Assembly (NCBI GenBank): GCA_046329495.1
Contig: JAXLUO010000018.1
Coordinates: forward strand, 15,045-79,044
Direction: 5' to 3'
Source of the DNA: Chitinophagales bacterium
GTDB taxonomy: Bacteria; Bacteroidota; Bacteroidia; Chitinophagales; LD1
Length of the DNA stretch: 64,000 bases
Below the pieces are notes generated by a model. It was not told the DNA's origin, ran no database searches, and was given only the letters and a program-made list of their open reading frames with translations. Of the stretch, positions 1-64,000 are shown one piece after another. A program made the position numbers and the translations under genes. Every line of letters starts with the position of its first letter. The first letter of the stretch is position 1.

Positions 1-104
1 GTCATTTTGCTCCATTTTAACACAAAAATCCATCATATTAATTTTTCTCTAACTTGTGCACAAGCTGAAAAGTGCACAAGCATGCACAAGTAGATGTGGA
101 TAAC
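1..104 (+). repeat. Copy A (3' module only, truncated by the window edge) of the multi-copy noncoding element. Contains palindrome CTTGTGCACAAG (53-64), two more GCACAAG repeats and TGTGGATAA (95-103).
   Basis: Positions 15-104 align to 40681-40770 with about 6 mismatches in 90 nt, counted by eye. Same orientation as copy B. Confidence 0.85.
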
Positions 105-156
105 TGCGATACCAGTCCTTGTCTCCCGTCCCTCGCTCTCGTCCCTGTTACTGAAA

Positions 157-174
157 GTGTAAAGCAGTGTAAAG
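157..174 (+). promoter_or_regulatory. GTGTAAAG-N3-GTGTAAAG direct-repeat site (11 bp period), same motif as the array in copy B
   Basis: The exact motif gtgtaaagcagtgtaaag, flanked by aaa and tt as in the other eight sites in the window. Confidence 0.5.
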
Positions 175-320
175 TTACAGGATGGCTCGGCACTGCCCTG
201 CTCTGATTTCCGCTTTCTGTTTTCTAATATCCTTTTCCGAAAAAAAAGCAATTCTTACTAAAACCGCTATAGCTGAAATAGCCAACATATTTTCGAGCCC
301 TTAAACCAAACAAAGCATAC

Positions 321-785
321 ATGAAGAAACTGTTTTTAATTACGCTTTCGGCTGCAGCTATTGCCACCTCTTGTTCAAAGGAGTTTATGAAAAAGCATAG
401 CGCCAACTTTAAACTCAACGGCACAGCTTACACCTGCAATGAAGATCAGGTAACGGCAGAATACTACAATTCTGCCACAAAGCTACAGGTACAAGGCTAT
501 ACCGGTCAGGCAAGCACCATGGGCTTTTCGCTTGTAATCGACCTCACCAAAATCAACCAAACCGTTAGCATCGATTCTTCATCCGATGGTACCTACGCCC
601 GCCTAAACAACAGTGCAGTGCAATACCACGCTATCTCAGGCGAATGGAAGATCACTTCCTACCAGGAAGGCAAACCCGAATCGCGCCATACCGAAGGCAC
701 CTTCAGCTTTGTTGGTGTAAACCAGTACGATAACGCCGATACACTACGAGTAACCGATGGCCATTTTTACGTAAACAACTACTAA
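321..785 (+). CDS. Hypothetical lipoprotein
   Basis: 154 aa ORF. The N-terminal signal peptide ends in a lipobox-like AIATSC. Confidence 0.6.
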   Translation: MKKLFLITLSAAAIATSCSKEFMKKHSANFKLNGTAYTCNEDQVTAEYYNSATKLQVQGYTGQASTMGFSLVIDLTKINQTVSIDSSSDGTYARLNNSAVQYHAISGEWKITSYQEGKPESRHTEGTFSFVGVNQYDNADTLRVTDGHFYVNNY

Positions 786-798
786 AACAAGCATTATC

Positions 799-834
799 GG
801 GGGTAGAGGATAAAGTTTTAAACCCTCTATCCCC
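799..834 (+). terminator. Possible hairpin terminator after the lipoprotein gene
   Basis: gggggtagagg / cctctatcccc gives an 11 bp stem with one G-U pair. The downstream T-tract is weak. Confidence 0.3.
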
Positions 835-846
835 ATTATAAAAAGC

Positions 847-3768
847 ATGGTTGCAGGGGTATTGCTAAATCAATATCCTTGCCGCCCCCTAAAAAGGGCA
901 GCAGCAACTATGAGTCAGAGCTTTTTATTGATAAACCCCGATGGCCTTGTATTTCAAACCTATTACGATGTATTCCGCGTAATACATAACCGTAAAATCA
1001 ATAACAAGCCCAGTTATCAGTTCGATTCGCTGATAACCCAGAACATACGCCTCATATATCCCGGTGGAACGGATAAGAACATTATCGAGTTGCTTAAAAG
1101 TCTGGACTCTGCCAATCTTAAAAACGAACTGACAAAGCTTACCAAAATACATGGCAAGCAAAAAAGTGGCATATCGCTTGATACGTATATGGCGCGTTCG
1201 GCGCCGCGTATTTTTTATGAATTATTGAGTCGTTTAGCAGCCGTTGCGCACGAACTCAAACTATATCACCGTTTAAAGAATAAGGAAACAGGAAACTATA
1301 AAGTAGCGCCCTGCACCCTATCTAACATAAAACCTGTGCTATCGTTTCGCTTGTTCAAAACAGCACAGAATGAATTAGCTATAGCCCCACAAATTACCAT
1401 AGCAGGACAAACCTCGCCAATGGAGGATTTTAACGGCACTACGTTTTTGTTGGAAAAGGACAGCGTGTATTATCTCCTGTCCATGAAGGATATGCAAACG
1501 CTGGATTGGTTGATTCGTGCAAGACCTGAACAGTATAAAAACAACGCCGAAGCCTTTACCAACGAGATTGTTTCGGTGCTGGAAAGGGATTACGAGGTTA
1601 CCAAGGACGAAGTATTTAAAATAAACCTGGTAGAAAGCGAACCGCAACATGCTGTTTACCTGAGCGAGATAAGCGACACCTTCCTGATGTTTACACCGCG
1701 TTGGAATTACGAAGGCTTTTTGATAGAAAGTCTTGACCAACCCGAAACAGAGGAAATGCGCCGTGGAGAAATTTATAAAGTGGTGCGCCGTAAGGAAGAA
1801 GAATTGGCCTTTGTTGAAAAACTGCGCGGCTTGCACCCGAACTTCGAGAAACAACGCAACGGCAACTTTTACCTCAGTTTTGATGAGGCTAAAAAGAAGC
1901 ACTGGTTTTTGAAAGTGTATCAGCAATTGTTGGCCGAGAATGTGCAGATAGTAGGCATGGACTTATTAAGCCACTTCCGCTATTCGCCGCACAACATCCA
2001 CACGCAGATGAACATCGGCAGAACAGTGGATAGCCTGATGCACTTAAACATCCGCATCAGCTTTGGCGATGAACAAGTGGAGCTGAGTGCTGTGCAACGC
2101 ACTTTGTACAACGGACAAAAGTTCATCCTGCTTAAGGATAATAGCATTGGTGTGATAACCGATGAGTGGTATGATCAGTACGGGGCCATCTTTAAACATG
2201 GCAAGTTGCAAAAGGGAGAGTTGATAGTGCCACAATGGATATTGCTGAGTATTGAAGAGAGGTATCAAACCAAGGAACTTAAACCTGTTATCAGCGAGCA
2301 ATGGTGGAAAGACTGGGAGCGCTGGCAAACAAGCACCGAACCTATGGTGCCTGTGCCTGCAGGTTTACAGGCTACGCTCCGCCCCTATCAGCAAAAAGGC
2401 TTTGAATGGCTGGTATTGTTAAGCAATATTGATGCAGGCGCTTGTTTGGCAGATGACATGGGTTTAGGTAAAACCCTGCAGACTATTGCCTTCCTGCAAC
2501 ACCAGACAAACCTAAAACCAAATGCACGCCATTTGATCGTTGCACCACTGTCGTTAGTATTTAACTGGAAACAGGAATTGGAAAAGTTTGCCCCCGGTTT
2601 GGGCCTATATGTTTTCCACCAAAACAACCGCGATGTGCAAGAGTTCACAGCCTCAGGCAAACAGGTAATGATCACCAGCTACGGAACCGCTCGTTCCGCT
2701 ATGGAAGAGTTGAGTTTGATTAGCTGGGATACTGTGGTTATTGATGAGAGCCATAACATCAAAAACCCAACCGCGCAAATAACCAAGGCTGTATATAAGC
2801 TAAGCGCAGTTAACCGCATTGCATTAAGCGGTACACCGGTAATGAACAACACGTTCGATATATACTCGCAATTAAACTTCCTGCTGCCCGGCTTATTGGG
2901 CGGACCGGAATTCTTTAAACGTGAATACGCCATACCTATCGATCGCGATATGAATATGGACAAAACGAATGCGCTGCAAAAAATCACAGCACCTTTCGTA
3001 TTGCGACGCACCAAAAAGCAGGTAGCAGCCGATCTGCCCGATAAAACAGAATCGGTTATATGGTGTCAGATGGATGAACCGCAGAAGGAAGCGTACGAAG
3101 CCATCAAAAAACAAATCAAGTCCAACGTATTCCTCGATATTGAACGCGATGGTTTTACTAAAGCCAAGTTCTCTATCCTCCAGGGTATACTTAAGCTACG
3201 GCAAATCTGTTGTGCGCCATCCTTATTGAAGGACGAGGAGATCACAACAAAAGACTCCATCAAAATGGAGATGGTAATGAACGAGCTGCGCGATAATGTA
3301 AGCGGAAGTAAATCCCTCGTATTCTCGCAATACCTGGGCATGCTTGAAATGATTGCACAACAATGCAAGAAGGAAAACATACCTTATTTGTACTTTGACG
3401 GCAGCACACCATTAAACGAACGCGCACAAATGGTTAACACCTTCCAGGACGAGAATTCTGATGTGCGCGTGTTTCTTATCAGCCTAAAAGCAGGTAATGC
3501 AGGTTTAAATCTTACAGCCGCCGAATATGTTTTCCTGATGGACCCATGGTGGAACAACGCCGTGGAGCAGCAAGCTATTGACCGCACCCACCGCATTGGC
3601 CAAACCAAAAATATTTTTGCTTACAAGCTTATCTGCCGCAATACCATCGAAGAAAAAATACTGGAACTACAGCAGAAAAAGCGGCAGCTATCTGAAGATC
3701 TGGTTAGCGAAGAAGAAGGTTTTGTAAAACACCTTACGCAGGAAGATATCACCTTCCTGTTCGATTAA
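847..3768 (+). CDS. SNF2-family DEAD/DEAH helicase with a long uncharacterised N-terminal region (about 500 aa)
   Basis: Motifs LADDMGLGKTLQTIA (Walker A), VIDESHNIKN (DExH) and QAIDRTHRIGQTK (motif VI). An alternative start is at 910 (MSQSF). Confidence 0.9.
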   Translation: MVAGVLLNQYPCRPLKRAAATMSQSFLLINPDGLVFQTYYDVFRVIHNRKINNKPSYQFDSLITQNIRLIYPGGTDKNIIELLKSLDSANLKNELTKLTKIHGKQKSGISLDTYMARSAPRIFYELLSRLAAVAHELKLYHRLKNKETGNYKVAPCTLSNIKPVLSFRLFKTAQNELAIAPQITIAGQTSPMEDFNGTTFLLEKDSVYYLLSMKDMQTLDWLIRARPEQYKNNAEAFTNEIVSVLERDYEVTKDEVFKINLVESEPQHAVYLSEISDTFLMFTPRWNYEGFLIESLDQPETEEMRRGEIYKVVRRKEEELAFVEKLRGLHPNFEKQRNGNFYLSFDEAKKKHWFLKVYQQLLAENVQIVGMDLLSHFRYSPHNIHTQMNIGRTVDSLMHLNIRISFGDEQVELSAVQRTLYNGQKFILLKDNSIGVITDEWYDQYGAIFKHGKLQKGELIVPQWILLSIEERYQTKELKPVISEQWWKDWERWQTSTEPMVPVPAGLQATLRPYQQKGFEWLVLLSNIDAGACLADDMGLGKTLQTIAFLQHQTNLKPNARHLIVAPLSLVFNWKQELEKFAPGLGLYVFHQNNRDVQEFTASGKQVMITSYGTARSAMEELSLISWDTVVIDESHNIKNPTAQITKAVYKLSAVNRIALSGTPVMNNTFDIYSQLNFLLPGLLGGPEFFKREYAIPIDRDMNMDKTNALQKITAPFVLRRTKKQVAADLPDKTESVIWCQMDEPQKEAYEAIKKQIKSNVFLDIERDGFTKAKFSILQGILKLRQICCAPSLLKDEEITTKDSIKMEMVMNELRDNVSGSKSLVFSQYLGMLEMIAQQCKKENIPYLYFDGSTPLNERAQMVNTFQDENSDVRVFLISLKAGNAGLNLTAAEYVFLMDPWWNNAVEQQAIDRTHRIGQTKNIFAYKLICRNTIEEKILELQQKKRQLSEDLVSEEEGFVKHLTQEDITFLFD

Positions 3769-4097
3769 GGTATGCCGAGGGTTGGGCTTTCTGAGCAGGC
3801 GTCTGCACAACTGTTGCAGGCATCTGCGCAGGCACGGCAATGTTCGTTGTTATGTTTGGCGCATTCTTCACCGCAAAGGCGGCAGAGTTCCGCACAAAAC
3901 TTCATATACTTATCACTGTTCTCCGAATCGCGCATAAGTGCCGAGGCTGTTAAAAGGCATATTTCTGCGCACTCTCTGTCAAGTTCAATACAACGGGTCA
4001 TCATATCTACATCCTCTTCATTCAGGCAAGCATTATAGCATCGGTTGCAGGCCGCTGCACAGGCATACAGGCTTTCCAGCAATTGGTTCCCTTCCAT
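3765..4097 (-). CDS. Cysteine-rich four-helix-bundle copper-binding protein (DUF326-like)
   Basis: 110 aa with repeated CxxxC/CxxC spacing (CAAACNRCYNAC, CAEIC, CRLCGEEC, CRACADACNSCADAC), typical of the DUF326 family. Confidence 0.7.
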   Translation of the reverse strand: MEGNQLLESLYACAAACNRCYNACLNEEDVDMMTRCIELDRECAEICLLTASALMRDSENSDKYMKFCAELCRLCGEECAKHNNEHCRACADACNSCADACSESPTLGIP

Positions 4098-4547
4098 AAT
4101 AGCAGGTTTAAAGTTTAATAAGAAAGGCCCTCCTGCTATAGGGCAGAAGGGCCCAAAACTTTTACATGCTTAAGTAGGCCTAAATTCCAAAAAAGGCATA
4201 CCTCATGCATAAGTTATAAAAGTCTTAAGCTAAAAGTATTCCAGATGTTGCTTAATCGATGCTACCATTATTTGAGGCAAATTTACCTCAGTAGTTATAC
4301 AGTAATTGCAAGAACATGCTCATTAGCGGGGTAAAACTGAACACCTCATCCCATATATAACGTGTAAATTACCGAAGGCATTGTTCCCATAAAGTAGATT
4401 GAAAAAAAATGGATATAAAAATCACCTTTCACCAAAATAAGCAGCAACATAAAGCGTATTGAATGCAGATGCCGGTTGTTCTTTACTTGTTAACGGCATG
4501 TTTTTTTACCCTGCTTTTTACAAGCAGAACAAATTAAACAGAGCAAT

Positions 4548-4832
4548 ATGGAAATAGATAGATTTCTGCTAAGCTCCGCGAATGGAGAAGAGGAAGGCCC
4601 TCAATATATTTTACACACCCAAACACCTAAGGCCTTAATTCAGGTTGTGCCTTGTGCCACGGTCAACGGCAAGTCAGGTCAAACTTATTCATACCAACTA
4701 CAAAATGAGGTTGAGCCAAGATACCTTACCTTTAGGGTAGTGCAGGTTTATGAACCGGTGAGCGATTACCGGCATATTTTGGATGAGGCATGGAATTGGT
4801 TATACAACAGCGGTGCACTGCTTGCAGCGTAA
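4548..4832 (+). CDS. Hypothetical protein
   Basis: 94 aa ORF ending 9 nt upstream of ligD. No recognisable motif. Confidence 0.4.
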   Translation: MEIDRFLLSSANGEEEGPQYILHTQTPKALIQVVPCATVNGKSGQTYSYQLQNEVEPRYLTFRVVQVYEPVSDYRHILDEAWNWLYNSGALLAA

Positions 4833-4841
4833 ATACTTGCT

Positions 4842-7400
4842 ATGGCCTTAACCCAATACAATAAAAAGAGGAATTTTGGCAAAACTTCGGAACCCGAAGG
4901 CAAACTGGCGCACAAAAAAGGTAAGCTCATTTTTGTTGTCCAAAATCATCATGCCTCACATTTGCATTACGACTTTAGGTTGGAAGCAAACGGTGTGCTT
5001 AAAAGCTGGGCAGTGCCTAAAGGTCCATCCATGAACCCTAACGATAAGCGCCTGGCCATGATGGTGGAAGACCACCCGTATAATTACAAGGACTTTGAAG
5101 GCAACATACCCGAAGGCAATTATGGTGCAGGCAATGTTATAGTTTGGGATAACGGCACTTACGTTCCCGAAGAGGAAACCGACAACCCCGATAAAACAGT
5201 GGAGGTAGGTATTCGCAAAGGCAGGTTAACCGTAATCCTTAAAGGCAAAAAATTAAAAGGTGCATTCAGTTTGGTAAAAATGCACGGCCGGCAGGAGAAT
5301 GCCTGGATGCTGATTAAGAAGAAAGACGACTTTGCAACTGATGAGGACATCACAGCTAATGAAAAATCAGTAATCAGTAAAAAGACACTACAACAATTGG
5401 CCGATAAATACCACAACGAAAAAGACGGTACGCCCAAGAGTGAAAAGAAAAAGAAGGTAGCCTCAAAACCGAAAGCCAAAACCAAAAAGCAAACGGTAAA
5501 AAAAAAGCCCGGTCGCATAAAACCAATGCTCGCCGAACTAACTGAAGCACCATTTGATAACCCCGATTGGATATTCGAACCAAAGTACGATGGCTACAGG
5601 GTGCTTGCTGATTGTAACGGTGATAATGAAGTTGACCTTTACAGTCGTAATCTTCTCTCCTTTAACGAGGACTTCGCTTCTATTGTCAACGAACTGAAAA
5701 AAATCAATCACGACTGTTTGCTGGATGGTGAAGTGGTAGCCGAAGACGAAAAAGGAGTATCCCGGTTTCAACTATTACAAAACTTTAGAAATAAGTTGCA
5801 GGGCGATTTGCAATATTACGTATTCGACCTCCTGCGTCTGGATGGAAACGATTTGACCAACTTACCGCTAATTGAACGAAAGGAATTGTTGCGCATGCTG
5901 TTGAAAGGTGCTAAGTTGAAACATATGCACTTCTCGGAACATATTGCTGAACATGGTATTAAGTTTTTTGAACAAGCCGGTAAGAAAGGGTGGGAAGGCA
6001 TAATTGCAAAGGATGCTCAAAGCACCTATAGTGCCGGAGCACGTAACGGCGATTGGCAAAAGATAAAGATCACCAAAGAACAGGAAACGGTAATTTGTGG
6101 TATAACAGAACCTAAAGGCGGCAGAAAATTCTTTGGCTCATTGCTTTTAGGCGTTTATCAGGATGCGGAATTACAGTATGTAGGCAACTGTGGCACCGGC
6201 TTTAACCATGCAGGATTAAAGGACCTTTATGAAAAGCTGAAGCCGCTGTTCGTAAACAAATCTCCCTTCAGTGAACGTATTACCGGCACGGCCGATGTAC
6301 AGTGGATAAAACCCAAACTGGTTTGCCAGGTTAAATTTACCGAGTGGACGGGCGATGGCAGCATGCGCCATCCGGTTTTTTTAGGACTACGTAAGGATAA
6401 AAAAGCAACTGAAGTTAAACGCGAAATACCGGTTGACATGAAAAAGAAAACAGCACAATCCGGTAATGAAGCACCGGTAGAAAAGGACTATGACAAGAAG
6501 GTGGGTAAGGTTACACTAAAGCTAACCAACCAAAACAAACTCTACTGGCCGGAGGATAAAATCACCAAAGGTGATTTGCTTATTTATTACGAAGAAGTGG
6601 CTGATGTAATGCTTCCTTATCTTAAGGATAGACCTGAATCCCTGCATCGTTTTCCAAATGGAATTAAGGATAGCGGTTTTTTCCAGAAAGATCAGGATGT
6701 TGACAAACTACCGGATTGGGTTCATACAGAGCAAGTGTATTCCGAATCCACGAAGGAAAATATCGACTATCTGATATGTAACGATAAAGCACATCTCCTG
6801 TTTATGGCCAACCTTGGCTGTATTGAGATCAATCCCTGGAATTCTAAAATTCAAACGTCTGAAAACCCCGATTGGATGGTAATCGATCTGGACCCGGAGG
6901 ATATTGATTTTAAAGAGGTGGTAAAGGCCGCCATAGAAACCAGAAAATTTCTGGATAAACTGGAAATAGAAAGCTATTGCAAAACAAGCGGAGCTACAGG
7001 CTTACACATCTTTGTGCCCTTAGCTGCTAAATACGAATACGAAATAGTAAAGAACTTTGCGCAACTGATCGCGCAAAATGTAAACGATAAACTTCCCGAC
7101 ACAACCAGCATTTTGCGCATGCCCAACAAAAGGAAGAAAAAAGTATATCTGGATTTCCTTCAAAACCGAAGAGGCCAAACCTTAGCAGCCCCCTATTCTG
7201 TACGGCCCCGGCCCGGTGCAACTGTTAGCACACCTTTGGACTGGAGTGAAGTAACTGCGAAACTTGACCCCTCCAAGTTCACTATCAAAACTACTCTGCA
7301 ACGGTTAAATAAGAAAGGTGACCTCTGGAAACCCGTTATTGGCAAGGGAGCGAATCTCGAAAAAGCAATAAAAGCAGTCTACGAATCGGGCAACGATTAA
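4842..7400 (+). CDS. ligD: ATP-dependent DNA ligase D (phosphoesterase-ligase-polymerase fusion)
   Basis: The N-terminal 3'-phosphoesterase signature is HHASHLHYDFRLE. The ligase adenylation motif is EPKYDGYR. The C-terminal primase-polymerase domain shows MVIDLDP and SGATGLHIFVP. 852 aa. Confidence 0.9.
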   Translation: MALTQYNKKRNFGKTSEPEGKLAHKKGKLIFVVQNHHASHLHYDFRLEANGVLKSWAVPKGPSMNPNDKRLAMMVEDHPYNYKDFEGNIPEGNYGAGNVIVWDNGTYVPEEETDNPDKTVEVGIRKGRLTVILKGKKLKGAFSLVKMHGRQENAWMLIKKKDDFATDEDITANEKSVISKKTLQQLADKYHNEKDGTPKSEKKKKVASKPKAKTKKQTVKKKPGRIKPMLAELTEAPFDNPDWIFEPKYDGYRVLADCNGDNEVDLYSRNLLSFNEDFASIVNELKKINHDCLLDGEVVAEDEKGVSRFQLLQNFRNKLQGDLQYYVFDLLRLDGNDLTNLPLIERKELLRMLLKGAKLKHMHFSEHIAEHGIKFFEQAGKKGWEGIIAKDAQSTYSAGARNGDWQKIKITKEQETVICGITEPKGGRKFFGSLLLGVYQDAELQYVGNCGTGFNHAGLKDLYEKLKPLFVNKSPFSERITGTADVQWIKPKLVCQVKFTEWTGDGSMRHPVFLGLRKDKKATEVKREIPVDMKKKTAQSGNEAPVEKDYDKKVGKVTLKLTNQNKLYWPEDKITKGDLLIYYEEVADVMLPYLKDRPESLHRFPNGIKDSGFFQKDQDVDKLPDWVHTEQVYSESTKENIDYLICNDKAHLLFMANLGCIEINPWNSKIQTSENPDWMVIDLDPEDIDFKEVVKAAIETRKFLDKLEIESYCKTSGATGLHIFVPLAAKYEYEIVKNFAQLIAQNVNDKLPDTTSILRMPNKRKKKVYLDFLQNRRGQTLAAPYSVRPRPGATVSTPLDWSEVTAKLDPSKFTIKTTLQRLNKKGDLWKPVIGKGANLEKAIKAVYESGND

Positions 7401-8695
7401 GGATGTCTGTCGCAGTCCTGCAAGTGTTCTGCTTTCCACTGCATAGCCATATGTACCCGGTTCCTTCCGCTGGGGTGGTCAAAGAAGAACACCTCCTCCC
7501 AGTAACCTGGATCAATCTTTCGGTATTCAGAAAGCATCATATCTACATGCGCTTCAGCATCAGGTTCCCGGGCAGCATTTAAGCCAAACATATCTGCTTC
7601 GGCTTCCATGGTGCGGGTCATCGTATTGGTTATTGGCGTAGCGAAAAACATTACCACCGTAAACAGCACCACCAATAGCGGCAATCCTGCAATGTCGCTT
7701 ATGCTTTCAATACCCATGCGTCCACTCCAACGTAACAGTAAAGCGTTAAAGGCCCAGGCCACCACAGCAAATACCAAAACCAGTAACACCGACATTTCAA
7801 CCAGCCCTTTATAAACGTGGTTCATCACGTAATGACCCATTTCGTGGCCCATTACTGATTTTATTTCAGCAGCCGAGCACCGTTTAAGCAAATTATCATT
7901 CAAAGAGATGCGCGTAGTACTGCCTATGCCGCTAACATTGGCACTCACTCTATCGCTTTGTTTACTCGCATCAAACTGGTAAACATTCTCGGCCGGTATA
8001 CTATTAGCGCGTGCCATCGAAAGTATCTCACGCTTTAAATTTCCATCAGCCAGGGGCTCGTATTTATTAAACAAAGGCATTAAAAACACCGGGGCTATAA
8101 ACAACACCAACACACTAAAACCGATGCAAATACCTGCCCCCCACATCCACCATTTTTTACCTGTACGGCGCATGGCTATATAAACAAGTATAAGCAACAC
8201 GCTGCCACCTATAGTTCCAACAGCAAGCCCAATCAAATCCTGTGTAAGCCATTCTGCAAAGCTCATGTTACTCAAATTGTATTGATGTTCCCGATAGTAG
8301 CTCTGGTATACATTAAACGGAAACATCAACAAATAGGCCGCAATAAAGTAAAGCAAGGCATAAAGGAAAGTTTGGAGATTAACGCTCTTAACGCCGCTAA
8401 CCAACCCCTTCATTCTTTTTGATAAGCCGCCAAACAGAAAAATAACGCCAACACCAATGGCATACAGGGTGCTCCAGAGTAGCAACCAGTAGCCGCCCTC
8501 GAAATAGGCATCCGAATGCGCCCGTTGTTCAGGAGTTAGGGTATTTATCCATTGTTCAGTAGCACTATCTACGTTAAAGCTTGTAACAGCTTTTACTACG
8601 GACGTATCAGTCTCAGCAAAGCCAAACGAAACACAGAACATAAACGCAAGCACGGTAAGCAGGAGTCCTTTTTTCATAGCCGTTATTTGTGGCAA
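7397..8695 (-). CDS. M48-family (Ste24/HtpX-like) membrane zinc metallopeptidase
   Basis: HEMGH zinc motif within VMGHEMGHYVMNH, multiple transmembrane segments, 432 aa. Confidence 0.85.
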   Translation of the reverse strand: MPQITAMKKGLLLTVLAFMFCVSFGFAETDTSVVKAVTSFNVDSATEQWINTLTPEQRAHSDAYFEGGYWLLLWSTLYAIGVGVIFLFGGLSKRMKGLVSGVKSVNLQTFLYALLYFIAAYLLMFPFNVYQSYYREHQYNLSNMSFAEWLTQDLIGLAVGTIGGSVLLILVYIAMRRTGKKWWMWGAGICIGFSVLVLFIAPVFLMPLFNKYEPLADGNLKREILSMARANSIPAENVYQFDASKQSDRVSANVSGIGSTTRISLNDNLLKRCSAAEIKSVMGHEMGHYVMNHVYKGLVEMSVLLVLVFAVVAWAFNALLLRWSGRMGIESISDIAGLPLLVVLFTVVMFFATPITNTMTRTMEAEADMFGLNAAREPDAEAHVDMMLSEYRKIDPGYWEEVFFFDHPSGRNRVHMAMQWKAEHLQDCDRHP

Positions 8696-8789
8696 AATAC
8701 CATTGTTTTCCGGTTATGCACATACCCCAGTTCCGCCTACCGGCATTCAATCAACAATTCTTACATTTCCCGCTTAAACCCTTACTGAC

Positions 8790-10589
8790 ATGAGCTTAAA
8801 AGGCGGTGCATTTATTACCGGTGAAACTGATTATAAGGACATCTTTTTACCCGAAGAATGGTCGGAAGAACAATTGATGGTGCGCGATATGGTGAAGGAT
8901 TTCTGTCTAAAAGAAATCCATGGCCTGGGCATTGATAAAGCTGCTGCGCTCGATGCCTCGAAAGACTTACCCTTTATTGTAGAATTATTAGAAAAATCAG
9001 CAGAGCTGGGTTTATGTGGTCTATCAATTGATAAAGATTACGGCGGTTTGGACCTCGACTTTAATACCGGCTTATTGTTTGGCGAAGCTATTGCTTTAGG
9101 GTTTTCATTTGCTACCACTATTGGCGCGCAAACGTCTATTGGTTCATTACCTATCGTTTTTTATGGCACACCCGAACAAAAGCAGAAATACCTGCCGGGT
9201 ATTGCAACAGCTAAACTAAAAGCTTCTTATTGTCTTACCGAACCAGGGGCAGGTTCCGATGCAAATAGCGGAAGAACCAAAGCCACTTTATTGCCCGATG
9301 GCAAAGGTTATTTGTTGAACGGGCAGAAGATGTGGATTACCAACGGGGGCTTTGCGGATGTATTTATTGTGTTCGCCAAAATTGAAGACGACAAGGACCT
9401 TTCAGCCTTCATCGTTGAAAAAGCTTTTGGTGGCATACAACTTGGTAAAGAAGAAAAGAAGTTGGGGATTAAAGGTTCATCTACTGTTCAGGTATTCTTT
9501 AATAACTGTCCCGTACCGGCTGAAAACCTCTTAGCCAAACGTGGTGAAGGTTTTAAAATAGCACTCAACATTTTAAATACCGGCCGTATAAAACTTTCTG
9601 CCGGTGCTATTGGCGGTAGTAAGTTTGCCATCAGCCGGGCGGTAGAATACGCCAACCAACGCGAACAATTCGGTCAGCCCATAAGTGCTTTTGGTGCTAT
9701 GCAATATAAGATCGGCGAAATGGTTATGCGCACTTTTGCTACTGAGTCTGCTATTTATCGTACCGGCAGTAATATCGATCGTAAACAGGAAGCTTTTGTA
9801 AAGCAGGGTATGGATAAAAGCCAGGCAAAGCTTTTGGCAGTACGCGAATTTGCTGTTGAGTGTGCCATATTAAAGGTAGTTGGCAGCGATGTGCTGGACT
9901 ACGTAGTTGACGAAGCCTTGCAAATGCACGGCGGCATGGGTTATGCAGTTGAAACCGGCATTGAAATGGGCTATCGCGATGCACGCATTACCCGTATCTA
10001 CGAAGGCACCAACGAGATCAACCGCTTGCTCTCTGTAGCTGAATTAACACGCAGGGCACTTAAAACGAAAGAGGTAGATTTAATAGGTGCCGGCAAAAAA
10101 CTACCCGCATTATTCTTTAAACAATTGCTTCCGTTTAAAGGCAAAAACGGCTTTGAGGAAGAACGCCGCATAGTGCGAAACATAAAGGCAGCCTTCCTGC
10201 TTATCTCCGGTGCTGCAGGCAACAAACTGCGCGAGAAAATGGTGGACGAACAGGAAATAGTAATGAACCTGGCTGATATCCTTGCCGAATCTTATATAGC
10301 TGAATCGGTGCTTTTACGCGTAATGAAACTTGCAGAGAAAAAGGATCACCCGGCAGAAGAATTAGCTGTGCAGCGCAAACTGCTGCAACTGTATTTATAT
10401 GAATCCCTTGATAAGATCCGTAAATCCGGTCGCGATGCCATTGCAGCCTATGCTAACGGAATAGAAAAAGGCACCATGAACTATTTACTAAGGTTGCTTA
10501 CGCCTGCTTACAATGTTAACTCAAAAGAATTACGTAGGGCAGTGGCAGCTTACGCCATTAAAAAGAATGCTTATCCCTTCGTAGCTTAG
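8790..10589 (+). CDS. Acyl-CoA dehydrogenase (long form, about 600 aa)
   Basis: ACAD hallmarks: CLTEPGAGSDA, QKMWITNGG, and RIYEGTNEI near the catalytic Glu. Confidence 0.9.
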   Translation: MSLKGGAFITGETDYKDIFLPEEWSEEQLMVRDMVKDFCLKEIHGLGIDKAAALDASKDLPFIVELLEKSAELGLCGLSIDKDYGGLDLDFNTGLLFGEAIALGFSFATTIGAQTSIGSLPIVFYGTPEQKQKYLPGIATAKLKASYCLTEPGAGSDANSGRTKATLLPDGKGYLLNGQKMWITNGGFADVFIVFAKIEDDKDLSAFIVEKAFGGIQLGKEEKKLGIKGSSTVQVFFNNCPVPAENLLAKRGEGFKIALNILNTGRIKLSAGAIGGSKFAISRAVEYANQREQFGQPISAFGAMQYKIGEMVMRTFATESAIYRTGSNIDRKQEAFVKQGMDKSQAKLLAVREFAVECAILKVVGSDVLDYVVDEALQMHGGMGYAVETGIEMGYRDARITRIYEGTNEINRLLSVAELTRRALKTKEVDLIGAGKKLPALFFKQLLPFKGKNGFEEERRIVRNIKAAFLLISGAAGNKLREKMVDEQEIVMNLADILAESYIAESVLLRVMKLAEKKDHPAEELAVQRKLLQLYLYESLDKIRKSGRDAIAAYANGIEKGTMNYLLRLLTPAYNVNSKELRRAVAAYAIKKNAYPFVA

Positions 10590-10598
10590 CCTATACCT

Positions 10599-11192
10599 AT
10601 GCGTCCTTCAGTGAAGTATTACCTTATCACCTACAACCTGGTGGCCGTCCTTGCCTGGTTAGCTTATCTGGTCGATTTCCTGGCTTCGGGCTTTAGCATT
10701 TCGCCCAGCGGATTGATCATGTTAAACATTGCCCAGGGCTTAGCCTTGTTGGAAATAGCACACACACTGTTACGTTGGGTAAGGTCGCCGGTATTAAGCA
10801 CTGCAGCGCAGGTGGCATCCCGTTTACTGGTATTGGTGCTAATTAATTTCTTCTTATCCGACCGGCCGTTTCGTGGCATTACAAGCCACGGCATACTTAT
10901 CGTTTCCTTTGCATGGAGCATAACGGAACTAGTCCGCTATTCTTTTTACTTCCTGCAGTTGTTAGGCGTTCAACCGCGGTGGTTAATGTGGATGCGTTAT
11001 TCCTTCTTTATTGTGCTTTACCCAACCGGAGTTACAGGGGAATGGCTTATCATCTTAACACCAATAGTAGCGCAGCATTTTAAGTTGAACATCTATGTTG
11101 CTTTTGCTGCTGTGCTTGCCATTTCCTACATCTATTATTTCCCGGTGCTATATGGATACATGTGGAAGCAGCGTAACACCAAACTGAAATAA
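10599..11192 (+). CDS. PTPLA/HACD-family membrane protein (3-hydroxyacyl-CoA dehydratase-like)
   Basis: The blocks LALLEIAHTLLRWVRSPVLSTAAQVASR, WSITELVRYSFY and RYSFFIVLYPTGVTGEW match my recollection of conserved blocks in eukaryotic HACD1-4/PHS1. Confidence 0.7.
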   Translation: MRPSVKYYLITYNLVAVLAWLAYLVDFLASGFSISPSGLIMLNIAQGLALLEIAHTLLRWVRSPVLSTAAQVASRLLVLVLINFFLSDRPFRGITSHGILIVSFAWSITELVRYSFYFLQLLGVQPRWLMWMRYSFFIVLYPTGVTGEWLIILTPIVAQHFKLNIYVAFAAVLAISYIYYFPVLYGYMWKQRNTKLK

Positions 11193-11224
11193 AAAGCGGC
11201 GCGCCCCCCGGGCAACGCCGCTTT
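11193..11224. terminator. Bidirectional hairpin terminator between convergent genes
   Basis: aaagcggcg ... cgccgcttt: a GC-rich stem flanked by an A-run and a T-run. Confidence 0.55.
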
Positions 11225-11293
11225 ACTCACCTAAAGCACAGAAAGTTAAAGTGAAGCGGTTTCGGCTTACCCAAGCCTACGCCGCCTCAACGG

Positions 11294-14284
11294 TTATTGC
11301 AACTTTTCAATATTCAACGAAATAGTAGTGCCTAAATTACCATCAAACACAAATATGGTTGCGCCCGATGAATTACGAATACCAACTACATCACCGGCAC
11401 TTAAATTCACTATAACCGTGTTTGTGCAAAGTGCAGCATTGCGTACTGCAATTTTGCTACCGGTGGCCGAAGTGCCGTTAACCGTAATTTCTACCGACCC
11501 GGCAGTATTACTGGCTACACCATAAGTTATTTTATAAAGCCCGCTGGCAGGAGCAATTACACCATTCGAAAGAGCAGTGAACCCTCCCTGATTTACCGTT
11601 ACATTGTTTAAAGGCATGTTTGCGTTTGCCAACATATTAATTGATATATCGCTGTAAGCACTGTAAACAGGTAGTGTTAAAGAACGCCATTCAGCCGTGC
11701 CACTTGCATCAATCGAAGTAAGCACATAATTAGCCTGGGCTGTGCCGTCGTCTATTCTAACATTGCCCTGCACATCTAAGGCAGCGCTTAAAAAAGTATT
11801 CGGCCCTATACCAACATGTCCACTGTTATCAACTACAAATCGTTGCTGGCCTAACGTTGTAACACTCAGGTAACCATCGTTCCCTGCTGTACCACGGTGG
11901 AAGCGCAGCATGGCATTCTCCTGTGTTCCGTAAGCACCTCCTAACTGACCAATCAAATCGCCAAAGTTGTTGCTGGATGAACCACTGGTTGCCACTACAT
12001 GGAAATTCGGATCGCCTAAGGCAGTAGCAAACGAAGCTGTAATTCCTTGTGGGGTTGCATTCCATGGACGCACCGTAAAAGGATAAGATGTATTACCTGT
12101 TCCTACACCTACATTATTCGTAGCGTTGTCAATCTTGAATGCCGAACCATTCGGAGTTTCCATGTCAAACATGTAACTATCGCTTATTAAGCGATTATGA
12201 TAATCCGATGTTCCATCATTAGTAAAGTCGATGTATTGCGCTGCAGCAGAATTTAAACTACGTAGCTCAATACCCGCAGCACCAATACCTGTATTGGTTA
12301 AAAATACACGTGTGTCATTCAAGGCCCCTTGAATATCCAAAGCCGCACCGGGAGCATTGGTGCCTATGCCTACGTTACCCCCGTTGTTATAAATATTTGC
12401 GCTGCTAACTACCCACTGGCTGCCATCCCAATAAGGCGTATTGCCTGCTGCACTGCCATCCGGCAACAAACCGGTTGCGCCGGTTACACCCTGCGGGCCT
12501 TGCGGACCTGTATCACCTGTGGCACCTTGCGGCCCCTGCGCACCTGTAGCGCCTGTGGCACCTGGAACAGCATCCTGCCAGCTCGCTAATCCATTCGCAT
12601 CGCTGGTTAACACTTTTCCTGATCCCTCTGTACCATCGGCAATTTTCACATTGCCTTGCACATCAAGGGTTGCACCCAGAAACGTATTAGCACCTATACC
12701 TACATGTCCGCTGTTATCTACAACAAAGCGTTGCTGGCCTAAAGTGGTAACACTTAAATAACCATCATTGCCGGCAGTGCCGCGATGGAAGCGCAGCATG
12801 GCATTCTCTTGCGTGCCATAAGCACCGCCTAACTGCCCTATCAAATCACCAAAGTTATTGCTGGATGAACCACTGGTTGCCACTACATGGAAATTCGCAT
12901 CGCCCAACGCAGTAGCAAACGAAGCTGTAATGCCTTGTGGGGTTGCATTCAGCGGACGCACAGTAAACGGATAAGATGTATTACCTGTTCCTACACCAAC
13001 GTTATTCGTAAAATTATCTATCTTGAATGCTGAACCATTCGGTGTTTCCATGTCAAACATGTAACTGTCACTAATCAAGCGATTGTGATAATCCGATGTC
13101 CCATCATTAGTAAAGTCGATGTATTGCGCGGCAGCCGAATTTAAACTGCGCAATTCCATACCGGCTGCACCAATACCGGTATTAGTTAAATTAATACTGG
13201 CACCGGTTGAAGCCTGCTCAATGTCCAAAGCGGCATCGGGTGTAGTAGTGCCTATACCTATATTACCGCCATTATTGTAAATATTTGCGCTACTAACTAC
13301 CCATTGTGTACCATCCCAGTAAGGTGTGTTGCCTGCAGCAGTACCATCGGGCAACAAACCTGTTGCTCCGGTTACCCCCTGCAATCCCTGCGGACCTTGT
13401 GCACCTGTATCACCAGTTGCTCCTTGTATACCTTGTGGCCCCTGTGCACCTGTGTCGCCGGTAGCACCCTGTATGCCTTGAGGCCCTTGAGGTCCGGTAT
13501 CACCTGTCGCACCCTGCAATCCTTGCGGGCCTTGTGCGCCAGTGTCGCCTGTTGCGCCTTGTATACCCTGTGGGCCTTGTGCGCCGGTATCGCCGGTAGG
13601 GCCTTGCAATCCTTGCGGGCCTGTATCACCTTGTGCGCCGGTTACACCCTGCACGCCTTGCGGACCTTGCGCTCCGGTAGCACCGGTTACGCCCTGTATA
13701 CCTTGCGGTCCTTGTGCGCCGGTATCGCCGGTAGGGCCTTGTAATCCTTGCGGGCCTGTATCACCTTGTGCACCGGTTACACCCTGCACGCCTTGCGGAC
13801 CTTGCGCGCCGGTATCACCGGTAGGGCCTTGCAAACCTTGCGGACCTTGTGCCCCCGTATTCCCTGTAGGACCTTGAGGACCCGCTGCGCTATTACCTGC
13901 ATACAGCGCATAGGGCACACTCAGCAGTTGCGATGTTCCCATGTTAGTGTAACTGCCGGTGTTATTAATATCCGTTTCAACCTGCAGATATTTTGATCCG
14001 CCACCCCAGTTTACTGTCGCCAGGTTGCCGGTTGAACCAATTTCAGCCGTAACCAGACCGAACGAATTAGCAGTAGTGCTTATCACTTCGCTATAAACGG
14101 TACTACCACCTGGCGAGCCATCATGAATGGTAAAACGTAATTTCACTGACGTGCCATTGGCAACGGTATTGCCTGTGGCATCGCGCACCACAGCCTGGTA
14201 ATTTACTTGTTGCGGCGATTGCGCCATGCCGGTTAGCAGTAGTAGCGCACACATTAAAATGGTTAGTTGTAGTTTCAATCTCAT
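11294..14284 (-). CDS. Secreted collagen-like triple-helix repeat protein with duplicated tail-fiber-like modules and a C1q/BclA-like C-terminal domain
   Basis: Signal peptide. 58 uninterrupted GXY triplets (aa 135-308) plus a second run of 10 triplets. Two 296 aa modules. The last 130 aa follow a jelly-roll-like pattern ([23 protein letters not shown]). Confidence 0.85.
11687..13378 (-). repeat. Intragenic tandem duplication, 2 x 888 nt (296 aa module)
   Basis: ccatccca at 13311 and at 12423 gives a period of 888 nt. The protein modules [12 protein letters not shown]...[26 protein letters not shown]...DVQGNV.I.DGT are near-identical. Confidence 0.85.
13361..13882 (-). repeat. Collagen-like GXY coding repeat (58 triplets, mostly GPQ/GAQ/GDT/GAT/GLQ/GIQ)
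   Basis: Counted directly from the translation. Confidence 0.9.
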
Positions 14285-14523
14285 ACAATTGGGTTTTTAA
14301 ATGAGTTGGGGCTTTGATACAGCCGGCGGCCGATCGCAGCATTTTTGTTTAGTCCGGCCACAAATGTCACGAACTCAAACACGCATTTGTGTCTAAATTT
14401 TAATCAAAAGTCGAATGGCCGATTTTGGCCTTCAGGTGGGTTTACCGCATTATCAAACAGTTAAGGTGTTGGCCTCTCATTGTCCTGCTTGCCGATGCGT
14501 GGTGTTTTTCTACATTTGCCGCT

Positions 14524-15186
14524 ATGGAGCAAATTTTTCACCTGGCCGTAGAATTAATTAAAAACATCAGCAATCCCGATTACGTGTATGCCCTTATCAA
14601 GCAATACAACGTAGTATTCTATACCGTTTTCTTCCTTATCATTTTTATTGAAACAGGTTTGGTTGTTTGGCCATTGTTACCCGGCGATTCTTTATTGTTC
14701 CTGATTGGTGCCGCCATTGCTGCTACCGGCGCTTTAAAGCTTGAAATAGTTATCCCGCTTTTAATTGCTGCAGCGCTTTTAGGCGATAACGTTAATTACA
14801 TGGTAGGCAAATTCTTCGGCACACAGATAAAAAAACGTGAGCGCATCCTATTCTTTAAACGCGAATACCTCACCCAAACCGAAGAATTTTATGCCAAACA
14901 CGGTGGCAAAACAGTTATCATGGCCCGCTTTATACCTATTGTTCGCACCATTGCTCCTTTTGTGGCCGGTGCAGGCAGTATGCCATATACCCGCTATATC
15001 GTGTTCTGTGTTATTGGTGCCGTGTTATGGGTAGCTGGTGTAACCTCCTTAGGCTATTGGTTTGGCGGTATCGAGATCATCAAAAACAACTTCGAAAAAG
15101 TTTTACTGGCCATCATCTTTATATCTGTAGCCCCGGTTATCTGGCAGTTTATCAAAGCACAGCGCAACAAAAAAGCGGCCGCTTAA
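14524..15186 (+). CDS. DedA/VTT-family membrane protein
   Basis: LPGDSLLF motif, ARFIPIVRTIAPFVAGAG, multiple transmembrane segments. The start is set at the internal ATG (MEQIF). Confidence 0.8.
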   Translation: MEQIFHLAVELIKNISNPDYVYALIKQYNVVFYTVFFLIIFIETGLVVWPLLPGDSLLFLIGAAIAATGALKLEIVIPLLIAAALLGDNVNYMVGKFFGTQIKKRERILFFKREYLTQTEEFYAKHGGKTVIMARFIPIVRTIAPFVAGAGSMPYTRYIVFCVIGAVLWVAGVTSLGYWFGGIEIIKNNFEKVLLAIIFISVAPVIWQFIKAQRNKKAAA

Positions 15187-15198
15187 ATTATTTGTAGT

Positions 15199-15927
15199 GT
15201 GAAACAGTATGGACTCATAGGTTTTCCGCTTTCGCACTCCTTCTCTAAAAAGTATTTCGGGGAAAAATTCCTGCGCGAAGGAATAACCGACTGCGGCTAT
15301 GAACTCTACCCGCTTCAAAACATAAACGAGCTGCCAGCACTGTTAAGCGCACAAAAGCAGCTATGCGGCTTAAATGTTACAGTTCCCTATAAGGAGGCTG
15401 TCCTCCCCTATCTAAACAAGTTATCAAACGAAGCCGCGCAAATAGGTGCCGTTAACTGTATTAAAATACATGATGGCCAACTAACAGGCTACAACACCGA
15501 TGCCTTCGGTTTCCGTCAATCGCTGGTGGGTTTCATAAAGCAACCGCCCCAACAAACGTTTGTATTAGGCACCGGCGGCTCCTCAAAAGCCGTGCAGTAT
15601 GTGCTTAATCAATTAGGCTGGCCTTATGTAATGGTATCGCGCACCCCGCAACCCGGCGCTATTATCTATGCCCAAATAGCCGCTGCCATGCAACAACACA
15701 ACCTATTTATCAATACTACGCCCTTAGGCATGTTTCCTCATACACAAGTCTGTCCGGATATCCCATACACCCTGCTAACCGCTAATGATTCCTTGTTCGA
15801 TTTAATTTATAACCCGGCAGAAACTTTATTCCTCCAAAAGGGTAAACAACAGGGTTGTCGAATAAAAAACGGTTTGGAAATGCTGGAGTTGCAGGCTGAA
15901 GAAAGCTGGCGTATCTGGACTACCTAA
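15199..15927 (+). CDS. aroE: Shikimate 5-dehydrogenase
   Basis: YGLIGFPLSHSFSKKYF, NVTVPYK, NTD, and the GTGGSSKAV Rossmann motif. GTG start. Confidence 0.85.
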   Translation: MKQYGLIGFPLSHSFSKKYFGEKFLREGITDCGYELYPLQNINELPALLSAQKQLCGLNVTVPYKEAVLPYLNKLSNEAAQIGAVNCIKIHDGQLTGYNTDAFGFRQSLVGFIKQPPQQTFVLGTGGSSKAVQYVLNQLGWPYVMVSRTPQPGAIIYAQIAAAMQQHNLFINTTPLGMFPHTQVCPDIPYTLLTANDSLFDLIYNPAETLFLQKGKQQGCRIKNGLEMLELQAEESWRIWTT

Positions 15928-17372
15928 GCCTTTTTAGCTTGTTGTGCCGACCAATAATAATAGATTGGTATACCCGCTGCAACAATTGCTAAGCCCATCG
16001 CTGCATTGGTCCACTTCATCACCAATAGGTTAATGCAAAAAGCCGATGCAAGAACAATGTATATGGCAGGTATAACCGGATAACCAAATGCCTTATAAGG
16101 GCGCTCAGCATCCGGCATCTTTTTGCGCAGAATAAAAATACCTGCTATGGTAAGTATGTAAAACAGCATTACGGCAAACATTACATAGTCCAGCAAATCG
16201 CCGTAACTGCCCGATAAACAGAGCAACGAAGCCCACAGACACTGAATCCATAAAGCAATACCGGGCACACCGTTGCTATTGTTATGCTTCATCCGCTCAA
16301 AGAACAATTTGTCTTTAGCCATAGTTTGATACACCCGTACGCTGGCCAGAATAATGCCATTGTTACAACCAAAGGTGCTAATCATAATCAGCACCGCCAT
16401 AACCACGGTTCCTGTTCCGCCAAAAATCATAGTAGCCGCTGCACTACCCACGCGGTCATACTCCGCAAATTGCAACCCCCTGCTAATCACATCTTGTCCG
16501 TTAGGGTCACCATAAAACGGCAGTAGTTTTAAATAGGCTACGTTCGCTAACATATAAATGGTTACCACAATACCGGTACCAATAAACAACGAGAGCGGAA
16601 TGTTTCGTTTGGGCTGATCAATTTCCCCGGCAATAAAGGTCACATTGTTCCAGGCATCGCTGCTGAATAACGAGCCTACCAGCGCCACGCCAATAGCTGC
16701 CATTATACCTATGCCCGATAAAGAGGAACTGCTCCATGTGCCTGCTGCATCCTTTTGCCAGGTAACTGTATCCCAAAAATGCGCCGTGTTATTTTGCCAT
16801 ATCTCAGGCTTAGCGAAAAAGAATAACCCTAATAGTATTAAGCCAAACAGCGCTAAAAGTTTTGTACTGGTAAAAATGCGGTTGATAAGCTTACCGTAGT
16901 TAATGCCAAGGCTATTAATAGCGGTAAGCGCAATAATCAGCATTATACCCAGCACCTGTGCCGCCGAAATTTTAAAGGTGCCCCATTGCATTAAAATATG
17001 CTTATCGCCAAACGACTCGTGCAACACCCCCACATATTTGGCAAAGGCAACCGCTACCGCAGCTATGGTGCCTGTTTGTACAATGGCAAACAAACTCCAG
17101 CCATATAGAAAAGCCACAAACGGATTATAAGCTTCTTTAAGGTAAACATATTGACCGCCGGCTGCGGGAAACATACCTGCCAATTCGCCATAACTAAGCG
17201 CGGCGAAAATGGTCATCAATCCCGAAATAGCCCAGGCTACTAACAGCCAGCCCGGCGCGCCTACTGTGCGGCCAATATCTGATGCCACTACAAATATGCC
17301 GCTGCCAATCATGCCACTGGCAACTATCAACGTGGCGTCTAATAATTTAAGAGGCTTCTTCGATTCGGCCAT
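15924..17372 (-). CDS. APC-family amino acid permease
   Basis: 482 aa, about 12 transmembrane segments, the GSGIF motif and APC-like organisation. Confidence 0.8.
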   Translation of the reverse strand: MAESKKPLKLLDATLIVASGMIGSGIFVVASDIGRTVGAPGWLLVAWAISGLMTIFAALSYGELAGMFPAAGGQYVYLKEAYNPFVAFLYGWSLFAIVQTGTIAAVAVAFAKYVGVLHESFGDKHILMQWGTFKISAAQVLGIMLIIALTAINSLGINYGKLINRIFTSTKLLALFGLILLGLFFFAKPEIWQNNTAHFWDTVTWQKDAAGTWSSSSLSGIGIMAAIGVALVGSLFSSDAWNNVTFIAGEIDQPKRNIPLSLFIGTGIVVTIYMLANVAYLKLLPFYGDPNGQDVISRGLQFAEYDRVGSAAATMIFGGTGTVVMAVLIMISTFGCNNGIILASVRVYQTMAKDKLFFERMKHNNSNGVPGIALWIQCLWASLLCLSGSYGDLLDYVMFAVMLFYILTIAGIFILRKKMPDAERPYKAFGYPVIPAIYIVLASAFCINLLVMKWTNAAMGLAIVAAGIPIYYYWSAQQAKKA

Positions 17373-17386
17373 GGAAGGATTTAAAA

Positions 17387-19015
17387 CTAATCAAGCTTAA
17401 AGCGACGCAACAACTGGTTCATCAATATCCAGATCATTACAATCAATTGCACCACTGCCATCATTATAACACCTATGCTGGCAAAAATTGCCGCCATAAT
17501 AAAGGTAAGAATGGTAATGATAACAATAGGCGCTGTTTCGCCGATAAAGGACAATTTACTGCCCTCCCGATCTGCCAAACGGCTTCTGCGCATGCCATAC
17601 AGGTAATATAAATCTAAACCAAGCGCCATCCATACTACCAGTCGCAACCAGGTGTCGGCCGGTAAAAACACCATCATAAATAAGCAAACAACAATACCCA
17701 ATATAGGCACCAATGGCACCAACGGGGTTTTAAAAGCGCGCGGAGCATCCGGGTCAGTTTTGCGCATCACCAATACACCGGCACAAACCAGCACAAAAGC
17801 CAGTAAGGTACCTATGCTGGTCATTTCGCCTACTATACGCGCAGGCACAAACGCTGCAAACAAACTAACGAACAGCATAAACAGCAGGTTCGATTTCCAC
17901 GGCGTTTGGAAGTTTGGATGCACATCAGAAAATACTTTAGGCAACAAACCATCCTTACTCATCGAGAAGAACACTCTTGATTGACCCATCAACATCACCA
18001 TAATAACCGATGAATAACCGGCAAGGATGGCCACAATCACTGCCTTCTGTAACCAAACGTAAGGTGTGTGCTGTATGGCAACAGCAACCGGTGCAATACC
18101 ATCCTGACCTTTAAACTCGCTGTAGTGCGCCAGGCCGGTCATTACATGCGCAAACAGGATATACAGCACCGTGCAAATAGCCAGCGAAACCAGGATACCG
18201 ATAGGCATACCTTTAGCCGGATTTTTAGCTTCCTGCGCAGCCGTACTCACCGCATCAAAACCAATGTAAGCAAAGAAGATAATGGCCGAGGCACGCACAA
18301 TGCCGCTCCAGCCGTATTCACCAAATACACCGGTGTTATCAGGTATATAAGGGGTGTAGTTAGCCGTGTTAATGTAGGCCCAACCCAGTGCAATAAAAAT
18401 TAGCACTACCGATACCTTCAGCGCAACGATAATATTATTCACCAGCGACGATTCGCGGGTACCCTTGATTAGCAGTAAAGACATGGCCACCACAATAAAA
18501 ACTGCAGGCAGGTTTATAAAGCCTGAGGCTATTGTTCCATCAGCTAAGGTTACGCTATCCCACGGCCCCATCGAAAGGCTTACCGGTAGGTGCAAATCGT
18601 AATACTGTAATAACTTAGTAAAGTAGCGCGACCAGCTAATAGATACGGTGGCCGCACCAACTGCATATTCCAACACTAAATCCCAACCAATAATCCAGGC
18701 CAAAAATTCGCCCAGCGTAGCATACGAATAGGTATATGCGCTGCCCGCTACCGGTATCATACTGGCAAACTCGGCGTAACAAAGGCCTGCAAATGCACAG
18801 CCTATAGCTGCAATTACAAACGAAATGGTAACGGCCGGACCCGCATTATTCGCCGCCGCTAAACCTGTAATCGAAAACAAGCCGGCACCTATAATGGCAC
18901 CAATGCCAAGTGTTACCAGGTTAAAGGATGATAACGTTTTCTTAAGCGTATGCGTTCCATCTTCCGACTCGCTGATTAATTGCGCGATGGTTTTCTTTTT
19001 AAACAGGTCAGCCAT
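17387..19015 (-). CDS. APC-family amino acid permease (cationic amino acid transporter-like)
   Basis: 542 aa. GAIIGAGLF, AEFASMIPVAGSAYTYSY and the FIGFDAVSTAAQEAKNP block are typical of CAT-type APC transporters. Confidence 0.85.
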   Translation of the reverse strand: MADLFKKKTIAQLISESEDGTHTLKKTLSSFNLVTLGIGAIIGAGLFSITGLAAANNAGPAVTISFVIAAIGCAFAGLCYAEFASMIPVAGSAYTYSYATLGEFLAWIIGWDLVLEYAVGAATVSISWSRYFTKLLQYYDLHLPVSLSMGPWDSVTLADGTIASGFINLPAVFIVVAMSLLLIKGTRESSLVNNIIVALKVSVVLIFIALGWAYINTANYTPYIPDNTGVFGEYGWSGIVRASAIIFFAYIGFDAVSTAAQEAKNPAKGMPIGILVSLAICTVLYILFAHVMTGLAHYSEFKGQDGIAPVAVAIQHTPYVWLQKAVIVAILAGYSSVIMVMLMGQSRVFFSMSKDGLLPKVFSDVHPNFQTPWKSNLLFMLFVSLFAAFVPARIVGEMTSIGTLLAFVLVCAGVLVMRKTDPDAPRAFKTPLVPLVPILGIVVCLFMMVFLPADTWLRLVVWMALGLDLYYLYGMRRSRLADREGSKLSFIGETAPIVIITILTFIMAAIFASIGVIMMAVVQLIVMIWILMNQLLRRFKLD

Positions 19016-19069
19016 GTATGTATCAATAGTTTAGCTTAGGGTAAATGTATTTATTTATTGCAGAAAAGG

Positions 19070-19831
19070 CTATATCTCCACTTTCAGCCCATCATAGGCA
19101 ATTTTAACACCTGCCGGCAAGCGGTGCTCCATTTCAGCATGCAGCCCGAATTGATGGCTCATATGCGTAAAGTAAGTTACTTCGGGCTTCAATTCTTCTA
19201 CCAACGCCAATGCCTGCGGAATGGATAGGTGCGAATAATGTTCCGTTTCGCGCAGTGCATTTAACACCAGCACCTTCGTACCGCGTATTTTATCCATTTC
19301 GTCGGGCGCAATTGTTTTTGCATCTGTAATGTAGGTAAAGCTACCTATTCTGAAAGCCTTTACGGGCATATGCGCATGCATTACTTCTATGGGTGTAACA
19401 TGTAAATGACCCACCGAAAAAACATCCTTATCAATCCGGTGAAAATTCATTTTTGGCAGATACGGATAATCGGTTTCGGTAAAGGCATAGCTATACTGCT
19501 CCTTAATCCCCATTTCGGTGGGCAGGTCGCAGTAAAACTCCATTGGTTTTTGGTTGATAAAATTAAAGGAGCGGATATCGTCAATACCACCAGTGTGGTC
19601 CTTATGCTGATGGGTAAACAGCACAGCATCTAAATGCCTTACCTGTTCACGTAACATCTGTTGCCTGAAATCAGGTCCGCAATCAACAGCAATAGTTAAG
19701 TTTTGGTCTTTAATCAGTATGGAAGTGCGCAGGCGCTTATCACGGCTATCGGAGCTTTTACAAACCGGACATTGGCAGGCAATTAAAGGAACCCCGCCCG
19801 ATGTACCTGTACCTAAGAATGTAACTTCCAT
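19070..19831 (-). CDS. MBL-fold metallo-hydrolase
   Basis: THQHKDHTGG (HxHxDH) motif, N-terminal CxxC pair, 253 aa. Confidence 0.8.
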   Translation of the reverse strand: MEVTFLGTGTSGGVPLIACQCPVCKSSDSRDKRLRTSILIKDQNLTIAVDCGPDFRQQMLREQVRHLDAVLFTHQHKDHTGGIDDIRSFNFINQKPMEFYCDLPTEMGIKEQYSYAFTETDYPYLPKMNFHRIDKDVFSVGHLHVTPIEVMHAHMPVKAFRIGSFTYITDAKTIAPDEMDKIRGTKVLVLNALRETEHYSHLSIPQALALVEELKPEVTYFTHMSHQFGLHAEMEHRLPAGVKIAYDGLKVEI

Positions 19832-19915
19832 TGCTTGCCGTATATTTACTGAACTACGCCTGTAATTGTAAAGCTAATAAAAGCTATTTACCGAAATGCG
19901 TAGTAATCAGCGGCT

Positions 19916-20209
19916 TTAGGCAGCCTTCTTGCCTTCAAACAGGCTCATCTTTTCAGCCTTCACCTGCTGGTAAAGCTGGGTACTTTCCGAAGAAAGGTTC
20001 TCCATCTCCAGATCGGTAATGGAAAGCAGTATCTCAATCAACGAATTGATTTTGGCTTCCACCTCATGGAATTTATTGATAACCACCACACGGCGCTTTT
20101 CTAAAATACAGTAGCCGTTCTGGAAGTTGCCCTTCTCAAAACGAACGGTATATCCTCCTTCGCGGAAAATATCTTCAATCTTCTTTAACAGGCCTGCATT
20201 ATATTTCAT
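19916..20209 (-). CDS. Hypothetical protein
   Basis: 97 aa ORF with coding-like composition. No motif recognised. Confidence 0.5.
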   Translation of the reverse strand: MKYNAGLLKKIEDIFREGGYTVRFEKGNFQNGYCILEKRRVVVINKFHEVEAKINSLIEILLSITDLEMENLSSESTQLYQQVKAEKMSLFEGKKAA

Positions 20210-20338
20210 TCGCTCTACCTTCTTATTTTTAACCCCGGTTAGTTAAAACGGGGCATTTCTGTCAAATTTGTGTCAAACCTATACGCAGTATTCCCTTCGT
20301 ATAACTATAACGAAAATATTTGTGTTCATATTTCCCGC

Positions 20339-21178
20339 ATGAAGAAGAAACTAACACTGTGGATTGTTTTTTTACCGTTTGTGGTTTTAGCCCAAACCGA
20401 GTTTAAGGACGGTGCCTTAACCATCGATTTCGGCAAAAAAAAGAAGCAAAATACCGATACTGTAGCCGCTCAACAGCCTGTAACCCAGGAAGAGGAGCAG
20501 GAAGAAAGCCCTAAGCCGAAGAAGGAAAAAAAGGTTAAAACCACCAACCCCGAAGACCAGGAGGATGAATTTAATCCCAAAAGAGACGGATTATTTAAGG
20601 CACTGTTTTCTGCCGGACTCAACGTTTCGCAGGTAGATGGCGACGACCAAGCAGGGTATAAACAACCCGGTGCACAGGGCGGTGTTGGGGTAATGATTAA
20701 GTTCCACAAGTACTTATCCGTTAGTGCACAGATACTTTACAACATGAAAGGGGCTTATCGCCGACGCAACCTCAATGAAAGCCCGCAGCAGATGTTCCGC
20801 ATTAATTGGGACTATATGTCTATCCCGCTTCTATTTAATATCCACGATAAAAAACTGATCATCGCCAGTGTTGGTCTCGGGTTAAACTATCAGGTGCGAA
20901 ATCAAATCATTTACAAGATCGAAAACCCTGTAGGCACCGGAAACATGGTCGATACTGTTTCCGTACTTCACTCACCCGAACCGCGTAAATTTGACTTAAC
21001 GGCCATCGTAGGCTTCCAGTTTTTAATCAAGAAAGTTTTCGGTATCGGCGCCAAATTCGAATATTCCTTGATTGGCTTACGGCCATCGGCAGGCTTAAAC
21101 ACCAAGGTAAGGATGATGTATAACAATACACTTACGCTTAACTTTACCTACATACTAAGCCCGAAAAAGAAAAAATAA
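20339..21178 (+). CDS. Outer-membrane beta-barrel (porin-family) protein with a K/E-rich linker
   Basis: Signal peptide MKKKLTLWIVFLPFVVLAQ, alternating beta-strand pattern, C-terminal aromatic-rich strand. The start is set at the internal ATG. Confidence 0.65.
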   Translation: MKKKLTLWIVFLPFVVLAQTEFKDGALTIDFGKKKKQNTDTVAAQQPVTQEEEQEESPKPKKEKKVKTTNPEDQEDEFNPKRDGLFKALFSAGLNVSQVDGDDQAGYKQPGAQGGVGVMIKFHKYLSVSAQILYNMKGAYRRRNLNESPQQMFRINWDYMSIPLLFNIHDKKLIIASVGLGLNYQVRNQIIYKIENPVGTGNMVDTVSVLHSPEPRKFDLTAIVGFQFLIKKVFGIGAKFEYSLIGLRPSAGLNTKVRMMYNNTLTLNFTYILSPKKKK

Positions 21179-21183
21179 ACCTG

Positions 21184-21504
21184 CTAAATAGTCGGCCAGC
21201 CATAATCGCGCTCTACTTTGCAGATGCGTACTTTAAACGATTGATACCATTCCTGCCGGCCTTTGGTTTGCGCTAACTGATGTTCGCTGTCGGCCTTCCA
21301 GCTTTTAATAGCCTCTAAGCTTTCCCAATACGAAACAGTTATGCCAACACCCTCACGTGCCGATTCATGACCTAAATAGCCGGGCTGTTGTTGTGCCAGT
21401 GCAACCATGTGTTCGCTCATGGCATGGTAGCCATTATCGCCTTCCGTGCGCAAACTTGTAAATATCACTGCATAGTATGGCGGCTTGGGTGTAGTGGCTA
21501 TCAT
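21184..21504 (-). CDS. Antibiotic biosynthesis monooxygenase (ABM) family protein
   Basis: 106 aa with a ferredoxin-like ABM pattern (YYAVIFTS, GYLGHES, VSYWESLEAIKSW). Confidence 0.7.
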   Translation of the reverse strand: MIATTPKPPYYAVIFTSLRTEGDNGYHAMSEHMVALAQQQPGYLGHESAREGVGITVSYWESLEAIKSWKADSEHQLAQTKGRQEWYQSFKVRICKVERDYGWPTI

Positions 21505-22388
21505 GGCCGCAAAACTACCAATTTAGATGTGGCCTTTAGCTTATCACCCGCTATTAGCTGCACAAAATAGACGCCGGCCGGCATATCCTTTACTGAGAAA
21601 TACATAACTGGTGAAACACCCTCTGCCACTTTAATAACTTCACCGTTCACATTTACAACCTGCAACTTCTCTCCTGCCACAGCCGCAGGCAATTGCATTG
21701 TAACGTAATCTATCGCCGGGTTTGGATAGATGCGCAATTCTTCACCCGATAGCTCATCTACCGAGGTTGACGAATTATAAATACAGGTATCATAATAGCT
21801 ATCGTGGTATTGCAATTGGCCTGCTTCAAAATAACATAGCAAGGCATAATCCGGCCCATCTACCATGCTCATATCCGAACCTCCCCAAATGGAGTGATTG
21901 TTCACCGAGCCAACACCGTCAATCCACATATCCTGATATTGCACCATGTTATTGGAGCAGCTTACATACATGCGTTTTTTTATACCATTCCAATTCACGG
22001 TGTCTACACTATCTACCCTGCATCCTATATCCGCCGTGCCGAAACCGTATTGTGATAAACCTGTAATAGAATCGCCTGCCATGGCACTGAAATCGTAGAT
22101 CTTGATATCCGCATTATTATACCACAACCAAATGCGGTTGGCAATATCACGTCGTAAATAATTGGGCGCGTAATAATGGTCGGTAATAGCCTGATAACTT
22201 ATACCGTTTATTAAAGTATCGCCTTTAATCTCAAAAACATGCGTATAGTAATATTCTCCTGCAGGGAACCAACCCCATTGGTGCTCCAGTATATTCCATT
22301 GCGCTGTCGTATCTGCAAAGTGGTACCATTGTGCTTTTACCAACAACATACTAACCGACAAGGTGAGCAGGAGTAACGTTTTCTTCAT
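21501..22388 (-). CDS. Secreted protein with a T9SS C-terminal sorting domain
   Basis: Signal peptide. The C-terminal region LRIYPNPAIDYVTMQL ... GVYFVQL ... KLVV is typical of the Por/T9SS CTD. Confidence 0.75.
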   Translation of the reverse strand: MKKTLLLLTLSVSMLLVKAQWYHFADTTAQWNILEHQWGWFPAGEYYYTHVFEIKGDTLINGISYQAITDHYYAPNYLRRDIANRIWLWYNNADIKIYDFSAMAGDSITGLSQYGFGTADIGCRVDSVDTVNWNGIKKRMYVSCSNNMVQYQDMWIDGVGSVNNHSIWGGSDMSMVDGPDYALLCYFEAGQLQYHDSYYDTCIYNSSTSVDELSGEELRIYPNPAIDYVTMQLPAAVAGEKLQVVNVNGEVIKVAEGVSPVMYFSVKDMPAGVYFVQLIAGDKLKATSKLVVLRP

Positions 22389-22451
22389 AGATTAAGTTTA
22401 CTTCAAATATACAGCATGCAAAGGCCCTTAATTGTCACAGAAATATCACAA

Positions 22452-23474
22452 CTAAAATAGCGTTCCGCCTATGGTAGGCGGCGTTTTACCTAAATGCTTA
22501 TAGGCCAGTTCAGTAGCCTCGCGTCCGCGCGGGGTGCGTTTTAAAAAACCTTCTTTTATCAAAAAAGGCTCATAAACTTCCTCCAGTGTGCCGGCTTCTT
22601 CACTTACGGCAGTAGCAATGGTAGTTATACCAACCGGGCCACCTTTAAACTTCTCGATAATAGCAGCCAATATGCGGTTATCCATTTCATCTAAACCATG
22701 CTGATCTACATTCAACTGATCAAGCGCATAATGGGCAATATCAAAAGTAATGGTGCCATTACCCTTTACCTGGGCAAAGTCGCGCACACGGCGCAGTAAT
22801 AAATTGGCAATACGCGGTGTGCCACGGCTGCGACGTGCAATTTCAAAAGCTGCATCTTCATTAATCTCAGCATTTAAAATTTTGCAACTGCGTTTAATAA
22901 TATTCTTCAGCACTTCGCTATCGTAGTACTCTAACCGGAACGTGATACCAAAACGCGAACGCAAAGGTGCCGTTAACAAACCCGAACGCGTAGTAGCCCC
23001 CACAAGCGTAAACGGATTAAGCCCTATTTGCACGGTGCGTGCATTGGGGCCGGTGTCAATCATTATATCAATCTTGTAATCTTCCATAGCGCTGTAGAGG
23101 TATTCTTCTACAACCGGAGAAATACGGTGTATCTCATCAATAAACAGCACGTCGTTAGGTTCCAGGTTTGTAAGCAACCCCGCCAGGTCGCCGGGCTTTT
23201 CCAATACCGGCCCGCTGGTAACCTTTACGTTCACGTTCATTTCGTTGGCCACTATGTAACTCAAGGTAGTTTTACCCAGGCCCGGAGGGCCGTGCAACAA
23301 CACATGGTCCAATGCCTCGCCGCGCTGTTTGGCAGCTTCTATAAACACAAACAGGTTGTCAATTATTCGCGGCTGGCCCATAAAATCATCCAGCGCACGC
23401 GGCCGCAGGGCCTTCTCAACTTCTGCTTCTTCTCCGGTAAGATTTCCCTTTTCAGGATCAAGATTCTTGTTCAT
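22452..23474 (-). CDS. ruvB: Holliday junction branch migration helicase RuvB
   Basis: [30 protein letters not shown], and the [16 protein letters not shown] sensor/arginine block. The start is set at MNKNL. Confidence 0.95.
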
Positions 23475-23544
23475 TTCGCGTGGTGAATTTAAGCAACTGG
23501 CAATAAAACATGCAATTGCTATTTTCACTCGTAATATTCTACTC

Positions 23545-24582
23545 GTGAAACTTTATTGGCTCCTCCCCTTGCTGGCTCTGGCCTCCTGCAAAACCGACCC
23601 TTTACGCACCTGCACCCGTAATTATAAAAACGACTCTATTCCACTGGTTACACGTATTGCTTTTGGCAGTTGTGCCGACCAGGAATTTGACCAGCCTATA
23701 TTAAACACCATCGTGGCACAGCAGCCCGACCTGTTTATTTACCTGGGCGATAACATCTATGGCGACACTTACAATATGCGCGAGCTGGAAAGTGAATACG
23801 GACAACTGGCATGTAAACCCGAATTCCAAAACCTGATTCATCATACCAAAGTACTGGCCACCTGGGACGACCACGATTACGGCCATAATGATGTTGGCAA
23901 AGAGTTCCCTTCGAAAGAAGAATCAAAACAGATCTTCCTTCGCTTTTGGGGAGAGGAAAACAACCTTGCCAGGCAAAGTCACCCCGGCATCTACACCTCT
24001 TATTACTATGGCGATTCGGCGCACCGCGTGCAGGTAATTCTGCTCGACCTCCGCACCTTCCGCGATAAACTGAAAACCGAGAATGATTATTATGTACCGA
24101 ATTTTGATTCAACGGCTGAGTTGCTGGGCGCTGAGCAATGGACTTGGTTAGCACACGAATTGGAACAACCTGCTAAAATTCGTTTTATCGGTTCCAGTTC
24201 CCGCTTTGCTACAGAGGCAGATGGCGGCGAATGCTGGGGCAACTTTCCTGTTGAGTTACAACGCTTTTTTAACCTGGTACAACTGAAACAAGCCAACGGC
24301 ATTGTATTCCTGAGTGGCGATATTCATTTTGGTGAGTTATGTAAACGGCAGGAACCGGGCTTGTATCCTCTATACGATTTTACAGCCAGCCCCCTGGCCC
24401 GCCATGCCAACGAACCCTGGTATAATATGTATCAGGTAGCTACCTCGCCGGTAGGCTATAACTTTGGTGTAATAGAAATTGATTGGCAAGCTACCGATCC
24501 GGTGCTACATTGTAAATCTTTCGGCGAAGCAGGTGATCTTCGTTTTAGCTACAACTTTCCGCTAAGCGAAATTCACTTCTGA
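23545..24582 (+). CDS. PhoD-like alkaline phosphatase/metallophosphoesterase lipoprotein
   Basis: [17 protein letters not shown] and SGDIHFGE metallophosphatase motifs. The GTG start gives the lipoprotein signal [14 protein letters not shown]. The longer ORF would overlap ruvB. Confidence 0.75.
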
Positions 24583-25754
24583 TTCTTACGTCGCTTGATC
24601 TCCTTCTGTAAAAGCGAAAGCTCACGTCCGGTTTGGCCGGCTACCGAAGTATTTTCCTGTGCTCGACGTATCAAATAAGGCACCACATCCTTTACCGGTC
24701 CATAAGGCAGATATTTGGTTGCGGTAAATCCCAAACGCGCCTGGTTAAAGGTTACATTATCGCCCATACCATACAGTTGCGAGAAAACAACATGCTCCGA
24801 GCCACGGTTTATTTTCATACTGTCCATTAATTGCATGGCCAGCAGGTTGCTCTTTTCACTTTGCGAGGCAATGCAAACATGTGTATGGTCTATATGTTCT
24901 AAACACAATTTCACAGCCGCATCAAAATCGGCATCAACCGCTTTCTTGTTTTTAGATATCGGTGAAGGATAGCCCATTTTTTCAGCGCGTTCCCGCTCCT
25001 TTTCCATGTAGGCACCGCGTACCAACTTAGCGCCTAATACGTACCCTCCCTTCTTTGCCGCCTCCATTTGTTGCTGCAGGTAAGCTAAACGGTCGTGCCG
25101 GTATAATTGGAACGTATTGGCCACCACACAGCGCTTTTTATTAAAGCGCGCCATCAGGTCCTCCGCTATTTTATCAAGCGCATCCTGTATCCAGCTTTCT
25201 TCTGCATCAATATAAATGGTGGTTCCGTGCTTATCAGCTTCCTCGCACAACGATTCAAAGCGTTCTAATACGCGTTCATATTCCTTCTTCTCATTGCCTT
25301 TTAAATGCTCGCCGCGTTGCACCTTTTCAAACAACTCTAAACGTCCATATCCGGTTGGTTTAACACACACGGCTTTCACGGCCTTATGCTTACCGGCAAA
25401 CTTCAGCGCTTCAATGTTTATGGCAACGGCATTATCGAAGTCCTCTTCTGTTTCTTTAAACTCAATTCCGTAATTCAATAACACTCCTACATGTTGTTCG
25501 GCCAAACCCTTAATGGTTTCTGTGCACTCGTCAAACGTTTCACCTCCGCAAAAGTGGTTGTATACCGTCCACTTAAACAAAGGCGAAACAGGCAAATGCA
25601 ACTTTAGCGAGAAGTTGGCCAGTGCTGTTCCAAGCTTTACAAACGAATTGTTCCCTACAATGGTAAACAGGGCTTTGGCCTTTTGTAAATCACCATCCGA
25701 TTTACCTGCAAAGGCTACCTGCGTATTTTCGAAAATTCCCGGCGAGATATCCAT
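24573..25754 (-). CDS. Proline dehydrogenase family protein
   Basis: 393 aa with a monofunctional ProDH-like pattern (VKPTGYG, LVRGAYMEKE, QLYGMGD, LPYGP..PYLIRRAQEN). Confidence 0.8.
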   Translation of the reverse strand: MDISPGIFENTQVAFAGKSDGDLQKAKALFTIVGNNSFVKLGTALANFSLKLHLPVSPLFKWTVYNHFCGGETFDECTETIKGLAEQHVGVLLNYGIEFKETEEDFDNAVAINIEALKFAGKHKAVKAVCVKPTGYGRLELFEKVQRGEHLKGNEKKEYERVLERFESLCEEADKHGTTIYIDAEESWIQDALDKIAEDLMARFNKKRCVVANTFQLYRHDRLAYLQQQMEAAKKGGYVLGAKLVRGAYMEKERERAEKMGYPSPISKNKKAVDADFDAAVKLCLEHIDHTHVCIASQSEKSNLLAMQLMDSMKINRGSEHVVFSQLYGMGDNVTFNQARLGFTATKYLPYGPVKDVVPYLIRRAQENTSVAGQTGRELSLLQKEIKRRKNQK

Positions 25755-25916
25755 AACAAAATGATGGCGAAGTTGGAAATATTTTCCGGTTGTGCTATAA
25801 CCACCTTAATCATAACCCATTTACCGCTAAAGGGTTTTAGTTACCGGCTGCTTTTTTAACTTTATTGCTTCGTTTGGCCCCATTTTGGGGCAACGATGGT
25901 TGATTAGCAAAGCACT

Positions 25917-27254
25917 ATGGAGATTTTGTATTTACTGATTGGTTTATTGGCAGGTGCCGCTGTAGCTTATTTCTTCCTCAAATCGAAATCGGAAGGAGAA
26001 TTGGGCGCAGCACGCGAGAAAGCACAATTGCTGGAACAAACCATTACCGAGGTTAAAAATGAACTGCGCCTGGCAAGTGAGCGCGCCGAGGCTTTATTAC
26101 GCGAAGAACGAAGCAAATCAGAAACACTGGGGCACGAGCTGGCCACCACCCGCGCCGAAGCCAATAACCTGCACCAGCGCTTATTGGAACAGAAAGCCGA
26201 ACTGGAAGACCTGAACCAACGCTTTACCAAGGAGTTTGAAAACCTGGCCAACCGCATTTTAGATGAGAAAGGCAAAAAGTTCAGTGAACAGAACGAGTCG
26301 CAGATCAAAAACATTCTCGATCCACTTCGCCACCGTTTAAACGAGTTCGAACAAAAAATTCAGCAGAACCATGTGGAGCAGGAAAAGGAACGCAGCGCTT
26401 TAAAAGAGCAGTTGCGTACCCTTACCGATATGAACAAACGCATGAGCGATGAGGCCATAAACCTTACCCGTGCATTAAAAGGCGAAGCTAAAACCCAGGG
26501 TAACTGGGGTGAATTGATCCTGGAAAAAATTCTGGAGAAAAGCGGTTTGCGCAAAGGCACCGAATATGATGTGCAGCCCACCTTCGTTAACGAGGATGGT
26601 TCGCGCCTGCAGCCCGACGTAGTAATTCACCTGCCCGAAGGCAAGAACCTGATCGTAGATAGTAAAGTATCGCTGGTGGCCTACGAGCGTTACAACAGCG
26701 CCGAACTGAAGGAAGAACAGGACCGCTATATGCGCGAGCACATTCTATCCTTACGCAACCACGTAAAAGGATTAAGCGGCAAAAATTATCAGAACTTATA
26801 CCAAATCGGCAGCCCCGATTTTGTGTTGCTATTTGTTCCTATCGAACCCGCCTTTTCGTTAGCGGTGGGCAACGATGACAACCTGTACCACGAAGCATTC
26901 GAAAAAAACATCATCATCGTTAGCACCTCAACGCTATTGGCAACGCTGCGCACCATCAACAACATCTGGAAACAGGAACGCCAAAACCGCCACGTGCTGG
27001 AGATCGCCCGCCAAAGCGGTGAACTATACGACAAGTTTGCTGCCGTAGTAGATGACTTCATAAAACTGGGCGTAAAAATGGAAGAAGGCAAAAAGACCTA
27101 CGAAGAAGCCATGGGGCGTTTGTATAAAGGCAAAGGCAATGTCATAGCGCGCTTCGAGAACCTGAAAACACTGGGGGCCAAAGCTTCTAAATCAATTAAC
27201 CCGAAGATTCTGGAACGCACAGATGATGTGGGCGACGAAAAAATAGAGCAATAG
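25917..27254 (+). CDS. rmuC: DNA recombination protein RmuC
   Basis: N-terminal transmembrane segment plus a long coiled coil, then the RmuC nuclease-like block (GNWGELILEKILE, PDVVIHLPEGKNLIVDSK, FVLLFVPIE). Confidence 0.9.
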   Translation: MEILYLLIGLLAGAAVAYFFLKSKSEGELGAAREKAQLLEQTITEVKNELRLASERAEALLREERSKSETLGHELATTRAEANNLHQRLLEQKAELEDLNQRFTKEFENLANRILDEKGKKFSEQNESQIKNILDPLRHRLNEFEQKIQQNHVEQEKERSALKEQLRTLTDMNKRMSDEAINLTRALKGEAKTQGNWGELILEKILEKSGLRKGTEYDVQPTFVNEDGSRLQPDVVIHLPEGKNLIVDSKVSLVAYERYNSAELKEEQDRYMREHILSLRNHVKGLSGKNYQNLYQIGSPDFVLLFVPIEPAFSLAVGNDDNLYHEAFEKNIIIVSTSTLLATLRTINNIWKQERQNRHVLEIARQSGELYDKFAAVVDDFIKLGVKMEEGKKTYEEAMGRLYKGKGNVIARFENLKTLGAKASKSINPKILERTDDVGDEKIEQ

Positions 27255-27800
27255 ATGTTTTCACTGATCATATACATACTTACAGCGGCCGTCGGTTTTA
27301 TGATGGGTTATTTGTACAAGCGTTCGTTTACCAACGCCCAGTTTTTTAACCCCGACCCCAAAAAGGCGCTTCGCCTGTTTATTACTATGTTCAGCCTGGC
27401 CACCGTGCTTACGTTTACTTTATCGTGGGTAACTACCCACCTGCTTAGCGAATCAACCATTGCTGAGGAAGGTAACATCAAATATCAGAACACGCACTCG
27501 GTAATGATCTTCGTGCTTAATTTCTTCTTCTTTGCTTTGGTGGTATTAGCCAACGTTTACAGTCAGGCATTAAAAAAAGTGGCATGGGTACCTTACTTGC
27601 TCACCATAGGTTTTTATGCCGTATTTATTTTAAAGGACACTTACTACGTTTCTAATTACTACGTAACCTGGCAGCAAGCCATGCACTTAACGGTAGGCGA
27701 CATCAGCGACCTAATTCAAAAAGCATGGACAAAAGTAGCCCTCGGTTTAGCCGTTACCGTGTTTAACCTGGGGATGATCTGGTGGGGCTTTAGAAAGTAA
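27255..27800 (+). CDS. Hypothetical membrane protein
   Basis: 181 aa with about 5 transmembrane segments. The start follows the rmuC stop directly. Confidence 0.55.
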   Translation: MFSLIIYILTAAVGFMMGYLYKRSFTNAQFFNPDPKKALRLFITMFSLATVLTFTLSWVTTHLLSESTIAEEGNIKYQNTHSVMIFVLNFFFFALVVLANVYSQALKKVAWVPYLLTIGFYAVFILKDTYYVSNYYVTWQQAMHLTVGDISDLIQKAWTKVALGLAVTVFNLGMIWWGFRK

Positions 27801-27805
27801 TAACC

Positions 27806-28618
27806 TTACTCTTTACCAAACGCCTGCATCACCGCTTCGCTTACACCAACAGCACTAAAGCCGCCATCGTGGTATAAGTTCTGCATAGTAACATAGCGCG
27901 TTAAATCGCTGAATAAACTAATGCAGTAATTAGCACAATCATCAGCAGGTGCATTACCCAACGGACTCATCTTATCAGCAAAGCCATAAAACGAATCAAA
28001 TCCTTTAATGCCGCTGCCGGCCGTAGTCATAGTTGGCGATTGCGAAATAGTATTTACCCGCACCTTTTTCTGCGAGCCATAGTAGTAACCGAACGAACGT
28101 GCCATACTTTCCAGCGTAGCCTTAGCATCCGCCATATCACCGTAACCGGGAAAGGCGCGCTGCGCCGCTATATAAGTTAAGGCCAAAATACTGCCCCATT
28201 CGTTCATGGCATCTTTCTTCATCAGCGTTTGCACCAGTTTATGAAAGCTAACCGCCGATATATCCAGGGTCTTCATCAACCACTCGTAATTCAAATCAGT
28301 ATAGGTTTTGCCTTTGCGCACGTTGGGGCTCATGCCTATGCTATGCAACACAAAGTCAAGCTTACCACCTAAGTGGTCCATCGCCTGTTGCACCAGTTTA
28401 TCCAGGTCTTCTACCAAGGTAGCATCTGCCGGTATCACAATAGTGCCACAGGCTTCCGCCAGTTTATTGATCTCGCCCATACGCAGTGCTACCGGTGCAT
28501 TGGTTAACACAAACGTTGCACCCTGCTTGTGCGCCTGTTCAGCCACTTTCCATGCCAGCGAATTCGCATCCAGCGCTCCAAAAATTATACCGCGTTTACC
28601 TTGTAGCAGATTGTTCAT
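27806..28618 (-). CDS. fabI: Enoyl-[acyl-carrier-protein] reductase (NADH) FabI
   Basis: 270 aa SDR-type protein. GKRGIIFGALDANSLAW and the Y..M..AK catalytic spacing (PGYGDMADAKATLE). Confidence 0.85.
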   Translation of the reverse strand: MNNLLQGKRGIIFGALDANSLAWKVAEQAHKQGATFVLTNAPVALRMGEINKLAEACGTIVIPADATLVEDLDKLVQQAMDHLGGKLDFVLHSIGMSPNVRKGKTYTDLNYEWLMKTLDISAVSFHKLVQTLMKKDAMNEWGSILALTYIAAQRAFPGYGDMADAKATLESMARSFGYYYGSQKKVRVNTISQSPTMTTAGSGIKGFDSFYGFADKMSPLGNAPADDCANYCISLFSDLTRYVTMQNLYHDGGFSAVGVSEAVMQAFGKE

Positions 28619-28696
28619 ACATCACTGTTTATGAATGCAAAATAGGAAATCAAAAATAAACGGGTTGTAGAGGCAGGGGTTCATGACCCAATGGTT

Positions 28697-28728
28697 AAAA
28701 AAATGGCCGGAACCTTTCGGTCCCGGCC
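28697..28728 (-). terminator. Rho-independent terminator of the RND efflux operon
   Basis: On the minus strand, ggccgggacc gaaa ggttccggcc followed by a T7 run, 28 nt downstream of the RND stop codon. Confidence 0.75.
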
Positions 28729-28755
28729 TCAACCCTGCTCATTTACTATTAATCC

Positions 28756-31700
28756 TTATGCTTCAACAATCGAAGGCGGTAAAAGTTTGTATAATACCGG
28801 TGTTACTAAACGGGATAGTAAAGTGGAAGAAATCAATCCACCTATCAGCACCCATGCCAGCGGCGAATACAGCGGGTTAGCCTCTAAGGCCAGCGGCAAC
28901 AAGCCACCTATCGCTGTTAACGATGTCAATACGATCGGCACAAAACGCACCTCCCCGGCTTCACGTATCGCTGTTTCAATATCCTTGCCTTGCTTACGCA
29001 ATTGGTTGGTAAAGTCTACTAACAGAATAGTATTCTTCACTTCTATACCAACCAGCGCTATTAAACCGATAACTGCTACAAACGAGAACGGATAACCCAG
29101 CAACAGCAACATTGATATAGCCCCTATTATACCCAATGGTATTACCGACAGCACAATCAATGTGCTCTTAAAACTGCGGAACTCTAATATTAATACACCA
29201 ATAAACCCAAATACGGTTATAAGTATAATAGAACCCAGGCCGCCAAAACTTTCCTGCTTGCTTTCCACCTCACCGGCAACTACATAACTGTAACCGGTGT
29301 TAAACTTAAACTGCTTCAGTTTCTTCACTATCTCATCATTCACATCACCCGTCAAATAGCCCGATTTTACAAAGGCGGTAATAACCACATACCTGTTCTT
29401 ATCGTAGTGCTTTATACTATTAGGCGATGATTCAAAACTTACCTCTGCCACCTGACTTAACGGTATAGCCGCACCAGTTACGCTGTTCACATACAAGCGC
29501 TTAAACACGTCAAAGCCCTGCACCCTATCAACCTTTGGTAAGGTTACGTGTATATCCTGGTCCTCATTATCTGCATCCTGAAAGGTGCCCACATTTAAAC
29601 CTGCCACGGCTAAACGCACAGCGCGGTTAATCTCTACCGTAGGCACACCCAGCATGCCTGCCTTTTCCTTATTAATGTGCACCCGTAAACTATTGCTTTG
29701 TGTAGCCAATGGATTATTTACATAAATAGTGCCCGGTGTTTTGCGGAACATATCTTCCACCTGATACGATAGCACACGCAGCGAATCCAAATTCTCGCCA
29801 AACAAACGGATGGCAATCGGCGCCTCAATCGGCGGACCTTGCTCAAAGTCCTTCACCTCAATCTTGGCATTCGGATAACTTTTAAAGGTTTCGCGCAACT
29901 CGTCAATAAACTTTTCCTTTTCAACCGGCTCGGTAGAAGGTTGCAACTGCACAAACACCTGCGCAAAATTTTCCGATTCGTTGCGCTGTATCACGTTGTA
30001 ATAAATACGCGGGTTACCCTTGCCTATGTTGGTAGAGAAATTGCGGATGATCTTATGCTTCTGCAATTCACCCTCCACATAATGCGCAATGCGGTCGGTT
30101 TCATAAATATTGGTGCCGTCCGGTGTTTCAATGTTCACCATAAACATCGGCTTCTCCGATTTAGGGAACAAACTAAAGCCCACCACCGGCACTAAACTTA
30201 CCGCACCGGCAAAAATGCCACCTGCCACCAGCAGGGTAATTACCGGGTGCTTTAAAGCACGGTCCAAAAACACGGCATAAGTAAGGTGAATGCCTTTCTT
30301 CAAGCCTCTTAAAAAGATATTGCCATCTGGATTTTCATGATCCGTTAGCATAATGCTGCTCAGAAATGGCACAATAGTAAGCGATACAAACAGCGAAGCC
30401 AGTATCGTTAATATCACTGCCATAGGCAAGCTGCGTATAAAGTCGCCGGAACCTTCCGGTAAAAACACCAGAGGCAAAAAGGCGAAGATCAAAATCGCCG
30501 TGCAGCCTAATACCGCTAAGCCTATCTGCTTGGTAGCTTCAATTGCGGCTGTGCGTTTGCTAACACCATTGCGTAAAAAGCGTTCTATATTTTCTACCAC
30601 CACAATGCTGTCATCCACCAGCAAGCCCAACGCGATAATGAAACCTACAATACTTAATTGGTTGATGTTGTAACCAAACAAGTGCAGCAGCAACAAACCA
30701 ATAGACAACGATAACGGTATCGAAACCATCACTACCGAGGAAGCCCTAAAACCCAGCGGCAGCAACGTGATTAATACCAGCAAAATGGCTATACCAAAAT
30801 CCCTCGCAAAGTGGTTCAAGCGTTTCGATACCCCTTCGTGCTGATCAAACATTTTAGCAAAGGCAATATTCTTAGGCAGTCCTGTTTTAAACTTTTCTAC
30901 CACCGGTTCCACCTGCCCGGCAATAGAAACAATATTCTGTCCATCCTTCTGCGAGGCCGTTACAAACACAGCCCGGTGTCCGTTGGCACGCGTCATATAC
31001 TTATCTTCATCATATGCCTCGGTCACATTCGCCACATCTTTCAGGTAAACAATCTTGGTGCCCGAGCTATTGATAATGGTATTCCGTATCTGTTCCGCAT
31101 CCTGATACTTACCACTGGTTTTTACGTTGAATTTTTTGGTATTGATGTCAATGGCCCCTGCAGGTATGTTCACGTTCTCGCTCTGTAAGGCACCAAGTAT
31201 CCTGCTCAGCGGAATTTTATACTGTGCCATTTTTTCAATGTTCAGTTCCACATCCACGCGTTGTTCGGGGTAGCCCCAGGCCTTTACATTCTTCAGCGAT
31301 TTATTTTTCTCTAACTCCTTCACCAGCACATCGGCCTGTTTACGCAACTGCACATAGCTGGCGTTTTCACTTATCAGCGCAAACTGGTAAATGTTCACAT
31401 CGCTACTGCTGCTCTTCATAATATCCAGGCTATACAGATCCTGCGGCAGATCCTTACGCAGCGAGTTCATCTCCCGCACCAGTTCCTGATACTTGGTATC
31501 TACATTGCTTTCGTATTTGTAGTATACGCCTATTACCGCCACACCATCATCAATGGTGGAAACCACTTTCTTAATATCGTCCAGTTCATTCACCCGCTTC
31601 TCTATTGGGTCAACCACCAGCTCTTCCATATCGCGCGGACTGGTGCCGGGGTATACCGCAATCATGTAATATTGCGGCGCGTTAAATACGGGGTCCTCGC

Positions 31701-31803
31701 TGCGGGGCATGGTAAACATGGTGCTTACACCAAGCGCCAGCAGGGCCACAAATACCACCAGGGTAAACTGGTAGTTCTTAACCGAAAATTCAGTTATACG
31801 CAT
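28756..31803 (-). CDS. RND efflux transporter permease (AcrB/HAE1-like)
   Basis: 1015 aa with 12 transmembrane segments and two large periplasmic loops. Typical blocks are SIVGFIIALGLLVDDSIVVVENI and GLIALVGIEVKNTILLVDF. Confidence 0.95.
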   Translation of the reverse strand: MRITEFSVKNYQFTLVVFVALLALGVSTMFTMPRSEDPVFNAPQYYMIAVYPGTSPRDMEELVVDPIEKRVNELDDIKKVVSTIDDGVAVIGVYYKYESNVDTKYQELVREMNSLRKDLPQDLYSLDIMKSSSSDVNIYQFALISENASYVQLRKQADVLVKELEKNKSLKNVKAWGYPEQRVDVELNIEKMAQYKIPLSRILGALQSENVNIPAGAIDINTKKFNVKTSGKYQDAEQIRNTIINSSGTKIVYLKDVANVTEAYDEDKYMTRANGHRAVFVTASQKDGQNIVSIAGQVEPVVEKFKTGLPKNIAFAKMFDQHEGVSKRLNHFARDFGIAILLVLITLLPLGFRASSVVMVSIPLSLSIGLLLLHLFGYNINQLSIVGFIIALGLLVDDSIVVVENIERFLRNGVSKRTAAIEATKQIGLAVLGCTAILIFAFLPLVFLPEGSGDFIRSLPMAVILTILASLFVSLTIVPFLSSIMLTDHENPDGNIFLRGLKKGIHLTYAVFLDRALKHPVITLLVAGGIFAGAVSLVPVVGFSLFPKSEKPMFMVNIETPDGTNIYETDRIAHYVEGELQKHKIIRNFSTNIGKGNPRIYYNVIQRNESENFAQVFVQLQPSTEPVEKEKFIDELRETFKSYPNAKIEVKDFEQGPPIEAPIAIRLFGENLDSLRVLSYQVEDMFRKTPGTIYVNNPLATQSNSLRVHINKEKAGMLGVPTVEINRAVRLAVAGLNVGTFQDADNEDQDIHVTLPKVDRVQGFDVFKRLYVNSVTGAAIPLSQVAEVSFESSPNSIKHYDKNRYVVITAFVKSGYLTGDVNDEIVKKLKQFKFNTGYSYVVAGEVESKQESFGGLGSIILITVFGFIGVLILEFRSFKSTLIVLSVIPLGIIGAISMLLLLGYPFSFVAVIGLIALVGIEVKNTILLVDFTNQLRKQGKDIETAIREAGEVRFVPIVLTSLTAIGGLLPLALEANPLYSPLAWVLIGGLISSTLLSRLVTPVLYKLLPPSIVEA

Positions 31804-31854
31804 ATACTATCTTTTAAATCCGTTGCGGACTATTCTTTACAATCAAATCCGGAA

Positions 31855-32934
31855 TTATTTACCGGCAGTTTCAGTGGTTGCAGCAGATACCTGCACGGCA
31901 ACACCATCGGTCAGGTAAGCCGAACCATCGGTTATCACCTGCGCCGTAGCATCTAATCCACCCGAAAGCATCACTTCCTTATCCTTTATAAAAGCAATCT
32001 TAACCGGTACCTTATGCGCCTTGCCGTTATCTACAGTAAATACAAAGGCATCCTTTCCATTGCCTTCTATAATGGCATCAATAGGCACAGCCACATATTG
32101 CCCGCTGGCCGATGGCGTAATCTCTGCCTTGGCAAACAAACCGGTCGCCATGTTCCTGCCTGTAGGCTTTAACTTAATCTCCGCCTGGTACAAACCACTC
32201 ATCGGGTCCGGCACCTGCGATAGTTTTGAAACCACACCGCTAAAATTTTCGTTGGCATAAGCATCAATGGCAATGCTGGCACTGTTACCAATTTGCAGGC
32301 GCGCCCAATCTTTATCCGATATACCTACCTTCACTACCCAGTCATTAGCACCGGCTGAGGTCATATAAAATATAGGCAAGCCGGGCGATACGATCTCGCC
32401 TTCATTCATCAGCTTCTTTACAATTTTGCCTGCTGCGGTAGCGCGTATCTCGCTGTAATTGCGATTGAATTTCGCCATCTCGTATTGCTGCTTAGCCACA
32501 TTTAAACCGGTAGTAGCATTCTGCAATTGCTCCAGCGATGCCACCGTGTCGCGGTATAAGTTGCTGGCACGGTCGTAATCGCGCTGTGCTTTTTCTAAAC
32601 CCTGCCTAGCCTGTTCCACCATGGCATTTATCTCGGTTAAATTCAGCGTAGCCAGCAGTTGGTCCTTTTGTACCGATTCACCTTCTTCTACATAAATGCG
32701 CTGAATAACACCACCGGTTTTAAACGAAAGTCTTGCTTCGGTTTCCGATTGTATAAAGCCCGACGCCACTACAGGGTCGGTGGTTACAATGGCATGAACC
32801 GTAGCCAGTTTCACCGGCGTTTGGGTAACATCAGCAGCCGTTTCGGTTTTACCGGCTTTGGCACTGCAGGCATAAATGAACACAGCAAGCGCAAGGGCCG
32901 CTGTTAGTGTTAAATAAATAGTCCTTTTATTCAT
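31855..32934 (-). CDS. RND efflux periplasmic adaptor (membrane fusion protein)
   Basis: Lipoprotein signal (FIYACS), coiled-coil hairpin and beta-barrel pattern. Adjacent to the RND pump. The start is set at MNKRT. Confidence 0.85.
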   Translation of the reverse strand: MNKRTIYLTLTAALALAVFIYACSAKAGKTETAADVTQTPVKLATVHAIVTTDPVVASGFIQSETEARLSFKTGGVIQRIYVEEGESVQKDQLLATLNLTEINAMVEQARQGLEKAQRDYDRASNLYRDTVASLEQLQNATTGLNVAKQQYEMAKFNRNYSEIRATAAGKIVKKLMNEGEIVSPGLPIFYMTSAGANDWVVKVGISDKDWARLQIGNSASIAIDAYANENFSGVVSKLSQVPDPMSGLYQAEIKLKPTGRNMATGLFAKAEITPSASGQYVAVPIDAIIEGNGKDAFVFTVDNGKAHKVPVKIAFIKDKEVMLSGGLDATAQVITDGSAYLTDGVAVQVSAATTETAGK

Positions 32935-32944
32935 AACAATCTTT

Positions 32945-34312
32945 TTATTGGTTGATAGATGCACCCGCTACAGCACGCTCCAGTTCAGCATACTTTATCC
33001 AGGCATCGAAATAGGAAATTGATTTTTGCAGACTCGCCAGCGTTGTTTCATTCCGGGCATCCAGATACTCGATATACAAGGCTTGTCCTTCCTTATACTT
33101 CTTGTTCATCAACCCAAAATACTCCCCGGCTGATTGTTCCTGCTGCCTTGCACTTTCGTACTGCACGCCGGCCGATGTATAGCTGTTATTGGCAGCAGTG
33201 GCAGCTAACTCCAATTGATTTTCTACATACTGCGTTTGTGCGTTCAGCGCCTGTAGTTCCACCTGCGCCTGCTTTATGCGGTGCACATCGCGCAGGCCGT
33301 TAAACAAATGCCAGTCAAACGAAATACCTAACAGGTAATAACGCGAACTGCTGTTGAATTTAAAATCCGATGCCTGCGAACCCAAATTCATCTGCGCACC
33401 AACTTTGGGTATCCAGGCGCTTTTTTGCAAACTCAGAATATGCTGGTCAACTTTCTTTGCTAAACCCAGTTTCACCAACTCCTCGCGCTTACCGGCGTTC
33501 ACCGAACTGCTTGCCGGCAAGGGTTGCAAATTGTTCAGCAGTGTTTCATCAATGGCAATCTCGCTATCCAGTGGTTTGTTCAACAAAAAGTTGAAATAGG
33601 CCGCCGCATTCTTTTTGGTATTCTGTGCATCGGTAAGTTTGGCTTCTATCTTATTTACCTCGCTCTTGGCGCGACTCAACACATAGGCCACTTCCTTGCC
33701 GTTATCAACCAGTTTCTGATTTACCCGCTCGCTTTCTTTTACCAGGCCCAAAGCTGCTTCATAAATCCGCACAGCCTGCACCGCCTTCAGGTAATTAAAG
33801 TAGGCCACCTTAATATCCTTTACCAGTTCGCGCTTGTAAATGGCTACTTCGTTTTGTTGCAGTGCTACCTGGTCTTTCTTAATGCTTCGGTTATACCATA
33901 CTTCGGCATTAATTAATGGCAAACTGGCCTGGAAATACGCATTATAAAAATTCTTAGGGTTTAATTGTTCCGATACATTGCTGATGGTAGGGTATTGCGG
34001 CGAACCCGGCGCAAACACCGCATTTATCGCATTCAGGTTTTGATATACCGGGTTCATTAAATCGCCTACCGGTATGTCAATGCTTCTGCCCCCGCGCGAA
34101 TCAAGGTAATTGGCCTGCAGACTGATATCCGGAAAAAACAGCCCCATGCTTTCTTTTAAAGCATACAAGCTTTTGGTTAGTTGAAAATTCTGCTGCTTGA
34201 TAGCCTGGTTGCTATCCAACCCCTGTTGCACATAGGCATTTAGTATATCACCTTGTGCTACAGCCAACTGAACCGTTAGCAGTAGTAAAAAAAGTAGTTT
34301 AATCGCTCGCAT
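32945..34312 (-). CDS. TolC-family outer membrane efflux protein
   Basis: 455 aa with a signal peptide and two repeated alpha-helical/beta halves. First gene of the efflux operon. Confidence 0.85.
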   Translation of the reverse strand: MRAIKLLFLLLLTVQLAVAQGDILNAYVQQGLDSNQAIKQQNFQLTKSLYALKESMGLFFPDISLQANYLDSRGGRSIDIPVGDLMNPVYQNLNAINAVFAPGSPQYPTISNVSEQLNPKNFYNAYFQASLPLINAEVWYNRSIKKDQVALQQNEVAIYKRELVKDIKVAYFNYLKAVQAVRIYEAALGLVKESERVNQKLVDNGKEVAYVLSRAKSEVNKIEAKLTDAQNTKKNAAAYFNFLLNKPLDSEIAIDETLLNNLQPLPASSSVNAGKREELVKLGLAKKVDQHILSLQKSAWIPKVGAQMNLGSQASDFKFNSSSRYYLLGISFDWHLFNGLRDVHRIKQAQVELQALNAQTQYVENQLELAATAANNSYTSAGVQYESARQQEQSAGEYFGLMNKKYKEGQALYIEYLDARNETTLASLQKSISYFDAWIKYAELERAVAGASINQ

Positions 34313-34328
34313 ACTTTTATGTATTAAC

Positions 34329-34349
34329 TTAATGAACAGTGTTTAGTAA
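34329..34349. promoter_or_regulatory. Putative TetR operator upstream of the tolC-mfp-rnd operon
   Basis: ttaatgaacagtgtttagtaa has the palindromic core AACAGTGTT. It matches the site at 35017-35036 in 17 of 19 positions in the opposite orientation. Confidence 0.55.
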
Positions 34350-34364
34350 TCAGCCAAAAAAATA

Positions 34365-34991
34365 TTACGCCTTCAGTAATCCCATCAACTCATCTAATGC
34401 ATGCAACATCATAACTCGCAATTGATCATCTTCCATATCCATCACCTTAAATCGCTCGCGGATCTTTAACGAAACAAGCCCATGCACCATACTCCAGGTA
34501 TACATGCTGGCCAAATTAGCATCGCTGGCGCGTATCAGCTTTTGCTCCATGCATTCCATCACTGTGGTCTGCAACAGTGCAAAGGTACTTTCACCGCACT
34601 TCCAGCAATTCTCCTCAGCATGCTTTTCTGCAATGGCCTTCATCGGCGCACGCATAATAAACATCAGGTCGTAGTATTCCGGATTCTCCAGCGCAAAATC
34701 AATATAGGTGGTTCCCAGGGCACGCAAACGCTGCAACGGATTTTCAATGCTCATGCATTGTTGCATCAAGCTTAACAACTTACCAAACCCTATCTCGTGG
34801 ATGGCAAAGAACAACTCGTCTTTATCTTTAAAATACAGGTAAATAGTGGCGGGGCTATACTCTATCTTCTCAGCAATATTCCGGATGCTGGTCTTCTCAT
34901 AACCATCTTCCAGAAACATTTCCGTAGCAGCTTCCAAAATGCGTTCCCGCATTTCCATCTTCTCACGTTCTTTTCTTTCAGCTATACCCAC
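34365..34991 (-). CDS. TetR/AcrR-family transcriptional regulator
   Basis: N-terminal HTH (YEKTSIRNIAEKIEYSPATIYLYFKDKDELF). Located directly upstream of the efflux operon. Confidence 0.9.
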   Translation of the reverse strand: MGIAERKEREKMEMRERILEAATEMFLEDGYEKTSIRNIAEKIEYSPATIYLYFKDKDELFFAIHEIGFGKLLSLMQQCMSIENPLQRLRALGTTYIDFALENPEYYDLMFIMRAPMKAIAEKHAEENCWKCGESTFALLQTTVMECMEQKLIRASDANLASMYTWSMVHGLVSLKIRERFKVMDMEDDQLRVMMLHALDELMGLLKA

Positions 34992-35016
34992 GGCTCATCC
35001 CTATTTACGGTGCAAA

Positions 35017-35036
35017 TTTACTGAACACTGTTTATT
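35017..35036. promoter_or_regulatory. Putative TetR autoregulatory operator
   Basis: tttactgaacactgtttatt lies 26-45 nt upstream of the TetR start. It has the same AACA-N-TGTT core and flanks as the 34329-34349 site. Confidence 0.55.
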
Positions 35037-35148
35037 TTCCAAATTTTACTCTACAAAATTTTCACCTTATTCCTCCTACCATCCTGCTCATCAACCTTTA
35101 ATCATACATTAGCCCATAGCCAAGCAAGGTGTCTAAAAGCAGTATTTT

Positions 35149-36999
35149 ATGCAGGATTGGGATTTAAAAACAGTGGAGGAACTGGAGCAATTAGTACCGC
35201 CAGAACCGGTTACCGAACAGGATATCGATTTGTATAACCGCCTGGCCGCTAAATTACTGCATGTTAATCGCGACCGGGCTTTTGAACTTGCCACCAGCGC
35301 CCGCAAGGCTGCTTTGGAACTTAACTATACGTATGGCGACATAAAGGCGCGGTCCTCACTCGGTTGGTTACAGTCCGACCCCCAGCAAGGCATCGCCCTT
35401 TTAATTGATTGCATACCCCAGCTTGCGGAATTGAACAAACCAGTCGACCAGCTTCCCGTGTTTAAAAACCTCTCGTTGCTCAGCCGCAAAGCAGGCGATT
35501 TAGATGCAGCCCTGGAGTATGCAAAGCAGGCCGTATTGTTATGCGAAACACTACAACTTACCGATAGGTTAGGCAATAGTCTTAGCTTATTGGCTACCAT
35601 CTATATTACGCGCTGCGATTACGCACAGGCTTTGCAACTGATGTTAAGGGCCCTGGAATTATTAGAGGAGTATGGGCAAAAAGCTGAAATAGCATCAGCC
35701 TGCAGCAATCTGACTGCCTTATATTTTAATCTCGAAAACCTGGACAAGGCACTGGAGTACGCCCAAAAAACTTCGCAAAATTATAAGGAGGCCAACCAGC
35801 ATATGTTATATGCCGAAGCGCTCTTAATTGAAGGACAATGCTGGGGCCGCATGGATAAACCCACCGAAGCGTTGCAATGCTTTGAGGCTGCCTTGCTCGA
35901 AGCACAACAGATACATCATACCGAACTGGAAGCTGAAATTCTTGTAAACATGGGCGGTTTACATTTGCTAAAAAAAGAATACGATCCGGCGCTTTTATAT
36001 CTATCGCAAGGCCTCAACCGGTGTACAACATTAAAATTACTGCAACCGCAAGTGTATGCATTAATGTGCCTGGGCAATTTATTTAAATCAGCCGAATACC
36101 CGAACCGCAACCTGCAACAAGCGGAAGAATATTTGCTGGAAGCCCTTGCTGTGGCCGAGCCTAATGGATTGAAATGGGATACGCGTGAAATTACCGGAAC
36201 ACTGGCCGATTTATATGCCACTACGGGTAACTGGCAGGCTGCCTATAACAATCAAAAGCGCTTTACCATTTTAGAAAAGGAAATAAACACCTCTGAATCT
36301 CGTAATCAACTTGCCAATTTTGAAATTGAAAAAGAATTGGCCCTTACCGTAAAAGAAAAAGAAGTAACCGACCGCATACTGCACAATATCCTTCCTAAAA
36401 AGATTGCTACCCGCCTGCGCACCGGCGACGAAGAAATTATTGAACGCTACGAAAGTGCAACGGTGCTGTTTGCTGATATCGTTGGTTTCACCACGTGGAG
36501 CAAGGATATGCCCATAGCCGAACTGGCCAAAACGTTGAACAAAATATTCAGTTTGTTTGATGAGCTGGCGCATCGTCACAAGGTCGAAAAAATCAAAACC
36601 ATCGGCGATTCGTATATGTGCGTGGCGGGTTTACCGGAACGCTGCGATGATCATGCCGAACGTATAGCAAACATGGCCTGCGCTATGATTTCCCATATCA
36701 GCGGTCTTTTCCCTGATGGTAAAATACAATTGCGCATAGGCATACAAACCGGCGAAGTAATTGCAGGTGTATTGGGTAAAAACAAATACGCTTACGATTT
36801 ATGGGGAGACACCGTAAATACAGCCAGCCGTATGGAAAGCCACAGCCTACCGGGCCGCATACAGGTTACTGAAGAAGTTAAAAATTTACTGGCCGGTAAG
36901 TTTATCTTCCATCAACGCGAAGAAATGGAGGTAAAGGGAAAGGGAACCATGCATGTATATTTTCTGGAGCCCCACGCCTCCGGTATTTCGATATTGTAA
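35149..36999 (+). CDS. TPR-repeat protein fused to a class III adenylate/guanylate cyclase domain
   Basis: About 380 aa of TPR-like helical repeats, then a coiled coil, then the cyclase domain (ATVLFADIVGFT, KTIGDSYMCVAG, GDTVNTASRMES). Confidence 0.9.
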   Translation: MQDWDLKTVEELEQLVPPEPVTEQDIDLYNRLAAKLLHVNRDRAFELATSARKAALELNYTYGDIKARSSLGWLQSDPQQGIALLIDCIPQLAELNKPVDQLPVFKNLSLLSRKAGDLDAALEYAKQAVLLCETLQLTDRLGNSLSLLATIYITRCDYAQALQLMLRALELLEEYGQKAEIASACSNLTALYFNLENLDKALEYAQKTSQNYKEANQHMLYAEALLIEGQCWGRMDKPTEALQCFEAALLEAQQIHHTELEAEILVNMGGLHLLKKEYDPALLYLSQGLNRCTTLKLLQPQVYALMCLGNLFKSAEYPNRNLQQAEEYLLEALAVAEPNGLKWDTREITGTLADLYATTGNWQAAYNNQKRFTILEKEINTSESRNQLANFEIEKELALTVKEKEVTDRILHNILPKKIATRLRTGDEEIIERYESATVLFADIVGFTTWSKDMPIAELAKTLNKIFSLFDELAHRHKVEKIKTIGDSYMCVAGLPERCDDHAERIANMACAMISHISGLFPDGKIQLRIGIQTGEVIAGVLGKNKYAYDLWGDTVNTASRMESHSLPGRIQVTEEVKNLLAGKFIFHQREEMEVKGKGTMHVYFLEPHASGISIL

Positions 37000-37158
37000 C
37001 AGACTTTTCTTTTGTAGACCACATTGCCCAATGTGCTCATGCTATCCACCTGCACGAGCGGTTTTTACTAAAAAGCAGAAGAATCTTCGCTTCAACCTCT
37101 TGTCGGTGCCCTTGCCCCGCGCGGTACAAACTTTGCCCTCCTAAACAAAAGCAAAACC

Positions 37159-37518
37159 ATGAAAAAGAAACCGCCCGTTCCCGAGAACAACCTAACCCCT
37201 AAAGAAGATTTCAGCTACCCTTCATCAGAGGATATCTATAATCAGGAACAAAAAGTAGCCAACCTAACGGCCGAAGACGGCACACCACTGGAAGAAATAA
37301 CCAAAGAAAAAATGACGGGTTGGAACGAAAAGGACAGTCGGCAGGAAAAAACCGGCGACGACCTTGATGTGCCCGGTGCTGAATTAGACGATGCACAGGA
37401 AGCCGTAGGCAGCGAAGATGAAGAAAACAACTACTACAGTTTAGGTGCCGATAAGGAAGATGGCAACCCAACGCAAAACGAAGATTACATCAACCAGGAT
37501 GTGGAACCCGAACCTTAG
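37159..37518 (+). CDS. Acidic hypothetical protein
   Basis: 119 aa, D/E-rich and low complexity, probably disordered. Confidence 0.45.
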   Translation: MKKKPPVPENNLTPKEDFSYPSSEDIYNQEQKVANLTAEDGTPLEEITKEKMTGWNEKDSRQEKTGDDLDVPGAELDDAQEAVGSEDEENNYYSLGADKEDGNPTQNEDYINQDVEPEP

Positions 37519-37521
37519 TGG

Positions 37522-38526
37522 TTACGGAATATCGGTATAGTTAATCTCTACCCAATCCGATCCGTTCCACAACAACATTAAACTGTCGCCGTCGCCCATA
37601 TCGCGGCTGCTGGTACTTAAGCGCATGTTGGTGGTGGCAGGGTTGCTTTCTACACGTATGTTATTACCGCCGGTAGCAGTTACATTCAGCAACAAAAGCT
37701 GCCCGCGTACCACACCATCACTCAGCGTTGTTTTAGCCGAGCCGCCGTTAACGGTCGTTACTATATTAAAGTAACTACGTCCGCTAACATCCAACGTAAA
37801 ATCGGTGGTTACGTTTACCGTGGTATCGCGTAGCGATATGGCGCCGTTAATATCCATAGCCGTGGCCGGTGTAACGGCTCCTCCGCCTACACACATTTTT
37901 TTCGAATTCATACTTACGCCATCCGCAGTAATCCGCATCGATTCGGTTCCGTTCCGCTTAAATACCACATCGCTGTTATCTATTGTACCCAGCACGGCCG
38001 GTGTGCCTAAGCCGGTATTACCACCGGTAGTCCAAACCGTATTCGTGCTCTTAATAGTATCGTTGCCCTGGCCCACCCATATAGTGCCGTGGTCGTTCAC
38101 ATCCATTACGGTTACCGAAACTGCCGGCGACTTTGCCGCATATAAAGCATAAGGCACACTCATAAGCTGACTGGTACCCATATCCGTATAATTAATGCCT
38201 GCTGCAGGGTCTAACTCTACCTGCATAAATCGTTTGCCGCTCCAGTCTACGGTATTAAAGTTGCCGCTCACGGTTGTGCCACCACCTACCACCACCGAAA
38301 ATATACCCAGCGGTGTAGTAATAATGCTATCCCGCTCACTGTATAAAATCGGACCCGTAGCGCTATCCGCGTGAATGCTGATTTGCACGGTTGCCAAATG
38401 GTTAGGCATTATACTCCCTTGGTTATCACGCAGCACTGCCTGATAATTAAAACCGGGCGCCTGGGCGTTCACAAATACAGAGAGAATAAGCAGAAGAACA
38501 AAAACGGGTAGTTTTTTGAAGATCAT
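37522..38526 (-). CDS. Secreted protein sharing the N-terminal domain of the collagen-like protein
   Basis: Signal peptide MIFKKLPVFVLLLILSVFVNAQA. FNYQAVLRD ... [15 protein letters not shown] aligns with aa 27-129 of the 996 aa protein. Confidence 0.7.
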   Translation of the reverse strand: MIFKKLPVFVLLLILSVFVNAQAPGFNYQAVLRDNQGSIMPNHLATVQISIHADSATGPILYSERDSIITTPLGIFSVVVGGGTTVSGNFNTVDWSGKRFMQVELDPAAGINYTDMGTSQLMSVPYALYAAKSPAVSVTVMDVNDHGTIWVGQGNDTIKSTNTVWTTGGNTGLGTPAVLGTIDNSDVVFKRNGTESMRITADGVSMNSKKMCVGGGAVTPATAMDINGAISLRDTTVNVTTDFTLDVSGRSYFNIVTTVNGGSAKTTLSDGVVRGQLLLLNVTATGGNNIRVESNPATTNMRLSTSSRDMGDGDSLMLLWNGSDWVEINYTDIP

Positions 38527-38801
38527 AGCAACTTGGTTATTCGGTAAAATGGTTCCAACCCTACAAACCACAGTTTGTAGGCATAGTGCATGAACGAATG
38601 CCGGTTAAGAAGGTTTCAAAATCAACCCAAATAAATTAACAAAAGCAATATATGTGGACTATTTGAAGCTTTTAACCGCGTTCGGATACATATACGCCAT
38701 ATTCCGCTAACCGGATCAATGCAATGGCAAAAAAAAGTTGATGTTATTTAAAAATAAGACGCCTCCGATCCTGAACTGATAGTTAATGTATTGTCCAACT
38801 A

Positions 38802-39191
38802 TCATTTATCATACTTCCAGAGCACTTTAAATGCCGGTTGATCGTATCCGCTATATATTTTCATTTCCACCTGCTCTCCCTGCTTTAGCAAGTCTAAAAT
38901 AGGCTTATCCTCTGTCAGGTATTTTAACTTCTTCTCCTCATAATAGCTAACCTCGCTCGTATAAGTAAGTAGCGGATCCGACAGGCATACATTCTTTTTA
39001 TCCAGTACTTTTAAATTATACTCAGTGCTACTCGTAGACAAAGTAATATAACGGATGTTATTGCGCGATTTTATACACTTGGTTTGTCCATTCCACACAA
39101 TACGGTTAGGTAGAGCGCAGGCACTGAATGCCATTATAAATAATGACAAACACCAAACCAGTTCTGTTCTAAAGGGTTTAGTTCGATTCAT
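38802..39191 (-). CDS. Hypothetical exported protein/lipoprotein
   Basis: 129 aa with an N-terminal hydrophobic segment ending in SAC. AT-rich surroundings. Confidence 0.45.
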   Translation of the reverse strand: MNRTKPFRTELVWCLSLFIMAFSACALPNRIVWNGQTKCIKSRNNIRYITLSTSSTEYNLKVLDKKNVCLSDPLLTYTSEVSYYEEKKLKYLTEDKPILDLLKQGEQVEMKIYSGYDQPAFKVLWKYDK

Positions 39192-39452
39192 CTACTATCT
39201 CCCCCCAATACCGTGTAAGCCCCCCGTTTTTAAGATAGGGTTGGATTAGACTATTGCTGTTTAATAATGATCGAAGTTAAATAATTTATATCAGAGCTAT
39301 TATTACTAGAACCGCTGTTGCATGTGGTAAACTCCTGCGAGCCTGAGCGGGGCGGAGTTTGGGTAACTAAGGAAATAAGGTAAGCACTGTTATGGAACTA
39401 AATCGGTAGCAGCTAAAATTTTAAAACGGGAAGACTGGAAGACACCTATTAT

Positions 39453-39731
39453 TTACCGGTAAATAAATAGCATTACTAAACCGATTAGGAAAATACCAAA
39501 GCAAATCACGTAACCCATATAGACTTTCTTCGCATACCTTATTTGTGCTACTTTAATAGTGTCACTTTCTGACGCCAATGCCTGATTAAATTTCGCCAAG
39601 GATGGCCTTCCTCCAACTTTAACCAATCCATTAAAATAAAGTTTACCGTACAGAAAACCAGCATAAACAGACAGACAGCCACACAGCACTGCAAGCAGAA
39701 CAAGCCCAAACTCAAAACTGTTAAATTTCAT
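39453..39731 (-). CDS. Hypothetical small membrane protein
   Basis: 92 aa with two predicted transmembrane segments. It lies between a 14-mer shared with locus C and the body of repeat copy B. Confidence 0.4.
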   Translation of the reverse strand: MKFNSFEFGLVLLAVLCGCLSVYAGFLYGKLYFNGLVKVGGRPSLAKFNQALASESDTIKVAQIRYAKKVYMGYVICFGIFLIGLVMLFIYR

Positions 39732-39897
39732 CTCTTCTTAAAATCAACTCAGTAAAGATATTTTAAATCTCATGAACAAGAATATTGCTGCCGTCTGCGT
39801 GGGTAGAAGAAAGAGTATACCAGCAAACCATTTTGTTAATTTTAAGTACTACTATTTGAAACTTTAAACCATTTAACCTATCTTTACAGAGCAATAA

Positions 39898-39910
39898 GTT
39901 CTTTGACAAC
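39898..39910 (+). promoter_or_regulatory. boxA-like motif GTTCTTTGACAAC in the conserved 5' module
   Basis: Identical 13-mer in copy C (58716-58728, minus strand) within otherwise diverged flanks. It resembles the rrn boxA motifs GCTCTTTAACAA and GTTCTTTGAAAAC as I recall them. Confidence 0.4.
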
Positions 39911-40178
39911 CTCAGTAAAACCTAAACCACCGGCAACCCACAACTGTCGCAAGGGTAAACTATACCTGCACACCGGGCACGAAATGTTATCTTAAGTCAA
40001 GCCAATGCCGGACAAAAGATGACATCTCTGTAGACCTGCCTGCCACAAACACACAGGATAACTATGCCCTGCCGCCAAACACTTTAAAATTCCGGCAATT
40101 TGTGCACGCAAAATCAACTGCACAAATGTGCACAAATGAAAACTTCTCTAATGCGTTCCATGTTGGAACTTGCCGAAA

Positions 40179-40629
40179 GTGTAAAGAAGTGTAAAGTTTA
40201 ACCTGCATTTATCTTGAAATTCCTCTACATCCAGAACATCCTGGTTCTAAAAGTGTAAAGGAGTGTAAAGTTGCAATTGCCGTGAACAGTGAACCGAGAA
40301 CTCTTTTAATTGTAAAGAAGTGTAAAGTTTGACCTGCATTTATCCTGAAAATCCTCTAGATCCTGAACATCCTGGTCCAAAAAGTGTAAAGAAGTGTAAA
40401 GTTCTATAAACTGTATTCTTTTTCTGTCTCTGTGTTAAATCATCGATTTCGATCATTTAACACAACCTTTTTCAGGACGCTACACGGGCTGTTAATCCTG
40501 AAATCCTCTAATCCTACGAATCCTAGTTCAGACAAAATTGTAACGAAGTGTAAAGTTTAACCTGCATTTATCCTGAAAATCCTCTAGATCCTGAACATCC
40601 TGGTCCAAAAAGTGTAAAGGAGTGTAAAG
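40179..40629 (+). promoter_or_regulatory. Iteron-like array: six (G/T)TGTAA(A/C)G-N3-GTGTAAAG sites (40179, 40253, 40310, 40384, 40538, 40612). Three pairs enclose about 50 bp tracts of ATCCT phased every 9-10 bp.
   Basis: Read directly. The tract cctgcatttatcctgaaaatcctctagatcctgaacatcctggtcc recurs at about 40202, 40333 and 40561. Confidence 0.7.
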
Positions 40630-40847
40630 TTTAAACCAAAAAAATTCTTTGCGTCTTTGTGTAAACCGCTTTTTTAATCGATTTAACACAAAAATCGCTC
40701 ATATGAATTTTTCTGTAACTTGTGCACAAGCTGAAAAGTGCACAAGCATGCACAAGTAGCTGTGGATAACCCCGGACTCTTCTGGCCTCCCATCAACGTT
40801 AAAAATACACTGCAAAACAGCCAATTAAGCGCAACGCTGCATTTTCA

Positions 40848-40874
40848 CCCCCTCTTTGCGAAGCAGAGAGGGGG
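40848..40874. other. Strong GC-rich hairpin (12 bp stem, 3 nt loop) with no T-tract
   Basis: ccccctctttgc gaa gcagagaggggg, one mismatch. Confidence 0.6.
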
Positions 40875-41080
40875 CCGGGGGGTGAGTCGAGGGCAAACTG
40901 GCTATCGAGAACACACCTACGGGGAACGAGGAACAATCCTGATTCAGCATTCTAAAATCAAAAATCCGTAATGATAGGCTTGATAGGCCTTTACGTGCAA
41001 CCAATCAATCCCTATCATTCCCAATCAAAAACTATCAAACCCTATCATAACTGTAAAACAGCAAGCCATCCATCTAAAGG

Positions 41081-41400
41081 TGTAACCTTTTTCAAAAAAT
41101 AAAACAACTCCGGCATCCTTGTATTTATCTGTGTATTATGTGCAATCGGTGGTTAACTGTATTTCAACCTTTAACTACCGCGCCAATCATAAAAATCTGT
41201 GTTTCTCTGCGTTCCATTAAAAGCGTGCCCCCTAATTCAATGTAACCTTTTCAAAAAAATAAAACAACTCCGGCATCCTTGTATTTATCTGTTTTAATCC
41301 GTGCAATCTGTGGTCAATTGTATTTCAAGCATTAAATACCGCGCCAATCATAAAAACCTGCGTTCATCTGCGTTCCATTGTATTACCCACCCATTCTCTA
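41081..41400 (+). repeat. Tandem repeat, 2 x about 160 bp, in the leader of the lipid operon
   Basis: gtaacctttt at 41082 and at 41242. The units share aaaataaaacaactccggcatccttgtatttatctgt and ccgcgccaatcataaaaa.ctg.gtt..tctgcgttccatt. Confidence 0.8.
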
Positions 41401-41475
41401 TATTGACTTTTATCACCCCAAAAACCTGCCTCCATTCCCCCGCACTTTCCTATTTTAACCCCTGCAAACTATACC

Positions 41476-43128
41476 ATGCAAGTAATAGACATACACCCCG
41501 ATTGGTGGAAGTGGGGCACTGCCGAAAAACGCAAGGCCCTAACCGATTATCCGAATCTGAAAACACATCTGGAACAACGTTGGAACATCGGCTTAAACAC
41601 CCGTCGCGATGAGCCCGCCAATTTTCCGGTACTAGCCAATGCCGATAACGCAAACAAACTGGAGATACTCTTTGGTCAGTTCAACTTTACAACAAAGGCC
41701 GATACCCGCTTAATTAAAAGCCTGGGCAAAAGCTATAAGGACCTTTTGTTTTCTGTTACCCGCACGGCTGTGCGTGTGGTGGATGGTGTGGTCTATCCGC
41801 AGAATCACGAGGAAATACAGCGTATTTTAGAGATTGCTTCGCGCGAAGGCGTGCTGGTAATGCCGTTCGGCGGTGGCAGCAACGTATGCGGCGATTTCGA
41901 TTTACCGGGTGCCGATGCCCGCCCCCGACTGGCTATGGACATGGCGAAGATGAATACCCTGCTACACCTCGATAAGGTAAACCACAAGGCCACCTTTCAG
42001 GCAGGTATTTATGGTCCGGCGCTGGAGCAAATGTTGAATGCACAGGGCTTTACCCTGGGTCATTTCCCGCAATCGTTTGAATATTCAACTCTCGGCGGTT
42101 GGGTGGTAACCCGCAGTGCAGGACAGGAAAGTTCCGGTTATGGTCGTATAGAAGATATTGCCATTGCAATAAAGGTGGCCACACCCACAGGCACCCTGCA
42201 AACCAGTAGTTACGAAGGCGACGCCGCCGGGGTGAACCTGAAAGGATTATACTTTGGCAGCGAAGGCATGTTTGGCGTAGTAACGGAAGTTACGGTGCGT
42301 ATCCATCCCCTGCCTAAAACAAAACAATGGGCTATTGCCTTATTCCCTAACTACCAAAGCGGGTTGAATGCGCTGCAAAGTTTAGTGCAGCAAAACATCT
42401 TCCCTACCGTTGTGCGCTATAGCGATGAGCACGAAACATTCTTTCTATCGCTGCTTTCGCACGAAACACCGGGCTTTGTTACCAACATAAAAGCAGCAGT
42501 AAAAAGCGCGGTGCTTAAATGGAAGAAGCTGGAGCAAGGCTGCATTATGATGATACGTTTTGAAGATGATTGTGGTGAAGATTGTCCGAAGTTGGAAAAA
42601 GCAAAACGCGCCTTTAGCGATAACGGTGCTATGCTGTTAGGCGATGCACTGGGCAAACGTTGGGAAACCAGCCGCTTTGGTTTGCCCTATTTGCGCGATG
42701 ACATGATGTTGCGCAATGTAGTGGTTGATACCATGGAAACCGTAGTACCCTGGAACAAAATTGACGAGTTGCGCAAAAAACTGCGCCTGGCTTTGGATAC
42801 CTGCACAGCCTTTCAAAATCAGCAGGGCATCCTGTTGGCGCATGTATCGCACGTATATACCAGTTGCGCCAGCATTTACTTTACCGTACTTACACCTATG
42901 CAAACAGGTAACGAAATGAACCAATGGCGCGAGATAAAGAAAACCGTAACCGATACGATTGTGAACAATGGTGGAGCAGTATCGCATCACCATGGCGTTG
43001 GTAAGGACCACCAGCCCTGGTATCTGCAAACTACCGATGAAGTAACCAAGCGCATTTTGCAAAGTGTAAAACAGGCTGTTGACCCGGCCAATATTCTTAA
43101 CCCCGGCAAGTTGTTCGATGAAGCGTGA
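41476..43128 (+). CDS. FAD-linked oxidase, alkyl-DHAP synthase (AGPS)-like
   Basis: 550 aa. PCMH-type FAD-binding domain (VVYPQNHEEIQRILEIASREGVLVMPFGGGSNVCG) and a C-terminal FAD-oxidase domain (HHHGVGKDH). Confidence 0.8.
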   Translation: MQVIDIHPDWWKWGTAEKRKALTDYPNLKTHLEQRWNIGLNTRRDEPANFPVLANADNANKLEILFGQFNFTTKADTRLIKSLGKSYKDLLFSVTRTAVRVVDGVVYPQNHEEIQRILEIASREGVLVMPFGGGSNVCGDFDLPGADARPRLAMDMAKMNTLLHLDKVNHKATFQAGIYGPALEQMLNAQGFTLGHFPQSFEYSTLGGWVVTRSAGQESSGYGRIEDIAIAIKVATPTGTLQTSSYEGDAAGVNLKGLYFGSEGMFGVVTEVTVRIHPLPKTKQWAIALFPNYQSGLNALQSLVQQNIFPTVVRYSDEHETFFLSLLSHETPGFVTNIKAAVKSAVLKWKKLEQGCIMMIRFEDDCGEDCPKLEKAKRAFSDNGAMLLGDALGKRWETSRFGLPYLRDDMMLRNVVVDTMETVVPWNKIDELRKKLRLALDTCTAFQNQQGILLAHVSHVYTSCASIYFTVLTPMQTGNEMNQWREIKKTVTDTIVNNGGAVSHHHGVGKDHQPWYLQTTDEVTKRILQSVKQAVDPANILNPGKLFDEA

Positions 43129-44677
43129 AGCACAAATACAGCGTGCACAAACCAAGCACTTTGATGTTGCCATCATCGGCGGCGGCATAACCGGCGCCGG
43201 CATTTTAATGAATGCCGTGCAGCAGGGTTTAAAAGCTGTGTTGATCGAAAAGAATGACTTTGCCTCGGGCACCAGCAGCCGCTCTTCTAAAATGATACAC
43301 GGCGGGTTGCGTTATATGCAGTACATGCAGTTTGGCTTAATTAAAGAAGCCCTGCAGGAGCGCGGCCATCTGCTCAAAAAGTTTCCGCACCTGGTTAAGC
43401 CGGTTGGTTATGTGTTCCCGCATCATGGTTCTAAACTGGGTTTGTGGGTAAAGAACATAGGCTTGACTTTGTATGACACCATGGCTGCTGATGCGGAGTT
43501 CCCGAAACATGTGTTACTCAACAAAGCGCAAACGCTTAGCGAAATAAACGGCTACACTACCGATAAACTGGCCGGCTCTATTTTGTATTACGATTGCGGC
43601 ACCAACGATGCCCGCTTAACGGTAGATACCATTTCGGAATGCATACACTACGGTGCGGTAGCTATTAATTATGTAAAGGCGATAAAAGCAGAAGGCGATG
43701 ATGCAATCACCACGCTACAATGCAACGATGTGTTAAGCGGAAGCAGCTTTAGTATTCAAGCTAAAGTATACATCAACGCCACCGGTATATGGACCGATGA
43801 AACCCTGCAACAGGTTGCCGGTATACCAAGCCGGCGCATGATGCCAACTAAGGGCATACATGTAGTGGTGAGCACCGATAAGTTACCCGCTAACCGCGTG
43901 GCCATTGTAAAAGTGCCCGGCGAAAAACGGTATATCTACAACCTGCCCTGGGAAAACAACCTGAGCATATTAGGTACTACCGATACTACCTACAACGGTC
44001 GCAACGATGAGGTACTCACAACCGAAGCAGATGTGCAATACATTCTGGATGCCTTCAACCACTGCTTCCCGAATTTGAAACTTACCTATGCCGATGTAAT
44101 AAGCGTTTATGCCGGTTTGCGTCCTCTATTAAACGACGAAGGAAAGGACAACAGCAGCCGCTCGCGCGAATACGAAACCTGGTGGAGCAAAACCAACTGG
44201 CTGAATATTGCCGGTGGTAAACTCACGTCGTTTTTAAATATGGGTAAGCGTTGCCTGCAGGTGGTACATCAAAGGTTCCCCGGCATGCAGGCCGGTATTC
44301 CTGAAAAAGAAACGTGGCACGGCACAGGCAAATGGGCCAAAGAGTATGGCGAGTTTGGTTTATTGATTGAAGCCATTGAACACGAAAAACCTGAACATAC
44401 ACAACGCATTAGTGCTGTGTATAACTACACCATAGCCGAACTGTTGTTTTTTATTCGCTACCAGTTTGCACAGCAGGTAGCAGATTTACTAACCCGCCGC
44501 ACCAGTGTTACTTATGCTATGCGCAATTATGATGCTTTACTTGTAAAGCAAGTGGCGGAATTGATGGCCCGCGAATTGCAAAAAGACGCTGCCTGGATAG
44601 AGGCAGCCTGCAATAGCTACTATCAGCATTGGCAGGAGTATCATCCCGCTTTCCTTACATCAACCCCTAAATCATAA
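43121..44677 (+). CDS. glpD: FAD-dependent glycerol-3-phosphate dehydrogenase/oxidase
   Basis: FDVAIIGGGITGAG dinucleotide motif, SSRSSKMIHGGLRY, GGKLTSF. The ATG overlaps the upstream stop (ATGAAGCGTGA). Confidence 0.85.
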   Translation, partial: KREAQIQRAQTKHFDVAIIGGGITGAGILMNAVQQGLKAVLIEKNDFASGTSSRSSKMIHGGLRYMQYMQFGLIKEALQERGHLLKKFPHLVKPVGYVFPHHGSKLGLWVKNIGLTLYDTMAADAEFPKHVLLNKAQTLSEINGYTTDKLAGSILYYDCGTNDARLTVDTISECIHYGAVAINYVKAIKAEGDDAITTLQCNDVLSGSSFSIQAKVYINATGIWTDETLQQVAGIPSRRMMPTKGIHVVVSTDKLPANRVAIVKVPGEKRYIYNLPWENNLSILGTTDTTYNGRNDEVLTTEADVQYILDAFNHCFPNLKLTYADVISVYAGLRPLLNDEGKDNSSRSREYETWWSKTNWLNIAGGKLTSFLNMGKRCLQVVHQRFPGMQAGIPEKETWHGTGKWAKEYGEFGLLIEAIEHEKPEHTQRISAVYNYTIAELLFFIRYQFAQQVADLLTRRTSVTYAMRNYDALLVKQVAELMARELQKDAAWIEAACNSYYQHWQEYHPAFLTSTPKS

Positions 44678-44684
44678 TTGCCGC

Positions 44685-45596
44685 ATGAAAAAGATCGCCT
44701 TTATTATCCATGGTCGCTTAAAAACACAAGGCCGTTTACAGCAGGAAGCATTAAGCACCTTTCAACCCGATTACCAGGTTTCGTTTTTATTAACGGAGCG
44801 TAGTGGTCATGCCACGGAACTTACCATGCGTGCGGTAGAACAGGGTTGCACGCACATTATCTGTTGTGGTGGCGATGGTAGTTTAAATGAATGCGCCAAC
44901 GGCCTTATGCAATGCGGCGATAAAGCAGCCGATGTGCAGTTAGGTGTGTTACCTTACGGCACCGGTAACGACTTTATCAAAACGGTTCAATCACCAAAAA
45001 CAATGGCTGCCTTAAAACAGGCTATCGAGAAGGGTGGTAAAAAGCTGATCGACTTAGGCCATGCCTGGTATACGGGAACAGATGGTCAACCGGTTAACCG
45101 CTACTTTATTAATATAACCGACATCGGTATGGGCGGTGTGGTAGCTGAAAAGTTGAGCCGTAGCAGTAAGATGTTCGGCTCTACCGTTACTTACCAATAC
45201 TCTATTATCTCCACCTTCTTTACTTACCAAAAGCAACCCATTAAGGTGCAGGCAGATAGTTTTAAGTACGAAGGCCGTGTGATGAACTTTGTAATTGCCA
45301 ACGGTATCTGGTTCGGTAGTGGCTTAGGTGTTTCGCCCGATTCGGATGTGTGCGATGGCTTGCTGAACGTAATTGCCCTGGGCGATGTGGGCACAGCCGA
45401 CTACTTTAAAAACCTGAGCAAAGTAAAGAAGGCCGAAAAAGTAATGCACCCCGAAGTGAAATATATGACAGCCCGCGAAGTAAATGTTGAATCATCATTA
45501 GGTCCCATTAGCATTGATATGGATGGGGAGTTTGTGGGCTACTCGCCCTTAAAGGTTAAAGCAGTACACAAAGCGCTTTGGTTTATTACGGGTTAA
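44685..45596 (+). CDS. Diacylglycerol kinase-family lipid kinase (YegS/BmrU/sphingosine kinase-like)
   Basis: GGDGSLNE and LPYGTGNDF motifs of the DAGK catalytic domain. 303 aa. Confidence 0.85.
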   Translation: MKKIAFIIHGRLKTQGRLQQEALSTFQPDYQVSFLLTERSGHATELTMRAVEQGCTHIICCGGDGSLNECANGLMQCGDKAADVQLGVLPYGTGNDFIKTVQSPKTMAALKQAIEKGGKKLIDLGHAWYTGTDGQPVNRYFINITDIGMGGVVAEKLSRSSKMFGSTVTYQYSIISTFFTYQKQPIKVQADSFKYEGRVMNFVIANGIWFGSGLGVSPDSDVCDGLLNVIALGDVGTADYFKNLSKVKKAEKVMHPEVKYMTAREVNVESSLGPISIDMDGEFVGYSPLKVKAVHKALWFITG

Positions 45597-45927
45597 AAGC
45601 GCATTTTACACATAAGTATTATTTGCTATTCAACTTGCAATTGGGCATATTTTACCACATAGCGAAAGTTCGCAGTTGTTAAATATGCTATGTTTTAAAG
45701 GCCGGTGTGGAGAAAAAAGAAGGCATAACATTTGTTGCATTTTCAGCAAAAAACACGCAAAAACAAATGCTTTTGACGTCATTTTATGCTCAATTCCATT
45801 TGTGCTCATTCATATATGCAAAGTGTTTTCCACGCATATTAAAGCGCCTAAAAACGAATTTTTCGCAAAAAGGCACATCTTTGTATTCATCCATAAAACG
45901 AAGCGATTATTCACGAAAAGGTTTTGA

Positions 45928-47151
45928 ATGAGTCTATTCGATAAATGCTACAACTATAACGATGCCGACCTTACTAAGGACAAAGGCGTGTATCCTTACT
46001 TCCGCCCTATTCAGGAAAGCGAAGGCCCCACTGTAATGATGGAAGGTAGAAGGGTGGTAATGGCAGGTTCTAACAATTACCTGGGCTTAACGGCACACCC
46101 TAAAGTAAAGGAAGCAGCATTTGCGGCGCTTAAGAAATACGGCACCAGTTGTTCCGGCTCACGCTTCCTAACCGGCACTATCGATCTGCACATTAAGTTG
46201 GAAGAAAAGATAGCACGCTTTATGGGCAAGGAAGCCGCACTGTTGTTCAGTACAGGATTCCAGGCCGGCCAGGGTGTTATCTTCCCTTTAATCAGCAAAG
46301 GCGATTACATCTTAAGCGACCGCGATAATCATAGCAGCATTGTAGCAGGCAACTTATTGAGTGCTTCTATGCACGCACATGTAGTACGCTACAAGCACAA
46401 CGATATGGAGGATTTGGAGAATCGCTTATCCAAAATCCCTGCCGAAGCAAACAAACTGATTGTTACCGATGGCGTGTTCAGCGCACATGGCTTGGTAGTT
46501 AACTTAACCGATCTTACCGCACTTGCTAAAAAGTATGGCGCACAGGTATTGGTAGATGATGCACACGGCTTTGGTGTACTTGGTCCTGATGGAAAAGGTA
46601 CCGTGCATCATTTCGGCGCTGAAAATGATGTAGACCTTATTGTATGTACCTTCAGCAAAACCTTAGCTTCTTTAGGTGGTTTTGTAGTTGGCGAAGAGCG
46701 CGTTATCAATTACCTGAAACATAAATCACCGGCCTTAATATTCTCTGCATCACCTACACCTGCATCTGTTGCAGCTGCTGATGCAGCACTGGATATATTA
46801 ATAGAACAACCGGAATTAGCAACACGTGTTCGCCGCAATGCTGAACGTGTTCGTCAGGGCTTGCGCGATGTAGGCTTTTCAGTTATTGAAGGCGAAGCAG
46901 CTATCGTTCCGGTTATCATCGGCGACGATCAAAAGACTTTTGCTATCTGGAAGATGTTATATGAAGAAGGCGTGTTTGTGAATGCGTTCATTTCGCCTGC
47001 AACGCCTCCGGGCATGCAAATGCTGCGTACCAGCTATATGGCTACACACGAAGACCACCACCTCGATTTTATAGTAGATAAATTTCTAAAGGTGGGCCGG
47101 CAACTCGATTTACTGAACCGCGACATAGAAGAAGAGCGCAAAAGAGCCTGA
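45928..47151 (+). CDS. spt: Alpha-oxoamine synthase, most similar to Bacteroidota/Sphingobacterium serine palmitoyltransferase
   Basis: YPYFRPI, GSNNYLGL, GSRFLTGT, LFSTGFQ, VDDAHG, the PLP lysine in TFSKTLASLGGF, and GVFVN. This matches my recollection of Sphingobacterium SPT better than BioF or Kbl. Confidence 0.7.
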   Translation: MSLFDKCYNYNDADLTKDKGVYPYFRPIQESEGPTVMMEGRRVVMAGSNNYLGLTAHPKVKEAAFAALKKYGTSCSGSRFLTGTIDLHIKLEEKIARFMGKEAALLFSTGFQAGQGVIFPLISKGDYILSDRDNHSSIVAGNLLSASMHAHVVRYKHNDMEDLENRLSKIPAEANKLIVTDGVFSAHGLVVNLTDLTALAKKYGAQVLVDDAHGFGVLGPDGKGTVHHFGAENDVDLIVCTFSKTLASLGGFVVGEERVINYLKHKSPALIFSASPTPASVAAADAALDILIEQPELATRVRRNAERVRQGLRDVGFSVIEGEAAIVPVIIGDDQKTFAIWKMLYEEGVFVNAFISPATPPGMQMLRTSYMATHEDHHLDFIVDKFLKVGRQLDLLNRDIEEERKRA

Positions 47152-47210
47152 TAAATTAAACTAATTATATTTCGGGATGCTATGCGCAGGCAGGCACCAA
47201 ACAAACAGTC

Positions 47211-48509
47211 ATGAAACAACGCCATTACTACTACATTGAAGGAAAAGATCCTCAAAACCCATCGCAATTAAAATACCTGCGCCGACAAATAGAATGTGAT
47301 GATGCATTTGATGGAGAGTTGATCCTTTTGGCTTTCCCGATTAAGTTGCTGGATGAAATATCAGGAGTCCTATCGCATTTTCAATTGCGCGATGATGCCG
47401 ACTATTTTTACAGCGAATGCCGTGAAGTAGTAAGCGTTCCTGAAAAGCACGTAAACGAAAAGGGCGAAGGTAAACTGACCTTTCAGAGTTACTTCCATAA
47501 GTTCCCTGAGTCGGTAAATTCATTCTTTGACGATGCTAAGGTGGTAGTCATCTTGCATCCACTGGATAGTGCCGATAACAACCGTCGTAACTACAATATG
47601 ATCGGTTACATCCATGCCAACCATATCGACTTCACTTCACCGGACGGACAACTGCATAAAGGCTATTACTACAATGTATTGCGATTAAGCGAACAAACGG
47701 TAAACGGTGAAGCTATTTATCGCCGCAAGCGACTATTCACAACTATGTTCAGTGTGTTATTGGATATCGTTACACTGGAAGACATTCACTTTGTATATGC
47801 CAGCATGGGCCGCGAAAACCAGGCCATTAACGATGCGCTGAAAATGAACAGCGAACGCCACGGCAAGTTTTTCGAAACCTTCCCGATGCGTAACAACACG
47901 CACATCAACATCATTTATGGCAGTGGCAGTGCCGCCAATAAGCTGGTAGACATCTCAAAAAATCACGAAGCCTTGCGCGAATACTACAGCAAGTTAAAGC
48001 AGCAGAAACACAACTTCGTATTCAACCAGATGCACAACGAGAGCAACTTTATGAATATGGTTAACCGTATTCTTAGCTCTTCGCCAACAAGTCGCATTTA
48101 TATGATGCCCGACAAAGCAGGTAACTTTGATGCAGCCGGCTTTACCATCAACTGGGGCGACTACATGCACCTGAAACTGCAAAACCCTAAAGGACTCTTT
48201 AAGGTTATTGATAGCATGAAAATTACCGATAAGATTCTGTATCCAACCTTATTGGTCGGCTCGCCTGAGAATGTGCGTCAACTGGCCAAAGGTGCTGCAT
48301 ATAAGTATCGTAAGGAACACGGCGTTCAGGTAACTGTATTAAACGGTCACGAAGGAGATCCATATTTTGATGTAAAGAAGAGTATCGTATATGATCCGTT
48401 TGTATACTTTGTAATCTATGACCGTCCGGAGACTTACGAAGCCATGAAGGCCCACAGTAGGGATGCCGCCGGTAACACCCGCATCTTTATTGAAACGCCC
48501 ATGTTATAA
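47211..48509 (+). CDS. Hypothetical protein, 432 aa, function unknown
   Basis: Long ORF with coding-like composition, 59 nt downstream of the spt-like gene on the same strand. No motif recognised. Confidence 0.6.
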   Translation: MKQRHYYYIEGKDPQNPSQLKYLRRQIECDDAFDGELILLAFPIKLLDEISGVLSHFQLRDDADYFYSECREVVSVPEKHVNEKGEGKLTFQSYFHKFPESVNSFFDDAKVVVILHPLDSADNNRRNYNMIGYIHANHIDFTSPDGQLHKGYYYNVLRLSEQTVNGEAIYRRKRLFTTMFSVLLDIVTLEDIHFVYASMGRENQAINDALKMNSERHGKFFETFPMRNNTHINIIYGSGSAANKLVDISKNHEALREYYSKLKQQKHNFVFNQMHNESNFMNMVNRILSSSPTSRIYMMPDKAGNFDAAGFTINWGDYMHLKLQNPKGLFKVIDSMKITDKILYPTLLVGSPENVRQLAKGAAYKYRKEHGVQVTVLNGHEGDPYFDVKKSIVYDPFVYFVIYDRPETYEAMKAHSRDAAGNTRIFIETPML

Positions 48510-48685
48510 CAGGTAACGTAATTACGCTTAAAGTCGCGAAGTATAATCAAGTTGATTTCATCCAATTCGTTGAACCTTGGGTCCTAATGGCAAGAGTATT
48601 GTGCGTGTAATGAGTGTTCTCATGGCGGGTTTTAAAATTGGCCCTAATTTTGCACCTTCACTCCTAATCCCACAAATTAACAGAT

Positions 48686-49504
48686 ATGAAAAAGCACCTC
48701 CTTCCCTTCGCTATAGCCCTTATTGCGGCTATAATTGTTGCAGGTTGTAAAAAGAAAACCGATGGCTTCGACAGCGATACGGCTACTTCGTATTCGACCA
48801 TTGATAACCTCTTTAAGGATGTAAATAAGGTAATTAACGACGCAGCAGCAGAAAACAACCTGAGTGGCAAAATGGAATCAACCGAAAGCCTTTGTGCGGA
48901 AGTTACAATTACCCCGGCCGACCTTGTTACCTTCCCTAAAACCGTAGTGGTTGACTTTGGCAGCGTAGGCTGTATCGATATGAATGGCGTTACCCGCAAG
49001 GGTAAATTCACCGCTGTGTTCACAAACTACCTTAACCAACCCGGTGCACACGTTGAAGTTACCTTTCAGGACTATTATGTAAACGGAGTTAAACTGGAAG
49101 GCATTTACGATCTGGCCAACACCAGCCCCAACACTAACTCCCGCTCCTTTGCAGATACCGTTACAAATGGTAAAGCAACAACACCTGACAACAAATTCTG
49201 CACCTGGACATCTTACCGCAGCTCCGTACAAAGCGCTGGCTTTAACACCCCCACTTTAACTGACGACGAGTACACCGGCCAGGCGCAAAGCTTTGGTGTA
49301 GGTTTTGGAGGTAAAAACTTCAATGCAACTTCTACCAACATTGTTTGGCGTTTGGCTTGCCGCTACCTGGTAAGTGGTAATGTATCCATCCTCAGCGGCA
49401 CCGACCCTACACCAATCTTAGTTGATTTCGGTAGCGGCACCTGCGATAACAAGTATGATGTATCCTATAGCATCTACCATACTGCGCTCGTGTTCTGGTA
49501 TTAG
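48686..49504 (+). CDS. Hypothetical lipoprotein
   Basis: Signal plus lipobox (IIVAGC). 272 aa. Confidence 0.6.
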   Translation: MKKHLLPFAIALIAAIIVAGCKKKTDGFDSDTATSYSTIDNLFKDVNKVINDAAAENNLSGKMESTESLCAEVTITPADLVTFPKTVVVDFGSVGCIDMNGVTRKGKFTAVFTNYLNQPGAHVEVTFQDYYVNGVKLEGIYDLANTSPNTNSRSFADTVTNGKATTPDNKFCTWTSYRSSVQSAGFNTPTLTDDEYTGQAQSFGVGFGGKNFNATSTNIVWRLACRYLVSGNVSILSGTDPTPILVDFGSGTCDNKYDVSYSIYHTALVFWY

Positions 49505-49507
49505 AAA

Positions 49508-49921
49508 TTAATTACGGGGCTCAATCAATAACTCATTGTAACCGGTCTGGGCATCTTGTCTTCGGGCAAAGTTCAGACTGGTTATTTCTCCTATAACAAT
49601 CTCGGCTGTTGTATAAATGAGGTTGCCATTCAATAAGTGGCCTCCGGTAACCTGCCCATCACTATCTGCAATTGACATATGTAGATGCGCGGCTCCATTA
49701 CCAATAGTGCCCACCAGCGAAACAATCTCGAACTTATTATCCAGCAGCATGCCTTCCTGACAATCGGCAAAGCGAAGGCTGGCCTGTTGTAAACTGCCAT
49801 TGCAGGTTGCTACAAAGGCAGCCTTTAGCTGATGCGTTTCCGCAAATGCCAGTAATTCAATCTTTAAATCCTGCCCAGGCTTCAAGCGCAGGGCATAGTA
49901 GGTTGCAGGGCTACCCGTCAT
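49508..49921 (-). CDS. PPC (DUF296) domain protein
   Basis: RLKPGQDL ... FEIVSLVGTI ... HLHMSIADSDGQVTGGHL is the typical DUF296/PPC pattern. Confidence 0.7.
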   Translation of the reverse strand: MTGSPATYYALRLKPGQDLKIELLAFAETHQLKAAFVATCNGSLQQASLRFADCQEGMLLDNKFEIVSLVGTIGNGAAHLHMSIADSDGQVTGGHLLNGNLIYTTAEIVIGEITSLNFARRQDAQTGYNELLIEPRN

Positions 49922-49926
49922 AGGGT

Positions 49927-50883
49927 TTATTTCATTTCCTTTATAGTAATAGGTGCTACCCCAATCTTCTTACATACCGCAGCAGCACCACGGTTGGCCC
50001 ATTGGGCTATTTCTTTCAAGCCGTACTTCTGAGCAAACAACAGTGCAGAGATACTTATTACGGTATCCCCCGCTCCCGATACATCCGCTGCCTTTATACT
50101 GCGAGCCGGCACAATAAAGGATTGTCCGTCCTTAGTAAAGCAGAAGATGCCGTTAGCACCCAGTGTAACCATCAGGTTTTTAAACCGTGTTTTGCGGCGC
50201 AATTCTTCGGCACCACTACGCAGGCTATCTAAACTCTTAGGGTTAATGCGGTAGCCAATGGCTTCACTTAACTCGCGCAGGTTTGGTTTAAACAGGTCTA
50301 TTGCCTGATATTCCATAAAGTTGCGCTCCTTAGGATCAACTGATACAGGGATACCATTCTTAGTAGCCAGCAACAATATCTGTTTGATAAAGTACTTGGT
50401 TAGCACACCTTTATTATAATCCTGCAGAATGATGATATCGATCTTTTGATTGGCCAGCGTTTTCTTAAACTCCTTAATCAGCAGGTTCTCTTGCGCTTCT
50501 TCCACGTCGTCAACTTCCTCTTCATCAAAGCGCACTACTTGCTTATCCTCATCAAAAATGCGGGTCTTAAGCGTGGTTACACGGCCTTTATGCTGCAGCA
50601 CATGGTTGGTCTTCACACCTTTTGCATTCAGCATGTTTAATAACATAGCGCCAGTTGCATCACGACCAATCATGGTAAGCAACAATGGATTAGCGCCAAG
50701 TGCTAACAAGTTCAAGGCTACGTTAGCTGCACCACCGGGGCGGGCTTCTTTCTTCAATACCTCCACCACAGGCACCGGCGCTTCGGGCGATATGCGGTTT
50801 ACCTCGCCAAACAGGTAAAAGTCAACCATTACATCCCCTATCACCAGCACATTCAGGTCGTTGAAATTTAATTTAGTAGCCAT
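49927..50883 (-). CDS. PfkB-family sugar kinase, D-glycero-beta-D-manno-heptose-7-phosphate kinase (RfaE domain I)-like
   Basis: VLVIGDVMVDFY, GGAANVA, and the C-terminal DVSGAGDT anion-hole motif. Confidence 0.75.
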   Translation of the reverse strand: MATKLNFNDLNVLVIGDVMVDFYLFGEVNRISPEAPVPVVEVLKKEARPGGAANVALNLLALGANPLLLTMIGRDATGAMLLNMLNAKGVKTNHVLQHKGRVTTLKTRIFDEDKQVVRFDEEEVDDVEEAQENLLIKEFKKTLANQKIDIIILQDYNKGVLTKYFIKQILLLATKNGIPVSVDPKERNFMEYQAIDLFKPNLRELSEAIGYRINPKSLDSLRSGAEELRRKTRFKNLMVTLGANGIFCFTKDGQSFIVPARSIKAADVSGAGDTVISISALLFAQKYGLKEIAQWANRGAAAVCKKIGVAPITIKEMK

Positions 50884-50971
50884 ATCTTATAACCAATTAA
50901 GCACAACAACCCTGCACATTTCTACATGTTGCAGGGCTGTTGTATAAAGAAGAATTGCAGTTTCGTTCAAA

Positions 50972-52183
50972 TTAAGCAAGGTTGGCAAACGCCGCTTTCA
51001 TGCGCTTGCAGGCTTCAGTAAGTTTTTGTTCGCTGGTAGCATAGCTAATGCGCAGGCAGTTCTTATCGCCAAACGCCTCGCCGCTTACTACACCTATCTT
51101 GGCTTCGCTCAGTAAATACAGCGATATGTCTTCCGGTGTGTTCATCACCTTATCGTTAAACTTTTTACCAAAGTAAGCGCTTACATCAAAGAAGAAGTAA
51201 AACGCACCATCAGGCAAGTTCACTTTCAAGCCTGGGATTTCCTTCAATAAACCATAAACCAAATCGCGGCGTTTGCGGAACTCTTCTACCATCTTCATCG
51301 AAGGTTCTACACTACCCAATAAGGCTGCTTCACCGGCCTTTTGTGCAATAGAACAAGTGCCGGAAGTAAACTGACCCTGCATTTTATCGCATGCCTTGGC
51401 AATAGCCAATGGTGCGCCAATGTATCCTAAACGCCAACCGGTCATAGCAAATCCCTTGCTAAAACCGTTCACGGTTATTACCTGTTCTTTAATATCTGCA
51501 AACGATGCCAGGCTGGTATGCTTTTTACCGGTAAAGTTGATGTACTCGTAAATTTCATCACATAACACAAATACATTCGGGTGGCGCTTTAACATAGCCG
51601 CCAAGGCTGCCAGTTCTTCATACTCATATACTGAACCTGTAGGATTGCAGGGTGAAGAGAAGATGATAAGCTTGGTTTTAGGTGTAATATGTTTCTCTAA
51701 TTCTGTAGCACTAACTTTAAAGTTAGTTTCAATTCCTGCAGCAACCTCTATGCATTTAGCCTCTGCCAATTCAGCGATAGCTGCATAGCTAACCCAATAA
51801 GGGGCAGGCAGTAACACTTCATCACCTGGGTTTATTAAACTCAACACCACATTAGCGATACTTTGCTTAGCACCTGTGCTTACTACTATTTGATCAACGG
51901 TATAATCCAGTCCGTTATCGCGCTTAAACTTTTCAGCAATTGCCTTGCGCAGTTCAGGGTAACCCGGTACCGGGGTGTATTTAGTGTAACCTTTATCGAT
52001 GGCATCTTTGGCAGCATCTTTAATATGCTGTGGGGTATCAAAATCAGGTTCGCCTAAGCTAAGGTCGATAACATCGTGGCCTTGTGCCTTTAATTCGCGG
52101 CTAAGTTTCGCCATTTTAATAGTGGCGCTTTCCTGCATGTTGTTAATACGTTCCGAAAGATAGTTTGCCATTGCCTGGGTCAT
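50972..52183 (-). CDS. Class I/II PLP-dependent (aspartate) aminotransferase
   Basis: LSLGEPDF, SSPCNPTG, and the PLP lysine in NGFSKGFAMTGWRLGY. The start is set at MTQAM. Confidence 0.85.
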   Translation of the reverse strand: MTQAMANYLSERINNMQESATIKMAKLSRELKAQGHDVIDLSLGEPDFDTPQHIKDAAKDAIDKGYTKYTPVPGYPELRKAIAEKFKRDNGLDYTVDQIVVSTGAKQSIANVVLSLINPGDEVLLPAPYWVSYAAIAELAEAKCIEVAAGIETNFKVSATELEKHITPKTKLIIFSSPCNPTGSVYEYEELAALAAMLKRHPNVFVLCDEIYEYINFTGKKHTSLASFADIKEQVITVNGFSKGFAMTGWRLGYIGAPLAIAKACDKMQGQFTSGTCSIAQKAGEAALLGSVEPSMKMVEEFRKRRDLVYGLLKEIPGLKVNLPDGAFYFFFDVSAYFGKKFNDKVMNTPEDISLYLLSEAKIGVVSGEAFGDKNCLRISYATSEQKLTEACKRMKAAFANLA

Positions 52184-52384
52184 GCTTGTTTTTTGTGCGT
52201 TTACGGCAATTTTGCCGCCGCCGCGAAAATACAACACAGCGAACATTTTACCCCTGTTTTTGCAAAAAGTAATGCACTATATGTGGATGCTTCTTCCTGC
52301 TACTGCCAGCGGGCTACTAAGGGATGCCTGCTAAAGCAAAACGCCCCTTTGCAGGAGCGTTTGCTAATATGCTCCATCTTAAGT

Positions 52385-54175
52385 TTAGTCGTTCAGTTTA
52401 AGTACGGCGATAAAGGCCTGTTGGGGCACCTCAACCTTACCAAACTGGCGCATCTTCTTTTTACCCTTCTTCTGCTTCTCCAACAGCTTACGTTTACGGC
52501 TGATATCACCACCATAACACTTGGCTGTAACGTCCTTACGGATAGCAGATATGTTTTCGCGGGCGATGATCTTGGCGCCGATGGCTGCCTGAATAGGAAT
52601 CATAAACTGCTGGCGCGGAATCAATTCCTTCAGCTTTTCGCACATCTTACGGCCAAAATCTTCGGCCTTGGTACGGTGAATCATCGAACTGAAGGCATCC
52701 ACTACTTCGCTGTTTAACATAATGTCCAGCTTCACTAAGTCGCCGGCACGGTAATCAACCGGGTGGTAATCGAAAGAGGCGTAACCGCGGCTGATAGACT
52801 TTAAGCGGTCGTAGAAGTCGAATACAATCTCGGCCAGCGGCATCTCGAACATTAACTCTACACGGTCTTCGGTGAGGTAGTTCTGATTTAACAGGATACC
52901 GCGCTTTTCCATACACAAGGTCATAATAGAACCGATGTACTCCGGCTTGGTAATCACCTGGGCACGGATATATGGTTCTTCCAAGTGGTCGATACGCGAT
53001 ACATCCGGCATATCGGCCGGGTTGTGGATGGTAATTTCATCACCATTGGTAAGGTAAGCCTGGTAGCTAACCTGTGGAACGGTGGTAATAATGGTCATAT
53101 CGTATTCGCGTTCCAAACGTTCCTGCACAATTTCCAGGTGCAATAAACCAAGGAAGCCGCAACGGAAACCAAAGCCCAGCGCTATCGAAGTTTCGGGTTC
53201 ATATACCAAGGAGGCATCATTCAACTGCAACTTCTCCAAAGAGTCGCGCAGATCCTCGTAATCATCGTTATCCATTGGGTAGATACCGGCAAATACCATT
53301 GGCTTCACATCTTCGAAACCATGGATGGCTTCTTTACAAGGATTGGCCTGAGTAGTAATGGTATCACCCACTTTAATCTCTTTGGCATTCTTAATGCCGG
53401 TAATGATATAACCTACGTCGCCGGTTTTTACCTCACTACGTGGTTCCAGATCCAGGCGCAGGATACCCACTTCATCGGCCAGGTAGTTTGCGCCTGTGTT
53501 AACGAACTTAACTTTGTCGTTCTTTTTCAGGCTACCATCCAGAATACGGAAGTAGGCGATTACACCGCGGAAAGGGTTAAAAACCGAGTCGAAAATCAAA
53601 GCACGTAAAGGCGCATTCGGATCGCCTTTAGGGGCCGGTAACTTATCGATGATAGCATCAAATATCTTATCTACACCCAAGCCGGTGCGGCCAGAGGCAA
53701 AGATGATCTCCTCGCGCTTACAACCTACCAACTGCACCATCTGGTCTGCTACCAACTCGGGGTTGGCGCCGTCCATATCAATTTTGTTCACCACCGGTAT
53801 AATGGTAAGGCCCTGGTCCAGCGCCAGGTACAGGTTACTGATGGTTTGTGCCTGAATACCCTGGGCAGCATCTACCAGCAACAAGGCGCCTTCGCAGGCG
53901 GCCAGTGAACGCGATACTTCGTAACTGAAGTCAACGTGGCCGGGGGTATCAATCAGGTTCAATACATATTTCTTGCCATCGCGGATAAAGTCCATCTGTA
54001 TGGCGTGACTTTTAATAGTAATGCCGCGTTCGCGTTCCAGGTCCATGTTATCCAACACGGTATCCATCATAGCGCGCTCGCTGATGGTTTTGGTGGTTTC
54101 GATAAGGCGGTCGGCCAGGGTGCTTTTACCGTGGTCGATGTGAGCGATAATGCAGAAGTTGCGGATATTTTCCAT
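52385..54175 (-). CDS. lepA: Translation elongation factor 4 (LepA)
   Basis: [32 protein letters not shown], and a LepA-specific C-terminal domain. 596 aa. Confidence 0.97.
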
Positions 54176-54393
54176 TGGGCGGCGAAGATAAGAAGTATGG
54201 TGGAATGCGATAATAACGGCGCTTTAACATTTTACGGCCTTTTACAAGCTATTTTAATGGACCCAAAACCAGGAAGCCACTCTGATTTTGAGCACTTTAC
54301 AAACCTTACGGCGATCTACCTGCCATCTGAGCCTCCTCACTTTAAAATATAGCCGAAAACGGCATATTTACACCGCAGGGCCACGCCGCCCTG

Positions 54394-54954
54394 GTGAAAG
54401 CGCCCATGGAGCAAGCAACTAACCAACCTACACGCAACAACTGGTATGTAATAACCGGCGGACCCGGCTCGGGTAAAACCACCTGTATTGATATGCTGCG
54501 TACCATGGGTTACAGGACTACCGAAGAGCCTGCCCGGCATTATATGGACATCCAGCGCCACAACGGTAACTCGCTTGAAGTGCTGCGCGCCCACCAGCGC
54601 GATTTTCAACTGGCCATTTTAAAGATGCAGTTGGAGCAGGAACAAAGCCTGAACCCTGCTGAACTCACCTTCCTGGACCGTGGCATACCCGATTCGCATG
54701 CTTACTACCATTTTCTTCAAATACCTGAGGACCCTCAATTGGTTGAAGCACTAAAACATATCTCCTACAAAAAGGTGTTCATTATGGACTGTTTACCGCT
54801 GGTTAACGATTATGCCCGTATTGAAGACGAAGCAGCTCAATTAAAAATCCACCAGTTACTTATTGAAATCTACGAAGCCCTTCCTTTTCCTATTGTTCGC
54901 GTTCCGGTTATGAGTGTGGAGGAAAGGGTTGGATTTATATTAAGAAACCTTTGA
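54394..54954 (+). CDS. P-loop ATPase (AAA_28/NadR-C-like)
   Basis: Walker A ITGGPGSGKTT, 186 aa. GTG start, with an alternative ATG at 54406. Confidence 0.65.
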   Translation: MKAPMEQATNQPTRNNWYVITGGPGSGKTTCIDMLRTMGYRTTEEPARHYMDIQRHNGNSLEVLRAHQRDFQLAILKMQLEQEQSLNPAELTFLDRGIPDSHAYYHFLQIPEDPQLVEALKHISYKKVFIMDCLPLVNDYARIEDEAAQLKIHQLLIEIYEALPFPIVRVPVMSVEERVGFILRNL

Positions 54955-55029
54955 TAGTTAGGAGTTGTGAGTGATGAGTTTTGCGTGATGCTTTCATTCA
55001 ACTATTTTATTGCTATCTATTATTACATT

Positions 55030-55458
55030 CTACCTTCTTAACTGCTCATAAGCGTTCCTCATAGATTCTTTTATCCTCTTTGTCAGCTCCAACTCATCCA
55101 ACGCAGGCTGATTTGCTTCAAACAAAGCTATTAACGCAGCTTTATGTTCAGGATGACTTAACCAATATCCTGACTCAATTTGCAGCAGGGTATTAAGCAA
55201 GTCGCCTTCATAAAAATCTCCTGACACAAAAGGGTTGGCTTTTAAAAATTCCAGTACGCGCGGCACAAGAATTTCCAAGGCTATATTTTGACCGAGCAGT
55301 AGCCGGTAATCTTCTGCTGTAAATGCTGATAACTCCTTCTTTCTAAGCAGATGACATTGCTGTACCAGGTACGATGCTCTTCTATCGGGTTCGCCCCATA
55401 TCGCCTGCTCTAACAATTCAATTGTGTCGTTCATAAGATCGCATCTCAATACAACCAA
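55030..55458 (-). CDS. Possible CdiI-type (contact-dependent inhibition) immunity-like protein
   Basis: All-helical, 142 aa. The pattern ED.RLLLGQNI.LE.L.P..L..L..NP...G.FYEGDLL..LL resembles the CdiI_2 immunity family as I recall it. An alternative start is at 55434. Confidence 0.45.
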   Translation of the reverse strand: MVVLRCDLMNDTIELLEQAIWGEPDRRASYLVQQCHLLRKKELSAFTAEDYRLLLGQNIALEILVPRVLEFLKANPFVSGDFYEGDLLNTLLQIESGYWLSHPEHKAALIALFEANQPALDELELTKRIKESMRNAYEQLRR

Positions 55459-56192
55459 ATACTATCCCCAGTTTCATTAGCCAATACAATAGTATCTCCA
55501 AGCCAATACCGCCATAATTCAGGTTCCACCTTATTCTTCCTATACATTGCTAGTAAATCTACCGTATCCTCTGCCATTAAAAAATCCGTTACTACGTCAT
55601 AAGCATCATAAACTGGTAACCCGATTAGTTTGCCATCCGGAGAAAATCTAACCATTCTATCCTGTTTTTGACTTTTATTGGTGTGAAAATGGTAGTTCCC
55701 ACCAAACAAAAATCCGTTTGTGAAGCGATGTGTTGCCACGCCAACCGAAGAACGAGTAAGGGTATCCCACCTTAAATAGGAACAGAAAACTTTCTTTTTG
55801 TTCCGTAAGAATAAGGTATCCTTTTCTATGCTTACCAAAACTGAGGTGTCTCCGTCAAACAAATCTGAATAGCCAGAAACCTTCAACACAAACGGATACG
55901 AACTCGCATCGATTGATAACCAATCTCCTTCGTGGTTGCCCAAGGAAATGTATACCGCTACAGTATCATTTTCCAGGTTAAATTGTAATTCCGAAAATCC
56001 TCTTAGCTGTTTATGACTTAAAAGAGGAGATTTCGTGCTTCGAAGAGTGTCTATATAGCTAAGCTTAAGCCAGGCACCATTCAGGTCTTTCGCTTTGATA
56101 GTTGATGGCGCAGTTCCTGTCTTGTGATTACAGCCCATAATCAACACAGCTAGAAAACAAAAACTTATCCTTGTTATATTACTACTTCTCAT
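55446..56192 (-). CDS. Hypothetical lipoprotein
   Basis: Signal plus lipobox (LIMGC). 248 aa. Overlaps both neighbouring genes by 11-13 nt. Confidence 0.55.
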   Translation of the reverse strand: MRSSNITRISFCFLAVLIMGCNHKTGTAPSTIKAKDLNGAWLKLSYIDTLRSTKSPLLSHKQLRGFSELQFNLENDTVAVYISLGNHEGDWLSIDASSYPFVLKVSGYSDLFDGDTSVLVSIEKDTLFLRNKKKVFCSYLRWDTLTRSSVGVATHRFTNGFLFGGNYHFHTNKSQKQDRMVRFSPDGKLIGLPVYDAYDVVTDFLMAEDTVDLLAMYRKNKVEPELWRYWLGDTIVLANETGDSIWLY

Positions 56193-56550
56193 ATTTCAAG
56201 CCCAAATATCCTTCTATAAAACCCGAATACTCATAAACCTGAATGGTGTATAGAAATTTAACATAAAGCACGAACAAAACTGAACCACCCAACAACCATA
56301 ATTCAGGATGTTGCACCTCCATAAACCTGGTTGACACTCCATTTAAATTAAGCATTATAGCCAATATCAAATAAAAGAGCGGTAAACCGTACAACACCAA
56401 TTTTAGCTTATCGCTAATCGTATAAGTTATATGCACCTTTGATTGCGAGGCATTTTCAACCGTGCCTTTCAATACTATTTTAAGCTGTCCCCTAGGACTT
56501 GGTTTTGGAGCTATTTCAAATGAATCGGACCTAACCTTTCCAACAAACAT
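56182..56550 (-). CDS. Hypothetical membrane protein
   Basis: 122 aa with two transmembrane segments in the C-terminal half. Confidence 0.45.
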   Translation of the reverse strand: MFVGKVRSDSFEIAPKPSPRGQLKIVLKGTVENASQSKVHITYTISDKLKLVLYGLPLFYLILAIMLNLNGVSTRFMEVQHPELWLLGGSVLFVLYVKFLYTIQVYEYSGFIEGYLGLKYEK

Positions 56551-56677
56551 TGTCTCCTTCTGTTATGTTCAATAAATGGCGCAGCGCCTCTTCGATTTCA
56601 CTCGGACTAATTACACTGGAATAGCTTATTGATTTTTCGAAAAGAGAGACCCTCATACAAATTCCTACCACGATTTT

Positions 56678-57118
56678 TTATATAAATAGTGTGTCGTTAT
56701 TTTTAATTGCATCCTGCAAATCCACGCCCTGTAAATTACAGCTTTCAAAAACTGCATGTTGCAAAAGTGCGCCCCTTAGCACAGCATCTGATAGCTCACA
56801 TTTTGAAAACCGGCTATACGCTAAAAACGCATTTGCAAAATAGGTACTACTCAGATTACAATTAATAAATTGTGTCTCTTTAAGAAACGCACAAGCGAAC
56901 GAGGTATTCACTAAAATACAGTTTTGAAACACTGCGCCATTTAGCTTACTGTAAGCAAAAGTTGCCCCGGTTATACTGCAATCTTTAAAAATAATTCCTT
57001 CCAGATTATCCCCTTCGAACAGGATACGATGTAGATTACGATTACTTATAACAGCCCCTTTAAAGCTGGTTAGCTTGAAGGCATATTCATCTTCTGCATT
57101 TGATGGCACCCTTATCAT
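56678..57118 (-). CDS. Pentapeptide-repeat protein
   Basis: Continuous A(D/N)LxF-type pentads (GATFAYSKLNGAVFQNCILVNTSFACAFLKETQFINCNLSSTYFANAFL). Confidence 0.8.
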   Translation of the reverse strand: MIRVPSNAEDEYAFKLTSFKGAVISNRNLHRILFEGDNLEGIIFKDCSITGATFAYSKLNGAVFQNCILVNTSFACAFLKETQFINCNLSSTYFANAFLAYSRFSKCELSDAVLRGALLQHAVFESCNLQGVDLQDAIKNNDTLFI

Positions 57119-57495
57119 CGCGCATATTTTGTTTTCTTCGTTCCGATACTTTTATGCTGCCGTATCCATAGGCTGTTATCTCGAAAATTCACCAGTTTAG
57201 TACCAAAAAGGCCAAATTTTGCATTCTCTATATAAGCAAAAGTATAAGCATCTACGGTAGTATCCTGCAGATTTGTGTAGATCGTATCCCGCTTTTGTCT
57301 CCACTGTATTTTCGCTTCTCCCTTTCCCAAAAGGTGTATACTAAATTTAAACTCGCCTTCGCCATTTGGTTTGAACACCAGCTTTCTCGAAAATCCTTCT
57401 ATGCCATAGTTATAAATGCCAGGCCGTAACTGCTTACATGCCGAAAGAAATAGCATCATTAGAAGTAGAATATATATACCCCGATAATCCATCAC
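57115..57495 (-). CDS. Hypothetical lipoprotein
   Basis: Signal plus lipobox (FLSAC). 126 aa. ATGA start/stop overlap with the pentapeptide gene. Confidence 0.5.
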   Translation of the reverse strand: MMDYRGIYILLLMMLFLSACKQLRPGIYNYGIEGFSRKLVFKPNGEGEFKFSIHLLGKGEAKIQWRQKRDTIYTNLQDTTVDAYTFAYIENAKFGLFGTKLVNFRDNSLWIRQHKSIGTKKTKYAR

Positions 57496-57593
57496 CGAAA
57501 TGTAAGGAATTCATGAATGCCAATATCTCAGTTGTTATTCGACGCCCAGATTATAGCTGCAGTAAGCATTTGAACAAAACAAACACCGTACTA

Positions 57594-58082
57594 CTAACAA
57601 TTAATTCTCAGTGAAATGTGTTTATTAATCTCTTCAATCAAATAGTTTATTAGTTTAGGATACGTCCCTGCACCTACATAACTCTGCGGTGCTTTAAAAT
57701 CAAAGTCGCTGCGCAAGCGTTCTAAACTGACGGGTTCAATTTCGGTGTATTGCTTTATAGGAATGGCATAACCCTGTTTTTGATCTTTTAGGTATTCATA
57801 TACTGTTTCGCCATTGCCCGGTATCAGGCTTTCAGCTAAGTCCCCTATTCGTTTAGGTGTATCAATAATTGGTTCGCCCATCAGCATAAAGCCCCGTATT
57901 TGCTTAACCGGGCTTGACACATAAATTACCCCTACTGTTGGCCTTTTGCGAAACCGGCGACGGTACTCCATCTTTTTGGTTCCGGATCGGATGAGATCGT
58001 ATGCATAGGGTTGCAGACTTAGGATAATTATATCCGCTGCGGTATAGTCCGATTCTGTTTGGCCAAAGAGGTTGGGCTGCAT
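57594..58082 (-). CDS. ASCH (PUA-like) domain protein
   Basis: ILSLQPYAYDLIRSGTKKMEYRRRF ... VGVIYVSSPVKQIRGF ... GYAIPI is the typical ASCH pattern. Confidence 0.6.
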   Translation of the reverse strand: MQPNLFGQTESDYTAADIIILSLQPYAYDLIRSGTKKMEYRRRFRKRPTVGVIYVSSPVKQIRGFMLMGEPIIDTPKRIGDLAESLIPGNGETVYEYLKDQKQGYAIPIKQYTEIEPVSLERLRSDFDFKAPQSYVGAGTYPKLINYLIEEINKHISLRINC

Positions 58083-58192
58083 ACAATAAATATAGAAGCA
58101 GTTTCAGCATTTTGGAAACGGACCGTAGAAAGCAAGGATTAAAGACGTTTGTTGTTAGAGGCCTGTTGTTTGTCGTTTTGATTTGTGAGGGG

Positions 58193-58805
58193 TTATCAAC
58201 ACTGCTTGTGCATGCTTGTGCAAGTTTTTGCTTGTGCACAAGTTACAGAATTTTTCATGTGATGATTTTTTGTGTTAAAATGGCCGAAAATCAGTGATTT
58301 CACACAAAGGCGCGAAGAATACAGTTTATCGAACTTTACACTCCTTTACACTTTTCTGAAAACAGAGATTAGAAATCAGAGATCAGAAATCAGACAACGT
58401 GGCGCTTTGCGCTGATGCAACTTTACACTCCTTTACACTTTTTGGACCAGGATGTTTAGGATGGATCAAAGGAGAGGGCGGAAAATTGGCCGTAAAGGAA
58501 CGCATTATTAAAATTTTCATTTGTGCACATTTGTACAGTTGATTTTGCGTGCACAAATTGCCGGAATTTTAAAGTGTTTGGCGGCGGGGCATAGTTATCC
58601 TCTGTGCTTTGCGGCAATTTGGTCTACAGAGATGTCATCTTTGCCCGGCAGAGGCTTGACTAAAGATAACATCTCGTGCCACTGTTAGGTTGCCGGTGGT
58701 TTAGTGTTTCCCAGGGTTGTCAAAGAACTTATTACGTTGTAAAGATAGCGTATAGGGTTTAAAGTTTCAAATATAGATACTATAAATTAACAAAATAGTT
58801 TGATG
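58193..58805 (-). repeat. Copy C (about 610 bp, inverted) of the multi-copy noncoding element
   Basis: Its reverse complement aligns block by block with 39822-40770. It includes an approximately 85 nt block with 2 mismatches (ggataactatgccc..aatgtgcacaaatgaaaa). It has two GTGTAAAG-N3-GTGTAAAG sites (58335-58352, 58421-58438), the palindrome at 58231-58242, and TTATCAACA at 58193-58201. Confidence 0.9.
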
Positions 58806-59030
58806 AAGAGTTTGGGGCGAAGTTTTCAGACCTATCGTAAGAATAGGGGCAGGCGGTGTTCCTTAGTTACCCATGCCTGTCTGTGCGGACACAGACAGGG
58901 GCGCAGCCTACAAATTACAAGGAAAGAACTCTCTTAAAACAGAAGCACAAAGCGGAAGATTGCTTCCGGACGATGGCTCTGATTGATTTTATTGGAATAT
59001 CCATCGCAATGACACGCTGTTTTAGAAAAT

Positions 59031-59056
59031 AAAAAAGGCCACCCGAAGGCAGCCTT
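59031..59056 (-). terminator. Rho-independent terminator of sdhCAB
   Basis: The minus-strand RNA reads GGCUGCC UUCG GGUGGCC followed by U6, 22 nt after the sdhB stop. Confidence 0.8.
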
Positions 59057-59078
59057 TTATATTGTAAACCGGCACACC

Positions 59079-59825
<747 letters not shown>

Positions 59826-59832
59826 AATTTAA

Positions 59833-60088
59833 ATTTTAATGGAACACAGATTTTTTATGATCGTTATGATTGATCAAGATCTATGTTTTTAAATACAGTT
59901 GAATATACTTTTCGTTTTATAGCCGGCTTTTTGCCGAAGTTCAATAATAACCCTACTTCAATTTTAATGGAACACAGATTTTTTATGATCGTTATGATTG
60001 ATCAAGATCTATGTTTTTAAATACAGTTGAATATACTTTTCGTTTTATAGCCGGCTTTTTGCCGAAGTTCAATAATAACCCTACTTCA
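59833..60088. repeat. Perfect tandem duplication, 2 x 128 bp
   Basis: 59833-59960 is identical to 59961-60088, read base by base. Each unit holds the left TIR and the last 32 codons of the GxxExxY gene. Confidence 0.9.
59864..59960 (-). pseudogene. Duplicated 3'-terminal fragment (32 codons) of the GxxExxY gene
   Basis: Lies in the first copy of the 128 bp duplication. No start codon or upstream coding sequence. Confidence 0.7.
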
Positions 60089-60402
60089 ATTTTAGTAGCC
60101 CTAAGGTAATTCAGAAGCTGTGCTTCGTGGTCTTCACCTATTGCTTCTGCTGCTTTCAACTCAACTATAACGCAATCATTTACCAGCAAGTCAGCAAAAT
60201 AAACACCTACTTCCTCCCCCTTATAACTCACATTCACCGGTTGCTGGGCCTGCACCTTCCATCCCATTTGCTTCAACTCAACAACCAGCGCATTTTCATA
60301 TACTTTCTCAAGAAAACCGTAACCCAATGTATTGTATACCTTATAATAGGCCTGAATGATAGCTTCTGTAACATCAGCATGTTTGTAGTTATCAGCAGCC
60401 AT
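59992..60402 (-). CDS. GxxExxY protein (PD-(D/E)XK-like, PDDEXK_3 family)
   Basis: GFLEKVY is the GxxExxY signature. DLLVNDCVIVELK carries D..ExK. 136 aa. Confidence 0.8.
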   Translation of the reverse strand: MAADNYKHADVTEAIIQAYYKVYNTLGYGFLEKVYENALVVELKQMGWKVQAQQPVNVSYKGEEVGVYFADLLVNDCVIVELKAAEAIGEDHEAQLLNYLRATKIEVGLLLNFGKKPAIKRKVYSTVFKNIDLDQS

Positions 60403-60464
60403 TTCCTACAGTTTACATCGGACCAGCGTTTTTCATAATCATCTTAACAAATCAGCGTTCCATT

Positions 60465-62402
60465 TTATTTATAAGAACGTACCTGCAATTGAACGTTTTC
60501 AAATTCCAGTGGTTCTTTATGCAGCACAGGTTCTTCGCCTACGCCTTTAAATTCCCAGGCAGCAGCATAGCGGAAGTTTTCGTCATCGCGCTTTGCTTCG
60601 CCCGCGTCCTGATATTCCACACGGAAGTGACCACCGCAACTTTCGTTACGGTGTAAGGCATCGGTAACCATCAGCTCGCCCAGTTCAATAAAGTCGGCTA
60701 CACGGCCCGCTTTATCTAACTCAGGGTTAAAGCTGTTGAACTCACCCAATACTTTTACATCCTTCCAGAAGTCTTCGCGCAGTTGTTTCAGCAAGCCTTT
60801 TGCTTTGGTTAAGCCTTCGGCGGTGCGGGCCATACCGCAGTATTCCCACATAATCTTTCCTAACTGCTTATGGAAACTTTCTACTGAGGTTTTGCCTTTA
60901 ATATTCAGCAGTTGGTTCATGCGGTCGCGGGCATTTTTTTCTGCCTCCACAAACGCAGGATGGTCGGTAGGTATAGCTTTGGTAAAGATTTCGCTGGCCA
61001 GGTAGTTACCAATGGTGTAAGGGATAACGAAGTAACCATCGGCTAAACCCTGCATCAGTGCCGAAGCACCTAAGCGGTTAGCGCCGTGGTCGCTAAAGTT
61101 AGCTTCGCCCAGTGCATAGCAGCCGGGGATGCTGGTCATTAATTCGTAATCAACCCAAAGGCCACCCATGGTGTAGTGCACGGCAGGGTAAATCTTCATT
61201 GGGGTTTGCAGCGGATCGTCGTTTGTGATGTTTTGATACATCGGGAACAACTCGCCGTAGCGGGCTTTCACAACATCGATACCCAAACGCTTGATGGCAT
61301 CGCTAAAGTCAAGGAATACCCCGAAACCGCTTGGTACAATACCACGGCCTTCGTCGCAAACTTCCTTAGCGGCACGCGAAGCGATATCGCGCGGGCAAAG
61401 GTTACCGAATGAAGGGTATTTACGCTCCAGATAGTAGTCGCGGTCATCTTCGGCAATGTCAGCAGCTTTCTTCAAGCCTTTGCGGATTGCTTCGGAATCT
61501 TCTTTCTTTTTAGGCACCCATACACGGCCGTCGTTACGCAGCGATTCCGACATCAGCGTCAGTTTCGATTGATAGTCGCCGGTTACCGGAATACAGGTAG
61601 GGTGAATTTGGGTATAGCAAGGGTTACCGAAGTAAGCGCCTTGTTTGTGGGCCTTCCAGGCGGCTGTTACGTTGCTGCCCATGGCGTTGGTAGAAAGGTA
61701 GAATACGTTGCCGTAACCACCGGTGCCTAACAACACAGCGTGGCCAAAGTGTTTTTCCAGCTCACCTGTTACCAGGTTGCGGGCAATAATACCACGGGCC
61801 TTGCCATCGATGATTACCAGTTCCACCATTTCGTGGCGGTTATACATCTTAACATTACCCAGGCCGATTTGACGCTCTAATGCCTGGTAAGCACCCAGCA
61901 ATAATTGCTGACCGGTTTGACCACGGGCATAGAACGTACGCGATACCTGGGCACCACCGAATGAACGGTTATCTAACAGGCCGCCGTATTCGCGGGCAAA
62001 AGGTACGCCCTGTGCAACGCACTGGTCGATAATATTAACCGATACCTCGGCCAAGCGATATACGTTGCCTTCGCGGGCACGGAAGTCGCCGCCTTTGATA
62101 GTATCGTAGAACAAACGGAAAACAGAGTCGCCGTCGTTTTTATAGTTTTTAGCGGAGTTAATACCACCCTGGGCCGCAATTGAGTGCGCCCGGCGTGGCG
62201 AATCCTGAAAGCAAAACGCTTTTACCTTGTAACCCAACTCGGCCAGGGTTGCTGCAGCCGAAGCCCCGGCCAAACCGGTGCCCACCACAATAACTTCCAG
62301 TTTACGCTTGTTGGCCGGGTTAACCAGTTTTGCGTGTTCCTTATAATGGGTCCACTTGTCGCTAAGAGGGCCCGAAGGGATTTTAGAATTCAGTTCAGCC
62401 AT
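60465..62402 (-). CDS. sdhA: Succinate dehydrogenase/fumarate reductase flavoprotein subunit
   Basis: [15 protein letters not shown] motif, the covalent-FAD region [10 protein letters not shown], and the HYTMGG and GANRLG blocks. 645 aa. Confidence 0.95.
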
Positions 62403-62447
62403 ATCACTTTTATTATTAGCGCCTGCAGCGCAGGCATTTCGAAACGC

Positions 62448-63116
62448 TTATTTTACTAAACCAAAAAACATGCTGATGGGCATAAGAGCAAACACCACCG
62501 AGATAAGCACCGCAAAGCCGGCACCGATAAGCTCGATAGCGCGGTTATATTTCAGGTGATTGAAGCCCAGTGTTTGGAAAGCACTTTTAAAGCCGTGCAA
62601 CAGGTGCCAGAATAAGGAGAAGCAACCTGCCACATACAGCAACACCATTGGTAGGGATTGGAAATGCTCCTGCATGCGCTGGAACAGGTTCAATTCCTCG
62701 CCGGTAGCAAACTGGCTGTAACGGTTAGGGATCCAGAAGTTAGAGGCGTGGATAATAAGGAACAACAGGATTAAGGTACCCAACAAGCCCATGCTACGCG
62801 AATACCAGCTACTGTTGGCAGCAGGATTGTTGTAGCTATACTTAACCGGACGGGCAGCGCGGTTTTGCGCCCACAGCATCAGGCCATCTACAATGTGCAC
62901 CAGAAAGCCTGCTACCAGCACCAATTCCATAGTGCGGATAATGAGGTTGGTACCCATAAAGTGCGCCCAGTGCGAAAAGGTTACGCCCCCGTCGTTAAAC
63001 CAAATCATGCCGTTGATGGTGGCATGCACAATAAGGAAGGTTATTAGGAAAAGACCGGTTAAGCTCATGAAGAACTTTTTACCGATGGAACTCTTGAAAA
63101 TCACCGAATTGGCCAT
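62448..63116 (-). CDS. sdhC: Succinate dehydrogenase cytochrome b subunit (b558 family)
   Basis: 222 aa with 5 transmembrane helices and conserved His residues. First gene of the C-A-B order typical of type B enzymes. Confidence 0.85.
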   Translation of the reverse strand: MANSVIFKSSIGKKFFMSLTGLFLITFLIVHATINGMIWFNDGGVTFSHWAHFMGTNLIIRTMELVLVAGFLVHIVDGLMLWAQNRAARPVKYSYNNPAANSSWYSRSMGLLGTLILLFLIIHASNFWIPNRYSQFATGEELNLFQRMQEHFQSLPMVLLYVAGCFSLFWHLLHGFKSAFQTLGFNHLKYNRAIELIGAGFAVLISVVFALMPISMFFGLVK

Positions 63117-63290
63117 AGATACTCCTTTTTAAGGCGGGGCTAAATTATACCACGAAAGGGAAAATGAAAGCTTTTACCCTGCGTTTTTTAGCACACCTGT
63201 GTGAATTAAAACAAGTTGCGCCTGTAAACCCGCCTTATTTAAAACCATTCTAAATACCTGATGGTTCGAAAAAAGGTTGAGGAAGTGCAA

Positions 63291-64000
63291 TTATTGGCCG
63301 TATGCGTAATCGTGCAGGTAGTTGTATGGATCGGTTAGCTGGCCATGATTAACGATGGTAGCCTGTGTTATAATAGCAGAAGCATCGCCCTTTAAAAGTT
63401 CGGGGATGATGCGGTTGATGATCATGTTACCGAAGTCTTCCGAGGCATCCCGCGGCAGTTCGTTTGGCAGGTTGTCGATTGCCATTACATCTATTGAACC
63501 ATCCTGGAACGTTTGCATCAGCTCGCCGGTTTGCGGGTTGTAACCGTAATACGGGTCGGCAATAGAAGAGGCATAAAGCGTGGACGGAATAGAGGCATCA
63601 GGTGCAATATCGCAAGTGATGTCGGAGATGGTTTTGATGCGGAAATCGGGTTCCTTCATTTGTTCGCGGGTAAAGAATACGGGGATGCGCTTATCCCAAT
63701 AAATACCGTTGATCATTACATCAGCCGCACGGGTGAAGGGGAAGAAAGAGCTTTTATACTCCTGTGGGTGCCGGTGATAATCGGCGCTGTCAAACTTTTC
63801 CTGGTCTTCGCGGTAGAACATATCGGCACTGGCAAGTTGGGTGTAAACAGGTTCTTCGAACTCGTTGTAACAGAAGTTGAAGGGCGATACCTTGCGGATC
63901 TTCATTACATCCAGCATAAAGGCAGCGCCTTCGCTTACACGGCCATCGCCGGTGAGCACAATCTTCCAGTTAGGGAGGTCCAGCTTTTCCAATTCCTTCT
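63291..64000 (-). CDS. AlaDH/PNT-family NAD(P)-dependent dehydrogenase, saccharopine/lysine-ketoglutarate reductase-like (C-terminal part, runs off the window)
   Basis: The frame stays open to the window edge. GDGRVSEGA, ISDITCDI and MAIDNLPNELPRDASE resemble the LOR/SDH conserved region. Confidence 0.5.
   Translation of the reverse strand, partial: KELEKLDLPNWKIVLTGDGRVSEGAAFMLDVMKIRKVSPFNFCYNEFEEPVYTQLASADMFYREDQEKFDSADYHRHPQEYKSSFFPFTRAADVMINGIYWDKRIPVFFTREQMKEPDFRIKTISDITCDIAPDASIPSTLYASSIADPYYGYNPQTGELMQTFQDGSIDVMAIDNLPNELPRDASEDFGNMIINRIIPELLKGDASAIITQATIVNHGQLTDPYNYLHDYAYGQ

Follow-up and report, generated by a model that had tools for sequence, protein, structure and literature searches.

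The window, a 64,000-nucleotide (nt) stretch of DNA, carries an sdhCAB operon on its minus strand. In this operon, sdhA and sdhB are separated by a cassette that consists of a GxxExxY gene and flanking inverted repeats, here called arms (Table 1). The spacer between the sdhA stop codon and the sdhB start codon was 639 nt long, in agreement with the gap of about 640 bp given in the original prediction. At 57 of 70 related metagenomic sdhA-sdhB junctions, this spacer was at most 101 nt long.

Table 1. Features of the sdhCAB operon and its insert, and related repeats in the window.
Feature	Position	Strand	Remarks
sdhC-like membrane subunit	62448-63116	-	First gene of the operon; weak PF01127 match, below cutoff
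sdhA, flavoprotein subunit	60465-62402	-	PF00890 and PF02910; stop codon (60465-60467) adjoins the 5' arm
5' arm (upstream terminal inverted repeat)	60433-60464	-	AATGGAACGCTGAT TTGTTAAGAT GATTATGA
Leader (30 nt) from the 5' arm to the GxxExxY ATG	60403-60432	-	
GxxExxY / PD-(D/E)XK gene, intact, 136 aa	59992-60402	-	PF13366, TIGR04256
Proximal 3' arm	59966-59997	-	TCATAACGATCATAAAAAATCTGTGTTCCATT; overlaps the GxxExxY stop codon; actual counterpart of the 5' arm
Distal copy of the 128-bp tandem duplication	59829-59956	-	41-codon gene fragment and second 3' arm
A/T-rich spacer (12 nt)	59826-59837	-	AAAATTTAAATT; precedes the sdhB ATG
sdhB, iron-sulfur subunit	59079-59825	-	3' of the cassette
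Pair of 160-bp direct repeat units, no GxxExxY gene	41081-41379	+	3'-arm-like ends at 41186-41218 and 41347-41379

The insert in the sdhCAB operon

As predicted, the insert contains a single intact gene for a 136-aa GxxExxY protein in the orientation of the operon. The ORF matched PF13366 (PDDEXK_3; E 5.9e-43, 146.4 bits, cutoff 22) and TIGR04256 (143.4 bits, cutoff 35). PF13366 was the only domain detected in this ORF, and none of the transposase type (DDE, HUH, Ser or Tyr) was found in it. The arms adjoin the neighboring genes as had been described: the upstream arm starts right after the sdhA stop codon, and 12 nt separate the distal arm from the sdhB ATG. Thus, the basic observation of an insert in sdhCAB was confirmed. 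Since the cassette fills the whole spacer in sense orientation, it is most likely carried on the sdhCAB mRNA and translated from it. No second promoter was identified for sdhB, whose expression presumably depends on, and most likely must proceed by, read-through of the cassette.

Sequence matches and structure modeling indicate that the GxxExxY protein is a putative nuclease of the PD-(D/E)XK type. The motif G29-F-L-E32-K-V-Y35 and the residues D71, E81, and K83 were invariant in an alignment of 42 homologous sequences. The AlphaFold model (pLDDT 82.7) has an alpha-alpha-beta-beta-beta-alpha-beta (H-H-E-E-E-H-E) core. When this model was used in Foldseek, the matches were weak and generic for PD-(D/E)XK proteins (best match 1y88, probability 0.97, TM 0.46), and no PDB entry, including any solved homing enzyme, matched the protein in sequence; a solved structural or functional analogue was therefore rejected. 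Exact-sequence look-ups of the window's own proteins gave no match. A weak tblastn match at 42937-43005, a candidate second GxxExxY gene in the window, was spurious and lay inside an FAD-oxidase gene.

Intact GxxExxY copies are under purifying selection. The dN/dS ratio was approximately 0.08-0.09 where it could be computed, which was mostly not the case because dS was mostly saturated. Strong purifying selection and long retention would equally fit a gene useful to its host.

The 5' arm is built of a head, TGGAACGCTGAT, followed by units of 9-10 nt that end in GAT. The original prediction had correctly described a 32-nt inverted repeat with 26 of 32 identical positions (59838-59869 versus 60433-60464), although its right arm had been placed one position off, at 60434-60465. 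A chance origin of this repeat was ruled out by shuffling: its alignment score was 37, whereas the maximum in 20 shuffles was 20. The core motif AATGGAACRCWGATTT occurs four times in the window, compared to 0.25 occurrences expected. In the minimum-free-energy RNA fold, the 5' arm pairs with a 3' arm (z = -5.9). Neither the window nor 18 related loci matched an rRNA or any other RNA family from Rfam, and a known RNA family was thus rejected.

The left repeat (59838-59869) had been regarded as the end of the element. This view had to be revised, since a 128-bp tandem duplication (59829-59956 and 59957-60084, 99-100% identical) had been missed. Each copy comprises the last 41 codons of the gene and the 3' arm, so that two 3' arms are present at the sdh locus; the predicted left repeat is the second of them, in the distal copy, and the gene-proximal arm lies upstream of it. 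The gene fragment in the distal copy (59867-59989) was 83% identical to residues 96-136 of the protein. The same duplication was found in the related locus L001. Position 41186-41218, previously proposed to be a copy consisting of terminal repeats only, has no repeat pair and corresponds to just one 3'-arm-like end, that of a 160-bp repeat unit. Possibly, the two units at this place are remnants related to the 3' end of the cassette.

Arms and gene across the GxxExxY family

It had been asked whether other GxxExxY loci carry the repeats, and this was largely but not universally so. A flanking inverted repeat scored above all shuffles in 65 of 84 GxxExxY genes from approximately 10 phyla, and a clear repeat was absent from the remaining 19. 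The consensus common to both arms consists of a terminal TRGAACRCNGAT head and, after it, about three additional phased units, mostly 9-10 bp long, that close with GAT. With the head consensus written as TRGAAC, the whole arm reads TRGAAC-(N5GAT)n. Where the arms vary, they diverge in step with the protein (Mantel r 0.38; 0 of 500 permutations). The same arm consensus across phyla and this co-divergence show that the repeats are part of the element to which the gene belongs, neither a product of chance nor a purely local stem, and that the arms and the GxxExxY gene evolve as one unit in many phyla. Four-helix-bundle ORFs that share a genome and operon, or a junction, with GxxExxY cassettes had arms that were unrelated to the GxxExxY arms and, at the loci examined, differed from element to element. 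Host base composition was dismissed as the source of arm similarity: arm GC correlated weakly with flank GC (r 0.36), in contrast to gene GC (r 0.87).

We also looked for the signature of an RNA stem. Mismatches between the arms were G.U in 94 cases and A.C in 83 (p = 0.45), which is no G.U excess, and the N of CNGAT did not covary between arms; such a signature was thus rejected. The similarity of the arms was modestly higher in register (0.63) than out of register (0.54). With no G.U excess and this modest difference, the data demonstrate neither a role as an RNA stem nor exact pairing of the arms.

GxxExxY cassettes sit snugly in intercistronic spacers and in sense orientation. Both neighbors were co-oriented with the cassette at 58 of 73 loci; the median distance of the 5' head was 3.5 nt past the upstream stop codon and that of the 3' head was 13 nt ahead of the next start codon. 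Other junctions that host a cassette include nuoJ/nuoK, a polysaccharide operon, and a helicase/methyltransferase operon. On average, the GC content of the GxxExxY gene was 9.2 points below that of the flanks; in the window it was 38.7%, compared to 50.2% for sdhA and sdhB together.

The suspected gene-less, MITE-like copies exist in the form of hairpins of approximately 85 nt, some of them in tandem arrays near GxxExxY genes. There were 31 such hairpins within 3 kb of 80 GxxExxY genes, and RNA folding of the hairpin units gave z values from -3 to -8. At L076, a unit is repeated 6.9 times in gene-less form, and the gene occupies precisely the loop of one further such unit. GxxExxY cassettes also duplicate locally: paralogues on the same contig were mutual best matches with 82-89% identity, and the tandem hairpin arrays, the hairpins close to GxxExxY genes, and the 128-bp duplication at the sdh locus point to local proliferation as well.

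The family comprises 16,518 clusters at 50% identity. Its carriage on plasmids is rare (8 of 72,556 records), no phage records were found, and the protein matched neither PADLOC defence models nor PHROG phage families; on these grounds, an association with defence or phages was ruled out. Two exact protein variants were each found at one site, on 20-22 contigs apiece, and among the exact variants examined no identical cassettes occurred at two different sites. Target-site duplications had been anticipated as a mark of insertion, but the flanking direct repeats of 55 elements did not exceed those of the shuffled-partner control. As this family-wide test equaled the control, the candidate duplications TAAAAT (at the sdh locus) and ATAAGA (at L002) were dropped. 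Direct signs of recent movement were not found: target-site duplications were missing, the exact variants examined sat at single sites, and the cassette at the sdh junction looks old (see below). The missing phage carriage and nearly missing plasmid carriage likewise speak against the selfish cassette favored below.

Decay and loss at the sdhA-sdhB junction

Comparison of the sdhA-sdhB junction in relatives revealed presence/absence polymorphism of the cassette between conserved flanking genes. The empty sites that the original prediction had called for were found in the relatives L085 and L122, in which the spacer is 8 nt long. Elsewhere the junction was empty or otherwise occupied, in other Bacteroidota by PF05635 cassettes that encode a four-helix bundle ("23S IVS protein") and whose arms are unrelated, and in many other taxa by unrelated gene-less hairpins. 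An empty hairpin of the GxxExxY arm type was not found at this junction in 70 relatives.

Loci with damaged cassettes were informative. The SdhB proteins of L179, a close relative, and of L182, L183, and L184 are approximately 92% identical to that of the window, and those of the latter three are identical to each other. At L179 and L182, the cassette gene contains frameshifts or a stop codon. At L184, an internal deletion has left the arms alone, and this locus is a deletion derivative of the full cassette. At L183, only a trace of the cassette is present at a near-empty site; this closest "empty" site looks like a secondary deletion. Together, these loci show a decay series that leads from frameshift through internal deletion with retained arms to a near-empty site, and from which gene-less hairpins of approximately 85 nt result.

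Since the cassette at the sdh junction is common to several related lineages, it looks old and mostly vertically inherited. Orthology of the cassettes in the window and at L083 was considered but not supported: they are 69% identical, which is no closer than copies at other junctions, and they are not reciprocal best matches. They may go back to one old insertion or to a replacement.

Origin of the insert and comparison with known systems

We consider it probable that the insert is a rarely mobile, IVS-like selfish cassette that belongs to a very large palindrome-bounded family and is expressed by operon read-through. In such a cassette, the GxxExxY gene, which has no recognizable promoter of its own, lies in the "loop" between the inverted arms. 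The nuclease may bind the phased GAT units of its own arms and then cut at or near the arm heads. Repair of the break by recombination or copying could lead to local duplication of the cassette or to conversion of hairpin-only sites, and new operon spacers would be colonized rarely. By analogy to IVS, the paired arms in the transcript may form an RNase III-type processing site that renders the insertion harmless. The proposal of a small selfish nuclease element holds with respect to dispensability, which is supported by the empty sites, the decay series, and the GC deficit, but not with respect to classical transposition, for which target-site duplications are missing.

A more far-reaching version is tentative at best. 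According to it, GxxExxY cassettes would be a distinct class of autonomous prokaryotic mobile elements, whose sole encoded protein, a PD-(D/E)XK nuclease of approximately 125 aa, recognizes terminal inverted repeats of four phased 9-10-bp GAT units. The elements would colonize operon spacers in at least 10 phyla and spawn REP-like palindromes of approximately 85 nt. The mechanism would operate without target-site duplication and bear no relation to transposition of the DDE, HUH, or recombinase type; the origin of the S23p-bearing IVS of 23S rRNA would be explained by analogy.

Among the alternatives, a domesticated or host-beneficial module survives best, yet it is unlikely. Here, the inverted repeat would chiefly be an intercistronic RNA stem for processing or stability, cleaved by RNase III as in IVS, that tunes the sdhCA:sdhB ratio, and the nuclease would serve the cell and not its own spread, e.g., in defence or DNA repair. 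Among strains whose SdhB is identical, the ORF has been lost through frameshift, stop codon, or deletion, and the spacers of close relatives are 8 nt long, which indicates that the operon can do without the gene and without the stem. The sense orientation in operons, the predicted RNA fold that closes the cassette via its arms, the stable folding of the hairpin units, and the unrelated gene-less hairpins at the same spacer in many taxa are consistent with a function of the stem, and RNase III excision is proven for IVS (PMC4990558). However, the arms show no bias of G.U over A.C, and their sequence is conserved across phyla beyond mere pairing and is tied to GxxExxY. Similarly, the strong purifying selection on the protein and its long retention at the sdh junction would suit a host function, but the GC deficit is typical of selfish DNA, and no PADLOC defence model was matched.

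Even less likely is a classical cut-and-paste transposon, as suggested in the original prediction, in which the GxxExxY nuclease would act as a transposase with excision at the ends of the terminal inverted repeats and IS-like reinsertion. A transposon of this kind would be expected to have conserved terminal inverted repeats, repeated units in sub-terminal position, ends of the TG/TA...CA/TA type, gene-less MITE-like derivatives, and copies at many different junctions, all of which were observed. Nevertheless, target-site duplications did not exceed the shuffled control, identical copies at separate sites were missing among the variants examined, no known transposase fold or domain was present beyond a minimal 125-aa PD-(D/E)XK core, and the family is absent from phages and nearly absent from plasmids. 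The extreme preference for co-oriented intercistronic spacers also argues against a transposon, although selection could yield such a bias as well.

The least probable alternative is a homing endonuclease gene, with primary, REP-like GAT-repeat hairpins of approximately 85 nt whose empty center is cleaved by GxxExxY and into whose loop the gene is copied via arm homology: I-Ssp6803I is a homing enzyme of the PD-(D/E)XK type, and the gene in the loop of a repeated unit at L076, the 31 gene-less units near GxxExxY genes, the missing target-site duplication, and the polymorphism between conserved genes fit such a scheme, but the sole directly observed transition (L184, a deletion from a full cassette) runs the opposite way, the 70 relatives lack an empty hairpin of the GxxExxY arm type at the sdhA-sdhB junction, sequence similarity to any solved homing enzyme was not found, and the spread of the hairpins themselves would be left unexplained.

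In the literature searched, the GxxExxY name appears three times and is never tied to mobility, and we found neither a description of the cassette family or of a mobility mechanism nor biochemical work on GxxExxY proteins. A huge protein family of unknown function is now linked to a conserved, structured inverted repeat, and the TRGAAC-(N5GAT)n arm is a defined candidate DNA or RNA substrate for a first biochemical assay. GxxExxY cassettes occupy the same niche as the S23p cassettes of 23S rRNA IVS, so that two families of "hypothetical proteins" (GxxExxY and S23p) and a class of intergenic hairpins are brought into one testable system. This may offer a route to the 30-year-old question of IVS origin. 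In annotation, caution is advised because the cassettes break up operons, e.g., sdhCAB and nuo, that would be contiguous without them.

The rarely mobile cassette that we favor resembles several known systems in part. Like IS elements and MITEs, it has terminal inverted repeats, repeats in sub-terminal position, and short derivatives that lack the gene and form hairpins. Unlike them, it has no DDE, serine, tyrosine, or HUH transposase and no target-site duplication, multiple identical copies were not found, and it is only approximately 500 bp long. Free-standing homing endonuclease genes (phage seg/mob, I-Ssp6803I) are likewise small nuclease genes between conserved genes of the same orientation, with presence/absence polymorphism, a gain-decay-loss cycle, and no target-site duplication. 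In contrast to the cassette, they lack terminal inverted repeats and gene-less palindromic derivatives, and no sequence similarity could be detected between GxxExxY and I-Ssp6803I or any homing enzyme of known structure.

REPtrons are defined by an HUH/Y1 tyrosine transposase and GTAG-tagged REPs, and read-through expression was proposed for them (PMC3733652). In REPtrons and TIRtrons (RAYT/TIRYT), as in the cassette, inverted palindromic repeats enclose one small gene of the nuclease type, and gene-less copies are dispersed or in tandem arrays at intergenic, transcribed positions. The differences are a PD-(D/E)XK protein instead of the HUH/Y1 transposase, and arms that start with TRGAAC and carry no GTAG tag. 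A REP is a single palindrome of 20-40 bp, whereas the GxxExxY arms are arrays of 9-10-bp units; and RAYTs are usually single-copy per repeat family, whereas GxxExxY is a huge family with several copies on single contigs.

The closest known system is the IVS of 23S rRNA in Leptospira, Coxiella, Salmonella, and others (S23p, PF05635/TIGR02436). [quoted passage not shown] The two systems differ in location (helix 25 or 45 of 23S rRNA versus a spacer in an mRNA operon) and in cargo (S23p/PF05635 versus PD-(D/E)XK PF13366), and the GxxExxY arms keep one consensus from phylum to phylum, whereas the arms observed here around four-helix-bundle genes vary by element. Nonetheless, the ORF between inverted repeats capable of forming a closing stem, which characterizes IVS, was found at the sdh locus and is general for the GxxExxY family. 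In both systems, a small ORF (approximately 120 aa in IVS) without an evident promoter is placed in the loop of a long terminal-inverted-repeat stem with short tandem repeats in its arms and can decay; it is transcribed within the host transcript in IVS and most likely also in the cassette. The parallel extends to the locus itself, since four-helix-bundle cassettes occupy the same sdhA-sdhB junction in other Bacteroidota.

The insert between sdhA and sdhB

The original prediction placed a GxxExxY gene with 32-bp terminal inverted repeats inside the sdhCAB operon of the window, and this insert was borne out. A 639-nt stretch between the sdhA stop and the sdhB start holds a co-oriented ORF, which encodes a clear GxxExxY protein (PF13366, E 5.9e-43; TIGR04256, 143 bits, cutoff 35). 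The flanking 32-nt inverted repeats match at 26/32 positions, with an alignment score of 37 versus ≤20 for shuffled flanks. Both predicted arms are real, the upstream one being displaced by one base (predicted at 60434-60465). The upstream arm directly follows the sdhA stop codon, and the distal 3' arm ends 12 nt upstream of the sdhB ATG. This distal arm, predicted as the left repeat, matches but is a duplicate. It arose from a 128-bp tandem duplication that had been missed, which takes in the 3' end of the gene (41 codons) together with the 3' arm, with copies 99-100% identical and a TAAAATT microhomology at the junction. The arm adjacent to the gene overlaps its stop codon. Insert and duplication recur in L001, a 99% identical metagenomic contig of the same species whose distal copy differs by two substitutions; the duplication therefore predates the split of the two strains.

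Features of the operon, its insert and a second repeat region in the window
Feature	Position	Strand	Remarks
sdhC	62448-63116	minus	
sdhA	60465-62402	minus	
5' (upstream) arm	60433-60464		
GxxExxY ORF	59992-60402	minus	136 aa; PF13366 PDDEXK_3 and TIGR04256 matches
Tandem duplication	59829-60084		128 bp
Gene-proximal 3' arm	59966-59997		
Distal 3' arm	59838-59869		
sdhB	59079-59825	minus	
Two direct repeat units	41081-41379		160 bp each
Short-repeat run	40999-41051		ATC/GAT-phased
GC-rich hairpin	40840-40895		

Arms and gene across the family

We scanned one genome per species and collected 80 GxxExxY loci, whose proteins share 55-70% identity, from Bacteroidota, Ignavibacteriota, Chloroflexota, Acidobacteriota, Planctomycetota, Nitrospirota, Thermodesulfobacteriota, Armatimonadota and other phyla. 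The upstream flank was aligned to the reverse complement of the downstream flank, and for 65/84 genes this alignment was better than all 20 shuffles. The repeats are thus part of the element across phyla. When outer ends were aligned, both arms had the consensus aaTRGAACRCnGAT, followed by about three further 9- or 10-nt units each ending in GAT. The 5' arm ends 0-50 nt upstream of the ATG, and overlap of the 3' arm with the stop codon is common. Variable arm positions co-diverge with the protein (Mantel r 0.38, 0/500 permutations), and the arms track host GC weakly (r 0.36). Four-helix-bundle ORFs (TIGR02436/PF05635) likewise lie between inverted short-repeat arrays, but these vary from element to element and are unrelated to GxxExxY arms, even where a GxxExxY cassette shares the operon. 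Judged from sequence, arm and GxxExxY gene are one unit, not a gene by chance in a generic hairpin, because the consensus is family-wide, the arms co-diverge with the protein, and the four-helix-bundle arms are unrelated.

In the predicted RNA fold, the 5' arm pairs with a 3' arm and so closes the cassette. The arms showed no RNA-specific mismatch bias (G.U 94 versus A.C 83) and no covariation at the N of CNGAT. Within an element, in-register similarity (0.63) was slightly above out-of-register similarity (0.54); between elements it was 0.38. Together, these values indicate conservation of an inverted array whose 9-10-bp units resemble one another and whose terminal head is fixed. Such an array suggests protein binding sites, most simply for the encoded putative nuclease.

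A sequence search with the window protein matched no solved structure, and PADLOC and PHROG gave no matches. Its AlphaFold model is confident (pLDDT 82.7) and predicts a minimal restriction-endonuclease-like core, for which Foldseek returned only weak, generic PD-(D/E)XK neighbours (1y88, AdnAB, an alkaline exonuclease and a splicing endonuclease). Residues E32, D71, E81 and K83 are invariant in the alignment and dN/dS is ~0.08-0.09 where computable, showing that intact copies are constrained. The mean GC content of GxxExxY genes is 9.2 points below that of their flanks (38.7% versus 50.2% for sdhA+sdhB in the window) and tracks host GC (r 0.87), which fits long-resident selfish DNA. Some family representatives of 250-273 aa (P0241-P0245 and P0260) contain the GxxExxY domain twice, which reflects either a true fusion or tandem cassettes translated as a single ORF.

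Position, decay and local duplication

The gene was co-oriented with both neighbours in 58/73 loci and with the upstream neighbour in 72/81. The 5' head, the outer end of that arm, lies a median of 3.5 nt past the upstream stop codon (-3 to +9 nt in 33/48 cases), and the 3' head a median of 13 nt ahead of the next start. Cassettes, the window's included, therefore fill short intercistronic spacers; other host sites are nuoJ/nuoK, a polysaccharide operon and a helicase/methyltransferase operon. No cassette promoter was identified with a scan that covers groups other than Bacteroidota. From position and orientation, we infer expression by read-through from the operon.

The spacer was ≤101 nt in 57/70 related sdhA-sdhB junctions. 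Three states of the junction occur in the clade closest to the window (SdhB 81-92% identical), with a GxxExxY cassette (window, L001, L163, L083, L165/166, L179, L182), a four-helix-bundle cassette (L086, L185/186) or 8 nt alone (L085, L122), so that the empty sites sought in relatives do exist. Three contigs with an identical SdhB (P0129, ~91-92% identical to that of the window) form a decay series. In L182 the cassette has a frameshift and a premature stop; in L184 an internal deletion removed the ORF and kept arm sequences in a 115-nt spacer; in L183 only a GTTCTAT trace is left in 34 nt. An independent frameshift was found in L179 (SdhB P0122, ~92% identical). Thus, the gene is dispensable for the operon, and full cassettes can become gene-less arm pairs by deletion. 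L182 also has an IS110-family transposase gene (2168-3163) directly downstream of sdhB.

At the sdh junction the cassette looks old. Copies from related lineages share only 62-69% identity with the window copy, whose leader, compared by eye, is unlike theirs. One ancient insertion or a later replacement may account for it, both being equally compatible. Protein P0035, downstream of sdhA in L163, recurs exactly in L164, where ~130 nt of non-coding DNA (437-570) and a gene without SdhB match follow; the operon may be rearranged there, or the copy may mark a second site. Four-helix-bundle ORFs (annotated '23S IVS protein') occupy the junction in L086, L090, L131, L134, L161 and L185/L186, each framed by inverted arrays of 7-8-nt tandem repeats with mutually unrelated sequences. 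Gene-less 80-135 nt hairpins with short tandem repeats (e.g., GAGATGT, AGTATCA, AAAGTC) lie in the spacers of L100, L101, L104-L106, L108, L112, L114, L116, L120, L129, L158 and L159. This spacer appears to be a hot spot for palindromic inserts in general.

The proposed MITE-like, gene-less copies were also detected. Within 3 kb of the 80 genes, arms stand head to head in 31 pairs; most pairs measure 83-87 nt, the full range being 79-149 nt, and they are predicted to fold into long hairpins interrupted at regular intervals by single mismatches (z -3 to -8). Tandem hairpin arrays lie beside the gene in L057 and L076, the latter with 6.9 units of 114 nt and the gene in the loop of one unit. Within one L076 arm, a 19-nt sub-repeat (CAGATTTACACAGATTGAG) recurs 7.8 times in tandem (3473-3620), indicating that arm units expand by slippage. 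Same-contig paralogues resemble each other more than any other copy (82% in L020, 89% in L063). In the window, the two 160-bp units are 87-96% identical, lack a GxxExxY gene, adjoin the short-repeat run and terminate in a 3'-arm-like motif (...AATCATAAAAAYCTGYGTT...TCTGCGTTCCATT). They may be cassette remnants, their similarity to the sdh cassette spanning only ~70 nt. Together with the 128-bp duplication, they fit a tendency to local duplication. The GC-rich hairpin (ccccctctttgcgaagcagagaggggg ccggggggtgag) resembles hairpins in other Bacteroidota sdhA-sdhB spacers (e.g., L089, L093, L132) and probably represents another dispersed palindromic repeat family.

Mobility and comparison with known systems

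Target-site duplications had been proposed as a check, and flanking direct repeats were neither longer nor commoner than with shuffled partners. Two abundant exact protein variants each occupied a single genomic site across 20-22 contigs. None of 50,697 phage records contained the cassette, and only 8/72,556 plasmids did. These results, and the age of the sdh copy, disfavour ordinary transposition. Of the predicted small selfish nuclease-encoding element, the dispensable, selfish-like gene-plus-TIR unit is supported; active transposition and a role of the putative nuclease are candidate features only. As far as sequence comparison goes, the insert appears to belong to a huge family of such units with selfish-cassette hallmarks, which is apparently undescribed. 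In the literature searched, the names GxxExxY, PDDEXK_3 and PF13366 appear in about five papers, none of them on mobility or flanking repeats, though database curation texts or other papers may treat these. We consider a rarely mobile, IVS-like selfish cassette expressed by operon read-through somewhat more likely than not. A new nuclease-driven class of mobile elements that also explains the origins of IVSs (intervening sequences of 23S rRNA) seems rather unlikely.

REPtrons/TIRtrons likewise have a nuclease gene bracketed by palindromic repeats and gene-less copies, but use an HUH/Y1 enzyme and GTAG-tagged REPs (PMC3733652). Free-standing homing endonuclease genes also sit between conserved genes and pass through a cycle of gain, decay and loss, but have no terminal repeats. 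The closest precedent is the ORF-bearing 23S rRNA IVS, in which a terminal-repeat stem holds an S23p ORF in its loop, with tandem GACAGAT heptamers of variable number, RNase III excision, ORF decay and an unknown origin (PMC4990558). The window element differs in host RNA and cargo and is not a member of the IVS family, for which alone RNase III processing is demonstrated. The architecture is common to both, and the predicted arm-closed RNA of the window cassette has the geometry of the RNase III-processed IVS (PMC4990558).
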